From Lepidodermella squamata (lineage: Eukaryota > Animalia > Gastrotricha), in assembly GCA_047495785.1 (NCBI GenBank), contig JBLDXI010000032.1, positions 620,001-684,000 on the forward strand: a stretch of 64,000 nt of DNA. The letters are read 5' to 3'. Under the pieces are notes generated by a model. That model had not been told where the DNA came from. It ran no database searches and saw nothing but the letters and a program-made list of their open reading frames with translations. This document shows, in pieces, positions 1 to 64,000 of this stretch; position 1 is the first letter of the stretch, and every line of letters starts with the position of its first letter. The translations under genes were made by a program, and so were the position numbers.

Positions 1-2936
1 CTCTATCACGGCGTAAGATAGTAAGTCTTTGTTGCTAGCATCTGTTTCGTTGGCAAGATTCACGCCACGTTTTGATAGTAGTTGGAAAACCTTCAAGTCT
101 CTTCTTTCATTAACTGCCAAAATTGATAAGGGATTGCCAGCTTCATTGCGCCAAGTTACGTTAGCTCCCCGATCGAGTAGGTAATCCAAAATTAGCGAAT
201 TTAAACAATGCGTTTTACCGGTGACAGCTTTTTCAAGATCGGAATCGCGGATTTGCTGAATCCCTTTTCCAACAAAGTATTTTACCGCATCCAAACGACC
301 AAGTAACAGCTGGTTTTCAAAGACATCTCGACTCGAAAAATCAGCCCCATTATCGATAAGAAATTTCAGAATATCAACATCATCGATTGGAAGGGTTCCG
401 AAATCTTCATTCACGCCAACACCGTTTTTCACAAGAAACTTTACCAATTCGTAATTATTGTTCCGGAAAGCTGTTAGAATTGGTGAAAACGTAGCATCGC
501 CTTGAATCGATACGCCATTGGATATCATTACTTTAGCGATTTCTATCCTTAAGATCTCTTCAGTGTGGCCTGAAGTTAGACGATCGAGGATTGTATTGTC
601 CAGTGCTTCGCCAATAGTTGATAGTCGGATTTGTTCAAACAATTTCCTGAATTCAGCGAGATTCCCAGTATGAGCTGCATCCCCAAGTCTCTGATGAGCA
701 TACTCTAGCTCTGTCTTGGTCAAAACCTAAAGTGAATATTGTCATGGCGTTTTGTTCATCAAATAGGTTGGCTTACCTTGACACATTTACCAGGAACCGG
801 TTGCCATTTCGAACATTTTAGTGGATCTTTAACACAAGTTGAAACGGAAGCTCCACTAGTCAACATTTGATCATCCGGGCAATGAATATGGATCGTAGCG
901 TTAAGTGGCAACTTTTCCAACTTCTTGACCGGCATGATGTAGCTGATCAAGCCATCAACATGGTCCAAGGAGCAACTTTCTTCTTGATAACAGTCTTTCG
1001 CTCTGGAAATTATAGAAGATATTCCATGCGGTATTCTAACATTAGGAAATGGCTCTTCAAAGGAATCGATGCCGAATTTCGAAATGAGAACTTCCACGTT
1101 TTTGGGGCAGTTGAATTTGATTGCTAAGGACAGAAGTGAATCGCCAGTCATATTACTAAGAGCCACTTCTTTTGCCGTATTGAAATCGAGAAAATCAAGT
1201 AATTGTTCGAAAATCGGCTCTTCGTGGCAAGAAACTGCATAATGCAAGGCAGTTTCATTTTTCTCATCTCGTTCCAAAAGCAGACCAGGCCATCTGTAGG
1301 CCAGATACCTTGCAATTTCCCATTTATAACCATCAATCGCTCGGTGTAGTGCGGTATAGTTAAATTTGTCTGGTCTTTCGAAGACAACTTTTAAAGTCCA
1401 AGCGGCAATTATTTGTTTTACAGCGATCAAATTGCCATTATCAATGGCGTAAAATAAAGGAGGTCGTCCGAGCTCATCGAGTACTGTCAAATTCATCTCA
1501 GCCATATCGCATAGTCGATCACCAAAAATATCCGTCAACTTGTCAATCGCATCGAAAATCTCGTGTCTAAATCGAGTTTTAACTTCAAGAGCCGAGATTT
1601 TAGCACCATTTGCAACCAAAACTTCAATCATTGTCGTCGGGTCTGCTGAAATCCCTAGTTCAGCCCAATGAAATGGGAGATTACCAGCGAAGTCAGGTTG
1701 ATTTTTGAGATTTGGATCCTTCTCAAGAATTATTTTCACAATTTTTGATTCTGTTTCCTGTTCGCTTTCGTAAAGCAGCATGTCTTCAAATTCCGGCCTC
1801 GATTGAATCATGCCGGCTCTAAAACCACTTTGATGAATAGCCATCGAATGCAAAACATTGCCACCCAAGCTATTACGAGAGGAAACATCCGCCCCTAATT
1901 CGATGAAAATGTTAACTGCTTCAGTATTCCGAGAAATTGCGGCTAAATGCAGGGCTGGGGCTGAAATGTGGGTCAATCCACCGAATAATCGGCATTTTGA
2001 CTCATTTAGCAGATCAACAGCTTTCGGAAATTCGAGAATTTTTCGTAAAATTGTTGAATTTCCAATGAGATAAGCGTTACAAAGTGGATTTTGCCCAAAA
2101 TGGTCGGTTGTTGTCAAATCGAAAAATTCTGGTAAATCCTCAATAAATTCCATCGAACCAGTTTTAACGACATAATGTCCCAAGCTGTCCGCATGTTCCC
2201 CGGGGCAGATGAATTTTTCCAAACCAGGATGATTATTTAATAGCCATTCTAGAACATCCCAATGTCCATTTTCCAGGGTGACCAAAGCTGGCGATTTCGA
2301 GAGATTGTCACACGTTTCCAGGGTTGCATTTCCGAGTGAAACCAGAGCTTCCAGTGTTTTTATTTGGTCTTCCTCCGAATTTTTGCTTTTCACAGCGAAC
2401 ATGACTGCAGTTTGAGGTGGATATTCAGGCTGCGTTTCGACCATTCTTCTCAGGTCATCGGGATGATTTTCGTCCATTTCTAAAATCAGTTCTCTCACGA
2501 CTTCGGAATGACAATTTCTTGCAGCAAGATGTAAAGGAGTTTCTTCGAAGGAATTTAATGGGTTCAGTTCGGTTTCATTGTAGGACAACAATTCACGAAG
2601 AGCTATCAAGTTTCCAAATTCAGCAGCAGAATGGAGCAGTGTTCTATTTCTCTCATTCCTTGCGTTTACAAGATCCGGATATTTCGAGATTAATTCGACA
2701 AAGTTATCATTGTCCTCGTTACGAATTGACCATTCAAGTTCGTGGATGAGTTGCTCGGGTGATGGCGATTTGCTTTCAGTAGTAGGTGGAATACAAGCTG
2801 GGATCGACTGGGTTGAATTGTCGTTCTCATCTTCATTCGGCTCGATGAGTAAATGGGTACCAGTATCCCCCACAGAAAAAGAGCATTTGACAAGGAGAAA
2901 AACTATCGAGCATGCCAAGATAAAGAAACCATGCAT
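1..2936 (-). CDS. Secreted ankyrin-repeat protein with an internal Sushi/CCP-like module; 3' end runs off the window
   Basis: The 725-aa ORF has a hydrophobic N-terminal signal peptide and many ankyrin motifs (TLLHSAA, TPLHLAA, TALHRAI, TALHYAV). A Cys/Trp module follows (C..IHC..C..KW.PVPGKC). A phase-0 intron at 776..727 (GTAAGC...TTTAG) leads to an open exon 726..1 with further ankyrin repeats (FSPILTAFRNNNYELVKFLVKNG, LLDRGANV). Confidence 0.85.
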
Positions 2937-3352
2937 GGTCTATAATAATATGCCCTCCCAAAAATCACAGATAATAAAGGCTAATGCAGCCCATGAGGTA
3001 ATTTGATAAACTAAAAAACGCTTAGTAACCTGATTCTATTCTCATTAAGCGAATTAATTGTATCGCGTTGCATGAAATTCATTCCCAATCCAATGGTAGT
3101 AAATAACACTTCACCTAGGTCGTTTTTAGTTATTTACCTAATGCTCGGTGAATGCTGTATATTGCGCTTCGCACTCATTATGGAAATGTACTTCCGAGCC
3201 AGACAGGGATAAATAGGATCTAATCGCTCAAAAATTTCTTTTTTTAAGAAGTCATGCACTATCATGAAAACAATTGACAATCACAAATCACAACAGATTC
3301 CTTATTAGCATAACATTACAAGATTTGGTTATAAGAGCATGAAGGTCCCCTT

Positions 3353-6172
3353 TTAGATTTCAGCAGCAAGTGGGTAGAGCCAAGATGCAGATGTTGTAGC
3401 TGAAGTAATCAGAAGAGCAAAAGCTATGGTGATCTCCTGCGCCACGATCTCACCAACAGCGGCCACGATGAGAACTCCACCAACGAAAATCAACGCAAAA
3501 TTAGCCAAGCCAAGAGACATGGGCTTTATCTCAGGAACAGTGGCCTTTCTTGTGAATTTCAACCTCAGAGTGAAGATGCATCCAACCACCAGAATAGCAG
3601 CATTGAGAGCTAGAAAAGATGCTAGCCAGTTCAAGTGATTAGCGCCAGAATCGCATAGCCAATAAGAAGTTTCAATTACTAAATCCTCCTCTTCAACATA
3701 TTCCGGCGCTTTGGTAGTGTAGGCGCACCTCAAAGGGGCACCGAGTAACCAAAATCCAACGAGTGCTGCGCTAACCAGTGTGAAAATCAGCACCCACGCA
3801 ATGCTCAATTCCTCTGCTGCTTTGTAATCGAATTGATTAACATTTGGAACCGCCGTCTTGGACGATGGGCGCAACCTTCCATACTCATCGAAATATGTCT
3901 TGAAATCCATCATTGCCGTCCCTTGCTCAGGCACGAGGCTACCTGATAGTTTAGAAGAAATTCTCGCTTTTCTTCTAGATTTTAGCGATAAGAAGATTGG
4001 ACGTAGGTTTAGAGTGCCATTCACAAGACCAAAGCTCAGGACTGTCAATACTATTCTCAATTTCCACAGAACCAGTGGCGATATTGAAGTTTGTAGTGAA
4101 AACACGATTGAAGCAGCATTCATAAGCAAAGCTCCTATCATTCCAATAAACTTCAGCTTGTAAAATCCCTGGTCCAACTTCCCTCTTTTGAGAATCTTAT
4201 AGATTCCTCCAATCTGAACGAGGCTCACTATAGCATTTATAGGCCCAGTGAAGTATATGATCTCCTCAGGAATTTCTTCGATTCCTTTTTTATAATTTGC
4301 CCTATCTTTCGGTGGCTCGCCATTCTGTGTTTGCCATGAAGGATCGCGATATTTCTTCATCCAATAGCTCGAAAGGGAGTACGCCGAAGTATTAGGGTAC
4401 TGATGGACTGTATATAAGATCTGGTAACCCGATGAGGGGGTCCACTGGCTTACCATCAAAATGTCCCCATCAACCTCGCCCCTTTCATTATACGTTAGCC
4501 TACCCATTCTCAGCCCTAAATAATCCATTGAGATGGCTGTTTTGTTCACGACTCGCATCACGCGTTCAGGTTGGTCTCGCATTTTGCGTAGTGATAGATT
4601 CTGTGTTTTCAGTGCTTTCTCGGACTCGTGGAGTGTCAGGACAGCCTGAAGTATGGCATCGTGACAGGTAACGCGTTGTTCATAGTCGTAGGGTCGCGTG
4701 TAATTCGAGGATCGATCAAACAATGCGTCGAATTCCAGCAGATTGTATCCTAATGCAATTTTCACCCTAGGCTCCATTGTGGCCTGGATCGGCGCTGCCC
4801 AGAAGGCGTGCTAAAATTAATTCAAGTTGAAATACATCGAAAAGGAAGGAAAGTGTGCGTGCATTTGTCAATGCGTGGTTAATGCATTTCAAGGGAGATG
4901 GTAGGTTGGATGCGGTTCGTTTTAATGGAGCATGCTTCCTTCATGATTTCCGAAGGATAGAGTGGTAGAGGGAGGATGCAGAGGAAGTGCGTTAGATCTT
5001 CAAATATACTTACCATTTGACAGTATTTTCAAGGGGCTAATCCTCTCTGAATCAAGTTTCAAGTTTCTCTGAAACAACAATTCATCCTGGTTCAGACGTC
5101 AAATGCCCCTAAGGGTGGCAACTTGAATGGTGCTTTGTAGTGATTTGGTGAACAGTTTGGCAGCCCGGAGGCTTGCAAGGATCCTCTTTTGAGAGTCTAA
5201 TGCAGGATTGGTAATGCGTTAAGTTTGTTGAGAGAACCCGGATGATAGAGGGTAAGCCTCCTTAAGTAAGGCTTCTCCGGGTTTGAAAAAGGGAGAAACG
5301 CTAGCTCAATTTACCTTCATTTGCTCAATGATCACAGCTCGACGGCATTGCGGCACCACAGGGTCCGGCAGAGTAGCTGGGTCGCTGAAAACTATGCCAA
5401 GCAGATGAAACGCATATCTCGGCCCAGTCATGCCGAATTTGTGAGCTTGACACAGAAACCTCCAAATCAGCCGTCTGTTAGACGTAGTAACAACAAAAGC
5501 TCTAACATCAGTCTTCTTCATCGCCACGAAATACTCATCATCCATATCAGCCACGATATCGAAATATGGCACGGAAATATTGCCTTGATCAAGCGCGTTG
5601 CGTTGTAGAATTGCGGCGGATGTGTAATCAGAGAAACTGCCAACATTCGTTATGATACCAATTCGCTGCCATTTGCCAACATCTTTGATGAATCTTAATT
5701 GGGCGAAGGTGATAATGCCACCTGTCGATCGCATCAAATACAAATTCCGGTAGATGCTGCGGTCTGTTAAAAACGAAGCCGCGCAGGTTCCTGTTATGCC
5801 CATGGAGTTGATTTCATGTAAAGCCGGACCTAGCGCCTTACATCCATTGGAAAAACTCGGCCCCACAATCACAGGAGATTGGAATGTGTTGGGCTCGCGA
5901 TGATTTTCGAAACTTTGACTGTAGCTGACGGCAATTTTGACAGCAAGATCCCCACCAGCTTCGTCCTCAAGTTGACTAATGATGTGATAGTCGGGTAGAA
6001 TGTCTGATTGATTGTTTACGGCATTCACAGCTATTTCAGAGGCGATTTTACAGGCTAGCCCCGTTGATGGTGGATTGCCTGTGAATGACATCAGCCCCAG
6101 AAGAGATAGGTTGTACGCCTTCCTACTAGCAACATTAGGCACAACTAGCCCAATCAGTAGGATGAGTCGCAT
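3353..6172 (-). CDS. Class C GPCR, GABA-B-receptor-like (Venus flytrap + 7TM), divergent
   Basis: Exon 1 (6172 or 6235..5315) has a signal peptide and VFT motifs (AVNAVNNQSDILPDY, IVGPSFS, FGMTGPRYAF). A phase-0 intron 5314..4811 follows. Exon 2 (4810..3353) joins in frame (QMK|HAFWAAPIQATMEP) and encodes seven hydrophobic helices. There is no Cys-rich linker, as in the GABA-B type. Confidence 0.8.
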
Positions 6173-7489
6173 GACAACTTTGGTGGATGAGATGTTGTGA
6201 AATAAGCCAACTGTTAAGTTTTTTAGCTCTCTCATGACAAAAAACAGCGGAAATAGACCTGGCAGAGATTTCAGATTCCTGTCTTGTGAAATCTATAAAT
6301 GATGTGGAAAGCGACCTTATCGTCTCGTTCTCTCCGTAGGGAGGGGCGAAACGTGAAACTCTGTCATTCCAGTTGTATCGATCAAGAGTAAACGCTGCAA
6401 GTACGGTGTTTCCGAGAAATTTAGACTACGGTTTTGTGCACATCATTTCGTCAGTTCGTGGAATTTTGTCAGGAGGCTACATTCATTTGGAAGAGGGAAC
6501 TCGACTACATGAAATAAAAGCCAATACCGTCATCCCTCTATCAGTGTTGGAGATTAAATTGAAATCAAAATAAAAATAAAATCTCGTTCCCTCTAAGAGA
6601 ATCATATCCTGATCCCAAAATCAAAACCTGAAATCATGGAATTTTGCTACATCGAATGCAGCTTTCCGTGAAGACATTTCGTCCACCTGTATGACGCAGT
6701 CTGTTGCATTTTGCGGGTCTGTATTCCAAAACTGTAAGTGTGTGAATTTATAAGAAATATAACAATTTATCAAGCAATACCACAGTTACACCGTTACACC
6801 GCTGTCCGGCACTGGACGTTGTCGCCAAACAACTTATTTAAAATCGAAAAGGTAGCTCGGCCGCATAGAGCCATTGCCACGAAAAACTCTTTGAAATTAA
6901 TTAAGGGGTGTATTTTGATTTTATTCGGCTTCACTATTTGCTGAGAGTGCGCACTCAGATCACTCTGCGTTCTCTATGATTCGCCAGCTTTTATTTTAAT
7001 TCAATCGTCACTTGTCACCCCTCTGGAATCTATCTCAGTTCAAAATTTAGCCGGGGCTCTTCCAAAGCAGCTGGGAACCAGATGCGACTCACAAGCAAGC
7101 TAACATAATCCTAAGTTATTGGAATCCAAGCTGAGTAAATGATAGCTGAGCACGCTATTTTCAAATTTTGCTACAGGTTAAGTTAAGCAATAAAGCGACA
7201 TTTTGGGACGACGAAACGACACAATGAAAGTGGAAACAGCTTGTTAGTTGTGCAGAAAAAACAGCGATATATATACTCGATACTCGACATGGTAGACGCT
7301 AGATCGGATAAATGGTAGAAGGGCCGCATTCACTTGCTTGAGTTCGCTAGGAGAAATGTTCAATTCCAATTGTCCTCTGTTGCATCTTGAATTCCCAGCT
7401 ATCAGAGAATTAAAAATTGAACTTGTAAGGAGTGTTGTGCCTTTGAAAGCCAATAAAGGTCCCCATGCTTTTTTATAAATCATGCGACC

Positions 7490-7786
7490 ATATTTTACTA
7501 TCAGAATGACGGAACCAAATTTGACTGTAGCGGAACCAAATCAGCATTTTGCGGAACCTGATTTTAGGTAAGCAAAAAGCCGCTTTTTGAATATTTCTAC
7601 GAAATTGAGGCAATGCATGAATTCTAAAGTGAAGAATGCGTCTTTTACAAAATTTTACGCTGAATAAAATTATGCTGATAAATCATGACAAGATTGAAAG
7701 CTTCAGAAAGTGGCTTTAGGCCCATTGAAAATCCCAAAATTTGGTTCCGCTAACAGGCATTTTTGGTTCCGCTAAAAGTAAGACCC
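7490..7786. mobile_element. Degenerate MITE
   Basis: Three (G/A)CGGAACC motifs lie at the left end and two inverted TTGGTTCCGC copies at the right end, with an AT-rich interior. Confidence 0.45.
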
Positions 7787-7862
7787 TTTTACTATTAGAA
7801 CATCGATTCTCTCAAACAAAACGCATTGGATAACAAATCCTCGAGTTGTCACACGTCACACG

Positions 7863-8322
7863 ATGTACAATGTGAATACGGTCCTCATTCTCACCATTGC
7901 CGTGGTAAGTTAACACGCCTGCATTGGATCTGTCTCCATGATAACCGTTCCTTCAACAACAGACTTTCGGTGCTGTATTGATTGCGGCGGAAGAGCAGTC
8001 CCTCGATACGGCATCCGAGGTCAAATATGAAGAAGTTCTTATCGACAAACTGGAGCAAGTCAGCCCCGATGTTGATAAGGATGTTGATGGTCGCGTGGCT
8101 GTAAATGAGAAAGTAGCCCGTGATGACGTGAAAGCGCCTAAGGCCAACACGAACGACAAACCCAGCAAGAACGACAAGACCAGCAAGAAAGGCAAGATCA
8201 GCAAGAATGACAAGAACACCGGGCCTGGGAAGTCGGAAAGAAACAGCAAGCATAGTCGACCAGAGCGTACCAGGGGCCAGAAAAACAAGAATAAAGTGCT
8301 ACCGTTGGAAGCAACAAATTGA
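7863..8322 (+). CDS. Small secreted protein (133 aa): signal peptide, acidic N-half, Lys/Arg-rich C-half
   Basis: Exon 1 7863..7904 (MYNVNTVLILTIAV), intron 7905..7962 (GTAAGT...ACAG) and exon 2 7963..8322 (TFGAVLIAAEEQ...) splice in frame and complete a signal peptide. Confidence 0.75.
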
Positions 8323-8684
8323 ATCAGTCCGCTGAGTTCAGCAGTCGAAACTTGAGCTGAGAAGCATTTTCTTTTGGAGTCGTCGACCTTAATCACTTTT
8401 AAATGTGGTGCGGCTTGTTATGGTGTGGTGCAATCTAGTATTATTTCGCGGTTATGATATGTAATGGCATTCAGGTATCATTTTTCGAAAATACAACTAA
8501 GACAGCGACAACTTAGACAGCTGATCGCTAAGGTTTCTAAGTTCTTTTTTCAGGCAATCATTGCTTTGCATACATTGTTGGCTCCTGGGCTCCAGATTAG
8601 TTTATTGCTATAACACTCGCCGTGCAGAATAGTCAGTTTTTGCGATCAGATCAGTTCGCAGGGCTCATGCTTGAGCTCATCAGG

Positions 8685-9454
8685 TTCAGTCGGGAGGTTT
8701 CATGTCTATTCTGGGCCTGAAAGAAAAATCTGAAAAGGCCCATTTCAGGCCTACATTTTGCAGATATTTAGGCCTAAATTGAGAGCTGTTCTGGGCCTAT
8801 TCCAGGCATGAATTCGTAAAATGCACGCCCTTCGGCCCACCCTGCATCGATTTACACTTGAATAATTCACCTGCTTTATGAAGCTTTTATAAAGCATTTA
8901 ACTTTATTTTTTATTTCCAATCGATTAGCAATATCAATCGATTAGCCTCAAATCAGCTTAAATATAAATTATCGTCTTTGATCAGGTCGAAATAGAAAAA
9001 TCGGTAAAAAAAAACGGAATGTTGGTATGTTGTTACTTGAGTGAATTTTATGCCGTCATCAATGCTCCACTCGATTCAGCCGCGTTTTCGTCGTTGAGAG
9101 TTTCGCGAAGAGGAACATTCCGCCATAGGTGAAAATGGTGAATAGGTGAAATTACCTTCTTAGCTCAGAATTGGGACATGTAATTAACTTTGTAAATAAT
9201 CGCATGTATGCATAAACAGCTCCAACAGTGAAAATCTGCGATTCACGCACCATTGAATCAATTTGACGCTTGAAATTAGCGTTATATTTTGTTTGGGGTT
9301 CGCAAAAAACTCTCATAAATTCTTTAAAGTCTCAGGAGTCTCAAGACCTCTTCCAGGACAGGCAAAATTCTTGAAAATCTGCGCTGAAATTGCAGGCCTC
9401 TTTTGAGCTTCCAGGTCTGAAAACCCAGGATAGGCCTGGGCGCTCCCGTCTGGG
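8685..9454. mobile_element. Old non-autonomous CACTA/EnSpm-like (CCCAG-ended) element
   Basis: The right end reads CCCAGACGGGAGCGCCCAGGCCTATCCTGGG on the minus strand. The left end, TTCAGTCGGGAGGTTTCATGTCTATTCTGGG, is a decayed match. Subterminal AGGCC(T) motifs occur at both ends. Confidence 0.5.
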
Positions 9455-9462
9455 TTCCCTAG

Positions 9463-10330
9463 CTGTGAATGCCATCAGCCGCAGAAGCGATAGGTTGTAC
9501 GTCTTCCTACTAGCAAAATTGTTTACGACTAGCCCGACCAGTAGGATGAGTGGAACTGGATGAGGATGAGTGGAACCAACTTTGGTGGATGGATCACTCT
9601 CATTTTTAGGACGGGTTTGATGAGGCCTAAGGCGCCTTAGAGCCGCTCCAAGGCGCCTTTAAGGCGTCTTCAAGTCGCCTTGCATCATGATTCATCACAC
9701 TAAGGCGTCTTAGAGGGCTGTGATTCACAGCCTAGGCTGATTAATGACAAAAAACTCGGTCAGCCGGGGACTTTGACAAAAAATCAAAAATTTTAAGGCG
9801 CCTTGCCAAGACGTCTTCGTCATGGACGCCTTACCCAGGCGTCTTTAAAAGATGACTTACCAAGGCGTCTTACGAAAATACAGGGCGCCTTAGGCTAAGG
9901 CGCCTTTATGCGGTTTTTTTGCATTACGCTAACCCGTCTTTTCTGTGAGAGAGATGTTGTGAACCAATTGTGTTTTAGCTCTCTCATAACAAAAAACAGC
10001 GGAAATAGACCTGGCAGAGATGTCAGATTCCTGTCTTGTGAAATCTATAAATGATGTGGAAAGCGACCTTATCGTCTCGTTCTCTCCGTAAGGAGGGGCG
10101 AAACGTGAAACTCTGTCATTCCAGTTGTATCGATCAAGAGTAAACGCTGCAAGTACGGTGTTTCCGAGAAATTTGGCTCGGGAGGCTACATTCATTTGGA
10201 AGAGGAAACTCGACTACATACCGTCATCCCTCGATCAGTGTTGGGGATTTTATTAAAATCAAAATCGAATTCAAATTTCGTTCCCTCTCATAGAATCGCA
10301 TCCTGATCCCAAAATCGAAAACCTGAAATC
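9463..10330 (-). pseudogene. Duplicated promoter and 5' fragment of the class C GPCR gene (copy of ~6079..6635)
   Basis: It matches 6079..6635 closely (e.g. CAAAAAACAGCGGAAATAGACCTGGCAGAGA...) with deletions. The coding part is truncated and split by a MITE. Confidence 0.85.
9595..9953. mobile_element. CMC/CACTA-type MITE
   Basis: It is absent from the source copy at ~6190. The ends are CACTCTCA...TGAGAGAG with further TIR similarity (GACGGGTT/AACCCGTC). There is a 2-bp AT duplication and many AAGGCG(C/T)CTT palindromes inside. Confidence 0.7.
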
Positions 10331-10402
10331 TACAAATCTACAAAATTATGGATGGAAAATAGATTCGAAAATGCAAATATGGCTGACCAGGTCATGGTGT
10401 CT

Positions 10403-11629
10403 TCAAGAAAACGGAGCTATGTCGCGATTTTTCCTGCAAGTAATAGCCCTCCAATACCGCTTGAAGTCGTTCGTGAATCCAGGCCTCAAACACTGAATAA
10501 CAGGCGCCACTGCCGTCTCGAGGGTATACGTCAGCAGACACAGCTTATGCAGGGCCGATGACAGGTGATCCGGTCCAGCACTGTCCCACAGCACGACAAG
10601 CAACAGCGACGCAAAAATGGGGAAATGAAATAGGGAAAATGCGAAAAACGACAGTAAAGATTGTTTCATGTAGAAAACTTCACGCTTTTGCCAATTAGAC
10701 AACAGGCTATTTGAAGCAGCTGGTAACGATTGCTGACTGCTGGAAATCGAGCCGGTATCATTCCTTGTTCTTGACTTGCTGAACGATCGAAGCTTACTAA
10801 AAATCATCCTAAAACAAAATTTCAAATTAAATTTTAAAACTTATTAAAATTTAAAAATTAATTTAAAAATGCTGGTATGATTAAAAATTAGATTTGGAAT
10901 TACTGAAATTTCTCACCAGTAGTTTCGGGCGATCAAAGTGTTTGGTATCAAGACAGCTAAAACCGTGAAATAGACTGTTGAAAGAAGGGACGTGTCGATA
11001 TGAGGACCAAGGCTGTAGTCAAACATTCCGCAGTACAAGGCCTCTGAACCGTTATTCAGGCCAGGAACGGCCGCATACTCAGCAGCCAGTGCATTGAAGG
11101 GATAGACTGTTAGCGTTCCAAAGGTAACAACGCCTAGAACTAGGGAAGCAAGCGCTAATAACAGGACCTTTTTCGTATTAGCCGGCGAGTTTGGGCTGTT
11201 GGAAAGCAGGCATAGCCTACGTTCGTAGCTGATAAGCATAAAAATCCAGGTACCCTGGCAGCCCGAACTGGCTGAAATAGTGAAGATGAAGCCGCATAGC
11301 CAGGCCGGAGCGTTCCAATAGCCCGTCGTAACCGGTATCCAAATCGCGATAGTTTGGGCCAATGTGTGGATGATCGAGACAATAGCGCTGAGTAAGGTGA
11401 GTACAAAGAAGTCTTTGCGAACTTGCCGTTTGCGATAAACCGCGAGGTTGATGGCATTTGTTGCAATGACGAGGATTGTGACGATGAGATAGGCCATCGG
11501 GAATGGCAGTCGTTCGACGACCGTCCTCGCTTGAAGGTCGTGAAACCAACCGACAAAGTAAGGACGAGGTGAGTCATAGCCACGTTTTGGGCTGGAGATC
11601 ATCACCCAGGATTCGTCAATAAAACTCAT
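10403..11629 (-). CDS. Divergent rhodopsin-family (class A) GPCR, paralogue 1
   Basis: Exons 11629..10917 and 10808..10403 are separated by a phase-2 intron in the NYW codon. The protein has seven hydrophobic segments, a TM3 Cys plus SYERR, an ECL2 Cys, FHFP in TM6 and APVIQCLRPGF in TM7/H8. Confidence 0.85.
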
Positions 11630-12494
11630 ATTTTTTTTAAGAAATATAACCTAATAAGAAGACAATGTAAAGCTTATATGCCTCAAATTTAGCGCTGAAA
11701 CCGGAAATTCAAGGCACATGGCTTTATTAAAACTCAAAGGTCATCCCGAACACGGTCGTGATGTTGAAAAATTGCGCTCCGTTCGAACGCGTGTATGTGA
11801 GTTTTGATTTCATACTTACCTGTCGAGCCGGAAGTCGGTTCGTGTGAAGTGTGAACTAGATGGATACAACTAAAATGGACCTCTTAAAGCTTTTCATAAC
11901 ATCATTGATGCGCACTCCAAACTACTTCAAAGTCATGACAAAGCTCATCAGGACTATTTGAAACATCTGACATGCAAATTTTAGACAAACCTAGAGGAGG
12001 AAATCATCATCAGGAGGAAAGCGAGCCCTGCGCACATTCAACGCTCTCGACGTGTACGGTTTTATCGAACACTATAGGGTGGGGACATTTTGCACAAAAA
12101 CCATGCGTTTTTAGGATTAATCAGTCCAATTTCTTGTTTCAGAAATCGATGATGATTTTTGTAACATTTAGTGACTTGTTTACCTGTTTTTTGGCGATAG
12201 AAAACATTTACGAATAAAGTTGGATAATTACTATCGGGCAATTTTGGGCGCTAATTTGCACATGAAATTTTGAGTTTCCTTGCTTGAAATATTTCTTAAA
12301 AATCGAACACAACTTTAATCACCCTGGGCCTCGTCCGCTCTTCGAAAGCTGAAAAGACGGGAAATTTTTTACAGGGAATTTTTATAGAACAATCCTGTGT
12401 TTTATCGTTCGGCATTGCAAAGCTATTCTTCTTCAATATTTTCAAAATGTTTCTGAGCTACGGTAGGGCATCTCGAGAACATCAGTGGTTTATA

Positions 12495-13055
12495 CAGCGT
12501 GTCCCATAAGTAACGCAAGCAAAGAAAATACACAGAAAAGGGTTCAGAAACTCTACAGGGTGGCCAAAATTTCCGCAGAGCGGGAATTCGCTGCGCATCA
12601 TTTTAATGAGGAGTTTTAAGAAATTGAGGAGGTCCATTGGCAAAAGAATGCTTGAAATTCTTCAACTTCTTAAAACTCCTCATTAAATTGATGCGCAGCG
12701 AATTCCCGCTCTGCGGAATTTTTTGGCCACCCTGTAAAATGAGAGACCAATTCACATCTAACTGCCAGAAAATATTTAGAAAAATGCAAAAAATTACGAA
12801 AAATGTAATCAAGCATGCCAGTTGTTAAAAGGATTAAAAAAGTCCGGAGGAATTTTGTAAAATACCGAAAATTACCGAACCAGTTACCATCGGGATTTTC
12901 CGGGTTTTCTCCGGTAAATTTTTCATTTCTTCGGTTGAATAGCAGATAAAAGGCGGACTTTTCTCTCGGTAGGGTAAATTTCAAAAAAATTATTTGAATT
13001 TCCTTCAAATATTTGCCAAATTAAAAAATAGTTGCGCAACTTTTGGGACATGCTG
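12495..13055. mobile_element. Tc1/mariner-type MITE (outer)
   Basis: TA-CAGCGTGTCCCATAAGTAACGCAA ... TTGCGCAACTTTTGGGACATGCTG-TA gives terminal inverted repeats with a TA duplication. Confidence 0.8.
12556..12734. mobile_element. Tc1-type hairpin MITE nested in the previous element
   Basis: TA-CAGGGTGGCCAAAA...TTTTGGCCACCCTG-TA, with ~75-bp near-perfect inverted arms around a short spacer. Confidence 0.9.
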
Positions 13056-13556
13056 TATTATTTGTCGCTTTTTATCCGTTCAAAATCCGAACCAGGCTAT
13101 CATGCAGATCCGTTGCCGAAACAAATCGCCAGGCCACAAGCGTAGAAACGAAGCTACAGCAATTCCATAACGGTAATCTAAAAAATGGCCCCAATAATCA
13201 CCGCCAATTACCTTGAATTCTATGCCAGTCGAAAAACTGATGAAACTGAAAAATATTGGACAGCAACTTGCGATTTTTTGCGTTAAAAGGTTCCGCAAAG
13301 CCGCAATCAAATTTTCCACGAATTTTCGCGATTCATAAAATGTATTTCTTTAGGCATGATGTAAAACAAAGCCATTTTATTTCGTCAAATGAATTTCGTA
13401 TTTACAAATATTTTTGGCAATAGTTGAGCGTTGTGTTAAAATGGCCATTATACCAAATTTCTACGTCACGTAACTAAAATCATTTGTACAATATTGAAAA
13501 AAGTGATAAAAATTTTATGAAAAAATGCAGTCATTCATATATCCAATCGCCTGTGA

Positions 13557-15586
13557 TTAAATCATTTTCTTGCTGTTCGACGCGTACTTCTTCATCTGAT
13601 CGTAGATCACCAAGGTCAAGGCGCCGCCAGTGCTGCGGACCATGTTCGACGAGGCGCCGCGGTACAGGCTCGACATGCCCTCGTGCTGCCACGTCTTAGC
13701 CCAACAGTTCATAGTGCCAGTATAAGCATCGCGGTGAAACATCATCCGGTTACGAATGACATCGAACGGGTGAGACAAGTAGCTGGCGCCAGTCGTAGTC
13801 GCCTGGGCGATGAGCCACGTCCACAAGATCGACGATTTTTCCGGGTACATGGCGCGAACAGTGTCGTAGGCGCCGAAATAAGCAGCTCGGTAGACGAAAG
13901 CGCCCATGACGGACGGGACAAAGCCGCGGTACAGGCCGAACATGCCGCCGCCGGGTGGCTGCTGCGGTATCCCAGCGGCCTCGGACAGCTTGTGAGCGGC
14001 GCCGCGCAGTTCACCCTCGCGCACTTTCGACCCAACTTCTTGAGCGGTTTCGCGAACTTTTGACCCGACTTCTTGCGCCGTCTCGCGTACTTTCTCGCCC
14101 ATGTAGGTCATTTTTTCGCCCATGTGACCGGCCGTGTCCTTGACGGTTTGAGTCATGTTCTTGCCAGCGTTCTTAGCCGCGTTCACCATATCGCGACCAG
14201 CTTCAACCGGGTCGATTTTGTTCATCCGACCGATGTCATAATTGATACTAAATTCAAAATAATCAAAAATTCAAAAATTTCAAAGAATTCCGAAAAATCG
14301 ATCTCAATAAATTTAAAGAATTTCAATTGTTCAAGAATTTCAGAAAACTCATAAAATTAAAAAAACATTAAAAATTAAAAAAACTAAAAATTAATTAGCT
14401 TGATAAATTTCTTGGAGTAAAGAATCTGGAGAAAATTCCGCTCAAGACACATTTTACAAATTTAATTTTTGTTACTATTTTTGAAAAACTTCGAAACATT
14501 TTGAATTTGATTTTAATTTTTTTTTAATTTTTTTAAATGTAATTTAATTTATTCAAATATCCTGATTTTTTAAGGAAGTTGTTGGGGAACCTGTCCTTGA
14601 CGTGGCCTCCATTCAGGTGAAGTTCATGCGTCAGCGTTTTGCTGATATCAGTCGGCAAACGTGAGCCATAAGCCGCGTCGATCGGGTACAGAACGGCTAG
14701 CGAGACAACACCAGCAGCACCGCCACCCATATAGCTGGTCCAAAAGTACTTCATTGGCTCGCGGCGGGCGTCAATGTCACGCAGACCCAACATTGCGTTG
14801 TAGTAGTCACGAAGGGCGAAATTGAGACCCTCGTTTGGAAAAGCACGCACAACATTCGACAAATTGCCACGCCAATAGGTCATGTAGCCTGAAAAAAAAT
14901 GCAGAGCAAAGTGATTAAATTAAAAATAATTTTAAATATTTTTTAATATTCCGCCTTAAAATTAGGAATTTTTTAAGATACAGCTCTCAAGTTTGAAAAA
15001 ATCAGCTTTTGCTCTTAAAATTCTGAAATTTGGAATTAAGGTGGGCAATGTGGTTCCAGATTTTCCTGTAAATTTTGAGAATTTTACCAAATTTTCCTGA
15101 TTTTTCGCCCAATTTTAAAAATATATCCGATAATTTTTGACGCTAATTTGCATATGCATATTGAGAAAATTTCCAAATAATGTTTTTGGGCTACCAACGA
15201 GTTTTACCTTGCTGAGTAGATACACTGGTTTCATGCGGAGTTGGGCTCATCATTTCAATGGGTGCAACCAGAGTTTTAGCCAGGGTCGCTGAAACGCCTC
15301 CGAACAGCATCGACCAGCCGAAAGTTTTCAGGTCAAGCCGCGGTCGTTCGTTGTCACCCGCGCCGCCTGAGCCAATGCCCATGCTGCCGAGCTTTTCGCC
15401 AAGGTTCGGCATCATGCTTTCCTCGCCCTTTGCAATTGCCTTGACATGTTGGTAGGATGATTTCAACGATTCGGGTACGTGGTCCTCGATTTTCTTGTCG
15501 CCGAGCTTCTCCTGAACCTTCTCCTTAGCCTTGTCCGTCACGGCATCGGTTGCTTTCTCAATCACCTTGTTCTTGATCGTGTCCAT
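13557..15586 (-). CDS. Divergent ADP/ATP carrier (SLC25 ANT-like) with an LEA-like 11-mer repeat insertion and a charged N-terminal extension
   Basis: Three exons splice in frame: 15586..~15208, 14888..14591 and 14247..13557. ANT motifs are recognisable: GGVSATLAKTLVAPIE, YWRGNLSNVVRAFP, GGAAG..SL..LYPID, GLYRGF.PSV.G...YRAAYFG.YDT, PFDVIRNRMM, GA.SN..R.TGGAL.LV.YD. Confidence 0.8.
14020..14100 (-). repeat. 33-bp coding tandem repeat (KVRETAQEVGS x2.4)
   Basis: The repeat is seen directly in the DNA and in the translation of the ANT-like gene. Confidence 0.85.
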
Positions 15587-16464
15587 AGTGGTAAACAATT
15601 CAAATAAAAATCTTTGAACAAAAGAAAACCAGTTTAAAATTACCTGAAATAATGATGAAAAATTATTGCCTCAGTTCAGAAATATGCAAAAATGTCTAAA
15701 TCTCGGAGCTCAAACAAAGGGTATTGATTAGAAAAGAACTTGCGGAGTCGATAACAAACTTGGAGGTAACTAACCACGCCGACAAAAGCGGTTAATGAAA
15801 GGGTCGATTTGATATAGCCTCCAAATCTTTTCACTTGGTTTTTGACAAAGTCAAACACGAAAGTCATTAATGAAGCAGAATTTTCGAAATAATTTGAACG
15901 AGATAAAACGAACTAAAAATGTATTTTAAAAATAACGTTGTAATGAAACTGCTATTTTGATAAATTCAACGGAGCAAGAGCTGATTTTCAGTTCATTGCG
16001 TTGTCGTCATTGTTGCGATGTTCGATTGTTACGCTAATAGTGAACTTAATTAGGGTGATGTAATACAAATCATAAATCACAATCCTCAATATTTCGACCT
16101 CAAACCTCAAACCCTTTATCGCCGGGTCTCGAACCTCTGCGATCCAATTCAGGTCAAATGAATGGTTATGGCAATATTTTAAAATCTGACATGAAAATCG
16201 CTAATTCGCCAATTTGTCTGTGTGATTTGCTGCCCTGCAAAAAGTAGGACATTTTCGACAACGGAAGACGCCACTGAATAATTTGAAATATTTTTCGAAG
16301 TTTTACAAGTTCCAGGTGTCATTTGAATACTCAGGGCTATCTATTCCGGATATAATATTCAAATATTCAAATCCGGAAAATTTAGAATAAAATGATCGCA
16401 TGCAAAGGCTGGAACTCCATATTGAGATCATCAGGATCGTCAGACTTCCCATATCGGCACCGGT

Positions 16465-16625
16465 TATAGTCGAAGCCGAAACCTAGCCGAAGCTTTTTTA
16501 GCTTGGTCGAACCTAGCCGAAGCTGTTTTGGCCTGTTTGAACCTTCTGGCACCGGTTAGCCGAACCTAGTCGAAGCACGTTTGGCCTGGTCGAACCTGGG
16601 CGAAATTCGCTTAGGCTTTAGTCGA
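16465..16625. repeat. Degenerate ~30-bp minisatellite (GAACCTAGCCGAAGC...TTGGCCTGGTC)
   Basis: There are 4-5 imperfect head-to-tail copies with no unique spacers. Confidence 0.65.
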
Positions 16626-17365
16626 TAGACAACGTACTTCGAATCCTTTTCTTTCTAGTTCACAACCGGGTCTTTTATCGCAGATCCATTTTGTTGATTT
16701 TAGTAACCCGCTTCCGGCTCGCACTCTCATCTTGCAGTATATCATTGAACATATCCGACTTTGCTTTTTCGAAGTGAACGACTTCCGCCATCATATAGCA
16801 CGCAAAATATCCGCATAAAAATCGGCTTCGAATGATCGAGCTATGCACGCACACAATTGCGATCGCTATTTTCACATTGGGACATTAGCTAGCATGATTA
16901 ATAAAATTTGGTAAAAATTCGGTCCGATCGGGTAAAATACCGGTAAAGACTGAACCCGCTAAACAGGCAGCAATTGGGATTAATATCGGCTTAATTTTAA
17001 TACTGAAATCACAGATAATAATGAAAAAAGCTCTTTGAAAGGTTCCCCCTAAAATAGGGTGAACTTTTCGGAAGAAATACCGAGGTAAGAAATCACTGGC
17101 CAAAACATGGTGTAAATAGGACAATATCATAATAAAAATGCACCGATTTAATGTCAATGTCACTGACTATAACATAATCGATCAGCTTATTTTGATGAGT
17201 TACCTTGACAGGTCACAAGTGTACTACTCTATTGCACTTCCGCCGCCAGCTATATTGGGAGAAACTTGAGATTTTATTGATGTTCCAAAAGCGCAAATCT
17301 CACCTCGTGTCAGCCTAGTATTTTTTCTGCGATTTATTTTGAACTAATTCAATCCGCTCAAAAAA

Positions 17366-18567
17366 ATGAACAGCACCGACTACTCAAAATGCGCGTATAT
17401 AAACGAGGCATGGGTATTAATGGCCAGCCCTCGGCGGGGCTACAACGAACCTAGGCCCTACTTTATCGGCTGGTTTCACGACGTCAGTGGAAAGACTGTT
17501 TCCGAGCGGCTCACCTTCCCAATCATTTACCTAATCGCGACTATTTTAGTCATCGGCACCAACGTAGCAAATTTAGTCGTGTATTATAGGAGAAACGTTC
17601 GACGAGATTTTTTCGTGTTAACGGCATTTCTAGCTGCCGTATCGATCATACATGCTATAGGAATAGCTGTTGCGCTGTGGATACCTGTTCCAACCGGGTA
17701 TTGGGACGCCCCGGCTGGGTTGTGTAAAGGGCTGTATCTATCAATGTCAACGCTTGGAGTCCAGTCAACCTGGATTTTCATGCTGATCAGCTACGAACGA
17801 CGGCTTTGTCTCCTTTCAAACAACCCCAACACCCCGGCTAATACCCGAAAAGTCCTGATATTAGCTCTCCTATCCTTACTCATCGGTTTCGTAGCATTTT
17901 TCACCGTTGCGATTTACCCGTTTGATTCATTGGCAGCGGATTACGTTTCGATTCCTTGGTTCAATAATGGGACACCAGTTTTGATATGCGGCTTATTCGA
18001 TCACAAGTTAACGGGTAACCTGGACACGTCCTTACTTTTGGCTATTTATTTTATCACATTGGCAATTTTTATTCCAAATAACGTCATTGCAATGAACTAT
18101 TGGTAAGATTTGAAAAATTACAAGTTTAATTCATGAAGATTTTTTCAATTTACAGGAAGGTGTTCAATAAGTTTCGCTCATTCAAGAACCAGTTAACTTC
18201 AAGAAAATCACATCAAACTCAGACGATACCATCGAGTTCAAACTCAGCAGCGGTTAGATCGAAAAAAATTCTTCTGAATTGGCAGAAGCGGGAAATGTTT
18301 TACATGTACCAGTCGTTAGCTTCATTCGGAGCTTTCTCGCTGTTCCACGTACCTGTCATGTTTTCGATGATTGCGACGATTCTTTGGAATGACTTTGGAC
18401 CGAATTATTTGTCGTCGACTACGCACAAAATGTGTTTTCTGATGTATACTATCGAAATGGCAATCGCGCCGGTTATTCAGTGTTTGAAGCCCGGATTCAC
18501 GGATGACATCAAACGCTTTTTATCGCCTGTTTTCAGACATTTCAAGGTTTCCGCATCTGATTCATAA
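17366..18567 (+). CDS. Divergent class A GPCR, paralogue 2
   Basis: Exons 17366..18102 and 18156..18567. The intron position and motifs are the same as in paralogue 1. Confidence 0.9.
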
Positions 18568-18667
18568 TTTACAAATTTGATGGTTGTTTTAGAAAAAAAT
18601 GGGTTGATAAAAATGAGGAGTGCAATCAGAAATCCCGTCCAGGTATACACATTTTCCCGATGCTGCT

Positions 18668-19187
18668 TATAGGATAATGCAGTGCGCAAAGTAGGATACC
18701 GTATTTTATCGAATAGTATCCTGGGATATTATTCTTTTCCGAAATCGAAAAGCAGTCAAAAAAATCGGGCTATTATTCGAGGGGGCTTTTATTCAAGGCA
18801 GGCTATTATTTATCCTAAAACGTCAAATCATCACTTCAGCAGACATTTTTAGTCAATTTTAGGTTAAATATATTCCTCTTTTTCGCTGTTATTAATTTGA
18901 ATGCACTGTAGTTATCTTCCTCGTTGTCGCAGTTACTCTTCTGTACGTCTAAATTGTCTTTTGGTACGCTAGCCACCTCTCCCAATCTTTCTACATAGGC
19001 TGATCATACTAGACCTATTGTTATTACTATATGGAATGTGGCTATTATTCGAGGTGGGCTATTATTAACCTTTGGACCCAATATTTGGATGAATTTTCGT
19101 GGCTATTATTCGAGGGGGTTATTATTCGAGGTTGGATACTATTCGATAAAATACGGTATCCTGCTTTGCGCACTGCATTATCCTATA
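18668..19187. mobile_element. pogo/Tc2-like MITE (18699..19156) inside a ~60-bp palindrome
   Basis: TA-CCGTATTTTATCGAATAGTATCC...GGATACTATTCGATAAAATACGG-TA with internal GGCTATTATTCGAGG repeats. The inverted symmetry continues ~30 bp outward (TATAGGATAATGCAGTGCGCAAAG). Confidence 0.85.
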
Positions 19188-19736
19188 GCTGCAATACCCA
19201 ACACCACAGCAAAATAATGGCTTTGAAAGATGCAAGTTCTCTTATCACTGAAAAATATCCCGTAACGTCAAGCGTTTAACAGTAAAGTTTTCTGGAAAAA
19301 AGTTCTAAACTCTCCTGCTCTGATGATAACTTTGATGATAAGTCCCATTTTCCATGCCACAATTTTTACCGTGGTAAGTACACCTTTTCTAGTGACGTCT
19401 AGGGAGGACGTGGAAAGCGTCCGCACCTCGTCGCCGCCCCTGAAATCCCCTGTGACTCTGCTGGCTTCTCGGCTGAGATATCACGATCCTTCAAACATAG
19501 ACAATTAATAAGTCTTATTATTTGTCTATGAATCTCAAATATGTCGATTCTAGCAAGGAAAACAAGGAAGTCATGCACTTCTATTGTAGCCTTTCAGCCT
19601 TTCAAGAGGGCTCCACCTTCCGAAATCTGAGAACTTCCAGCCAGAGGCAGTGAAATAGCGCATCATTGAACCGAATTAGAAGAAGTTTATAGCTGCTTAC
19701 ATCCATAAATAAAGATAGCAAATTCTGCTTTAAAAT

Positions 19737-20928
19737 ATGAACAGCTCCATCTATGACAAGCGAGCCTATATAAATGACGCCTGGGTCATGATTACTAGCC
19801 CGAGGCGAGGCTACAACGAACCGAGACCATTCTTTGTCGGATGGTTTCAAGATTTGAGCGCACGAACTGCTCGTGAACGCATTACGTTCCCAATTATCTA
19901 TCTCATCTTGACAGTCATCGTAATTGTAACAAATGTCGTCAACTTGGTCATCTACTACAAGCGTGATGTTCGCCGCGATTTCCTAATACTAACTGCGATC
20001 CTAGCGGCTGCTTCGATAATACACGCTGTTGGGATATCAATAGCCCTTTGGATACCGGTTAGGACTGGCTACTGGGACGCCCCTGCTGCGCTATGCACTG
20101 GTCTTTCTTGGGTGATGGCAAATCTGGGTTGCCAGGCAACCTGGATCTTCATGTTGATCAGCTACGAGCGGCGTCTTTGCCTCCTATCAAACAACCCGCA
20201 TACACCGGCCAATACCCGGAAGGTGTTGACGATGGCGTTTCTATCTATATTACTCGGCTTTATCGTGTTCGGGACAGTTCTTGTCTACCCATTCGACGCT
20301 GGAGCCGCTGAGTATGCCTCTGTTCCTTGGATAGCAAACGGGACAGACGTTTTGTTTTGCGGGCTGATTCACCACAAGCTATTCGGCGATATCGATACAT
20401 CACTACTGCTGGCAATCTGTTATGCAATGCTCTCAGCTGCCATTCCTAACAGCGTCATTGCAGTGAATTACTGGTATAGTTTGTAGGATAATTCGAGCCA
20501 AAATACTTATATTCTTTGCGTATTTACTCAGGAAAATATTCAGCAAATTTCGAGCTTTCAAGATTGAGTTGAAATCAAAGTACAGAACTGAATCTTTCCA
20601 TTCCAGCTTGAATGCTCGCTCCTCGAAAACCCTACTAGCAACCTGGCAGCAGCGTGAAATGTTCTACATGTACCAGTCGCTAGCATCCTTCGGAGCTTTC
20701 TCGTTATTTCACTTGCCACTGATGTTCACAATGATTTGTATGATCCTATGGAATGGCGCCGGGCCAGATTATCTGTCGACAACTGCGCATCAGATGTGCT
20801 TCTTGGCTTATACCGTCGAAATGGCAATCGCGCCGGTAATTCAGTGCCTAAAACCAGGCTTCACCGATGATCTCAAGCACTATTTCAAGATGCTTAACTG
20901 GCGCAGGAAAGCCGTCGTACCTATATGA
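19737..20928 (+). CDS. Divergent class A GPCR, paralogue 3
   Basis: Exons 19737..20473 and 20532..20928, with the same motifs as the other paralogues. Confidence 0.9.
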
Positions 20929-21509
20929 GATTCAATGCGGCCTATTAATGGCCTTTTAAATTAACCGGTTTACATTATAATATATAATATAAAATTGTGT
21001 TCGTCCATATTGGTGTCAAGATTGGGTAAAGTTGATATTTGTTTTACATTTTTTTGAGCGTTCAAGCTACGTCTGCTTAGAGAATAACAAGGCCTTCAGC
21101 CCGTTTCACAGCAGAATAGGTCAAATTCAGGAACGACACAGTAGGCAATGAGAGGTGAAACCTGCCGGAAAAACTTCCTCAAATAGCGCTTTCCTCTTAA
21201 ACCCGGGGCGTGTGAAGTGATTGTCGTCGAGGAATACGGCAATGCACCTCCGCACTTTGAGCGTGTTTGACGCTCCGTCGCAACCGTACAAGTTGCACGG
21301 TTTGAGCTTATCGAAAACGAAACGAAAAGCTTTTTAATTTGTCCTTTTTTCCTGATGAATGATGCCTAACGAAAATGTTCAATTTGGAAGGTAAGAAAAA
21401 GGCGCAGGCACAGCACGAAAAGGCGCTTGTCCGGGACAGTGCGCCACTCATAACACTGGACGGGCACATACTGAAATTATCACAAGGAGCGGAATTATCA
21501 GACACAGCT

Positions 21510-22000
21510 AGTGATTAGTGATAGGACAGCAGAGACGGAAGGTAGAGAACGTGAGAAGAAGAAACAAGGAAATAAGCAGGAAGGGGAAGAAGAAAGAGGA
21601 GAGAAACTAACATTGTGGGACAGGGAGCGGGCCGGGCGGCAGGCGAGCGTTGAGAAGGAAGACAGGTGACTTCACAGGCGGCGACGCGGAAAGCCGAACA
21701 TTCTCGATGTCTTCGCGAAGCGACAGCACAAAGCGGACGACGTTGTCGGCATAGCGGCACTGGACGGCTTGTAAGTGCGAGGACAGACTGGGCAGGCGAC
21801 AGCGCTCCTCCAGCACACGAACACGATCATCGAGACGGACATGGAGAATGGCGCGCAGACAGCTATTCTGAAGCACGTCTAGGCGGCGGAGCGGTGTCTT
21901 CGCAGCAGACGCAAAGGAAACAAAGCCGAAGGTGGCGATGGAACGGACGAGCGCCAGGTAAGGGGTGCGGCGCCATCGGAAAGACAGCCCTGGCCGGCTA
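21510..22000 (-). mobile_element. Decayed 3' fragment of a non-LTR retrotransposon (RTE-like)
   Basis: The translation CLRAILHVRLDDRVRVLEERCRLPSLSSHLQAVQCRYADNVVR resembles the post-RT C-terminus of RTE-clade LINEs. It is followed by a pyrimidine-rich 3' tract. A related short fragment lies on the + strand at ~19390..19475. Confidence 0.55.
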
Positions 22001-22788
22001 ACAACCGAGCGGAGTTCGGTTGTTAGGTCAACTTCTCATCGAACGGAATGCCCAGAATTCGAAGCACAGAGACTTGCGGGATGGCAGTGCCTCCACTATG
22101 CACTTATCGCCAGCCACTATGCATCAAGCATCAAGTCAACCGCACACGCTAACACGGAATGTACCTCACACTTCAGCGAAGTTGGATTACAATCTTGAAA
22201 TTGCCTTTCGCAATATTCCATATTCCGCTGATGCATAATATTATGACTTGTATGATCCTTTAGATCGACGCTTCGCAAGAATATCCATCAATTTCATTAC
22301 CGTCGTCAGTTTCATCTGTGTTCCGCGTTTTAATAAAGGAAGGACAATGCGCCTAATTTGAATATCTTCCGAGATGAGCATAATACATGTAATACATTTC
22401 CGATCTCTCCGTTCTCTAACGATCAACGTGGGAAACTGCACAATACACTATAGTTCATGACATCATCGTTCTCTGTCGAGCGTTTCCGGGATCTAATGAC
22501 AATTTATGAATATTGATTTTGCATGACATTTAAGGTAACGATTTGAATTTCCCCGAGCGGAAGCAAAAGCCAAAAGCCGGATGCAAAAGTGGGAAAAGCT
22601 TTATAGCATTAGTCATTATTTCACAATTAAATTCCACCTAATAGCGAAATCTGAGAGCGTGTTTACACCACGCGAATTCTTGAAACTTGACATATAAGTG
22701 GAACTACCGAAACGCCGTGCAGACATTATCCATACAATCGAGAATATATTTGCACTAATAGACGACACACGAGCCTGTTTTTTAAGCG

Positions 22789-24022
22789 ATGAACAGTTCC
22801 AGCTTTGATAAACGAGCATACATGAATAACGCCTGGGTTCTAATACCGAGTCCGAGGCGAGGATACAACGAACCGAGGCCATTCTTTGTTGGATGGTTCC
22901 ACGATTTGAGCGCAAGGACAGCAGAAGAACGCCTAACATTCCCTATACTCTACCTGTTCGTGACCACCCTCGTAATTGTAACAAATGTCGCCAACTTGGT
23001 CGTATACTACAAGCGTCACGTCCGACGCGATTTTTTTATTCTAACCGCAATTCTAGCTGCAGCCTCGATATTTCACGCTGCTGGTACGTGTATAGGGCTG
23101 TGGATAACCGTTAGGACAGGATACTGGGACGCTCCTGCCTGGTTATGCACAGGGCTGGCCTGGATGATGCCAACTATTGGTTGCCAATCTACTTGGATCT
23201 TCATGTTGATGAGTTACGAGCGGCGTATTTGTCTCCTTTCGAACAATCCTCACACATTGGCCAATACCAGAAAGGTATTAATAATGGCATTTTCATCTCT
23301 ACTTTTAGGCTTCATCATTTTCGGCACTATCACTGTCTATCCATTTGATGCTTCTGCTGCTGAATATGCCTCTATTCCGTGGATAGCAAACGGTACCGAA
23401 GTTTTGTTTTGTGGCCTGTATAACCACAAGCTATTCGGAAACTTCGACACTGCACTATTGTTCGCCATTTACGTCGTTTTGCTCTCTGTTATAATTCCAA
23501 ATAACGTAATCGCGCTCAATTATTGGTATAAAATCACAAATTATGAACTGGTTACATCTATAAGTATTGAAAATTCTATTTGTTTTCAGGAAAGTATTCA
23601 GCAAATTTCGGACCTTCAAGAACGAGCTAATCTCAAAGCACAGAACTGGGACAGTAACGCCTCAATTGAGCACAGTCGTTCGTTCTCAGCCAATTGTGGC
23701 GAACTGGCAGCGGCTTGAAATGTTCTACATGTACCAGTCGCTAGCGTCATTCGGAGCTTTCTCGCTATTCCACATGCCGCTAATGTTTAGTTTGATTTGT
23801 TTCATACTTTGGAACAGCGCTGGGCCAGATTATCTATCAACAACAGCTCATCAAATGTGTTTTCTGGCTTACACCATCGAAATGGCCATCGCGCCGATTA
23901 TTCAGTGTTTGAAACCTGGTTTCACGGATGATTTCAAGCGTTTTTTCAAGATGCTCCGGTGCAGCAAGATTAGAGTTAAAACAGGTCGGAAAACACCGAC
24001 CTACCCAGATTCGCGACCATAG
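22789..24022 (+). CDS. Divergent class A GPCR, paralogue 4
   Basis: Exons 22789..23525 and 23590..24022, with the same motifs as the other paralogues. Confidence 0.9.
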
Positions 24023-25874
24023 ACAATGATGTAACAGATCGGACACTCACGCACTTGCCTGTTGTCGTTAAACCATAAATTTTCACACTAATTTAAATGC
24101 ATTGATTTAAAAGGTGGAAAAAGATGTACATCTCCAATTTTTTTTAAATTTTCATAGAAAGAATCTCCGTCTTTCAAGGATTCCAAAGATCAAAGGCTCA
24201 TCGCGCGATTCGATGCCGTTGATTTTTAAATTGAAAAACAAAAATGTGCATTGAAATTTAGTTGTTGAGTCCTTTCAATTCATTTTTTTCGCGTGGCCAC
24301 ATGTTTCTTTCCTCTTAAAACACAAACACAGATGGCGCCATTTTGTACTTTTTTATTATTACACATTTTCGAGCATGAAAAGCGAGAAAGCGAGTCAAAA
24401 ATTTAATTAAATTAAATATTTCCAGGGTGGCTACATGTTCTGATTTTGAGCTGCTTTCCGTATTTTCATCGGCTGTTTCGTATCGAATTGGCGCATTCGA
24501 ATTGGTGCTAGGAGTGTACCAGATTTTCTCGAATGATTGATCGCCGAGTTTTAATTATCGAAACGATAGGTCACCAATGATGGGCGAGTCAGACTAAAAT
24601 GAAAAGAAATTACCAGCATTTTCTCCAAACCTTATTTTTCTTACCATATCGTGCCATCGTGGGTTCGAAAGCTGAAGCATTCAACTACGCGACATGGTGT
24701 TACAAGACTCGAGTCGCAGCGAATAGATAGAGCCCGAGCATTTCTTCCCCGATAAGGGGCAGCGAAGCTTCATTTTGCATGCCTTTCTGAAGCAATTAAT
24801 TCTTGGAATTCAACTTCATCTCTGCTTTGCAAACTTTAAAAAGAAAATGAACATCATCAAACAAAATTCAATGTAAAAAGGCAGTTGTTTACAGGGTGCA
24901 CGAAAAATTTCGATATAATTTTCTAATGAATTTCGTAATAATTTCTGAATTAGATCTCCGAGTTTTTTTTAATAAAAATCCTTATAAATTTATTTTAAAA
25001 TGGCTCCGGAATTTATATTAATTTGAAATAATTCAAAATATTTTCGACCATAAAATAAATATTCGTATCTAAAAATTATGAAAATTATGCACGGTAAAAA
25101 ATGCTACAGTCATTATTAGGCTGGAAATATTAGGCGAACTTCTCAGGTTTTAAAGCTTTGAAAATGTCGAAAACTTACAGCCAAAAATATGAAATGTCAC
25201 TGGTTTTTAAATGAAGGAGGATTCAAACTGTATAGTTGTCAGGTGGGATTTCTAAAGAAAGATTTCAAACAGAAACCGATGATAATTTAAAAAATGTCCC
25301 CTGAGCTCTCGTGGCTCGTGCTAAAGGGTTGAATTTCAAGTGTGTTGTTGATTCCCATTTGCATTAAAATTTCTCACCACAACTTGTTTTTTCTTCGAGT
25401 GAATAATGAGTCATGATTACGCAACACAGTTTTGCATGGTGCTAATAATCGATTTTTCGATATTGATTTTCTCGACAACGAAGCCGAATCGCGCGACGGG
25501 GTTCGGTTTATTATGGCCGTAAAAAAATGCCCGATTTTCTGATATTTTTTTCAAGAATTTATGAGATGTACATATTTTCGGCCGGATTTATAATGGCCGA
25601 TCCACGGTACAAAGTTCATAATTAAATTTCAATGCGAAGTGTGTGAGTGTCCGATCTGTAACATTATTGTCTATGCCCTCAATATTCAATTATCGTTTAG
25701 AAATCAATAGCTATTCTTAGATCTCATGTTTATGTGCCATGCGGCAAGCCATTTTATCATACATTTATTTATCGACCATATGTTTTCTACTTTGAAAATA
25801 ATTTCGCAGAAATAGCTGCATATCAAACTAGTTTTTTTGAAAATATTGAAAATTTGTGGGTAAACCGCACTCAC

Positions 25875-27313
25875 CCGCCGTCTTGAGCTTCATGGGCGCG
25901 AATAATCGAAAGCAAGTTGTTTTGTTGAAGGAAATCGCAGCAAGCTGCATAGCTAAAGAAGTAGGAGCAGCCACGAACTGTGTTGTGAGTAAAGTGCTCT
26001 TTTGGTTCTTTCTCATTGCCGAAGTCCTCGGTCGGGTCCGACCACAACAGGTCGCACATGGGGCCGAAGGCGGGCGGCTCGCGGAAGCGGTCTAGCCTCC
26101 GAATGTCGTCCAGCGTGTGGATCTCCGGCGACAGCCCGCCGTGCACGCACAAGAACTGGCCGTTCATGAGCGCGGCGAGCGGCAGGCAGTCGAACGAGTC
26201 CATCGCCGCGTCGTAGATCTTCTCCGAGTACTTGATCTTACATTCTTGCTTGAACGTGAAGTACTCGGTGAGGTGACGGCACTCGTGGTTGCCGCGCAGC
26301 AGGAAGAAGGTGTTCGGGTGCAGGATTTTCAGCGCCCAGAGGAATACAAGGCACTCGACGGAGAAGTAGCCGCGGTCGACGTAGTCGCCCAGGAACAGGT
26401 ACTTGGTCTTCTCGGGCGGCCCGCCAACCTCGAACAGCTTCATCAGATCGTAGAACTGGCCGTGGATGTCGCCGCACACGGTCACCGGCGCTTCTATGTC
26501 GATCATCGTCTTCTCCTGGCGCAACAACGCCGCGCCCTCGTTGATAATCCGCAGCGCCACTTCATCTGTGACGCGTCCTTCCTGGATGAAATGCTGCTTC
26601 AGAACGTCCATACGAGGTTTGCCCCGGCTGTCAAACACCTCGGCCATCGTCAGACGATGTGTAGGAGGGTGGCCGACATCTAAAAATAACAATGCACGGA
26701 TTAAAAATTTTCTCAATTTTCTTAGTCAAATGCTTTGACCCATTTTTTTACGTCAATGTCGCCTTGCGCAGTCTCTATTCATTGAATGTTTAATTTTTTT
26801 TCTCCTGTCGTTTCATTGTGGCCAAGTAAAGCCATATATATGACAAGAGCTTTCAATTCAATTTCGTGCAATTTGCATAATAGAAAATTTGTTCCCAGGG
26901 CAAAAAAAATAACGACAGTCTTGGAAAAATCGCCCACCAAAAAACGATTAGTAAACTAGAGCGTGTAAACTGATGAAAGTCTGAATATAAATTAATCAAA
27001 GCCCTGATTAGCATTCACATCCCGGCGATATTGATTGGCTGCCGCTAATCGCAGCTCTACAAAATCAGTTTTTCCCGCGTCATTTTGCAGTTCAACATTC
27101 AATTAATAGACAGCGAAAATTTAAGGTGGAATTTTTCGTTTTTTTTCATGTTTTTTTTATTATTTCAATCCAGTTTGGTGACTCACTTTTGATGACCCGG
27201 TCAGTTGTCGACAGCTTCACGGCACTGGAATTAGCTGATTTCTTTTCCTCGTAGGCTTTCGCATCTTTGCCGTCGCCATCTTGCTGACTGTTATTGCCAC
27301 TGGACATAACCAT
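25875..27313 (-). CDS. PPP3CA: Calcineurin A (PP2B catalytic subunit), first two coding exons only
   Basis: Exon 1 27313/27307..27187 ends STTDRVIK. Exon 2 26679..25875 contains [41 protein letters not shown] and RAHEAQDG, and ends at a GTGAGT donor. Confidence 0.95.
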
Positions 27314-29341
27314 GGACGACGGCAAAAACGCAATCGAGAATGATGATGGGCGGGCAACGCTGCTGCAGCACACTTAAGTGACGTGTGATGTTGTGGGCAC
27401 TGAAGTAGAGACACGGCACTCAACTTAAAATGCCTAAATTCGGCAAGGAGGAAGAAAACGGCATAGAATAAAGACGAGCATCATTATACGCCGTAGAAGG
27501 AGCAAACAACGATGTGAACACGCGTCGTCCACGGATCGGCAATCTCATAGGGGAAGACTATAGTCCAGGCGACTGAGCTAACGAACGAGTAAAATCAATA
27601 AAAACGGATCAATGCGCATTGGCAAATCCCCAAACAATTCATATTTTAACTCTGCATTTGCTTCCCGTACCCGTGGCCCATGCTAACCACACGATATACG
27701 CGCTTCTAATGTCTATATCGGCGCGCGCCTCGCTAATATGTATGCACTCTGCGAAAGAACAACAGATAAAGAGCAGAAGAGACAACATTTGCCAGTTGTG
27801 AGCCAGGCCTACTCGTTAATAAGCAGCGTCAAATCGCCCGCGTCAATTCAAGGTGATTCACCAATTCAGTTTATACGCAGAGAAAGCCTCTTGACATTCG
27901 CGTTCTGTTAAATAAACATAAAGGTGACACATACAGCGAGTTAGGAAAAGACCGTTTTAGGTAATGGATATAACTTGCAGTGAATAGAGCCAACTAATCA
28001 GTGCACCTAAATGTTTCTATATGAATGCTTCGCGGAGAGTCAAAAGACACTTGCCAATTTAACAACTGGTGTGTATTCTGGCATCAGAAATACGCCTTCC
28101 CTGATAATCTTTTAATAAAAAGTCTGTGTATACGCTCGCCGGGTAGGTGGTACGCCTCGTCCCAAATCAACAAGCGAATGCTTTCAACTGACAGAATTAA
28201 AATCTAGCCTAAAAACTTGAGTGCAAGGCGAGACAATCGTTTTAGGGAGAACAAGGAACTCATGAGCAATGAGATCGAGGGCAGGATTGAAAAATCTGCT
28301 ATACTTTAATAGCAATAAGTTAATACACATACATCGTAAAAATAAATACACCTAACGGACGATAAGTAAAATGAGAGCAATGAGAAAGGTAGGGTAAGGT
28401 AAGAAAGGTATATTTGCGAGCGATTTCAACTTATCTAAAATCAAAATGGCTATCAACAGTCATAGTTTATATTAAAAATCATACAGCCTTGATAATGGTA
28501 CGAAGCTGGATATCACACAGTCAGAAGAAAGCAGAAAAAACATGACTCTTGCTGCTGTCTACCGCAATTGATCAGCAACTGAAGAGGTTAAAAATAGTAT
28601 GAGCAGCCAGTAAAAGATAAATAAATTTTCAATAATGATAAATGTTGAAAACTTCATCGCGAAAATTATTCAGGATTTTCTGACAGACGACTTTCTGGAA
28701 GGTCGAGGACATTGTATCTGACTTCTGCGGATATATTTTTAACACTGCGTTAAAGGCCAAAGCAACAGAGTAAGCAACAAGGTAAAACTGCGGTTTCCTA
28801 ATAAATCGACCCCAACTGGCGCAAACATTGACAGAATACTGAGCGTTACCTCAAAATAAACGACTTTGGTTGATCAAATAAAAAGATAGATGGCCGGCGA
28901 TATGCAAGTGACTCCAAATCGCAAGGTGCGCTCCTGGGAGAAAAATTCGCCCTGCAAGCTCTACAAGGCGGCTTGCCGATTGAAAAAGCTGAGTGGTATC
29001 ACGATAAATGCCGTCGAACTACTACGTCAGAACTTCTACTAGTGTACCAGTGGTGTTCAATTCATGAAGTCAACGTGAGGTGCGCGCACGACCCAGGATA
29101 AACTGAATATTTCCGCCACTTCCGATGATAAAGATGGGAATAGGTTGTTTCTTAGCTTTGCTAGTAATTGAGTTGCGAGGCACTATAGTATAGATTAGAT
29201 CGTATCACTATAAGCTTGAATCAGTAAACAAACTATATCCTCAGCAAGCATTACTGAATTAGCAATACGACGATGTTCGATGAAAAAGCTAAATAGAAAA
29301 GGAAAATGAGAACGGTTAGTTTTCTGGGTTCACGGCGCAAG

Positions 29342-29368
29342 TGTAAGATGTAAGATGTAAGATGTAAA
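29342..29368 (+). repeat. (TGTAAGA)n short tandem repeat
   Basis: About 3.7 copies are seen directly. Confidence 0.7.
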
Positions 29369-30934
29369 ACTTGAGCTTCGTGCCAAAAGGGCAATTATAC
29401 TACTAAAATAGCTCTCACGCACGAAATGTACGGCCGGTTCATAACGTGTCGGGGAATACAAGCAACAAGCAACGAAGACCTAACACGTTCCACGGGCTCG
29501 TGACGTCAAACTAACTGCCCTTTTGGCGCTAAGCTAACGAAAAGTCACAAGTCACCCAGCGGTTCATTCCCTAAGGCCCAACTTACGGTTTAGAAATTGG
29601 ATATTGGGATCATTCAATGAACTTCCCGCCTTCTCTTACTCAGAAAACAATAAAATGACTACCTATGTTACTCGCGGCACCGGCTCTTCAATGTCTGTCA
29701 GAAGGACTCTAGGCAGTTATGGGCTGTCTTGTTTGATTATCATATTATAAGATCAAAGCTTTTCTCAGTTATCAGCCAACGACGCATTCCTAGATTCAAG
29801 ATCCATCTTGAAGAGGCGTTAAGTTAGCAATCGAAAACCGCGACTGAGGACTGAGAATTATTAGAATCAGTTCATGTAATCGAAAACCTATATTGGTAAA
29901 TAATAATGCTGGTCGCCAGGCAAAATATTTCCCCGAACGACAATTTGCGAGATAATTACGGGGCCTACATGAATCGATTCTGCCAAATAATCAGTAGCAA
30001 GTTTGGGCCATCGATCGAAAACAGAATAGCAAACTAGGCTCAAAGTTAACAGCTGGAAAAGGCTCGACGACTACCATAAAAACAACAGCATCACGAGGGA
30101 ATCTCAGTCAATGAAAAAGAAGGCATAAAACAATGCTCCATCAGCAAACTGTTGACGCTGCGCAGTAACTATATTCGCGCCCACCTTAAGGTCAAATAAC
30201 TCGGCGTCGTTTTTTTCGTTCGGTGTAATAAAATTGCTATCAATGTTTTTCTTCACGTATAATAAATTTCAAATTCTGTCATATTATTGGTAAATTTATT
30301 TTATTCGCATGTGGTCAATTTGTTTGGGGAAATTATTTGTTGAAGCTTTTTTAGTTTTGCGTCTGAAGTTGTCTGTTGTTTCTAAAGGTTCTGGCTGTCG
30401 ATCAAGTTGCCGGAGGTGGTGAGTTTTTCGTGTCTGTTGTCTGTTAAGGAAAGGTCTGCTGTGAGCTGAAAGAATCACGTACGTACATTGTCGTCTGCAT
30501 TGTGCAGTTTGTTGCTCATATTCAGTAATGGGTGCAAGGTGCAAATAACTTGTGAACATCCCGTAATTGATGTATTGGATGCCATACAGACATACAGAGT
30601 CATTAGAGATCACAGGAGTCAAGTCATATCTCATTTGTCACTTGAAACATTTCCGAGGCATCTCTGGACTTTGCCGAACCCCATTGGTTCGCCTTATTTC
30701 CGTGCTTCTGTATTATGTAGCTTACTCTTGCTCTAACTCACAACTTTATGCCTGCATTAAATTATTTGGAATGACTGGCCGGACTTCTGCAATGTGGTAA
30801 TAATGCATTTTCCAATAGATTCTGGATATTGAAGCCATGATTGCTGCCTTCAGCTTGATAGACAGTCAATGACAAATTTAATTCGTTCATCATTTTTAAT
30901 TTATAGAGACTAATTAGGAGTGCGCATTGTTGTT

Positions 30935-31901
30935 ATGGCGCCCGTAAGCAACAGCACTGGCCCTGTTTCTGGAAGGAAAGCTGCTAAGGGCATCTTCGCA
31001 GGTAATTGGTTGCGCTGATGTTTGTATCTTCACACAACTATGGTCTTTTCTTTTAGGTGGTGTTACCGGGGGTCTTGAAATTTGCATAACCTATCCAACG
31101 GAGTACGTGAAAACACTCCTGCAGCTTGACCAGAAGCTGGGCGCTGATCGCAAATACAACGGTGTGATTGACTGCGCATCAAAGACGTATCGCGCCCATG
31201 GTTTCTTGGGAATGTACCGCGGTCTATCTGTTCTACTTTACGGCTCAATCCCTAAAAGTGCTGTGCGATTCGGCGCATTTGAAGAATTCAAAAGACACTT
31301 TGTCGACGACCGTGGTCGTTTGTCTCGCGGATCTAGTCTAATTTGCGGTCTGGGCGCTGGTGTTTCTGAGGCTATTCTAGCAGTTACACCGATGGAAACC
31401 ATCAAAGTGAAATTCATCGACGATCGTAACTCGGCAAACCCGAAATTCCGCGGATTTTTCCACGGAGTTCGAGAAATTGTCCGCACATATGGTATCGGAG
31501 GCGTTTACAAAGGAGTAACTGCCACGATTATCAAACAAGGCTCAAACCAGGCAATTCGTTTCTTTGTTATGGAATCTCTTCGCAACTGGTGGAAAGGCGA
31601 CGATCACAACGCTACTGTGCCAAAACTTGTAGTCGGCGCTTTTGGCGCCGTTGCAGGCGCTGCCTCAGTTTTCGGCAACACGCCGGTCGATGTTGTCAAA
31701 TCACGCATGCAGGGTCTCGAGGCGCATAAATATCGCTCGACCTGGCACTGTGCTGTCGTAACGGCGAAGGAGGAAGGCTTCCGCGGTTTTTACAAGGGCA
31801 CCATCCCTCGTCTGAGCCGTGTCTGCTTGGACGTTGCGATTACGTTCATGATCTACGACAGTATTATGGAAGCTATTGACAAGATCTTCAAGGAAAAATA
31901 A
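30935..31901 (+). CDS. SLC25A1: Mitochondrial citrate (tricarboxylate) carrier
   Basis: Exon 1 30935..31001, intron 31002..31056, exon 2 31057..31901. Motifs include EICITYPTEYVKT, LLYGSIPKSAVRFG, PMETIKVKFI, KQGSNQAIRF and ASVFGNTPVDVVKSRMQGL. Confidence 0.95.
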
Positions 31902-32290
31902 TCTTGCTCGAAGTTACTTCAAAAAACATTCGTAGTATTTGCAATATTTTGTGATTTAATGTGAGTCTTTGTCGTTTAAACTGCTGTGATCGTAATAATG
32001 GGTCTTGTGGTCTGCTGTTTTCATCTACATAATATTCCAGTGATAAAAAACCGGCCCGCTAAAATCGACTGAGCTGGCTAATTTACGAGATTTATATAAA
32101 TATATTTTTGTGAGGTGCGCCCCTGGAATCTTTCGTTTTAATATTACATGCTGGGCCGTCATAATGTGTGCTAATCAACTGGACTCTAATCGCTTCCCTC
32201 TAACAGAAATTGCCAATATTTGTAACTTATTTGTCGAGTAAATTTTTTGCTTTATTTTTAATTTATTTTGTAATTTAGATTTTTTGAAAA

Positions 32291-32479
32291 ATGTATAACG
32301 AAAAAACACCTCGGAGATATGCGGTTGAGGAGGAATTGCCGTCGCCTATGACATTCATGCCGTACAATGTCGCCGTGGTTCTCTGCTCAATCCTGTTGCC
32401 TACGTTCATCGCAATAGGCGTTCTTGTTGGAATTTGCTACGCAATCGATCCGAATCAAATCGCCATGGGCCGATCTTAG
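32291..32479 (+). CDS. Putative small single-pass membrane protein (62 aa)
   Basis: The ORF is a GC-richer island in AT-rich flanks. An AAAATG start lies 12 nt after a polypyrimidine/TTTAG acceptor, and there is one long hydrophobic helix. Confidence 0.5.
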   Translation: MYNEKTPRRYAVEEELPSPMTFMPYNVAVVLCSILLPTFIAIGVLVGICYAIDPNQIAMGRS

Positions 32480-35145
32480 GAGACGGGAAAGAAACATTCG
32501 AGGACGTTGTGCATTTTTTTGCGGTTGTGAATTTTATACATCGTCTGCCACTTTTTACATTATTTACTGGTTATATTAAATGCGAAAAATTCCGGAAACA
32601 ATTTACTACGTTACCTTCCGCTTTTAACAAGCTGCAACACTTCATTATATTAGATCATTATATTGCTGAATTATAGTAATAACAATAAAGGAGAAAAATG
32701 TTAATTTATTTGCTTATATTTCTGGGTACATGAGGGTGAAAAATATTGAAAGGTAAATGTTGATCGTGGGTGAGACATGAAATAGTTATTTCAGCAGCAG
32801 CTGTGAACACATCAATATTTTGTGTTTCGGATGAGAAAAATTGCTGCTGCGGCTGCTGGTTCACAAGAGTCAACAACAACGACAAATTGAGTTGTTTATA
32901 CGCGTCTGGCGAAACGCGGGAGTGGTGATGCGAAATCACGTGAATAAATAATATTCAGGCGATGCATCGCGATCAGGAAATGGGCGCCAAGCCGTTTGTA
33001 AAACGCGCGCTCAGCGTACGCTAGTCTTAATTATACCCAGCTCTATTATACCTAGCTATGCGAAAACAGGGGAAGCACACAAGACATGGCGCTTTGTTAT
33101 CGCGGATGTTTCGATGAGTTTTTGTTGAAACGTTATTTTCAGGCCTAAACAAACGAATGTTTCTTCTGGTCACACGTTTTCCGGATTTTTCTTTTCACCT
33201 GGCGAAAGTCACGCCGATATTTATTTACGCACATGCTGATGTCTGTCTGTATATGCCGCTGCGGCGACAAGATATTACCGCATATAGATTGCGCGGGCAT
33301 AATATTATTTTTAACCATCATCAATTTTCAGCGCGCAACTGCCTTGGTGTTTCGCGCCGCTTAATTTTTATTACCGCATTTTAAAAGGTAAAGTAATTAT
33401 GTTGTTGATAGAGCTTATCTGCTCGTCATTTACAAGCATGTCGCCGAGGCGTAATCGCCGTGATGGTGAGATCATCAATCTGTGGCAGCTAAATGGTTGC
33501 ATTGTGGTGCCTTCAGGCCCAGATTACCTGCGTAGATATGTTCTAGGCTTGCTTGCGAAATAGACAGGGCAAATTAACAACTTTGCGCGCACCTGTTTAA
33601 TCATAAGACACATACAAGATGCGAGAACAGGAACATCCCTTACGGCAGAATGCCGACGTCTGTATCTATACTACGTACCTGTATGTGTTGAGATATAATA
33701 AGAAATTTATTAGTAAATTTTATCGTAAAGAGAGCGGCATGTAGCTTTTACGATTCGTCGTCTAGCCGCCGGCGCCCAACCAATATGGTACCTAATATAC
33801 CTGCTCGCGTAGCGTCGATACGCTATGCCGAAAGGTGAGAGACGGGACATCACGGCGCTCGGATGGGACATTTTTTGTTAATTATCTTCATCTAATTGCG
33901 GAATATCCCACTTTTGCGTCACGCCGAATCAATTATTATTTTACGAAACGGTGTTTCCGTTTGAAACAAGCGCGTTGTTTACTTGAATTTTTACCTGTTT
34001 AATGTCTTGAGGTTTATTGCAAAAATAGGTCAAAACGTGACGCGCTCTGGAATTTTTCTCATCAGACAAATAGATCCTCATTATTTCTCTACCTTAAAGT
34101 AATAGACTAAACCTTTAAAATTAACAATTTTTCAACTCTTGTTAATATGAAGTTATTAGCTGATGGGCTGAAATAATGAAGTTCATCGTTTGGAACGAGT
34201 TACAGCCAGTTTTCCGTCACAGTTTTTCCCCAATTTCGCCCCTCAACTAAGGAAAGCTTGATGTAACTTGTAACTATACACAATAGAATCAGTTTAATCA
34301 ATTAACTGAGGTGATTCAACTTTTACCAATTCCAGGTTTAAGGTGCAATTCGACCACAGATCAACAACCGGGCCTATAAGGTTCCCAGTCGGTCATAACA
34401 TTGTTGAGGGAAATTCTGGGCAGCTCTTGGAAGCAGAAACAAAGCTATTTCGAGGTTTTTTTCAAATTGCCGCGAAAATATGTGCATGATTGCTTGAGCT
34501 TCCAATTATTAATTCCAATTTCCCTTAAGAAAATAGTCAAATTAGTCAAATTCAAAGAGCTTGGTTTCGTAATATCTTGGTATAGAAATTTAGCATCGGA
34601 TTTAATCCCTTTTTAAGACTTTCTGTTTCAACTAACTTTGAAAATATTATCTGAAAATCCTAATGACTATCTAATATTGCAAGGACCCTACAAGGTTTTT
34701 GGTGCCAATCGATTTTTTCGCCCCCATATATTCAAATTTCCCTATACCCCAGCCGCTCTCAGGCTGAAATTCTGCTTAACCCAAAAATGTTGTCTTTCAG
34801 TAGCAGTCATATATTATAAACAGTTCGTAGAAATTAACCTGGAAACACGTAATTTAACGTTTTTTGTTACATTTCCGCAAGTAATTACCAAAGATAAGTG
34901 TATAAACTGCAGCAGTTTAGCGTCTCAATTTTGGCGCATCAAGTGCGCGTGCGCGTCGCGTTCGGTGCGCGCGCGTTTAGGTACACGCCAAAAACTCTGC
35001 GCTATGGCATATATGTTTATCTAAAAATACTGCTGCCGCAATAAAATTTACGTGCAGTGATAAACAAAGCAATAATTATCATCGCATTTCCGCCTCGGGC
35101 TGGTCCCAAGTTAAATTTCAATACAAAACCTCAAGATTTTGATAA

Positions 35146-35195
35146 GCTGTTGTTGTTTGTCGTTATCATTATTATTGTTGTTGTTGTTGTTGTTG
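35146..35195 (+). repeat. (GTT)n microsatellite
   Basis: Runs of GTT are seen directly. Confidence 0.7.
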
Positions 35196-36328
35196 TGGTG
35201 TTTCTCTGAAAATTACAGGTGTCATCCTTTTTCTGCGTTTTTATTGATATCTTTATGTACCTGCCAAGGGCTTTTGTCTCATTTCAGGATTTAACGCTGT
35301 TGTTTTTGTTAGAAATACGTATAATCCATCTATTAGCCGTCTCTATGTTTTTGATATTTCGGCCTCTAACACTTATATTATTATTTGTAAAAATATAAAT
35401 AGACTCGAAGACGCGCGGTAATATTTTTATACCGCCTTAATATATTAAGGCAACAAAAACAATTTAGCTCATCGCTCGACGTTTTTGCTCGTCAAAAGAA
35501 GAGTGCAAAATTTCTCTAGCTATATATTTGTTGAAGATTTCGGCGAGAACGAAACAGCGGCAACATAATATATAGGTATATGACCTTAATATTTAAGTGT
35601 GTTTATTGTACCATAAAAATACAGAGCGCGCGCGCGTCTCGATTCGCACCAGAGGCGCGCTTGTTGGCCTAAAAACGTAGTAATAATGGAAAACGTTGAC
35701 ATAGATTATACGTTTTATTAAAAGCAGGTGGCTGTTGCTTCTGCTGTCTCGCCGGCCGTCTGCGCTGTGCGTTCGAACGCCAAGCTCACCGCAGCGTCAC
35801 TTGGTTTTTGAAAATAAACCCATAACAAGCGGTGTAAGACACAATTTTAAAAGATAATTTATCTTTCCTTTCTTTGCGACTCGCGCGCACTGATACTAAG
35901 GCCGCTTTCTTAAATAAACACTCGCATATATGTTATGCTATACCTAGTGTTTCAATAATTATTTTTCGCTAGATCTGTGTTATAACTGTTAACTTGAATT
36001 ACGATCTAGAGTCAAGTTGAGATGGTTACTTACTTCACATTTTTCACCGCTCAATTTTTCGCGGCAACACGCGCCTCTCGCGTGAAAATTATGAAACATT
36101 TTTCGGGGGCAAATAAAAATGTCAATAAATATTTGCTCGACTTGATGAGCTTAGCGCAAACATGTCATCTTTTTGCCACGCTGCGGCCTACAAATTGCTG
36201 TTGTTGTTTTTGCGCTAGTTTTAATTGTTCCATTTTAAATTACCCGACCCGAAAAATAACGGAACAATCAGGTAATTTGTCAAGAGATCTAATCAAATCT
36301 TGAACTAACGCTAATTTTTTCATCTAGA

Positions 36329-39300
36329 ATGTTCCGTATATGCGCTTTATTACTTGCGGTAATATTAGCGGTAACACAAGCAGCTGACCTAACCGTACCG
36401 AAGCAAACAAGTTACCATAACATTCAAAACGAATTTCTCGACCGGGGCTGTCACGATAAACTTGTCGGAATTCTTATCGGCCGATCTGGCTATATCACGA
36501 GTCGGAACTTCGCTCCGCCTACTTTTAGCCTGGACGAAGGAATTTCGAGAAATGTCTCGTATCCACCTAACGAATATTGCCAGTGGATGATCAAGGCAAC
36601 TCCAGGATCCAGGATAAGGTTACCATTTTTTTCATTAATTTTAGGCTGAATGCTGAAATCATCCGAAAATTTTAGATTAAGGTGGAATTTTTAATCTTTT
36701 TGAGTTTCAACTTTGTTTGCACCATATTTAGACTTCGATTCACTCATTTCGATGTCGAATCCGGCAAGCATTGCGCTTATGATAACGTTTCGATTTGGCA
36801 AATTGCGACGTCGACTTCGCAGATCATCAACGGCGATTCGCAGCTATCTTTCCCGCTTGGCCCTAAGAACATGTCGAACGGCATGCCGCTTCGAAAATTG
36901 CTCGGAACGTTTTGCGGAAATAACTCGCCGCCTATTGTCGAATCAGTACCTGGAACTCAGCTTCTAGTAGTTTTCCAGACAGATGCAACAACCAGCCGAT
37001 CTGGGTTCCGGCTGGTTTGGGAAACCTTTTCGACTGAAGGTAAAAGAAAATCCTGGATTAATAGGTTGGAAATTTTCCAATTTTTTCTTTTACAATAGAT
37101 CCGTTGGAACAAGCTTGTAACGTTCAAGATGGGCATTCAGTCACCCTAACCGGGGCTCAAGGAATTATCCAGCTGAACCATTTCGATCGCAAAACGCCTT
37201 ATAGTCCGAACTTGCGTTGTTCCTGGAAAATTCATATTCCGGCTGGAAAATTAGTCAGGTCAGTTTCTAAATCGTTTCTAAAAATTTCTAGAATTTAAAT
37301 TTTTTGAAATTGAAATTAAAAAATGTTCATGATAATTGGCATTTTAAATTTTTTATTAGGTTGACCTTCGAACACCTTGACCTTGAACCTTCCAAGGATT
37401 GCGCATTTGACGCGCTTGAAGTTTACGACGGCGGTGCTTTGGTTCCCTCAAATCGATTGGGCCGTTATTGCGGCGAAAATCTGCAATCATTTTCTCTGAC
37501 CTCCACCTGGAACGAAATGCTTATCACCTTCAAATCCGACAATTCAACCGAAAAATCCGGCTTCCAACTCAAATGGCAAGAAGTTACTCTGGTCGGATTT
37601 GTTGAGATGGGATGTTGGCAAACACGACCAGCCCTCATCCGAGGCCGTTCGTCCGGGGTTTTGCATTTACCCGGCTATAACGGCGCAACTTTTTACGAGC
37701 CGAAAATGGACTGTAAATGGTACATTGTTGTTCAAAATACGAGTTCGATTAAAATTCGCCTGACCCAACTATCGATTGAGGCTGAGCCGAAAGCGTGCCT
37801 ACACGACCGTCTATCATTTGCTCACCCTTCGAATAAAATCGAACCTATCATTCTGTGCGGGCAACAATTACCGGGCGAGATAATTCACTGGAAAAGCCCG
37901 GACTTACTAGTCGAGTTCAAATCGGATGAAACCGTTGAGGCGGCTGGTTTTCGGCTTGAATGGCTCGAATGGACGGCGGAGGATGAGGCAAGGCAAACGG
38001 CTGTTCCGGTCACCCAGACCCGGCCAACTACGGCTGAGAGAAAAATTTCGGTCGAATCTTCGACGATAACGACTACGGCGTCGACTGTTCAGGTCCCATC
38101 GTCGACTACAACGGTGGTGGTAAGCACTGAAACGGAACCTACTACGACCGCGTTTGAGCCGACGAGTGTGGTCGTTGCGAAAAATAGACCGCGACAAAAT
38201 AATTTTGACAGGAGCCCATCGGCTAGTCGGCATCAAATGGGTAAGATTTATCTAGAATTTTCGGGGAATTTTTCAATTTTTTTCTTCGAATTTCAGAGGG
38301 AATTCAGGTGGACATACCTCAAAGACCTCCAGCTGGCCAAGCTCAATATTCCCCGCCTGGTTTACCCGATCCTAGAACAACTTATACAGTCTATTCCTGC
38401 CAAACGCCTCGTCGCTATTATTATTCTCGCGCTGGTTCGAATTTCGAAAATTCCGCAGATTTTTGTAATAATTTTTGGTTTGGCCATATAGGAAAATTGT
38501 CTTCGCCCGGCTTCGGCATTTCGACCTATCCGATGGCGGCGCATTGTGCTTACGTTATCACGGTTCCCGAGGGACATTTCGTCCACCTTAATTTTACCGA
38601 ATTTGAAACCGAATACAGCAATAACTGCGAAAACGATTACGTAGCTGTTTACGAGGTTGAGTTTGAAAAATTTGAATTATTTTCCCGAAAAATGGAAACA
38701 TTTTGTTTTTAGGGTGACTCGGAGCAAAACAGGACAATTGCCAAGGTAATTCATTTATAAATCAACAATTTGAAATGATCAAAAATGAAATTTCAAATTT
38801 TATATTTTAAAAAGATTTTATTTACATTTTTTAAATTAAATTTCCGTAATTTTTCAGCTCTGTGGATTCCAAAACCCTGGAAAATCTATCGACTCAGCTG
38901 GAAATAGGATTCTAGTAGTTTTCCATTCCAACAACGACACTAGTTATCGAGGATTCACGGCTACTTTCACTGCAATACGGCAACCAAGTAAATTCTGGAA
39001 AATTAATGGAAACAGTGATTTTAATGCATTTATTTAACTCAGACCACGCTGATGCTGGGTGTTGGTGGGGCGAAGAGAATCCGGCCGAAATCGCGGCTGA
39101 ATCCGGCGTGCTGACATCTCGCAATTTCGACGGGCAAAAGCCTTACCTTTACAACCAACGCTGTGCCTGGCGGCTATCGACCAATTCAAGCTCGCGAATC
39201 AGCGTTCACTTCACGCATTTCTCCCTCGAGTCATCTGGCACAGGGTGCGCGGGTGATACAGTGGCGATTTACGACGGCAGCGACAAAAAAGCCCCGCTGT

Positions 39301-41874
39301 TAGGCACATTTTGCGGCATCGCCATCCCACCGCCGATTTTATCGTCTGGGAAAAATCTTTTCATAACTTTCACCACGGTAAAATTTCAGCTATCATCTTT
39401 CAGCCTGAACTTTCAATTTTCAATTCAGGACCATAAAATCGAGAAAACTGGGTTTAGACTTGAATGGCATTCAGTGCCGGCGATTCCTGAGAATGTATTG
39501 ATGATGGCTACTACTACGACCACGGAAAAAATCGAAGAGACCACGACTATGAGTTTGCTAACCGCGGCAATGTTGGAAAACTCGCTGTCCAATCGTCCGG
39601 ATGTCGTGAATAAATTAGCGCAGGCGATAGTTCAAGCCAGCTGGCCGGGCCGGGGCGTTGAAAGCGCGCTGCCTCGCGGATTTTTCTCATCGGCTCCGAT
39701 TTTCAACGGCCAACAAAATCCGGTCTATGAGAACCCGTCGCATCAACAGCAGCAGCAACAACAGCAACAGCAAATTCCGCCTGGCGTTCGGCGGATAGTC
39801 GACTCGGTCCACCAGCATTTCCCATCATCACCGCCGGCCAATTCGCAGCCTTACCGGCAAAATATTGTTGAAATGTACATGCCGCCTAAGGCTGGGCAAA
39901 ATGGCCAACAACAGCAACAGCAACAACAGCCTATTGTTAGATCGGCGAAGAGCCAGCATCATTTCCAGTACAATCCGACTTTGAAGGAGCAGGTTGTAGC
40001 GAAACGGTTGCCATTTTACGCGCCTCGGTCTCTGCACCAGCCATCGATTGTCGAGCCACCGCCGCATCCGCAGCAGTTTAATTCGAACCAGAATCAGCAG
40101 GGTGGAAATAGCCACAGGAATCACATGATTCATATGCCGGAATTTATGACCGATCAGCATCACGTTGAACGGGTCGAAACTACGACGCCCTATGAGATTC
40201 AGGAGGTAAGAAAAAAATCTCAAAAAAAATTGGGGCATCAATTAAAAATTTGAAAAAATTTGAAAATATTGAAAATTGATTTCTGAGGAAAAAAATTGAA
40301 ATAATGTAAAAATTATGGAAAGCTTCCGATACCAACCATTTCGAGGAATCGTTTAAATTTTGTGAAAATTATTTCAGTACACAATTTATTCGACGAGATC
40401 GCCTGACGAAAGGCCTGACGAAACAACATCTTCAGTTGGTACCACTGAGGCTCCAACAACGCCTCTACCCGATATTCCAGACGAATGTTTGGCCAGCAAT
40501 TCTTACAACGATGAAGACAATGGTAAATACGATTTTCTAATATTTTTCAATATTTACCATGAATAATTTTTATTAAGCTGCATCGTCCTTTTACGGCACA
40601 TGTGAGGATGGTAATGTTAGGGTCCTTACGAGCAAGAAAGCTTTCAGCCATGGTGGTGTGATAACCAGCGGACATTTCGATAGGCTCAAAACTTATCCAT
40701 CTCTTCAAAATTGCGTCTGGTCAATTCGAGCCCCGCCTGGTTTCAGAGTCACGTAAAATTTATTGAAATTTCAAAATTTCATGAAATTCAATAATTTTTT
40801 CAATTAGTCTCAATTTCCTGCATTTCGACCTTGAGCGTGGCCGTGATGATAATTGCCCGTATGATCGCGTCGAAGTTTGGGATGGAGCCACGATTCCGGC
40901 TGAAAATGATCCTGGCAAGTCGAAAGGCGTCACTGCGACTCCCCCGATAGCGAATGTCTCGAAAGAAATGGGTCACTTTTGCGGGTTCTCACCTCGGAAA
41001 CAGCCAATAGTCTCTTCTGGCTCAGCAATGACCATCAGGTAATTTTTCCTAAAATTAATCGTAAAATTGCATCATTTTTTCATGTTTTCTAAGATTTGTG
41101 AGTGATGCTGTAGTTCAAAGGACTGGTTTCTGCTTGAAATGGACTGCTCAGCCTGTTGAGAGTGAATTGCTGGTCGCAGAGGAAGGTTAGAAATTTTCGA
41201 AAAAAAATTCAAAAATTTTAAACTTTAAATTTCAGTTGGAAACCGTCGAAATGAACAGAGTTCCTTTATGACTGGCGAAGCTGCGAACGAGCCAAGCGGT
41301 TGTGGAGGGCCAAAATATATGAATCGCGGGTCGGGCCATATAAAATCTCCGAATTACGGAGCAGCATCCTACCTTCCGAACCTCGACTGCAGCTGGGTGA
41401 TATCAGCTCCGCCGGGAAAAATTGTCCGCGTGAACTTGATTGATGTCGATATCGAACCTGATGTCAGGTAAAACAAACTAATTTTCCTAAATTTGAGCGA
41501 TTTTTCGGCTGATTTTCTTTACTTCGAATATTTGATTTTTTCTCGGATATTACCGATTTTTTTTTAATATTTCTCAGATTTTATCATTTTTTTATTCAAA
41601 ATTTTAATTAGCTGCCGGTACGATTACCTCGCCCTGTATGATGGTGCGAGTGAATATGCGACAGTAATGAAGCGGTTATGCGGTCGACCACGGCCAACAA
41701 TCGTGAAAACCTCGTCGAACACCGTTTACTTGCAGTACGTTTTTTTTTATCTTTCAAGTGCATGTTTACGCGAAATTATATCGTACCTATTATTTCAACA
41801 GGTTCCGGTCAGACGCAACCGCGGAAGGCAAAGGCTTCCTTATTGAATATTCATTCACTGATCCCCCTACTTAG
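36329..41874 (+). CDS. Secreted multi-CUB-domain protein (about 7 CUB domains with Thr-rich and Gln-rich linkers)
   Basis: Signal peptide MFRICALLLAVILAVTQA, then repeated CUB signatures (G.I.S.N..Y..N..C.W.I, F..FD.E...C.YD.L.VYDG, CG, F.SD.....GF.L.W) over many short-intron exons. The last exon ends GFLIEYSFTDPPT* at 41874. Confidence 0.9.
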
Positions 41875-42496
41875 CCTGTCTCATACTATTGATTTGCGAT
41901 GATATGAGTACCTATTGCGAAATTTTGTAGTCTATGTAACAATCGATAACACGGTTATTTTTCTACTGATTGATTATTATTATTATTATTATACATAAAA
42001 ACGACGAAACGATTGAAAAAAAACGACGAAAAAAAGTTGAAATTTGCCGCCTGTGCTTTTGTATCATGATTCATCCATTACCTATACTATCATTTTGTGC
42101 GGGCTATAAGAATTCGTGCGCTCAAATCTTCGAAGTTGAATCGCTCATTTTCACCATCGCTTCCCTATAAATCCCTCGATCTTCTCTCCAGCTCAAACAT
42201 TCAAACAGTATTACTACTCCCGTACCTACTCAGTTGTGAATATTTTGTCAACTTTTTCGTCAAACGAAGTTGCATTTTTGTGATCATGATCATATAAAAG
42301 CTCTTGCTACAGCATGACATCTCTGAAAGAAATAACATTTATGAATTTGAAGCATTGTGCAAGTAAATGAAGGTTATTGCTTGAATGTGTGGCCATTGAA
42401 TGGATTCGCATGATAGCTTCTCTTGTTATGGCTCAACAGATTGTTTATTTCTACGACAAGAATAAAAATGATGCGATTCATTAGGGTTAATAGTTA

Positions 42497-43125
42497 CCGT
42501 CGAACGGGGCGACATTAGCCATTGGGGTGACATTGACATTGCGTTCGAGTTTAGATCACACAGGATGTCATTTTCTCAGGCGTGATATACCTATGTCAAG
42601 TGGGATGTCAATGAAAAGCCCTGATGTAGGAGAATTTGATTATATACATTATGGAACTGTTTGAGCCGTATATAACTTAATAACTGACGTGGAACGATGG
42701 CAAAGTGACCCTACGTGACCCTAAGTGTGTACGGCGATGGGATGACTTTGCCCTAACTTAAACCGCAGGTGGAATGGCGGATACCTCTCAAGTCGGGTAT
42801 CGCTGGATAGCTTGTGTCGGGGGCTGCTCGAAAATGACAAGGTTTTTTTTCATTTTTTTTTGATCACACCAAGTCGCTTTTAGAGTCATCTAAATTCTGC
42901 CGAAAACTGTAATTTTTCTATCTTTACCTGTGTTTAATCACCAGGTATTGTGAACGGCCGAAGTATGTTCAAGACATTCCAATTGGTCTTTTCATGAGCT
43001 TTCCAACAGTATCCCACTCAATGGGTCTTTATCTTGATAAATACCTTTGAGATATGGCTATGCGAAAGTCGCCCCATTTTTCCGTGGCAAAGTGACCCCG
43101 GCTGGAAAGTCGCCCCGTTTGACAT
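42497..43125. mobile_element. pogo/Tigger-like non-autonomous element
   Basis: TA-CCGTCGAACGGGGCGAC ... GTCGCCCCGTTTGACAT-TA gives imperfect TIRs, with subterminal GGGTGAC/GTGACCCC repeats. Confidence 0.65.
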
Positions 43126-43741
43126 TATTTTTTCCCAAGATTCCAACTGCTCACAGAAGGCTGGTAAACAGTTCACGTTTGTTGCACCTTAGCCGAGCAA
43201 CGAATAAATGGTGATATTCTGCATGAATACAGCCCAATTTATGTTTTCTTTGAAAATACGACGATGTCAGTCTTTATTCCGGAATACCTATGCGAGAAAA
43301 CAACAAGAATAATTTTACGCATCGTATACAATGAGAAACGTTCTATTTGAATCACGAGAACCAAGAGTTAACAACCTCAGTGTTCCTAATATTGAGCAAT
43401 TTTCCAATTAAGCTCGAAATGTTTTATAGCTTCTTCGTTTTATAGCTTCTTTTTATGTAGCTTCTTCGATTAATCCACGAATTCGCCCGCAGATTTCGCG
43501 CAATAATGATTTATCTGGGTCTCCTTCGCCAAAAATACCGGCTGGAGTAGTATAGTAATATCGGAATATAAAGTCGTAATATAAAATAATTTTTTAACTC
43601 ATTTAATTGGAAAAAAACAATTTTCAATTTTCAAAAATTTATTTTTGTTTCCAATAAATTCTTATAGGTATATTTTTTCATTTGTTTTCAAAGAATAATT
43701 ATTTCCGGCAGCTTTGATTCTAGTTTATTCAAGTCTACATA

Positions 43742-44495
43742 TTATTTCAAAAGTTCCATTAATTTTTCACGTGGTGGTACTTTGGTTAGGTTGTGCCGAA
43801 TAACTAGCCCGATTGCCGGAGTAGCAGGAACAAGAAAACGTTTTCCACTCCGATACACCTCGCGCAAGACGTAATCAGGATCTGGACGCTCTATCATCTG
43901 GCTCACCAACACTGCACTTGGAACATTCAGCGTCGCTTCGTCGAGCAGTTTCAATATTGTGTTCATCTGCTTATGTTTCACCCTTGCAGAACCAACGGTT
44001 GTGATTGCCTCGACAATTTGATTTTCCAACGTCTCCCAAACGATATCTTCTAACATCTTCTTCCCTGCCTCAGTCAATTTGCCGTCGCGGTCTCTATCCT
44101 CACGTGAATACTTCCAGGCGATTTTCTTGTTTAGATGTGGGAAGCCTCCAAGCACTGACCAAACTGCCATCTTCAAGCCTACAGCATCTAGATCAGCGAA
44201 TAGAACCTGAAATTCAGGAATCCTCCACAGTTGGTCTTGATCGTAAGGCTCAACATTTATCACATCCAGTAACAACGATGTAGCGTTGATGGCCCCAGGG
44301 GTAGTTTTGAAGCTGTTCAAGTTCTTTCGTCCTAATAGAGCGCGGACGCAGATCAGGAGACTTCATCAGCAGACCAAGTGTCGGCAGCGAAGAGAAGCCA
44401 GCTATTCCTACAACACTCCCAACAGCCCATTTGATAGATGGTCGCTGAAAGACTCGCGACACCGATATCCAATATTGTCGCAGTTTCTTAAACAT
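43742..44495 (-). pseudogene. P-loop NTPase copy A, internally deleted
   Basis: It is nearly identical to copy B but lacks the 428 bp corresponding to 51340..51767 (Walker A, the intron and the Walker B region), which causes a frameshift. Confidence 0.9.
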
Positions 44496-45114
44496 AACAG
44501 CTCTACAGGAAGCAGAAATTGGATACAGAGAAATCCATTAATAAGAATGGAAGAAATCGCCTTTTAAACACGATAAAGTAATTGTGCAGTTTCGAGCCAT
44601 TTTGTTTTATTAAGATGTTATATTTTCGTGCAACGTTTCGGCCACGAAATATCTTAGAATTCGAAAATCGAAACGCAGATATTTTGCGTATCGCCTTTCG
44701 AATTAAAAAAAATTCGAAAACTCCGAAAATTCAGGATATTTAACTCAGAAAACTCAGAAGTTCATTACAAATCTGACTCAGACCAGCTCTGATGGGGCTT
44801 CATCAGCTTCTCGTAATTCTGTCTGCACTTCTGAATCTGATGGGCCGCTGGCCGATTCGGAAGCCAGAATTTCGGTCGTATTTGGCCAAGTATTCGGGCG
44901 AGTAGCGTTGCAACGAGTGCTTCGATCATTTACTTAGGGTCGCGGCAGGGGGGTTTTGACGATGATGAATGATGATCGTCCGCCTCTTGGCCAGGTGAAG
45001 CGCTACATGGCAGTGGCCCGGGCGACGACCGGATAATTTTATTCGGCTCTCGAACACAAATAGAACGGGTCAGAGGTCATCCCTTATACCTAGTGGCGGA
45101 TGGGACCTATATAA

Positions 45115-45981
45115 TGGTGCGTCCACAAACTAACTTCGGAGAGGGTGACTTCGGAGACCGAACTTGAAACTTCGGAACACTCAAGCGAAACTTCGGTGAC
45201 GTTATCAGTGGCAATTTCCGCGCGCGCACGGCATGAGTCGTCCGAAGTTTCTATTGTTTGCGGGCCGAAGATTTTAAGTGCGCGCACATGAGTGCGAGCG
45301 CGCTCAAACTAGAGAAGGGGCCGCAGGGTAGACACAAAATTTTTTCAATTTCACTTGAATTCTCAAAATTCCTAAATAATAAGATTTGAAATGCGACGAA
45401 GATAACAAAAAGCTAAATTTCGACACGAAATTCACTATTTTTGAGAATAAATCAGAAACTAAATTGATTTTTTCAACGCGCACTATAAGCTTTTTTTAAG
45501 GGCACCCGATAATTTCTAAATTGAAATTTTTTGTGAAAACAAGGATTTTACTGCGCGCATTTCATATACGTCATTTTCGTCAATAATACGAATTAAAGAT
45601 GCCACAGGAAAAGTTGATTTATGTCGTCGCCCTACCTCGCGCGGTCAAGTGGCCGCGCGTGCGTAACTTCGGACACGCACAAACTTCGGTTCGGAGGCGC
45701 TTCGGAGAGCAGTTTTGGGCCTCTCCGAACCGAAGTTTGTGCGTGTCCGAAGTTACTACGTTGCGTAATCGCTGACCGAAGTTTGATATTTTCGCGCGTC
45801 CTTTGTTCAGTGCGCGCGCGCCGCCCATTGTTCTCACTTCGGGCGCGCAGTCCGAAGTGCGCGCGTTTGTGAACGAAAATCTCAAACTTCGGTCAGCGAT
45901 TACGCAACTTCGGAGAGCGATTACGAAACTTCGGAGGCTAAAACTTCGGACGCGTCTCCGAAGCAGTTTGTGAACGTAACA
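45115..45981. mobile_element. PIF/Harbinger (Tourist-like) non-autonomous element
   Basis: There is a TAA duplication and ~28-bp imperfect TIRs. Empty sites are visible at ~52648 and ~61620. The interior has many ACTTCGGA motifs and a hairpin at 45662..45758. Confidence 0.85.
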
Positions 45982-46254
45982 TAAGTTATCCTAGGCTATT
46001 AGAATTATGTGGAAAAATAATATTCGGAGTTTTCGGCCGATTCCTGCGGTACTTTTGCGGTGCTTTTACGGTATAAATCCCGAAAAACAAAAACTCAGGG
46101 AAACTTAGAGGTGTACACAGAAAACCGACTTTAATTTTTGAAACGAGTCGTCAATACTGATAGCCCGCTTGATTCTCTACAAGGTATCAGCGACTCGAGT
46201 CCCAAAACAGCGCCGCTCGTGCGAAAATCGCGTCTTGAAAACTCCATTCGTCGT

Positions 46255-49200
46255 TCAGATTCGTCGTTCGCCTCGTTAACCTGGCTCTCCTCGTTCCCTT
46301 CGTTTACTTCGTCTTTGTCGTCGATATGGTTGAAACATTCAATTTCCCATGTGTCAACCCATGTGGTTTCGATGAAATTTCGGCCCTCCGAAGCATCAAC
46401 CTCGAATTCGGCACAGAAAATGGCGAAGATTGCACGCCAAATGCGAAAAATCTCGCGTTTCGAGCAAGACGCTTGGAGCACACCAAAGCATTTCAGCGCC
46501 AGTTTACGAGCTTCCTTCTTCACAGGTACCTTGAAAGATCATGCATCAAGTGATTTATGCAAAAGGTGACGAGAGTTCCGGAAGTTGGCAGGGTTTTGCC
46601 GTCTTTGTGAGCGTCAATAAACAGGCGGCTTAGGTTGATCACGTAACTTCGCAGATTTTTCTCACAAAATGTAATCACCACGGCATGAAACTCTGCGAAA
46701 CAGCAATCGATTACCACCACTCTCGGCATTTTCGCCGCCCTGTGAGCTCGTTCCACCGCCGATTTCCAGGTCGTTAAAAAACAGGGAAACATAATTTTTT
46801 ATTTGCTGTCCAATTCAAAATCAATGAGTTCGAAAATATTCCATAGCTTAAAAAATGGGTCCAAAGATCACTCGCAAAACATCAGTAAAATTTAGGCTTG
46901 TTTTGGAGAATGTTCAGAAAATCAAGGTGAACTCGTAAATTAATAAAAGAAATACAGGTAACAAAGGGATATACAAATATGAAGCCCCAATATTTTACCG
47001 GGAATTTTGCGAGATCACCTTGATTTAAAAAAAAAATTGGAGTGAGTGCCTGCATTTTTGGCCTTAGACTTGAATACAAGAGCCACACTCGATTTCAACA
47101 ATGAAAAATCTTTCGGTTTACAAATTTGTCACGTCTTAGATACTTTTAGAAGGTACTTAGAAGGTAGGTCAATAGACAAAAATGCTGGATTTTTACCTTC
47201 AAAAAGAAAGCGATTCTGTCGCCAGTCTGCTCAGCAGAAATCAGCTCACCCACCGGGTAACCCACAGGCTTGTCATCAACCGTTGTAGGCAGAAATGCGT
47301 GTAAAAAAACGCGCTTGCTCGTTTCATAGTCAAGTTTCCATATACCACCTGTCGCTTCCAACGCACAAATGATGTGTCCATGCTTGACTGCTCAAAGAAT
47401 AATTCAATTGACAAGCCGAAGTAAAGAACTAGACCCATCGGATAATCCTAATAGAATCAATATTAAAAGCTGCATATTCACAAGTTAATAGTTACTCACA
47501 ATTGACTGTCGAATGTAAGGTCTTACTCTGGCATTTTGTTCATCCCGCAGTTTAATGAGATCAAAGCGGGGATCAGCATCGGCTCGACCATCTATAAAAC
47601 AGTTCTTGAATTCGTTTCATTTTATTCATAAAAATTAATTTTCAAACCCAAGTTCCATCTTTTTCGACTGAATTTTCTGTAGTGCGGACAGGTCTGGTAC
47701 CTCTGTCGTGGGCATTTGAGCAAACATCTCGCCATGAAGCTTCTTCGCTGTAGTCTTTTTCAATTCTTCGGCCAATTTTTCGCGTTTGTTTCCGGAAATT
47801 TTCTCTACCCGTGGCTCTCCTTCATGATTGAAAACGCCTAAAACGTTCAATGATGATTTAGTTGGAAGAGGAAGTAAGAGAAATAACAATACCAGCAACA
47901 ACTTTCAGCTCGAATTTGAAGGAACCAGTTCCGGTATCGTCCAAATCGCAGCTGAATTCGAAACTTCGGCACTTAAAATATTGGCATTCACCCTTGCCAG
48001 TCGCCATTCGAGTGCCCTCGGTGATGCTACGGCCATCGAAACTGATTGGGCATGTTGTTTCTGGCTTGGAAGCATCGCGTAGTAACTGCGCCCAGCCTTC
48101 CGGAAATTTTCATTCAAGTCGAGGCTTGCCATTTCTCAACGTTCCGTTTCTCTTCTGGACTGGGTTTAATGCGCTTGAGAAAGGCACATTCACGCAGAAA
48201 TGCTCATACTCCACCTGGTTGGTTTTCTCCAGCACTTCGAGATGCGAGCCTCCGCAGCCCTTTTTCCGCATTTTATCCTTGTACCTTTCATACGCGCACT
48301 TCCTTTGATACCATTCATTCGGCTTTTGCTGTTTAGTGCAGACTGAGTTGCTATCTCGCCCTAATTAATACGTAAGTGAAACAAAGGTAATGGGGAATTA
48401 TTTAAGTGACTTACAAGATAAATTCAGCTCCTTCCAGTTGCTCAGTTCAGAAAGTATTTCTTCCTCAGATTTCATATTTTCGCATTATCGAGTTGGAAAC
48501 GAGATGATGAACTCTAAGTTTCAGTTTCAACTTTTTGATGTGAGCAGCGCGCGCGATGCTAAATTCGCGTGCAAACCATCACATTGGTGCCACCTTTCTT
48601 TGCACAGATGGCCATTTTTCATTTTGACAAAACAAATTTTCGATCTTTCAAAAATAATTGTTGTAAGACCTCAAGCACCATTGAGCCTACATCCTATGCC
48701 CATATAATTTCAGATAATGTACTTGACTATTGATGTACTCGTAAGCCACTTAGACACGCCAGATACCCATTTAAACAATTTAGGTTTTAGAAATCCTTCT
48801 TTTATCTCACCTTTAGAGGCAATCAATGAAGAGCAACTTGAGCGTACTGTTCGCTCATAAAATAACGAAAATGTCATTTTTAATTGCTGTTTTATTCTGA
48901 TTATATTCAACGAAATTGGCTGGCTCATATACTGTATACGTACAAATTTTCGCTGTAATTTTATTTTCGCGAAATTTCGCGACGACCTCGGCTCGCGAAT
49001 TCAAGATTCGCGAAAATTTATCCCTCGCGAAAATTAATTGCACGCGAAAAAAAATCCCTCGTGAAAGAAAATCGCTCGCAGAGATTACGTAATTCTAAAC
49101 GATTTGAAAAGCAGTCTTGGGCACCAGGCACCTGCGAGACTAGTTGGTCATATCATGCTCATTTCCTAGCAGCGCGAAAAACTGCTTGAGCTAAAAGTGG

Positions 49201-50566
49201 ATGCCGCTGCGAGGCGCTGCTGATTGGCTGAGACGACTAAGCCAATCAAATCTGGTTTAAATGGTGGTCGATTGTCCATCAAGTGGTTATCAATCGAGCC
49301 GCGCGCGTAATTAGTGCGCCATTGTAGATCGAGTAGTCGATTAAGCGCGCCTTCGCACTTTCCGCTTCTCTACACAGCTATCAATTTCGCAACCAGCCGC
49401 TATTGCTCGCATAACCGGAACGACATGCGCACGAGTTACGAGATTACGGGCCCTCCTTAGATTGCGCAATCAGAGGGTGAATGTGGATCTTTGCGGAAAC
49501 GCAAACTCAAATTATAATTTCTGGACCGCGCGCGCTATTGACAGAAAGATACTGCTGATTGTTTTGGCGGTTTTTATACTCTGATAAAATTCAGAAAATT
49601 CTCTATCGAATAGATATAGGTTTCTCGCGAAAAGAATAATGGGAAAATCTTACGCGCGACTTCAATTTCGTTTTCAGGCGAGAGAGCGCGCTCTCATCCT
49701 GTGCGCAAATTTTGAGGTGCGCGTAAAACTTATTTTCATGAATTTTTTCACGCGAGAACCCTATATCTATTCGATAGCGAATTGTTGGAATTATTTTGCA
49801 GTATGAAAACCGACGCGGTGTTTGGAAGTAATTCTTTGAAATCCGCGCGCGCGGTCTAGAACTTGTTAAAAATCAGGACTAAGAAAAGTGAACTGATGCG
49901 CGCGCGCGAGGAATACAAGTGCGCGCGCGCCAAGTCCTGATTGGCAACCAATCAGCGAGCCGGAATTGAGTGCACGCGCAACGTAATCGCCACGCGCGAG
50001 CTGTAGTTGTTACGCGCGAAATGCACGTAACTTTTACCGAGATCGCCGTATCCTCGCGAATTCAAGATTTTCGCGAAAATTACTGTTTTATTACGCAATT
50101 ATCCAAGGATCGCCCTCGCGAATTTAAAATTTCGCGAAAATAGAAAATGGTCATTTTTGGGCAATTCGCGAATTCAAGATTACCGCGAAAATTAGTACGT
50201 ATACAGTATTCCTTACCATGTACTGGAGTAGGGCAATCGAGTGGCGTATTGGCAGGGTGGGCCGCTGACAAGTGAACCGCCAACTTCCAAAATCCCCGTT
50301 AAAATGGAAGTTGGCGGCCCACCGGCGGCCTCTGGAAGAGTCATGGAAACAAGTATCTTGCGCTGCCAGATGGATACATCGAGAATATCACTTGGCAGAC
50401 ACCATTCCGACAACAAAAGGTGGCCGTTAATGTTTCAAAAACTGGGCCGCCAACTTCTGCTCACTTGTCAACAAGAATTATTAAAATTAATACAAAAATG
50501 TGATTATTGTGGAATATTTACTGATAAGGTGTCACTGATGAAATGTCACTGCTGAAAAGTCTGACC
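46255..50566 (-). mobile_element. Mutator-like element (MULE) with a decayed, spliced transposase, copy 1
   Basis: Fragments L(E/D)ATGG..., VVVIDCCFAEFHAV and TFCINHLMH match the D, D and CxxH motifs of MULE transposases. There is a premature stop in the N-terminal part and no catalytic Glu region. The right terminus GTCACTGCTGAAAAGTCTGACC (50566) is the inverse of the terminus at 62179. Confidence 0.75.
48932..50206. mobile_element. TA-flanked non-autonomous DNA transposon nested in the MULE
   Basis: TA-CTGTATACGTACAAATTTTCGCTGTAAT ... ATTACCGCGAAAATTAGTACGTATACAG-TA, with TCGCGAA subterminal repeats and an internal inverted repeat at ~49570..49810. Confidence 0.85.
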
Positions 50567-50813
50567 ATTAAATAATTTTTTAATTCATCTAATTAATAAA
50601 AAATTCAATTTTCAATTTTCAAAGTTATCATTTTTAATTAAATGAATAAAAGATTAGTTGATATAACGATGTTTATATTCCGGTATTACTATGCTACTAA
50701 AATGAATAAAAAGAAAAGTTTCGAATAATTCTTACGGGTATATTTTTTGTCATTTGTTTTCAAAAAATAATTATTTCCGGCAGCTTTGATTCTAGTTTAT
50801 TCAAGTCTACATA

Positions 50814-51995
50814 TTATTTCAAAAGTTCCATTAATTTTTCACGTGGTGGTACTTTGGTTAGGTTGTGCCGAATAACTAGCCCGATTGCCGGAGTAGCAGG
50901 AACAAGAAAACGTTTTCCACTCCGATACACCTCGCGCAAGACGTAATCAGGATCTGGACGCTCTATCATCTGGCTCACCAACACTGCACTTGGAACATTC
51001 AGCGTCGCTTCGTCGAGCAGTTTCAATATTGTGTTCATCTGCTTATGTTTCACCCTTGCAGAACCAACGGTTGTGATTGCCTCGACAATTTGATTTTCCA
51101 ACGTCTCCCAAACGATATCTTCTAACATCTTCTTCCCTGCCTCAGTCAATTTGCCGTCGCGGTCTCTATCCTCACGTGAATACTTCCAGGCGATTTTCTT
51201 GTTTAGATGTGGGAAGCCTCCAAGCACTGACCAAACTGCCATCTTCAAGCCTACAGCATCTAGATCAGCGAATAGAACCTGAAATTCAGGAATCCTCCAC
51301 ATTTGGTCTTGATCGTAAGGCTCAACATTTATCACATCCTGTCTCCCCGTTTCCAATAGTCCAGGAGGAAGCGTGTTCGGAGGGCCATCCACAATGACGT
51401 GAAGCCCATACTTTTCTGTTAGCAAACGAACGGCACCAGTAAGCTTTGCGTAAGGTTCCTTATCCTCAGGCGACCGTTCGCTAGCACGAATCACAAGAAA
51501 TGGCGATTTTCCAGTCAGGCGCTTGAATAGGTAAATAGCCCACAGAGCGCGATATTCGTCAGCGAACAATGGCACTTTCGTTACAGCACGCAAAGCTTCA
51601 AAAACGATAGTGTCCTGGTCAGTACCTGCAGGAATCTGTATAAAAGAAAAAATGACAACAAATGAGCTACCGCAGTTAAAAATGTCACTTACAACGCATT
51701 CAACTACTCCGCGTTTACAGCTTGTGAACGTGTCTATCATACACGACTTCCCAACACCTACGGCTCCAGTAACAACGATGTAGCGTTGATGGCCCCAGGG
51801 GTAGTTTTGAAGCTGTTCAAGTTCTTTCGTCCTAATAGAGCGCGGACGCAGATCAGGAGACTTCATCAGCAGACCAAGTGTCGGCAGTGAAGAGAAGCCA
51901 GCTATTCCTACAACACTTCCAACAGCCCATTTGATAGATGGTCGCTGAAAGACTCGCGACACCGTTATCCAATATTGTCGCAGTTTCTTAAGCAT
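50814..51995 (-). CDS. P-loop NTPase copy B (intact, ~374 aa after splicing)
   Basis: Walker A IVVTGAVGVGKS, an acidic hhhhD motif HVIVDG and a VLGGFP (GxP) motif are present. The intron is 51692..51636 (57 nt, GTAAGT...ACAG). The N-terminus is basic and followed by a hydrophobic segment. Confidence 0.85.
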   Translation of the reverse strand: MLKKLRQYWITVSRVFQRPSIKWAVGSVVGIAGFSSLPTLGLLMKSPDLRPRSIRTKELEQLQNYPWGHQRYIVVTGAVGVGKSCMIDTFTSCKRGVVECVVSDIFNCGSSFVVIFSFIQIPAGTDQDTIVFEALRAVTKVPLFADEYRALWAIYLFKRLTGKSPFLVIRASERSPEDKEPYAKLTGAVRLLTEKYGLHVIVDGPPNTLPPGLLETGRQDVINVEPYDQDQMWRIPEFQVLFADLDAVGLKMAVWSVLGGFPHLNKKIAWKYSREDRDRDGKLTEAGKKMLEDIVWETLENQIVEAITTVGSARVKHKQMNTILKLLDEATLNVPSAVLVSQMIERPDPDYVLREVYRSGKRFLVPATPAIGLVIRHNLTKVPPREKLMELLK

Positions 51996-52199
51996 AACAG
52001 CTCTACAGGAAGCAGAAATTAGAGAAATTCTACAGAGAAATCCATTAATAAGAATGGAAGAAATCGCCCTTTAAAACACGATATTTTAGCAAAATAATTG
52101 TGCAGTTTCGAGCCATTTTGCTTTATTAAGATGTAAGATGTTATATTTTCGTGCAACGTTTCGGCCACGAAATGGCCATCGTCAGGCAATATCTTAGAA

Positions 52200-52818
52200 A
52201 TAAAATAATTGAAATAATTCGAAAACTCCGAAAAATCAGGATATTTAACTCAGAAAACTCAGAACATTAATATTATTAACTCTGAAACTCTGAAGTTCCT
52301 TACATTAATCTGACTCAGACCAGCTCTGATGGGGCTTCATCATTTTCTCGTAATTCTGTCTCCACTTCTGAATCTGATGGGCCGCTGGCCGCTTTCGGAA
52401 GCCAGAATTTCGTTCGTAGTTGGCCAAGTATTCGGGTGAGTAGCGTTGCAACGAGGGCTTCGATCATTTACTTAGGGTTGCGGCAGGGGGGTTATGACGA
52501 TGATGAATGATGATCTTCCGCCTCTTGGCCAGGTGACGCGCTAAATGGCAGTGGCTCGGGCGATGACCGGATAATTTTATTCGGCTCTCGAACACAAATA
52601 GAACGGGTCAGAGGTCATCCCTTACCTAGTGGCGTATGGGACCTATATAAGTTGTCCTAGGCTATTAGAATTATGTTGAAAAATAATATTCGGAGTTTGC
52701 GGAGTAAAATTAAAATGAATTTTTTGAGTTATCTGAGTTAAAATTTTTAATTATTTCTGAGTTTCGAAAAATAATTGGAAAAATATTCTGAGTTTTTTTA
52801 CTTCGCGGAGTTTTCTGA
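52200..52818. repeat. Degenerate inverted-repeat element upstream of each NTPase copy
   Basis: ACTCAGAA arrays lie on the left and TTCTGAGT arrays on the right. Homologous blocks occur at ~44700..46030 and ~60390..62175. Confidence 0.55.
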
Positions 52819-53010
52819 CGGCTCTACGACAAATCAGAAAGGACAACTGTGAATTCGACAAATCAGAACAGACAAATCAGAAAACGACAACTCACAATAA
52901 TTTTCGCGAATTTTTCTGAGCGACAAATCCGAATTATCTGCGACAACTCAGAATGCGACAATTTAGAATTACTCCCCTGTATTTTTCTCAGCGACAAATC
53001 AGAACGCGAC

Positions 53011-53668
53011 GGTGTGGCGACATTTCCGGTCGCGACTTTAGCGTCCCTAAACTTTGCGTCCCGACCTTTCCGCCCAAAAACATTTCAGCCCAAATTTGTC
53101 AACGACAAATACGCGCGCGACTATTGAGCCGATAAGCACGACATTTGAGCTATCGCCAACGACACAAGAGCCCCAGGTAAATATTTATTTATTGATTTAT
53201 CAGGTTCAACTTGAGAAATGCGACATAGGCGCTTAGGGCAAAGGAACAAATTTATGCCACAAGTTCTATTGGTAATTTAATAGCAAGAGGACGTTTGCTA
53301 ACATAGAGATCGAAGTTCGATCTCATTGCTCGCTAATAACGAAAGTAGTACAACCGAATTGCGAATTAAGAATGGAATTGCTATAATTTCGAAGTGATTA
53401 GTTAAGCATAGTCGAGCAGAGAAGGAGATGTGGCAGTTTGCAAGGTTAGGCCGCGGGCGTTAGGGTCGTGAGGTGAAAAGTCGCATCCTACTCTCAGATT
53501 TAAATGCGTCATCAACGCCCCAAGTGCGTCAAGGAATTCGGAAAATTATTTTCAATTCTTGGCTTAAACGTCGTGGGCGGATTAGTCGCTGGCTGTAATG
53601 TCTTGGGCGGAAAAGTCGGGACGCAAAGTTCACCAGCGGAATTGCCGGGACGGAAATGTCACACGACC
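53011..53668. mobile_element. Nested MULE-like MITE 1
   Basis: An 8-bp duplication AACGCGAC flanks it (53003..53010 and 53669..53676). The long imperfect TIRs start with GG. Confidence 0.85.
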
Positions 53669-53943
53669 AACGCGACAATAATTTAGAAGAATGAATTTAC
53701 TTCATATTAGAGACATGCGAATCTCATGCTGAATAAATTTGATGGTCCTTGAATAGCTCGTCAATGCTTTAAGCTTCAAGGTGATGGATTCAACTCATCT
53801 AAATTGTCGCGTTCTGATTTGTCGCAGATAATTCGGATTTGTCGCTCAGAAAAAATCGCGAACATTATTCTGAGTTGTCGTTTTCGCAAATGACGCGACT
53901 AATGCGAACAAAAGTTCGGACTTGCCGGTACACGTTTCTGACT

Positions 53944-54792
53944 GGTGTGGCGACAAATCCGTGCGCGACTTTTGCGTCCGTAAACTTTGCGCCTTGACAA
54001 TTACGTCCAAAGACATTATAGCCCAAAAATGTGGGCGACCTATCAGCCCGCGACAAAATAAGTACAAATTTGGTTAATTTAGGCGGCAATTTAGCTAGCG
54101 AAACTTCCAACGGCGACAGAAGCGCTTTGTGTAAATGATTTATTTACGACATTATAGCTAGTGACTTTATCGCTGGCGACATAACAGCAAATAGATACCG
54201 AATTCCAACCAGAAGTGGAAACAGGTAGAATTTTAGCAACCAAACTTGACCAATGACAAGACTTGGATTTTCTTGGTGAGACCGGGCCCGCTTGACGTGG
54301 CTCCACTGAAATGATCGTTTTTACCGGCCCGAATGGGGCCCTTTCCTCGCAGCCATTCCTCGGATGAGACCGGTTGGAGTGACATAGGCCACTAAATTTA
54401 GTGAGAACCAATTTCCCGCATTTATCTCAAAACCAGACCCATACCGGTGTAACCTGTTTTCTACCTCTGATTTAGTTTAGCATTAAGAATAAAGCCTTGA
54501 TAGCCAAGTTCGATCATCACGTGACATATGGCAAGGGCGTTAATGTCGTGTGCGTACAGGTCGCGAGCGATCATGTCGCCATTAATAAATAATAATAATA
54601 CATTTTCACGCGTCATATCCGCCCATTTTTTGGGCAGATATTTTGACGTTCATATATTTAAAATTATCAAGATTAAGGCTATAACGCCACTGGCGTTCAT
54701 GTCGCTAGCGGTCTTGTCGTGGGACGTATTTGTCGGGGCGCACAGTTAACCGGCGGATTAGTCGGGGGTCGGGGCGTATTTGTCACCCATCC
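53944..54792. mobile_element. Nested MULE-like MITE 2
   Basis: An 8-bp duplication TTCTGACT flanks it (53936..53943 and 54793..54800). It starts GGTGTGGCGACA like MITE 1. Confidence 0.85.
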
Positions 54793-55014
54793 TTCTGACT
54801 TTCCGAAGTTAATTAAAATATTTTAAAAATTCATTTTACTGAGTTGTACGATTCTGAAATGACGCGTAGAGTACTGAAATGTCGATAAAATAAAAATGAT
54901 TTTGATTTTCTCAAATGTCGCGTTCTGAAATGTCGATTTCTGTAATGTCTCTACTGAATTGGCGTAGATCCTTATTTCCGGCAGCTTTGATTCTAGTTTA
55001 TTCTAGTCTAAATA

Positions 55015-56387
55015 TTATTTCAAAAGTTCCATTAATTTTTCACGTGGTGGTACTTTGGTTAGGTTGTGCCGAATAACTAGCCCGATTGCCGGAGTAGCAG
55101 GAACAAGAAAACGTTTCCCACTCCGATACACCTCGCGCAAGACGTTATCAGGATCTGGACGCTTCAAATTTTTTGGCAGGGACACAGACGCTACTTTCAA
55201 CGTGCTTTCATCCAGCAGTTTCAGAATTTCCCTTGTCTGAGGATACATTCGCTTGGAATTGTCCACGGTTGTGATTGCCTCGACAATTTGATTTTCCAAC
55301 GTCTCCCAAACGATATCTTCTAACATCTGCTTCCCCGCCTCAGTCAATTTGCCGTCGCGGTCTCTATCCTCACGTGAATACTTCCAGGCGATTTTCTTGT
55401 TTAGATGTGGGAAGCCTCCAAGCACTGACCAAACTGCCATCTTCAAGCCTACAGCATCTAGATCAGCGAATAGAACCTGAAATTCAGGAATCCTCCACAG
55501 TTGGTCTTGATCGTAAGGCTCAACATTTATCACATCCTGTCTCCCCGTTTCCAATAGTCCAGGAGGAAGCGTGTTCGGAGGGCCATCCACAATGACGTGA
55601 AGCCCATACTTTTCTGTTAGCAAACGAACGGCACCAGTAAGCTTTGCGTAAGGTTCCTTATCCTCAGGCGACCGTTCGCTAGCACGAATCACAAGAAATG
55701 GCGATTTTCCAGTCAGGCGCTTGAATAGGTAAATAGCCCACAGAGCGCGATATTCGTCAGCGAACAATGGCACTTTCGTTACAGCACGCAAAGCTTTAAA
55801 AACGATAGTGTCCTGGTCAGTACCCGCAGGAATCTGTATAAAAGAAAAAATGACAACAAATGAGCTACCGCAGCAAAAATGTTACTTACAACGCATTTAA
55901 CTACTCCGCGTTTACAGCTTGTGAACGTGTCTATCAAACACGACTTCCCAACACCTATGGCTCCAGTAACAACGATGTAGCGTTGATGGCCCCATGGGTA
56001 GTTTTGAAGCTGTTCAAGTTCTTTCGTCCTAATAGAGCGCGGACGCAGATCAGGAGACTTCATCAGCAGACCAAGTGTCGGCAGTGAAGAGAAGCCAGCT
56101 ATTCCTACAACACTCCCAACAGCCCATTTGATAGATGGTCGCTGAAAGACTCGCGACACCGGTATCCAATAATGTCGCAGTTTCTTAAACATAACAGCTC
56201 TATAGGAAGCAGAAATTATATGAGAATTAGATACAGAGAAATCTATTAATAACCTTATCAGCAGACCAAGTGTCGGCAGCGAAGAGAAGCCAGCTATTCC
56301 TACAACACTTCCAACAGCCCATTTGATAGATGGTCGCTGAAAGACTCGCGACACCGGTATCCAATATTGTCGCAGTTTCTTAAGCAT
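55015..56387 (-). CDS. P-loop NTPase copy C, with an in-frame duplicated N-terminus and a divergent C-terminal block
   Basis: The intron 55889..55834 (56 nt) restores the frame. Walker A is GAIGVGKS. Alternative ATGs lie at 56387 and 56192. Confidence 0.85.
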
Positions 56388-56489
56388 AACAGCACTATAG
56401 AAAGCAGAAATTAGATGAGAATTAGATACAGAGAAATCCATTAATAAGAATAGAAGACATCGTTATTGTGTTTCAAGTTGTACGTTAAT

Positions 56490-59484
56490 CTTTAACCCGC
56501 GCGCTGATTGGTCAATTTATTGTTGCAATTCAATTTATTCGTCTGGTCAAATTCGGCCTCGAATCGAAAAATCAAATCCGAGAAATCGAGTCCATTGGAA
56601 AAGCTGTGGATGGTCGAAAGGACGTGGCTATGCTGGGAATCGATCACGCTGTAATCGAATCGGTTACCTGGCGCGGATCGACGTTCAACTCGAATGACAT
56701 CGTCCTGGCTAACGGCTGCGAGCTTATTTTTTTTAAAATTGAACACTTTGTATATAACCGCAGCGACGGTGAAATTTTAGTTCGACTACTGGAAGCGAAT
56801 TGCAATTATTTTATGGGAACTAATTCGTATCAAATTGTGTCTTATGGTGGCAAATCCATCTTAGCTCCTCTGTCTCAAATTAGCTTCCCTTGGCCGGTAC
56901 TGCGTAAGGCAGACCGCTTATTGTTATTAGCAACCCCAAGGGTGTTGTTTTTAATCGAAACCGAATAATTTAATAAATTATTTTTTTAGGAGTCGATTGT
57001 TAATTTCATTTTTTTTGTCATGGATCGTTATACGAAGAAGCAACAGAAGCAACACGCAGCGCTTTTGCCGCCTGAATTGCGCGATTTCAACTTCCCCACG
57101 TGTTTTCCACGACCTGACGAGCTTTCTGAACTGGGCCGCGCTTTCGCTGATGGCCACGACGTTTCAGTGAAGGCTCAAAAATCGTTTCGCAACGAAATCA
57201 CGAATTACCTATGGTAAGTACTATTTTTTCATCATTTTTTTTATCATGGAAATCAATTTTTAATTTTTAATTTTATTTTCAATTTATTTAAAATGTAAAA
57301 ATAGTTTTCTTCGATAGAAATGTTTCAGAAATTTTTAGAAAATTGATTATAAAATCGTAGCAATTGTATGGAAATTATTATATATTTTGTTTATTTTCTG
57401 AATTTTTTATTAAAATGTAAAATGTGGGGATTAATCATGGATCATCTGTAAAAAATTGAAGCTTTTGATTTAGAAATTTTGATTGAAAGATTTGAGAAAT
57501 TTTTCGAAATAAAATTTTGGTAATCACTAATTAATTATTATGATAAATTTTAAAATTGTGTAATAATTTTGAATTTTTGAATTTTGTTTTATATGCATTT
57601 TTTATTACAGGAAATTTGTTCCTCGAAATGTTGGCAACCCAGTGCAACGGCGAATTATGTTCGCCAATTTCTTCGACACCCTGCTCCTCAACTACCCAGC
57701 AATCCCCGGGATTCCGGTGCTTACGGACGGTCGCTCGAATGCAAGGGTGAGTTCGCCTACAACTTGGATAGTGAATTTATAGTCATTTTTCTATTTTTCC
57801 AGCCCCCGGTATTCGACAAGATTACCTCTGCCATACGCATGCGGGAAAATTGCGGGTTCAATACTCGCCACCAGCGCCCTACTCTGACTCCCTTGCAGCC
57901 TCCGCCCACCCTATTTCTCCAGTCAACACCTACATCTCAAACACCGGCTATTTCGACACCAGAACAGCCAGCTTTTTCAATCCAGCGAGCACCCTCGGGT
58001 GATGAAAATCGCGCTGATTCTCTCAGCGGCAACGTGAGCGGAATCTTTCCGACAGCCGCCGAAATGCCGGAAATGGGTGAATTCTCGGAATTTCATCCGC
58101 AAGCGCCTTATCAACACGTGCCGGCGGACCTCGTGCAGTCTAACAGTTCTTCCACGCCCACCTACGCCGTTCTCACCCCGATCAACCCTCAGACCTACCA
58201 GCAGCCAACTTTTCAAATGGCCCCCGTAGACTACGCTGTGCGTCGCCTGGCTCCAATTTCAATGCCAACGCCTGGCTTGGAGAAGAATATGCCAGCTGTG
58301 GATAATAACTTGCCCGAGTCGCTCAACACAGCTACGGAGATGATTCTAGCCGAGATTCCTGGCAGCAGCGACGGCCAGAAGGCAAATACCAGCAGTACCC
58401 CCGTAATCAAAATTGGCTGCCGTAAACGTGGAGGAGCGTCGAAACAAGATACGGCTGAAGCGGCTCCGCGAGCAACTCGGCAGCGTAAGCAGTAGCTGTT
58501 TTTGCCTCATGTTCGTCTCATATTATCCAAATAGTACACAACATACATCCGATAGTTCAAAATAATTTCGCTGATTTCTAAACTCTCGTTGCTTCCAATT
58601 TATTAGTTGTTAGCTCGAATCGTTTTTGCAAAATAATCTTCCGAACACTCCTCTTCAAACTATATTCAACGAAATTCAACGCCTTAATTTATCCAGCGAC
58701 AATAAACATTGTTATTCCGTTTCATGCTTTATGTTTTATGGCGTCTAGTGTAAATATTTTTCTGTTTTGAGCGGTGTATTTTCCATGTGGTCGCGTCTCC
58801 TCCATAATATTATTGTATCATACTGTATTTATGCTGTTATTATATAAGCCTTTTTGTTAGGGAAAAATTCAAATTGTAAATATTCAATTTTTTAATCGAG
58901 AATAATAATATCTCTGTATACTACTACATGTGTCTTCTTCTTCCCGTTGTGACTTCTCCTCATTCTTTCTCATTCTTCCTTTGATTTCGTGTATCATCAC
59001 CTATATTTTGTATGAAACGTGCGCTCATCGAAGGATTTCAAATTATGAAGCAAAAATGTAAAAAATCTCTCTTGTATTTTAATGCATTTTTATTAAACAA
59101 AACAACATATTAATTAAACCTAGAAACTCGCTGGAAAATTAATTAAGAAAAAATTCAAATACCACGTTTAACCTGAAATAAAACACGCTTCGTATAATCA
59201 ATGGTCTTTTTGTTGAGTTTATTCCTCATGTGCGCAAGTAGAGGAATTTTCCCGAGATTCATTTCAGAATAATATCAATAATAACGTTTGATTGAGGGTT
59301 TACGCGTTAATGTCTGCCTAGTCGGGATATTAACGCGTAAATTTAGGTCAATATTGAAGCGTAAAAGATATTTAAGCGTAAAATTAGGCAATATTTACGC
59401 GTCATTTTTATTGAGAGGTTTTACCCGTAAACGCGCTCAAATTTTACCCGTAAATAGAGATTAAGCGTAAATTGCCTGTGAGTG
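56490..59484 (+). mobile_element. 5'-truncated CACTA/EnSpm(CMC)-like transposon: transposase C-terminus, accessory gene and right terminus
   Basis: An ORF is open from the junction to 56968 (VTWRGSTFNSNDIVL...FFKIEHF...SYQIV...FPWP), which resembles the C-terminus of animal EnSpm/Mirage-type transposases as I recall them. TTTACGCGTAA subterminal repeats at 59295..59470 end in ...TGTGAGTG (CACTC terminus). Confidence 0.6.
57020..58495 (+). CDS. Spliced accessory gene of the CMC-like element (340 aa; helical N-domain, Pro/Ser/Thr-rich tail, basic C-terminus)
   Basis: Exons 57020..57213, 57611..57746 and 57803..58495 splice in frame with canonical sites. An AATAAA lies at ~58701. Confidence 0.7.
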
Positions 59485-60450
59485 TATGACTCCGGGAAGA
59501 AACAGTTTAGTATGATAACATGAGTAGGAATCTATATTTGAGAGAAGCACGAAATATAGATCGAGTAAAACGAATGAAATCGGAGCGGAACGAGCCGGTA
59601 GGCGAGTGGAGACGAGATTTCATGAGGTGAATGAGTTTTACGAGATCTATACGAGTGCTTCGCGAAAATATAGGTTTCTACGAATGTTGTATCGTAAAAT
59701 ATTACACGGTGTCTATATTTTTCGCAACGCAGAATTAATAAAAAATAAAAAATCCAACTTAAAATTTCACCTAAAAATGGCTTTATTCTCATTCTCGCTC
59801 ATTTTTTCTCATTCGTTCGAATTTCGTCTCGTTTTGAATGTCGATTTTCTGTCCGACCTTCACGAACAAATGCTCCCGAAATTCTGTTCCGATTGGCAAT
59901 GCTGCTGCATTCGAAGCCTAATGGTTAGAAACCCACCAACGCTGAAACCTGCTTCCTTCGAAATCATCGTTCGCGAAACTTTCCGCTTTTGCTTCTGAAG
60001 AAACTGGTTTGATTTGAACGACACGCTTGGATCGAAGAAGCTCAGCAGTCCGTCGGAATTGCATCTCTGGTTGTTGAAAATGGTTCAGTTTCGGACAAGC
60101 GCGTCGCAATGGTGTTTGGTACGTCGATGTTTTCAACGCGACTGAATCGGAATTGTCGCTGGCAGTGCTGCAGGGTTCAATTCCAGCTGGTGATTTCTGC
60201 CAGTTGGGGGCGAAAGGACAGAAGAAATCGTTATTGTGTTCAAGTTGTACGTTTTAAACACGATATTTTAGCGATGTAATTGTGCAATATTTCGTGCGAC
60301 GTTTCGGCCACGAAATGGCCATCGTCAGGCAATATCTTAGAATTCGAAAATCGAAACGCAGATATTTTGCGTATCGACTTTCGAATTAATATAATTCGAA
60401 AACTCCGAAAAATCAGAATATTTCACTCAGAAAACTCAGAACATTAATAT

Positions 60451-61463
60451 GGGTGGCCTATGTTGTGTAGTCTGAAAATGTGTTTGTGTAACCTCTCAAA
60501 ATGGACAAGTGTCATCTAGAATGTGTGTGCGCGCCACCTTAATCTTCGAAGTGTAAAAAAAAACCAAGAAATCGCCACATAATCTTGAATTATGTCAACA
60601 AAACCTTGAAAACGCAGCGCTGAACTTGAAAGCGTCTCCAAAGACTGTAAATCGTAACCCGCGCACATGAAATTGTAAACTTTTCCAGAGAAATTGTTAA
60701 CTAAACTCTAGCCAACAGAAACTAATAGAAAAAGGCAAACAGACAAGGAGGTTCGGATGAGTCATAGGTAGATAGCGCCTTTTATGGTTTTTTATGGTTC
60801 CTGTCACTTTTTTGAGGTCATTGGTCGATGATTAGAGACGTAGCAAGCGAATTCGGCCCTATTTCTGTCTTCACAGTCATTTCAAAAACAAAAGCTGACG
60901 CAAGGTCATTATTGCAAAACACCCGATTTTCGAATGAATGTGAAGCGGGGTTGTCCTCGGATCGGGTTTGGCCCGGGTCGGTTCGGGTTCAATCGGGTCT
61001 GACATCTTAGACCTGAAGACAACAGATTGAGATGGGGCCGAAATCGCTTACTATGTCACTAAACAACGACCAATAAATGCGAAAGTGAGTGAACAAAGCC
61101 GCAGTCCAGTACCTCAAGCTGCAGGTTTTCCTCATTTTTGTTACACGATCATGAAAATTCACAGCCAGGAAAGCCGAGAAAAAATTGCAAACAATTTACC
61201 AGAAAAAGTCATATGACAGCCTCAGGCCAGCTGTTTTTAGCTTTCGGTGCTCTCAAGAAATGCAGCGGGCTATTCAAATGGGCACGGACTCAACGAAATA
61301 GGGCTATCGCGCGAATTATTGATTTAGGGTCCCATTTTAACGCACCTGACTACAGTTTCACGTTTGTGGTTACAATTCGCAGGTTTTGTTTACATAGTGC
61401 GCGCACAGGTGACACTTTACATTTTGGCTACGATTTACAGGATTAAAACTACGTAATTTAGCG
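60451..61463. mobile_element. ~1-kb insertion with an 8-9-bp target duplication
   Basis: It is flanked by (C)ATTAATAT repeats, and the empty site is at ~52265. An internal inverted repeat spans ~60818..61075. The TIRs are weak. Confidence 0.75.
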
Positions 61464-62178
61464 CATTAATATTATTAACTCAGAAACTCAGAAATTCATA
61501 ACATTAAACTCAGTAAACTCAGAAAGAATAATATTTAAAGTTTCTGTATGCAGTGGGATGTGCTCTGACTCAGATCAGCTCTGAAGTCATCCCTTACCTA
61601 GTGGCGGATGGGACCTATATAAGTTGTCCTAGGCTATTAGAATTATTTGGAAAAATAATATTCGGAGTTTTCGGCCGATTCCTGTGGTACTTTTGCGGTG
61701 CTTTTACGGTACAAATCCCGAAAAACAAAACCTCAGGGAAACTTAGAGGTGTACACAGAAAACTAACTTGAATTTTTGAAACGAGTCGTCAATACTGATA
61801 GCCCGTTTGATTCTCTACAAGGTATCAACGACTCGAGTCCCAAAACAGCGCCGCTCGTGCGAAAAGTGCGTCTTGAAAACTCCTTTTTCCACGCGGCTGT
61901 CTGTGACTGAAAGTTGTGTCGTCTGGGCTATAATAATAGTGATAAAATCGATCAACACGACTTTTAATAACACTGTTTTGCTACATAACATGGCAGTACG
62001 TGGTCTTGTGGCCATGTGGTCTCATTCATAAGAATTTACGCTAGTAAAACAACTAATAATCGTGACGTATCGGCGGAATGAATGAAAATCCTGAGTAAAA
62101 TTAAAATAAATTTGTGAGTTTTCTGAGTTAAAATTGTTAATTATTTCTGAGTTCCGAAAAATAATTGGAAAAATACGT

Positions 62179-64000
62179 GGTCAGACTTTTCAGCAGTGAC
62201 CTTCAGCAAATGAGGGCAGTGACTTTGATTTGATATGATTTGATTTATTCAGTAAATCACAGGTCTTTGTCAATCAATCATTTCAAATCAAATCCCCAAA
62301 AAATCGATAGTAAATCAATCAAATCAAATCTTTCGCATAGGGAAACATGAGTATCATGGTAAATTTCTGGGGATTCTTTCAAATTTCAAGCTTGGTTTTG
62401 ACAGAATGAGTATGAAAGGGCGTGAATAGCTCGAGGCTTTGGAAAACAGCTGTTTTCAAGGCAAATGTGAGTTCTCATGTTTAGTAACAGGGGGGGAATT
62501 CCGAGAGCTCTGATTTTTATAAATCAGCAGCAAATCAAGTGGGCTAAATTTAAATCAAATCAAATCATCCTGAAATTTTCTAAATCAAATCATCAAAAAA
62601 TGGCCTAAATCAAATCAAATCAAATCAAAGTCTCTGAATGAGGGTCAAATAAGCAGTGACTTTCCATCAGTGACAAATGAGCAGTGACATTTGAGCTGCG
62701 ACATTTGCGCAGTGACAAATCATCAGTGACAAGCCAGCAGTAATTTTTGATAATATATCCTAAATTTTTTAAAGTTATTATCTTTATCTCGTTGAAATTT
62801 GCGCAGTGACATTTCAGCGGGGACATTTCACCAGCAGAACTTCAGCTGTATTTAGCAGGGACTATGCGCTGCATTGAAGTTGAGCTCAAAATCAATCAGA
62901 TTCGTCGTTCGCCTCGTTAACTTGGTTCTCCTCGTTCCCTTCGTTTACTTCGTCTTTGTCGTCGATATGGTCGAAACTTTCAATTTCCATGTAAACCGAT
63001 GAAATTCGATGAAATTTCGGCCCTCCGAAGCATCAACCTCGAGTTCGGCACAGAAACGGCGACGATTGCACGGCAAATGCGAAAAATCTCGCGTTTCGAG
63101 CAAGACGCTTGAAGCACACCAAAGCATTTCAGCGCCAGTTTACGAGCTTCCTTCTTCACAGGTACCTTGAAAGATCATGCATCAAGTGATTTATGCAAAA
63201 GGTGACGAGAGTTCCGGAAGTTGGCAGGGTTTTGCCGTCTTTGTGAGCGTCAATAAACAGGCGGCTCAGGTTGATCACGTAACTTCGCAGATTTTTCTCA
63301 CAAAATGTAATCACCACGGCATGAAACTCTGCGAAACAGCAATCGATTACCACCACTCTCGGCATTTTCGCCGCCCTGTGAGCTCGTTCCACCGCCGATT
63401 TCCAGGTCGTTAAAAAACAGGGAAACATAATTTTTTATTTGCTGTCCAATTCAAAATCAATGAGTTCGAAAATATTCCATAGCTTAAAAAATGGGTCCAA
63501 AGATCACTCGCAAAACATCAGTAAAATTTAGGCTTGTTTTGGAGAATGTTCAGAAAATCAAGGTGAACTCGTAAATTAATAAAAGAAATACAGGTAACCG
63601 AGGGACACAAATATGAAGCCCCAATATTTTACCTGGAATTTTGCGAGCTCCCCTTGATTTTTTAAAAAAAGTTGGAGTGAGTGCCGGCATTTTTGGCCTT
63701 AAACTTGAATACAAGAGCCACACTCGATTTCAACAATGAAAAATCTTTCGGTTTACAAATTTGTCACGTCTTAGATACTTTTAGAAGGTACTTAAAAGGT
63801 AGGTCAATAGACAAAAATGCTGGATGTTTACCTTCAAAAAGAAAGCGATTCTGTCGCCAGTCTGCTCAGCAGAAATCAGCTCACCCACCGGGTAACCCAC
63901 AGGCTTGTCATCAACCGTTATAGGCAGAAATACGTGTAAAAAAACGCGCTTGCCCGTTTCATAGTCAAGTTTCCATATACCACCTGTCGCATCCAACACA
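62179..64000 (-). mobile_element. MULE copy 2 (terminus plus transposase remnant, runs off the window)
   Basis: The terminus is GGTCAGACTTTTCAGCAGTGAC, with CAGTGACA subterminal repeats. 62897..64000 is nearly identical to 46255..47365 and retains LDATGG. Confidence 0.8.
62217..62636. mobile_element. hAT-type MITE nested in the MULE terminus
   Basis: An 8-bp duplication AATGAGGG flanks it. The TIRs are CAGTGACTTTGATTTGAT/ATCAAATCAAAGTCTCTG, with (AAATC)n arrays. Confidence 0.9.

What the first reader, a model, noticed from the sequence alone, without database searches (positions are those of the whole stretch)
13557..15586. ADP/ATP-carrier paralogue with an LEA-like 11-mer domain inserted in a matrix loop
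Seen: after splicing, a hydrophilic insert of over 100 aa replaces the short matrix loop between helices 3 and 4. It reads ...AAKNAGKNMTQTVKDTAGHMGEK...KVRETAQEVGSKVRETAQEVGSKVRE, and a K/E/A/T-rich N-terminal extension (KATDAVTDKAKEKVQEKLGD) is also present. Known: the TAQxxxxKxxE 11-mer period matches group 3 LEA repeats (TAQAAKEKAxE), amphipathic helices that protect membranes during drying, and SLC25 carriers normally have short matrix helices there. Inference: this may be a membrane-anchored LEA/carrier chimera, for example a stress-gated carrier or an inner-membrane protectant. I do not know of such a fusion.
Basis: partly seen in the sequence, partly recalled or inferred. Interest (0 to 1): 0.85.

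Follow-up and report, generated by a model that had tools for sequence, protein, structure and literature searches.

The report
Altered ADP/ATP carrier with amphipathic-repeat loop
An unidentified invertebrate genome holds an intact three-exon gene for a heavily remodelled mitochondrial ADP/ATP carrier whose second inward-facing loop carries about 95 extra residues built of seven membrane-hugging 11-residue repeats; I found this design in no other protein, and its expression and function are untested.

Summary
On the minus strand, exons 15586-15208, 14888-14591 and 14247-13557 join through GT..AG introns into a 455-aa ORF. The 14591/14247 junction keeps the frame, and the quoted peptides are present.

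- **Family:** Pfam Mito_carr hits exons 2 and 3. The best solved relative is bovine ADP/ATP carrier 1OKC.
- **Loop 2:** 126 residues against a median of 31 in 44 ANT relatives.
- **Insert:** seven in-phase 11-mers form a class-A amphipathic 11/3 helix (z about 5 against shuffles).
- **Selection:** two exact KVRETAQEVGS units differ at 6 synonymous and 0 non-synonymous sites (P about 1e-4).
- **Not LEA_4:** no hit at E≤1, only sub-threshold apolipoprotein-type hits.
the end of H1 and matrix helix h12 are deleted. Gate residues K32, R137 and K95 are lost, while substrate-contact residues are kept.
- **Relatives:** no protein with this design among 1.84 billion representatives.

The scan found the same design earlier on another piece of this genome (s1-421491). 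I rate it a new variant of a known kind. The LEA-like protectant role is plausible but unproven.

The parts
15208..15586 (-). Exon 1 (ATG at 15586-15584; residues 1-126 plus the first base of Gly127): N-terminal extension, helix H1 and a truncated first matrix loop.
   Evidence: Open frame and AAG|GTAAAA donor at 15207. Residues 88-113 align weakly to H1 of yeast Aac3. The read-through frame stops 5 codons after the donor.
15332..15586 (-). N-terminal hydrophilic extension, residues 1-85. It is K/E/A/V-rich, then a Gly-rich linker GSMGIGSGGAGD. Carrier topology predicts it faces the intermembrane space.
   Evidence: Composition K12 E7 D5 in the first 60 residues, net charge 0. No relatives found. 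Only chance-level Pfam hits to HSP9_HSP12 and MT0933_antitox. 107 residues precede APIE, against a median of 32 in ANT relatives.
14889..15207 (-). Intron 1 (319 nt, 27% GC).
   Evidence: GT..AG ends, AT-rich, and no carrier-like ORF by local tblastn.
14591..14888 (-). Exon 2: end of repeat 1 (YWRGN, H2), H3 with signature PIDAAY, and the start of matrix loop 2.
   Evidence: Pfam Mito_carr 7e-09. Aligns to bovine AAC1 66-148, E 7.6e-18.
14248..14590 (-). Intron 2 (343 nt, 20% GC).
   Evidence: No letters of 14349-14397 were sent to any search tool afterwards.
13557..14247 (-). Exon 3 (stop TAA 13559-13557): the insert, then H4 and the whole third carrier repeat (H5, h56, H6).
   Evidence: Pfam Mito_carr 3.2e-26. 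1OKC E 6.5e-35 over residues 99-221. In the AF2 model the carrier part has pLDDT 87-97 and Foldseek's best hit is 1okc.
13950..14247 (-). Exon-3 part of the enlarged matrix loop 2 (protein residues 226-325). Together with 14591-14652 of exon 2 (residues 206-225) it forms the 120-residue hydrophilic loop.
   Evidence: Loop length 126 against a median of 31. No homologue of this part.
13974..14204 (-). Core of seven consecutive 11-residue repeats (residues 241-317), predicted to form a class-A amphipathic 11/3 helix.
   Evidence: Register table: apolar or small residues at positions 9-2-6-10-3, basic at 5 and 7/11, acidic at 1 and 8. Moment peaks at 98 degrees with z 5.2, and five of seven units point to 114-138 degrees. 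AF2 predicts mostly helix with pLDDT 45-76.
14028..14093 (-). Two exact KVRETAQEVGS units (33 nt each), followed by a partial third unit at 14016-14027.
   Evidence: TRF period 33, 2.4 copies. 11/11 residues identical with 6 third-position differences; P(all synonymous) about 1e-4.
13376..13381 (-). AATAAA hexamer about 176 nt after the stop: a candidate polyadenylation signal (inference only).
   Evidence: Read directly from the sequence.

Best explanation

The six-helix carrier bundle most likely still inserts into the inner membrane (inferred from family membership). It then exposes two additions:
- In the matrix, loop 2 is enlarged by about 95 residues. Its core is seven in-phase 11-residue repeats that can fold into one long class-A amphipathic 11/3 helix. 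The narrow apolar stripe is made of small residues (A/V/M/T/G), is flanked by Lys/Arg, and lies opposite Glu. [quoted passage not shown]
- In the intermembrane space, an acidic/basic extension of about 85 residues.

The transport machinery is only partly kept:
- The central nucleotide-contact residues are retained (K22, R79, N87, G182, Y186, S227, R279 equivalents).
- The post-kink end of H1 and matrix helix h12 are deleted.
- K32, Q36 and R137 of the matrix gate are gone, as is K95 of the cytoplasmic gate.
- RRRMMM has become RNRMMF.

My reading is therefore a carrier-derived membrane anchor that may still bind nucleotide. It tethers a lipid-surface-binding helix to the matrix leaflet, where it would sense or stabilise the membrane. 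Strict ADP/ATP exchange is unlikely.

Shown: gene structure, family, position and size of the insert, amphipathic periodicity, purifying selection on the repeat unit, and the gate losses. Inferred: inner-membrane location, membrane binding of the insert, loss of exchange activity, and any stress role.
For: - **Gene model:** intact 455-aa ORF across canonical GT..AG introns, with a sharp exon/intron GC contrast. GC3 of 0.63 in the insert is like the rest of the coding sequence.
- **Family:** Mito_carr hits. AAC structures are the best PDB matches by sequence and by fold.
- **Residue map** against a vertebrate ANT: contact residues kept; K32 and Q36 absent, R137Y, K95N, R235N.
- **Loop lengths:** loop 1 is 19 against a median of 39 (minimum 31); loop 2 is 126 against a median of 31 (maximum 48).
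- **Amphipathic repeat:** seven-row register with a class-A charge pattern. Moment peaks at 98 degrees, z 5.1-5.2, also without the exact duplicates.
- **Selection:** the repeat units differ at 6 of about 8.3 synonymous sites and 0 of 24.7 non-synonymous sites.
- **Sequence neighbours of the insert:** Pfam neighbours are all lipid-surface helix families (ApoLp-III, Apolipoprotein, YtxH). The only database protein resembling it, P0038, is a lipase with an apolipoprotein/perilipin-like 11-mer tail.
- **Second copy:** the same design is reported on another piece of the genome (s1-421491).
- **Other runs:** a run labelled as a different organism holds 31% of exon-3 words but only 16% of the whole locus.
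- **Literature precedent:** LEAM protects the inner membrane from the matrix side (PMC6981728). Highly divergent SLC25 members have non-transport roles: MTCH1/2, SLC25A46, and the Tetrahymena respiratory-chain carriers (PMC12410006; 7w5z and 8b6h hits).
Against: - There is no expression evidence of any kind.
- Splice junctions are inferred from sequence only.
- No orthologue is available, so there is no gene-wide dN/dS.
- AF2 gives the insert low confidence (pLDDT 45-76), and the exact-repeat stretch is partly coil. The helix is a propensity, not a demonstrated structure.
- Retention of almost all substrate-contact residues would also fit a still-active transporter.
- Whether the organism tolerates drying is unknown.
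- No stress genes lie beside the gene.
Confidence: 0.5

Rival explanations
1. It is still a working nucleotide transporter (ADP/ATP or another adenine nucleotide mode). The long matrix loop and N-terminal extension act as regulatory or lipid-sensing appendages, comparable in logic to the N-terminal domains of the ATP-Mg/Pi and aspartate/glutamate carriers.
For: Substrate-contact residues K22, R79, N87, G182, Y186, S227 and R279 are all retained. D134, D231/R234, D195/R198 and D291/K294 are kept, and RNRMM is close to RRRMMM. The AAC structures are the closest relatives by sequence and fold.
Against: The C-terminal end of H1 and matrix helix h12 are deleted (loop 1 is 19 against a minimum of 31 in 53 relatives). 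K32 and Q36 are absent, and R137Y and K95N break both gate networks. The gates are described as integral to alternating access (PMC12410006).
Confidence: 0.2
2. It is a covalently anchored LEAM-type protectant in the strict sense the first reader proposed. On water loss or cold, the insert folds onto the matrix leaflet and stabilises the inner membrane, or gates a leak. The gene is stress-induced in a desiccation-tolerant animal.
For: There is a class-A 11-mer amphipathic segment on the matrix side. It has low AF2 confidence, as expected of a fold-on-binding segment. LEAM acts on the inner membrane from the matrix (PMC6981728).
Against: No LEA_4 match and no LEA relatives. Only seven repeats are present. 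The organism's biology is unknown, there are no expression data, and the scan's notes for this genome hold no other LEA entry.
Confidence: 0.2
3. It is a decaying or non-functional duplicate of an ANT gene. The odd loop and deletions would then be the debris of relaxed constraint, and the gene is not expressed.
For: Canonical motifs are lost and part of repeat 1 is deleted. There is no orthologue in the databases and no RNA evidence.
Against: The frame is open over 455 codons across three exons with intact splice sites. Coding-type GC3 runs throughout. Six synonymous and no non-synonymous differences separate the repeat units (P about 1e-4). Binding-site residues are retained selectively. A second copy of the same design exists in the genome.
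Confidence: 0.1

Closest known systems
Mitochondrial ADP/ATP carrier (AAC/ANT, SLC25A4-6; bovine 1OKC, yeast 4C9G/4C9J, 6GCI)
   Same: It has the tripartite carrier fold, about 45% identity over H4-H6, and conserved substrate-contact residues. The third repeat is nearly canonical (PFDVIRNRMM, YDQMKK).
   Different: It has an N-terminal extension of about 85 residues. The end of H1 and h12 are deleted (about 20 residues fewer). K32 and Q36 are absent, with R137Y, K95N and R235N. About 95 extra residues sit in matrix loop 2, and loop 3 is 6 residues shorter.
Group 3 LEA proteins, in particular mitochondrial LEAM (pea), which protects the inner membrane from the matrix side (PMC6981728)
   Same: It has 11-residue periodicity and a class-A amphipathic helix with a small-residue apolar stripe. 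Its predicted location is at the matrix face of the inner membrane, and it has low intrinsic structure confidence.
   Different: There is no LEA_4 HMM match at E≤1. Only seven repeats are present. The segment is covalently embedded in a membrane protein rather than being a soluble matrix protein. No link to drying has been shown.
Exchangeable apolipoprotein- and perilipin-type 11-mer repeat proteins (Pfam ApoLp-III, Apolipoprotein A1/A4/E, Perilipin; review PMC6164224)
   Same: These are the nearest Pfam neighbours of the insert (E 0.002-0.009). They are also the annotation of the tail of P0038, the only database protein that resembles the insert.
   Different: All hits fall far below the gathering scores (18.7 against 36.3; 16.2 against 90). 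The resemblance is probably convergent repeat chemistry, not common descent.
Highly divergent SLC25 members with non-transport roles: MTCH1/MTCH2, SLC25A46, and the carrier-like subunits of Tetrahymena complex IV (7W5Z, 8B6H) (PMC12410006)
   Same: They share a carrier fold with degraded signature motifs and extra segments. They are a precedent for the carrier fold being reused as an insertase, a dynamics factor or a structural subunit.
   Different: There is no specific sequence relationship. This protein is clearly AAC-derived and keeps the AAC binding-site residues. None of those proteins carries an 11-mer amphipathic repeat loop.
Carriers with regulatory appendages (ATP-Mg/Pi carrier SLC25A24, aspartate/glutamate carriers SLC25A12/13)
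   Same: An SLC25 core is combined with an added domain (PMC12410006).
   Different: Their additions are folded EF-hand domains at the N-terminus in the intermembrane space. They are not a repeat segment inside a matrix loop.

Membership tests
SLC25 mitochondrial carrier family (Pfam PF00153 Mito_carr) | HMM match above the gathering score. | tested here: met
   Exon 2 scores 35.8 bits and exon 3 scores 91.3 bits against a cut-off of 22.3.
SLC25 mitochondrial carrier family (Pfam PF00153 Mito_carr) | Three tandem repeats of about 100 residues, each with two transmembrane helices and a matrix helix. | tested here: inconclusive
   Repeats 2 and 3 are recognisable. Repeat 1 keeps H1 up to the proline kink and H2, but lacks about 20 residues covering the end of H1 and h12.
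SLC25 mitochondrial carrier family (Pfam PF00153 Mito_carr) | Signature Px[DE]xx[KR] on H1, H3 and H5 (matrix salt-bridge network). | tested here: not met
   H1 reads PIEMMS and H3 reads PIDAAY, so both positive residues are lost. Only H5, PFDVIR, is intact.
ADP/ATP carrier subfamily (AAC/ANT) | Closest relatives by sequence and fold are AACs. | tested here: met
   1OKC E 6.5e-35 and 7.6e-18. Foldseek's top ten hits are all AAC structures. The best library hits are ANTs at 43-50% identity.
ADP/ATP carrier subfamily (AAC/ANT) | RRRMMM signature on H5. | tested here: not met
   It reads RNRMMF (R235N, M239F).
ADP/ATP carrier subfamily (AAC/ANT) | Substrate contact residues K22, R79, G182/I183, Y186 and R279 (bovine numbering, from established AAC structural work). 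| tested here: met
   All are retained except I183A.
ADP/ATP carrier subfamily (AAC/ANT) | ADP/ATP exchange sensitive to carboxyatractyloside or bongkrekic acid. | not testable with these tools
   This needs reconstitution assays.
Group 3 LEA (Pfam PF02987 LEA_4) | HMM match to LEA_4. | tested here: not met
   No LEA_4 hit at E≤1 for any exon product. No LEA relatives in the atlas or homologue searches.
Group 3 LEA (Pfam PF02987 LEA_4) | Tandem 11-mers forming a class-A amphipathic helix. | tested here: met
   Seven 11-mers with a moment peak at 98 degrees (z about 5), basic residues at the interface and acidic residues opposite.
Group 3 LEA (Pfam PF02987 LEA_4) | Accumulation during drying and protective activity. 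| not testable with these tools
   No RNA run could be laid.
Exchangeable apolipoproteins (Pfam PF07464 ApoLp-III, PF01442 Apolipoprotein) | HMM match above the gathering score. | tested here: not met
   18.7 bits against 36.3, and 16.2 bits against 90.

The most novel reading that the evidence does not exclude
An animal has turned an ADP/ATP carrier into a permanently inner-membrane-anchored LEAM-like device. The nucleotide-binding bundle with its weakened gates and the class-A 11-mer helix on the matrix leaflet would work together. On water loss, cold or a change in lipid packing, the helix would engage the membrane and either stabilise it or open or close a nucleotide or proton pathway. That would be a stress-gated carrier or protectant of a kind not described for SLC25.
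Probability: 0.2. Interest if true: 0.8.

Novelty: new variant of a known kind. Interest (0 to 1): 0.6.

Why it matters
SLC25 carriers are among the most uniform membrane proteins. Their matrix loops are short, and the three matrix helices are part of the mechanism.

A carrier that deletes one matrix helix, dismantles part of both gates, keeps the nucleotide site and acquires a long lipid-surface helix under purifying selection would be a natural experiment. It would show what the carrier fold can do besides alternating-access exchange.

If the repeat does bind or protect the inner leaflet, it would be the first membrane-anchored counterpart of the soluble mitochondrial LEA proteins. It would also give a handle on how animals protect mitochondria under water stress.

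If instead it still transports, it would show how far the gates can be degraded.

The case is limited by the lack of expression data and orthologues, and by the unknown organism.

Tried and rejected
- **Read laying:** No read or contig evidence for the junctions could be obtained. They were touched only by mechanical steps on the window itself: the local tblastn, which used the window file as its database, and the whole-window ORF listing.
- **Orthologue hunt:**
  - phmmer of the exon-3 product against 1.84 billion representatives gave only ordinary ANTs over the carrier part, plus one repeat-driven hit, P0038. The top hit, P0001, is an ANT with a duplicated C-terminus, probably an assembly or annotation artefact.
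  - The word-indexed search with the insert alone gave nothing, and neither did exon 1.
  - The ESM Atlas feature search on the insert gave no usable hit.
  - The metagenome contig scan with insert peptides gave 586 pattern matches, none confirmed.
- **Findings search by sequence:** blank.
- **Micro-exon idea rejected:** I checked whether a hidden micro-exon or another splice site could restore the missing H1/h12 segment. Intron 1 has no carrier-like ORF. The exon-1 frame stops 5 codons after the donor, and the exon-2 frame has a stop about 11 codons upstream of the acceptor.
- **N-terminal extension as an 11-mer LEA-like helix rejected:** it has no coherent 98-degree moment (z 0.5). It is also unlikely to be a presequence, because it is rich in acidic residues (inference).
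- **Full-length protein:** not folded or searched as one piece. Exon products were handled separately.
- **Organism identity:** not established; run labels are coded.
Full report
**Gene model.** The region holds a three-exon gene on the minus strand.
- Exon 1 is 15586-15208, exon 2 is 14888-14591 and exon 3 is 14247-13557.
- Joined, they give 1368 nt and a 455-residue ORF ending in TAA.
- Both introns have canonical ends: AAG|GTAAAA...TTTTTTTTCAG| and CAG|GTTCCC...GAATTTAG|.
- Exons are 53-57% GC and introns 20-27% GC.
- GC3 is 0.56-0.78 in every part of the coding sequence, including the insert at 0.63.
- Alternative models that would restore a longer first matrix loop fail. The exon-1 frame stops five codons past the donor. 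The exon-2 frame has a stop about 11 codons upstream of the acceptor. A local tblastn finds nothing carrier-like in intron 1.

**Family.** The protein derives from the ADP/ATP carrier.
- Pfam Mito_carr matches exon 2 (7e-09) and exon 3 (3.2e-26).
- Against solved structures, exon-2 residues 1-85 align to bovine AAC1 66-148 (7.6e-18). Exon-3 residues 99-221 align to AAC1 166-296 (6.5e-35). Exon-1 residues 88-113 align weakly to H1 of yeast Aac3.
- An AF2 model of the exon-3 product with 49 ANT relatives gives pLDDT 87-97 for H4-H6. Its ten best Foldseek hits are all AAC structures.

**What has changed relative to an ANT.** A MAFFT alignment with a vertebrate ANT and 21 other relatives, together with motif-anchored loop lengths over the fetched relatives, shows five changes.
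- *N-terminal extension.* There are 107 residues before APIE, against a median of 32. The extension proper is about 85 residues.
- *Shortened loop 1.* The stretch between APIE and YWRGN is 19 residues, against a median of 39 (minimum 31 in 53 relatives). The post-kink end of H1 and matrix helix h12 are therefore missing.
- *Enlarged loop 2.* It has 126 residues against a median of 31 (maximum 48 in 44 relatives).
- *Shorter loop 3.* It is six residues shorter.
- *Gate residues.* K32 and Q36 are absent. R137 has become Y, K95 has become N and R235 has become N (RRRMMM is now RNRMMF). By contrast E29, D134, D231/R234, D92, D195/R198 and D291/K294 are kept. So are the substrate contacts K22, R79, N87, G182, Y186, S227 and R279; only I183 has changed, to A.

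The matrix and cytoplasmic salt-bridge networks and their braces are described as integral to alternating access (PMC12410006). Classical exchange therefore looks compromised, while the binding site looks preserved.

**The insert.**
- Residue self-identity in the loop peaks at lag 11 (0.24).
- From residue 241, seven consecutive 11-mers share a register: EAGRDMVNAAK, NAGKNMTQTVK, DTAGHMGEKMT, YMGEKVRETAQ, EVGSKVRETAQ, EVGSKVREGEL, RGAAHKLSEAA.
- On an 11/3 wheel, positions 9-2-6-10-3 form a continuous stripe of small apolar residues (A, V, M, T, G). Positions 5 and 7/11 are mostly basic, and positions 1 and 8 mostly acidic. This is the class-A pattern.
- The hydrophobic moment over 241-317 peaks at 98 degrees (z 5.2; none of 5000 shuffles reaches it).
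- The moment is just as strong in 241-284, which excludes all but the first copy of the repeated unit (z 5.1). Five of the seven units point to 114-138 degrees.
- AF2 predicts mostly helix for the insert, at pLDDT 45-76. That fits a segment that folds only on a surface, but it is not proof.
- The N-terminal extension shows no such coherence (z 0.5).

**Is the insert translated and constrained?**
- The two 33-nt units at 14093-14061 and 14060-14028 encode the same eleven residues.
- They differ at six positions, all third-codon positions: 6 of about 8.3 synonymous sites and 0 of 24.7 non-synonymous sites.
- Six random substitutions would all be synonymous with probability about 1e-4.
- This is direct evidence that the frame is read and that its amino-acid sequence has been under purifying selection since an old duplication.

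**Is it LEA?**
- By family membership it is not. No LEA_4 hit appears at E≤1.
- The insert's only Pfam neighbours are DUF6781, ApoLp-III, YtxH and Apolipoprotein, at E 0.001-0.009 and far below their cut-offs.
- The one database protein resembling the insert is P0038. It comes from a 30.9-kb metagenome contig and is a class-3 lipase followed by about 25 KVRNTARNVGN units.
- That tail is scored as apolipoprotein- or perilipin-like. It shares 7 of 11 positions with KVRETAQEVGS, which is most simply convergence of lipid-surface repeats.
- 'LEA-like' is therefore a fair description of the physical type, not of descent. The functional analogy to LEAM remains open. LEAM is a matrix LEA protein reported to protect the inner membrane on drying (PMC6981728).

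**Distribution.**
- No protein combining the carrier and the insert exists among 1.84 billion representatives. The best hits are ordinary ANTs at 43-50% identity over the carrier part only.
- The insert-only and exon-1 searches were blank, as were the atlas search and a metagenome contig scan.
- The scan's own notes record the same design on another piece of this genome (s1-421491). I could not fetch that copy, so I cannot tell whether it is a paralogue or a haplotig.
- Two public runs hold the locus.
  - X2 (organism B) holds 0.81 of the sampled words for the whole locus and 0.88 for exon 3. It covers introns, so it is DNA.
  - X1 (organism A, 2015, type guessed as RNA) holds 0.16 of the whole locus but 0.31 of exon 3.
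- The exon enrichment in X1 fits either RNA or a close relative's DNA. I worked beside those places afterwards.

**Context.** The neighbours are class C GPCR fragments, 7TM-like ORFs, a PP1-type phosphatase and an ordinary UCP-like SLC25 gene at 31107-31898. No LEA-like or stress genes lie nearby.

**Reading.**
- The best-supported account is a maintained, lineage-restricted AAC paralogue whose bundle serves mainly as an inner-membrane anchor, possibly still binding nucleotide.
- It would carry a class-A amphipathic helix lying on the matrix leaflet and a charged extension in the intermembrane space.
- The rivals are a still-active transporter with a regulatory loop, a strict LEAM-type stress protectant, and a decaying duplicate.
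- The decaying duplicate is the least likely. The ORF is intact, the repeat differences are synonymous only, the binding-site residues are selectively retained, and a second copy exists.
- Precedents for carriers reused in non-transport roles are MTCH1/2, SLC25A46 and the Tetrahymena respiratory-complex carriers (PMC12410006; 7w5z and 8b6h hits).

**Verdict.** This is a new variant of a known kind, of moderate to high interest. The main gaps are expression, localisation and activity.

Noticed in passing
window 31107-31898 (+): A single-ORF, ordinary-looking SLC25 carrier with three Mito_carr repeats (Pfam 4.7e-56). Its best solved relative is UCP1 (3.7e-31), and it is only about 23% identical to the finding's protein. 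It is not an ANT and has no insert.
   Followed up: partly
L001:5001-6737 (protein P0038; JGI metagenome contig of 30.9 kb): A class-3 lipase fused to about 25 tandem 11-mers KVRNTARNVGN, scored as apolipoprotein/perilipin-like. It sits among Fic, SWIB, RING and WD40 genes in a compact, prokaryote-style arrangement. It may be an effector-type lipase with a lipid-surface-binding tail. It shares 7 of 11 repeat positions with the finding's KVRETAQEVGS.
   Followed up: partly
window 13557-14247 against 13400-15800 in run X1: A 2015 run labelled as a different organism holds 31% of the sampled words of exon 3 but only 16% of the whole locus. This is exon-enriched near-identity, so it is either RNA or a close relative's DNA.
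   Followed up: partly
window 14157-14184 (-): A small 12-nt tandem repeat encodes AAKN/AGKN at the start of the 11-mer region (TRF score 40). It hints that the insert grew by several small internal duplications.
   Followed up: no
window 3353-6235 (-), 10403-11629 (-), 17366-18567 (+), 25874-26716 (-): The neighbours are class C GPCR pieces (ANF_receptor, 7tm_3), 7TM-like ORFs without Pfam hits, a weak rhodopsin-type 7TM hit and a PP1-type Metallophos phosphatase. None has an evident link to the carrier gene.
   Followed up: partly
protein P0001: The top library hit is a 425-residue ANT whose last roughly 130 residues are an exact second copy of its own C-terminus. This is probably an assembly or annotation artefact and not a relative of the insert.
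   Followed up: yes
The tool says its filter also trips by chance. Nothing was concluded from it. The places were sent to no search tool afterwards, though the local steps on the whole window still included them.
   Followed up: no

Follow-up and report, generated by a model that had tools for sequence, protein, structure and literature searches.

What are the three P-loop ATPase genes that lie between positions 43742 and 56387 of the window (the whole 64,000-nucleotide stretch of Lepidodermella squamata DNA analysed here), and how did they come to be there? The preliminary description of the locus, made from the sequence alone, saw in them a recently amplified and perhaps horizontally acquired family. 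We favour another reading, namely that they belong to an endogenous, transcribed family of membrane-anchored STAND-like ATPases which would act as nucleotide switches in an accessory role; taken as a whole, we put the probability of this statement at roughly 0.55. That the gene family is real and spliced, with an anchor, a STAND/PF01637-type fold and a conversion-driven array, is very probable; the switch mechanism and the accessory role are put forward tentatively, at somewhat less than even odds.

Gene structure and family size

Copy B, on the minus strand at 50814-51995, is intact and reads as a single open frame of 393 aa, in which the Walker A motif GAVGVGKS occupies residues 77-84, HVIVD residues 199-203 and VLGGFPH residues 257-263. 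This naive frame reads through a phase-0 intron of 57 nt (51636-51692, GTAAGT..ACAG), because the intron is itself in frame; after splicing, the product has 374 aa. The 19 intron-encoded residues are absent from homologues, and residues 101-116 of the structural model have a pLDDT below 50. Exon 1 (51693-51995, 303 nt) ends in GAATGCGTT before GTAAGT and encodes a basic N-terminal extension, a hydrophobic anchor (residues 23-44, 51864-51929) and Walker A (51744-51767). Exon 2 (50814-51635, stop TAA) encodes the putative Walker B strand FLVIRASER (51474-51500), the sensor-1 strand HVIVDGPPN (51375-51401), the GGFP lid motif (51207-51227) and a winged-helix domain, whose helix-turn-helix core is spanned by a variable cassette of type 1 (VGSARVKHKQ...RPDPDY; 50943-51068, residues 310-351 of the unspliced frame).

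Copy C (55015-56192, minus strand) is likewise intact and encodes 373 aa once a GT..AG intron of 56 nt (55834-55889) is removed from between exon 1 (55890-56192) and exon 2 (55015-55833, intact, stop TAA). It resembles two ORFs only because an intron of this length breaks the frame when left unspliced. Its cassette is of type 2 (VDNSKRMYPQ...RPDPDN; 55144-55266). The 5' end of copy C carries a tandem duplication (56057-56446, minus strand) of two 195-nt units in frame (56057-56251 and 56252-56446), and the upstream unit, in an ORF that starts at 56441, could add a predicted second anchor module. Copy A (43742-44495, minus strand, ATG at 44495) is a pseudogene: a 425-bp deletion, equivalent to 51340-51764 of copy B and with its junction at ~44265-44267, removes everything from Walker A to the DGPPN strand and causes a frameshift that leads into ...YIVVTGCDKC-stop; the last 192 codons of the gene remain open. 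Three related minus-strand copies are therefore present as first described, but only B and C are intact. Similarly, the Walker A, hhhhD and GGxP motifs that had been ascribed to all three are found in copy B, but copy A has lost the first two to its deletion and keeps only GGFP.

The family extends to 13 loci in the genome, nine of them in a 55-kb array on the same contig (663-718 kb) and four dispersed. Seven loci are intact (3/9 in the array and 4/4 dispersed), and each of these, as modelled, has one phase-0 GT..AG intron (55-64 nt), always at an identical site. Moreover, run X1, presumed by guess to be RNA, contains a contig in which 51635 is followed directly by 55890, with CT..AC ends; this corresponds to an exon-exon junction, and the joint stops exactly at 55890. 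Coverage in this run is confined to gene bodies, the repeat-filled spacers being absent. The spliced contig differs from B and C by a few letters and may originate in another copy or strain.

These observations also bear on whether the tract could be an assembly artefact or a contaminant. The assembly from which the sequence probably comes is based on MDA-amplified DNA, and 370 non-metazoan contigs were taken out of it (PMC11660948), which gives such a concern some ground. Copies B and C, however, are 94% identical yet differ in their cassettes and spacers, a DNA run covers the genes and spacers throughout, and the same contig carries animal genes (CUB, class-C GPCR, ankyrin and mitochondrial carrier). 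With the short spliceosomal intron in the genes and a spliced contig in addition, we regard an artefact as scarcely credible.

Gene conversion, turnover and age of the array

The array is shaped by birth-and-death and by gene conversion, including the exchange of winged-helix cassettes between chromosomes. The identity between copies forms a mosaic, in which blocks of 100% identity adjoin a swapped cassette, and homology does not extend past the gene borders. The type 2 cassette of copy C is 95-98% identical to that of a copy on contig C7, third codon positions included; only the two cassette types were seen. The near-identity of the copies is largely due to gene conversion, and the recent amplification that had been read from it is confounded by this process. 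Concerted evolution with cassette exchange between chromosomes thus makes an old array look newly amplified. The dN/dS ratio is 0.25-0.35 in old pairs and 0.65-0.88 in the youngest, and remains below 1 everywhere (overall 0.25-0.9). The turnover of copies suspected at first is borne out by the array, where 6/9 loci are broken.

The tract is also rich in dispersed repeats, in line with the transposon-rich tract of the preliminary description. The A-B spacer (45200-50650) is a mosaic of such repeats, with an element of ~785 bp (45200-45985; >15 copies), another of ~2.7 kb (46248-48930) and a third of ~1.28 kb (48929-50212) that has inverted ends of ~45 bp and at least 10 copies at 83-97%. Dispersed repeats fill the B-C spacer (52100-54950) as well, where an element of ~660 bp with inverted ends of ~40 bp (53011-53671) lies inside 88-bp inverted repeats (52880-52967 and 53798-53885).

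Relatives of the family were found in aphelids, a chytrid, a chrysophyte and many environmental eukaryotes, with no named animal protein among the family hits, in agreement with the remark that these genes are atypical of animals, where they are rare. This distribution, together with a sister clade that resides on compact, intron-poor eukaryotic contigs, is what one would expect if the genes had recently been acquired from a fungus or protist and were now amplifying. Patchy distribution alone is nevertheless insufficient for calling horizontal transfer, and the phylogeny points elsewhere. The spliceosomal intron is common to paralogue pairs with dS >1. All copies of the genome itself group in a single clade with a long stem. 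Within this paralogue clade also fall the two nearest foreign proteins, P0001 and P0002 (support 100/99), the contig of P0002 having an intron at the same site as the array genes. Given this nesting, and the intron site shared by one of the two, recent horizontal transfer finds no support, and we consider it very unlikely. The occurrence of the family in Holomycota, and an unverified Atlas lead in Porifera, are compatible with old opisthokont ancestry followed by losses. In the gastrotrich genome, the family is an old resident and not a fresh import. Atlas also returned many-membered clusters in Mucoromycota and haptophytes.

Fold of the protein and its predicted membrane anchor

The AF2 model of copy B (pLDDT 88.6, pTM 0.84) has a five-strand core of the ASCE/AAA+ kind, followed by a helical lid (helices 229-271) and a winged helix (helices and a beta-hairpin at 285-366). 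In a comparison of the model with 48,161 chains, the top two matches were 2qen (Z 14.2) and 2fna (Z 13.4), ahead of WRR4A (13.2), CED-4 (11.6) and NLRC4 (11.3), with alignments over residues 47-381; classical AAA structures scored below Z 10 and aligned over the core only. Foldseek and Atlas agree with these matches (Atlas rows 2, 3 and 5, TM 0.57-0.64). The STAND-like layout proposed from the motifs is thereby upheld, as the model aligns with archaeal PF01637 ATPases, plant NLRs, CED-4 and NLRC4 at Z 11-14.

Among 58 sequences, ten positions are invariant or at least 90% conserved: G77, G80, G82, K83, E173, D203, R218, G259, G260 and P262. Walker A (GxxGxGKS, with G77, G80, G82 and K83) is invariant; the two glycines of the GGxP lid, G259 and G260, show little or no variation, and the lid proline P262 is kept in 90% of the sequences or more. 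The putative Walker B strand was assigned to beta-3 from the strand order and the AAA_22 alignment. Its sequence is FLVIRASER in copy B, against IVVLEASER in P0004, and E173 is its only residue conserved at 90% or more. In copy B this strand is atypical, with Arg in the place usually taken by Asp or Glu, and given this substitution nucleotide hydrolysis may be slow or absent. HVIVD, the hhhhD motif of the preliminary description, is the sensor-1 strand, beta-4.

None of the Pfam models reached threshold for copy B. Below threshold, the 58 members matched AAA_16 (54/58), AAA_22 (51/58), ATPase_2 (44/58), nSTAND3 (26/58) and NB-ARC (13/58). The suggested resemblance to tuzin or Crinkler-associated NTPases was not recovered: no such family is among the 25 most-matched of 76 Pfam families, and a Crinkler cluster scored 0.81 in Atlas, under the lead threshold. 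The proteins have no sensor or effector domain, since the chain ends ~10 residues past the winged helix and only the anchor region of ~45 residues precedes the ATPase.

The N-terminus of copy B, MLKKLRQYWITVSRVFQRPSIKW, is basic and without acidic residues, and a hydrophobic stretch of 22 residues comes next, as first described. Topology and membrane placement were derived from sequence features. In 69 full-length members, the hydrophobic segment has a mean 17-residue Kyte-Doolittle score of 1.8, with a flanking charge of ~0 to +1 on the N-side and ~+2.3 on the C-side, from which we infer by the positive-inside rule that the ATPase domain of most members would face the cytosol. The anchors are rich in Gly and Ala, with many small-xxx-small motifs, and are followed in most members by a PRxGPGRA motif, although not in the B subclade. 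The basic, presequence-like extension is confined to a single subclade, and in most members of the family the N-terminus ahead of the anchor is neutral or acidic; in the B subclade the extension may redirect the protein to mitochondria.

Could the family then be a Yme2-type ATPase of the mitochondrial inner membrane, whose presequence and stop-transfer anchor would leave the ATPase domain on the intermembrane-space side, for a housekeeping task in mitochondrial protein biogenesis? The acid-free basic stretch of the B subclade and P0001, a predicted helix (22 aa in copy B), and an R-x-F motif just before a moderately hydrophobic, GxxxG-containing anchor would suit such a protein. Yeast Yme2 is likewise a single-pass membrane protein with an AAA+ domain after the membrane segment, and forms large complexes (PMC9284673); its Pfam family, RNA12, is touched by 13/58 members. 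However, the best E among these 13 is 4e-4, and the hit viewed in detail (P0012, E 0.012) covers the P-loop only (profile 1-51 of 429). The RRM domain is absent, a PF10443 search of the genome gave zero hits, and neither Atlas search returned an RNA12 cluster. Moreover, the N-terminus is acidic or neutral in most members, including the genome's own paralogues on C7 and C15, and a multi-copy family with pseudogenes, a dN/dS of 0.3-0.9 and a patchy distribution is unlike a housekeeping mitochondrial factor. We judge this alternative unlikely.

The NOD-type fold in common with CED-4, NLRs and resistosomes brings to mind a dedicated immune or cell-death switch, in which a ligand-triggered, nucleotide-driven oligomer would bundle the Gly/Ala-rich helices into a membrane-damaging pore, the anchor being the effector and cassette swaps diversifying specificity. 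The small-xxx-small motifs of the anchors, the birth-and-death of the array with its cassette exchange, and the many-membered Atlas clusters are in line with this idea. Against it, the sensor domain is absent, dN/dS is below 1 throughout, only two cassette types were seen, and the conserved juxtamembrane PRxGPGRA points to a constant partner more than to a variable target; such a dedicated role is improbable. A wider version, in which the genes represent an undescribed, eukaryote-wide "anchor-only" STAND class whose nucleotide-driven helix clustering permeabilises an organelle or cell membrane, with paralogues diversified by cassette swaps and changes in N-terminal targeting, is a longer shot still.

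We return to the membrane-anchored STAND-like family in an accessory role. Its genes encode proteins of ~375 aa in which a predicted N-terminal Gly/Ala-rich anchor precedes a bare STAND/PF01637 module, consisting of the P-loop domain, the GGxP helical lid and the winged helix. By analogy with STAND and ORC/Cdc6-type ATPases, which change conformation or self-assemble upon nucleotide exchange, they could function as membrane-tethered nucleotide switches. Copy turnover, patchy distribution and moderate constraint would be easier to reconcile with an accessory role in stress or conflict than with housekeeping, and the case for conflict is circumstantial because an effector domain is lacking and dN/dS is below 1.

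Comparison with known systems

If this reading is true, no smaller STAND-type switch has been seen in an animal: the protein would consist of a nucleotide-binding module alone, tied to the membrane, and would offer a simple system for what a bare NOD module does there. The members of the family, several hundred eukaryotic proteins without a name, escape every curated profile.

Yme2 (RNA12, PF10443) has the same order of anchor and AAA+ domain, although the similarity is confined to the P-loop and the family lacks the RRM; unlike the array genes, Yme2 was not observed to form a decaying family of multiple copies. Fungal Orc1-like AAA ATPase proteins (PF24913, WHD_AAA_fung) resemble the family in being eukaryotic AAA_16 and winged-helix proteins (Atlas TM 0.62 over residues 1-381, feature score 0.96), but they are longer (555-573 aa), and the PF24913 profile gave zero hits among the 58 members. 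The classical AAA profile (PF00004) matched 6/58 members, at E 0.033 or worse.

The best structural matches, PAB2304 of Pyrococcus abyssi (2qen) and SSO1545 (2fna), are archaeal ATPase_2 proteins (PF01637), aligned over 273-281 residues (model 47-377). Like the gastrotrich proteins, they have ~350 aa and a three-part build. The PF01637 profile touches the family at the P-loop and at the "GS...GGxP" part (profile 130-224), with the best of the 44 matches at E up to 1 reaching 3.7e-8; its gathering cut-off of 33.2 bits is above the scores of copy B (15.4) and of ten members shown in detail (at most 27.5). Sequence identity is 14-16%, the putative Walker B acid is shifted in the family, and the anchor and PRxGPGRA lie outside the aligned range.

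STAND NTPases combine a P-loop, a helical GxP lid and a winged helix, to which sensor and effector domains are usually added. Curated STAND profiles remained below threshold in the 58 members (best E 1.3e-4 for nSTAND3, 4.5e-4 for nSTAND6 and 2.5e-3 for NB-ARC), with none for copy B. The nucleotide-binding, helical (GxP lid) and winged-helix module is nevertheless common to the family, to NB-ARC/AP-ATPases (CED-4, Apaf-1 and plant NLRs) and to NACHT proteins (NLRC4), whose structures match the model at Z 11.3-13.2 over residues ~16-387. In contrast to these STANDs, which carry sensor repeats and an effector (CARD, TIR or CC), the gastrotrich proteins have neither, and present a predicted N-terminal membrane helix.

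The copies in the window and across the genome

Copy B lies on the minus strand at 50814-51995 and reads as an open frame of 393 codons, which becomes a protein of 374 aa once a 57-nt intron is removed (51636-51692, minus strand, GTAAGT...ACAG). This intron, seen in the three-copy alignment, is in frame by chance, and without it copy B reads through this point as all homologues do (...GVVECV joined to IPAGTDQD..., versus GVITVKVPAKQDED in the homologue P0004). Copy C is an intact gene of 373 aa when spliced (minus strand, exon 1 at 55890-56192, exon 2 at 55015-55833); since its intron is 56 nt long, a naive ORF list shows it as two frames. Its 5' end carries an in-frame tandem duplication of 195 nt (56057-56446, minus strand), and use of the upstream ATG (56441) as the start would give two consecutive anchor modules with a flipped predicted topology. 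The third member of what the preliminary description took for three near-identical genes, copy A (minus strand, ATG at 44495), is a pseudogene, whereas B and C are intact and the related copies are all on the minus strand. Copy A has lost 425 bp, equivalent to B 51340-51764; its frame reads ...YIVVTGCDKC-stop, and the P-loop and the Walker B and sensor-1 strands are deleted.

Upstream of copies A and B, ~650 bp are shared at 87-89% identity (44500-45114 and 52000-52650). This stretch resembles dispersed repeats on other contigs, and the promoter region of A and B may be repeat-derived. Just past copy C, the plus strand has a Pro-, Ser-, Thr- and Gln-rich open frame of 303 aa (57584-58495) with no match in Pfam.

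Six-frame searches of the genome (121.2 Mb, 151 contigs) with copy B and with the family profile returned identical loci. Nine of these lie on contig C32 between 663 and 718 kb, all on the minus strand, and three of them are intact: B, C and the 686-kb copy. The other array members, likewise on the minus strand, are broken in different ways: copy A by its deletion, the 717-kb locus by a frameshift in exon 1, the 703-kb and 707-kb loci by rearrangement, both being partial, and the 694-kb locus by reduction to a fragment. The remaining one (L008, C32:691178-692355) is otherwise intact and carries a single TGA replacing the Ser codon in ...AVWSVLGGFP, in the GGxP region, which points either to a gene that died very recently or to an error in sequencing amplified DNA. 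Four dispersed copies, on contigs C21, C24, C7 and C15, are all intact. The copy-B query alone gave a weak match of 44 residues on C3 (E 5e-5), and a PF01637 search of the genome found no second related array.

A phase-0 intron of 55-64 nt, placed after VVEC(V/R/E/Q), is common to 7/7 intact copies. Retroposition was rejected because every copy has kept the intron. Spread as transposon cargo was also rejected: beyond about 70 nt the dispersed copies have no flanking sequence in common, and they show no shared inverted ends.

Concerted evolution and transcription

Pairwise dS ranges from 0.03 (B versus the 686-kb copy) to >1.5 (B versus C15); dN/dS is 0.25-0.35 in old pairs and reaches 0.65-0.88 in the youngest ones. 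In sliding windows, B and C form a mosaic in which ~150 codons are 100% identical and a 41-codon cassette is only 47-69% identical. This cassette encodes the helix-turn-helix core of the winged-helix domain (minus strand, B 50943-51068, C 55144-55266); that of C is 95-98% identical to the C7 copy, third positions included, with 55-65% elsewhere. The final ~35 codons are 93-100% identical across all paralogues at every codon position. Homology between array members ends within about 50-400 bp of the coding sequence; the spacers are unrelated to one another, each a mosaic of dispersed repeats, and some of these repeats have inverted ends. Taken together, the mosaic identity and the gene-bounded homology point to concerted evolution. 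The family had been described as recently amplified; it is indeed multicopy (13 loci), but the near-identity is probably due largely to conversion, as indicated by the B/C mosaic and by the cassette that C shares with C7. On these alignments, near-identity does not provide a date for the duplications.

The spacers of the window hold several such repeats. A dispersed repeat of ~785 bp (45200-45985) occurs more than 15 times, on many contigs, at 73-86% identity, and one of ~2.7 kb (46248-48930) has 89-96% copies on C15 and C10 and two more in the array (C32:682.9 kb and 705.5 kb). Two non-autonomous elements were also found: one of ~1.28 kb with ~45-bp inverted ends (48929-50212; at least 10 genomic copies, 83-97%) and one of ~660 bp with ~40-bp inverted ends (53011-53671; at least 5 copies, 83-86%), the latter enclosed by 88-bp inverted repeats (52880-52967 and 53798-53885).

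Two public sequencing runs contain DNA of the window. X2 behaves as DNA, with genes and spacers covered alike, and X1 is RNA by guess only. In X1, depth was zero in all bins of 52373-54736 and trace in the remaining spacer bins, both gene bodies being covered; the spacers with no or trace depth are multi-copy repeats. An X1 contig links 51635, the first base of exon 2 of B, to 55890, the last base of exon 1 of C, with CT..AC ends. Since exon 2 of B and that of C are identical there, this link corresponds to the join between the two exons in a transcript of the family. It follows that the intron is spliced out in vivo and that at least one family copy is transcribed.

Relatives and origin of the family

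Contamination had been raised as a possibility. The window (GC ~42%) is animal DNA, as judged by its CUB, class-C GPCR, ankyrin, PP1-type phosphatase and mitochondrial-carrier genes. Word-indexed protein searches with the whole protein, the family profile A1 and residues 150-393 gave few matches, none of them a named animal protein. An exhaustive HMMER search returned 382 cluster representatives at E <=1e-3 and 193 at <=1e-10, almost all unnamed environmental sequences. Among 30 cluster proteins looked up, four are named, from Amoeboaphelidium (two), Obelidium mucronatum and Chromulina nebulosa. Atlas clusters add Haptophyta and Mucoromycota, with Porifera as a putative lead.

In our trees, a single clade (100/100) with a long stem contains all copies of this genome and two relatives, P0001 and P0002; the two relatives branch within it, after the C7/C15 pair splits off (100/99). 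The genomic contig of P0002 shares the intron site of this genome, its GT..AG intron being 52 nt long, and the sister group is located on compact, intron-poor eukaryotic contigs. The nesting of P0001 and P0002 and the shared intron indicate that the family was already present in the animal lineage before the split of at least two fairly distant species, and that it has duplicated in this lineage. They argue against a recent date for the horizontal acquisition that the preliminary description thought possible. A very old horizontal transfer into that lineage and an ancestral opisthokont presence with many losses explain these data equally well.

Predicted membrane anchor, nucleotide-binding motifs and fold

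Anchor and topology were judged by hydrophobicity and charge counts only. Ahead of the P-loop, 69 full-length members begin with a short stretch, neutral or acidic, followed by a Gly/Ala-rich hydrophobic segment of 17-20 residues (mean 17-residue Kyte-Doolittle score 1.8) and a positively charged flank in which PRxGPGRA is conserved in most. A membrane anchor is a well-supported prediction from these features, and by the positive-inside rule the segment is predicted to be a signal-anchor with the ATPase in the cytosol, a topology typical of proteins that are signal-anchored in the outer mitochondrial membrane or the ER. A relative at 52% identity, encoded on a genomic Logan contig (L039, SRR23086389, 1795 nt) whose 52-nt intron occupies the shared site, has a far more hydrophobic N-terminal anchor (LFAALLLAFLVVFLPAIIL).

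In the B subclade and the environmental relative P0001, the N-terminus is extended by a basic stretch without acidic residues (22 aa in copy B), which is predicted to be helical, and an R-V-F motif directly precedes the anchor. The extension looks like a mitochondrial presequence; it is absent from the C7 and C15 paralogues and from P0002, and the target membrane may differ between paralogues. A rival reading is that of a Yme2-like ATPase of the mitochondrial inner membrane. Family members do match PF10443, but at the P-loop only, and this genome has no PF10443 match.

The unspliced open frame of copy B was used for searches and folding; spliced models went into the alignments, the dN/dS values and the trees. 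In the family alignment, Walker A (GxxGxGKS) is invariant, and E173 (in the strand hhhh-x-x-S-E-R), D203/S205 (VIVDGSPN), R218 and G259-G260-x-P262 are at least 90% conserved. Strand order and the AAA_22 and ATPase_2 profile alignments suggest that the Walker B strand is FLVIRASER and that HVIVD forms the sensor-1 strand. The hhhhD motif noticed earlier is thus present in copy B, as HVIVD, but is probably not Walker B. The Walker B strand of copy B has Arg at the usual first acidic position, and its hydrolytic competence is uncertain; R218 is a conserved candidate arginine finger. In the C15 paralogue (L014, C15:1508401-1509681), a threefold tandem 11-residue repeat (KDYS-x-FFKTE-x) is inserted between core strands 2 and 3; the C7 paralogue has a single unit.

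With a conserved P-loop, GGxP lid and N-terminal hydrophobic anchor, this transcribed and spliced family evolves by birth-and-death plus conversion. Pseudogenes, patchy distribution and moderate constraint suggest an accessory rather than a housekeeping role. We infer a nucleotide-switch mechanism, in which the membrane-tethered protein would change state or self-assemble upon nucleotide exchange. A self-assembly prediction with three copies of P0001 residues 60-390 scored 0.00 and gave no answer either way.

Pfam returned for copy B only sub-threshold matches to P-loop families (AAA_22, AAA_16, ATPase_2). Among 58 members, AAA_16 was matched by 54, AAA_22 by 51, ATPase_2/PF01637 by 44 (best 3.7e-8), AAA_14 by 32 and nSTAND3 by 26. 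When PDB sequences were searched with a profile, all matches were at P-loop level (E at least 0.012). The AlphaFold model built on the 58-member alignment reached pLDDT 88.6 and pTM 0.84, and its sole segment with pLDDT <50, residues 101-116, is inside the intron-encoded stretch.

This model was compared with 48,161 solved chains, independently of Foldseek. The best matches were two PF01637 proteins, PAB2304 (PDB 2qen, Z 14.2) and SSO1545 (PDB 2fna, Z 13.4), then the plant NLR WRR4A (13.2), the wheat resistosome (12.4), CED-4 (11.6), NAIP/NLRC4 (11.3), TnsC (11.3, aligned over 50-351) and Cdc6/ORC (9.8-10.7). The top six cover residues ~16-387, that is, the complete three-part module, whereas classical AAA proteins have lower Z and align in the core only. 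Foldseek and the ESM Atlas agree, and the predicted fold is of the STAND/PF01637 type. Neither sensor repeats nor an effector domain was found in the protein. The family is real and unnamed; it is not a recent foreign import, and on the modelled fold it consists of a bare NOD module plus an anchor.
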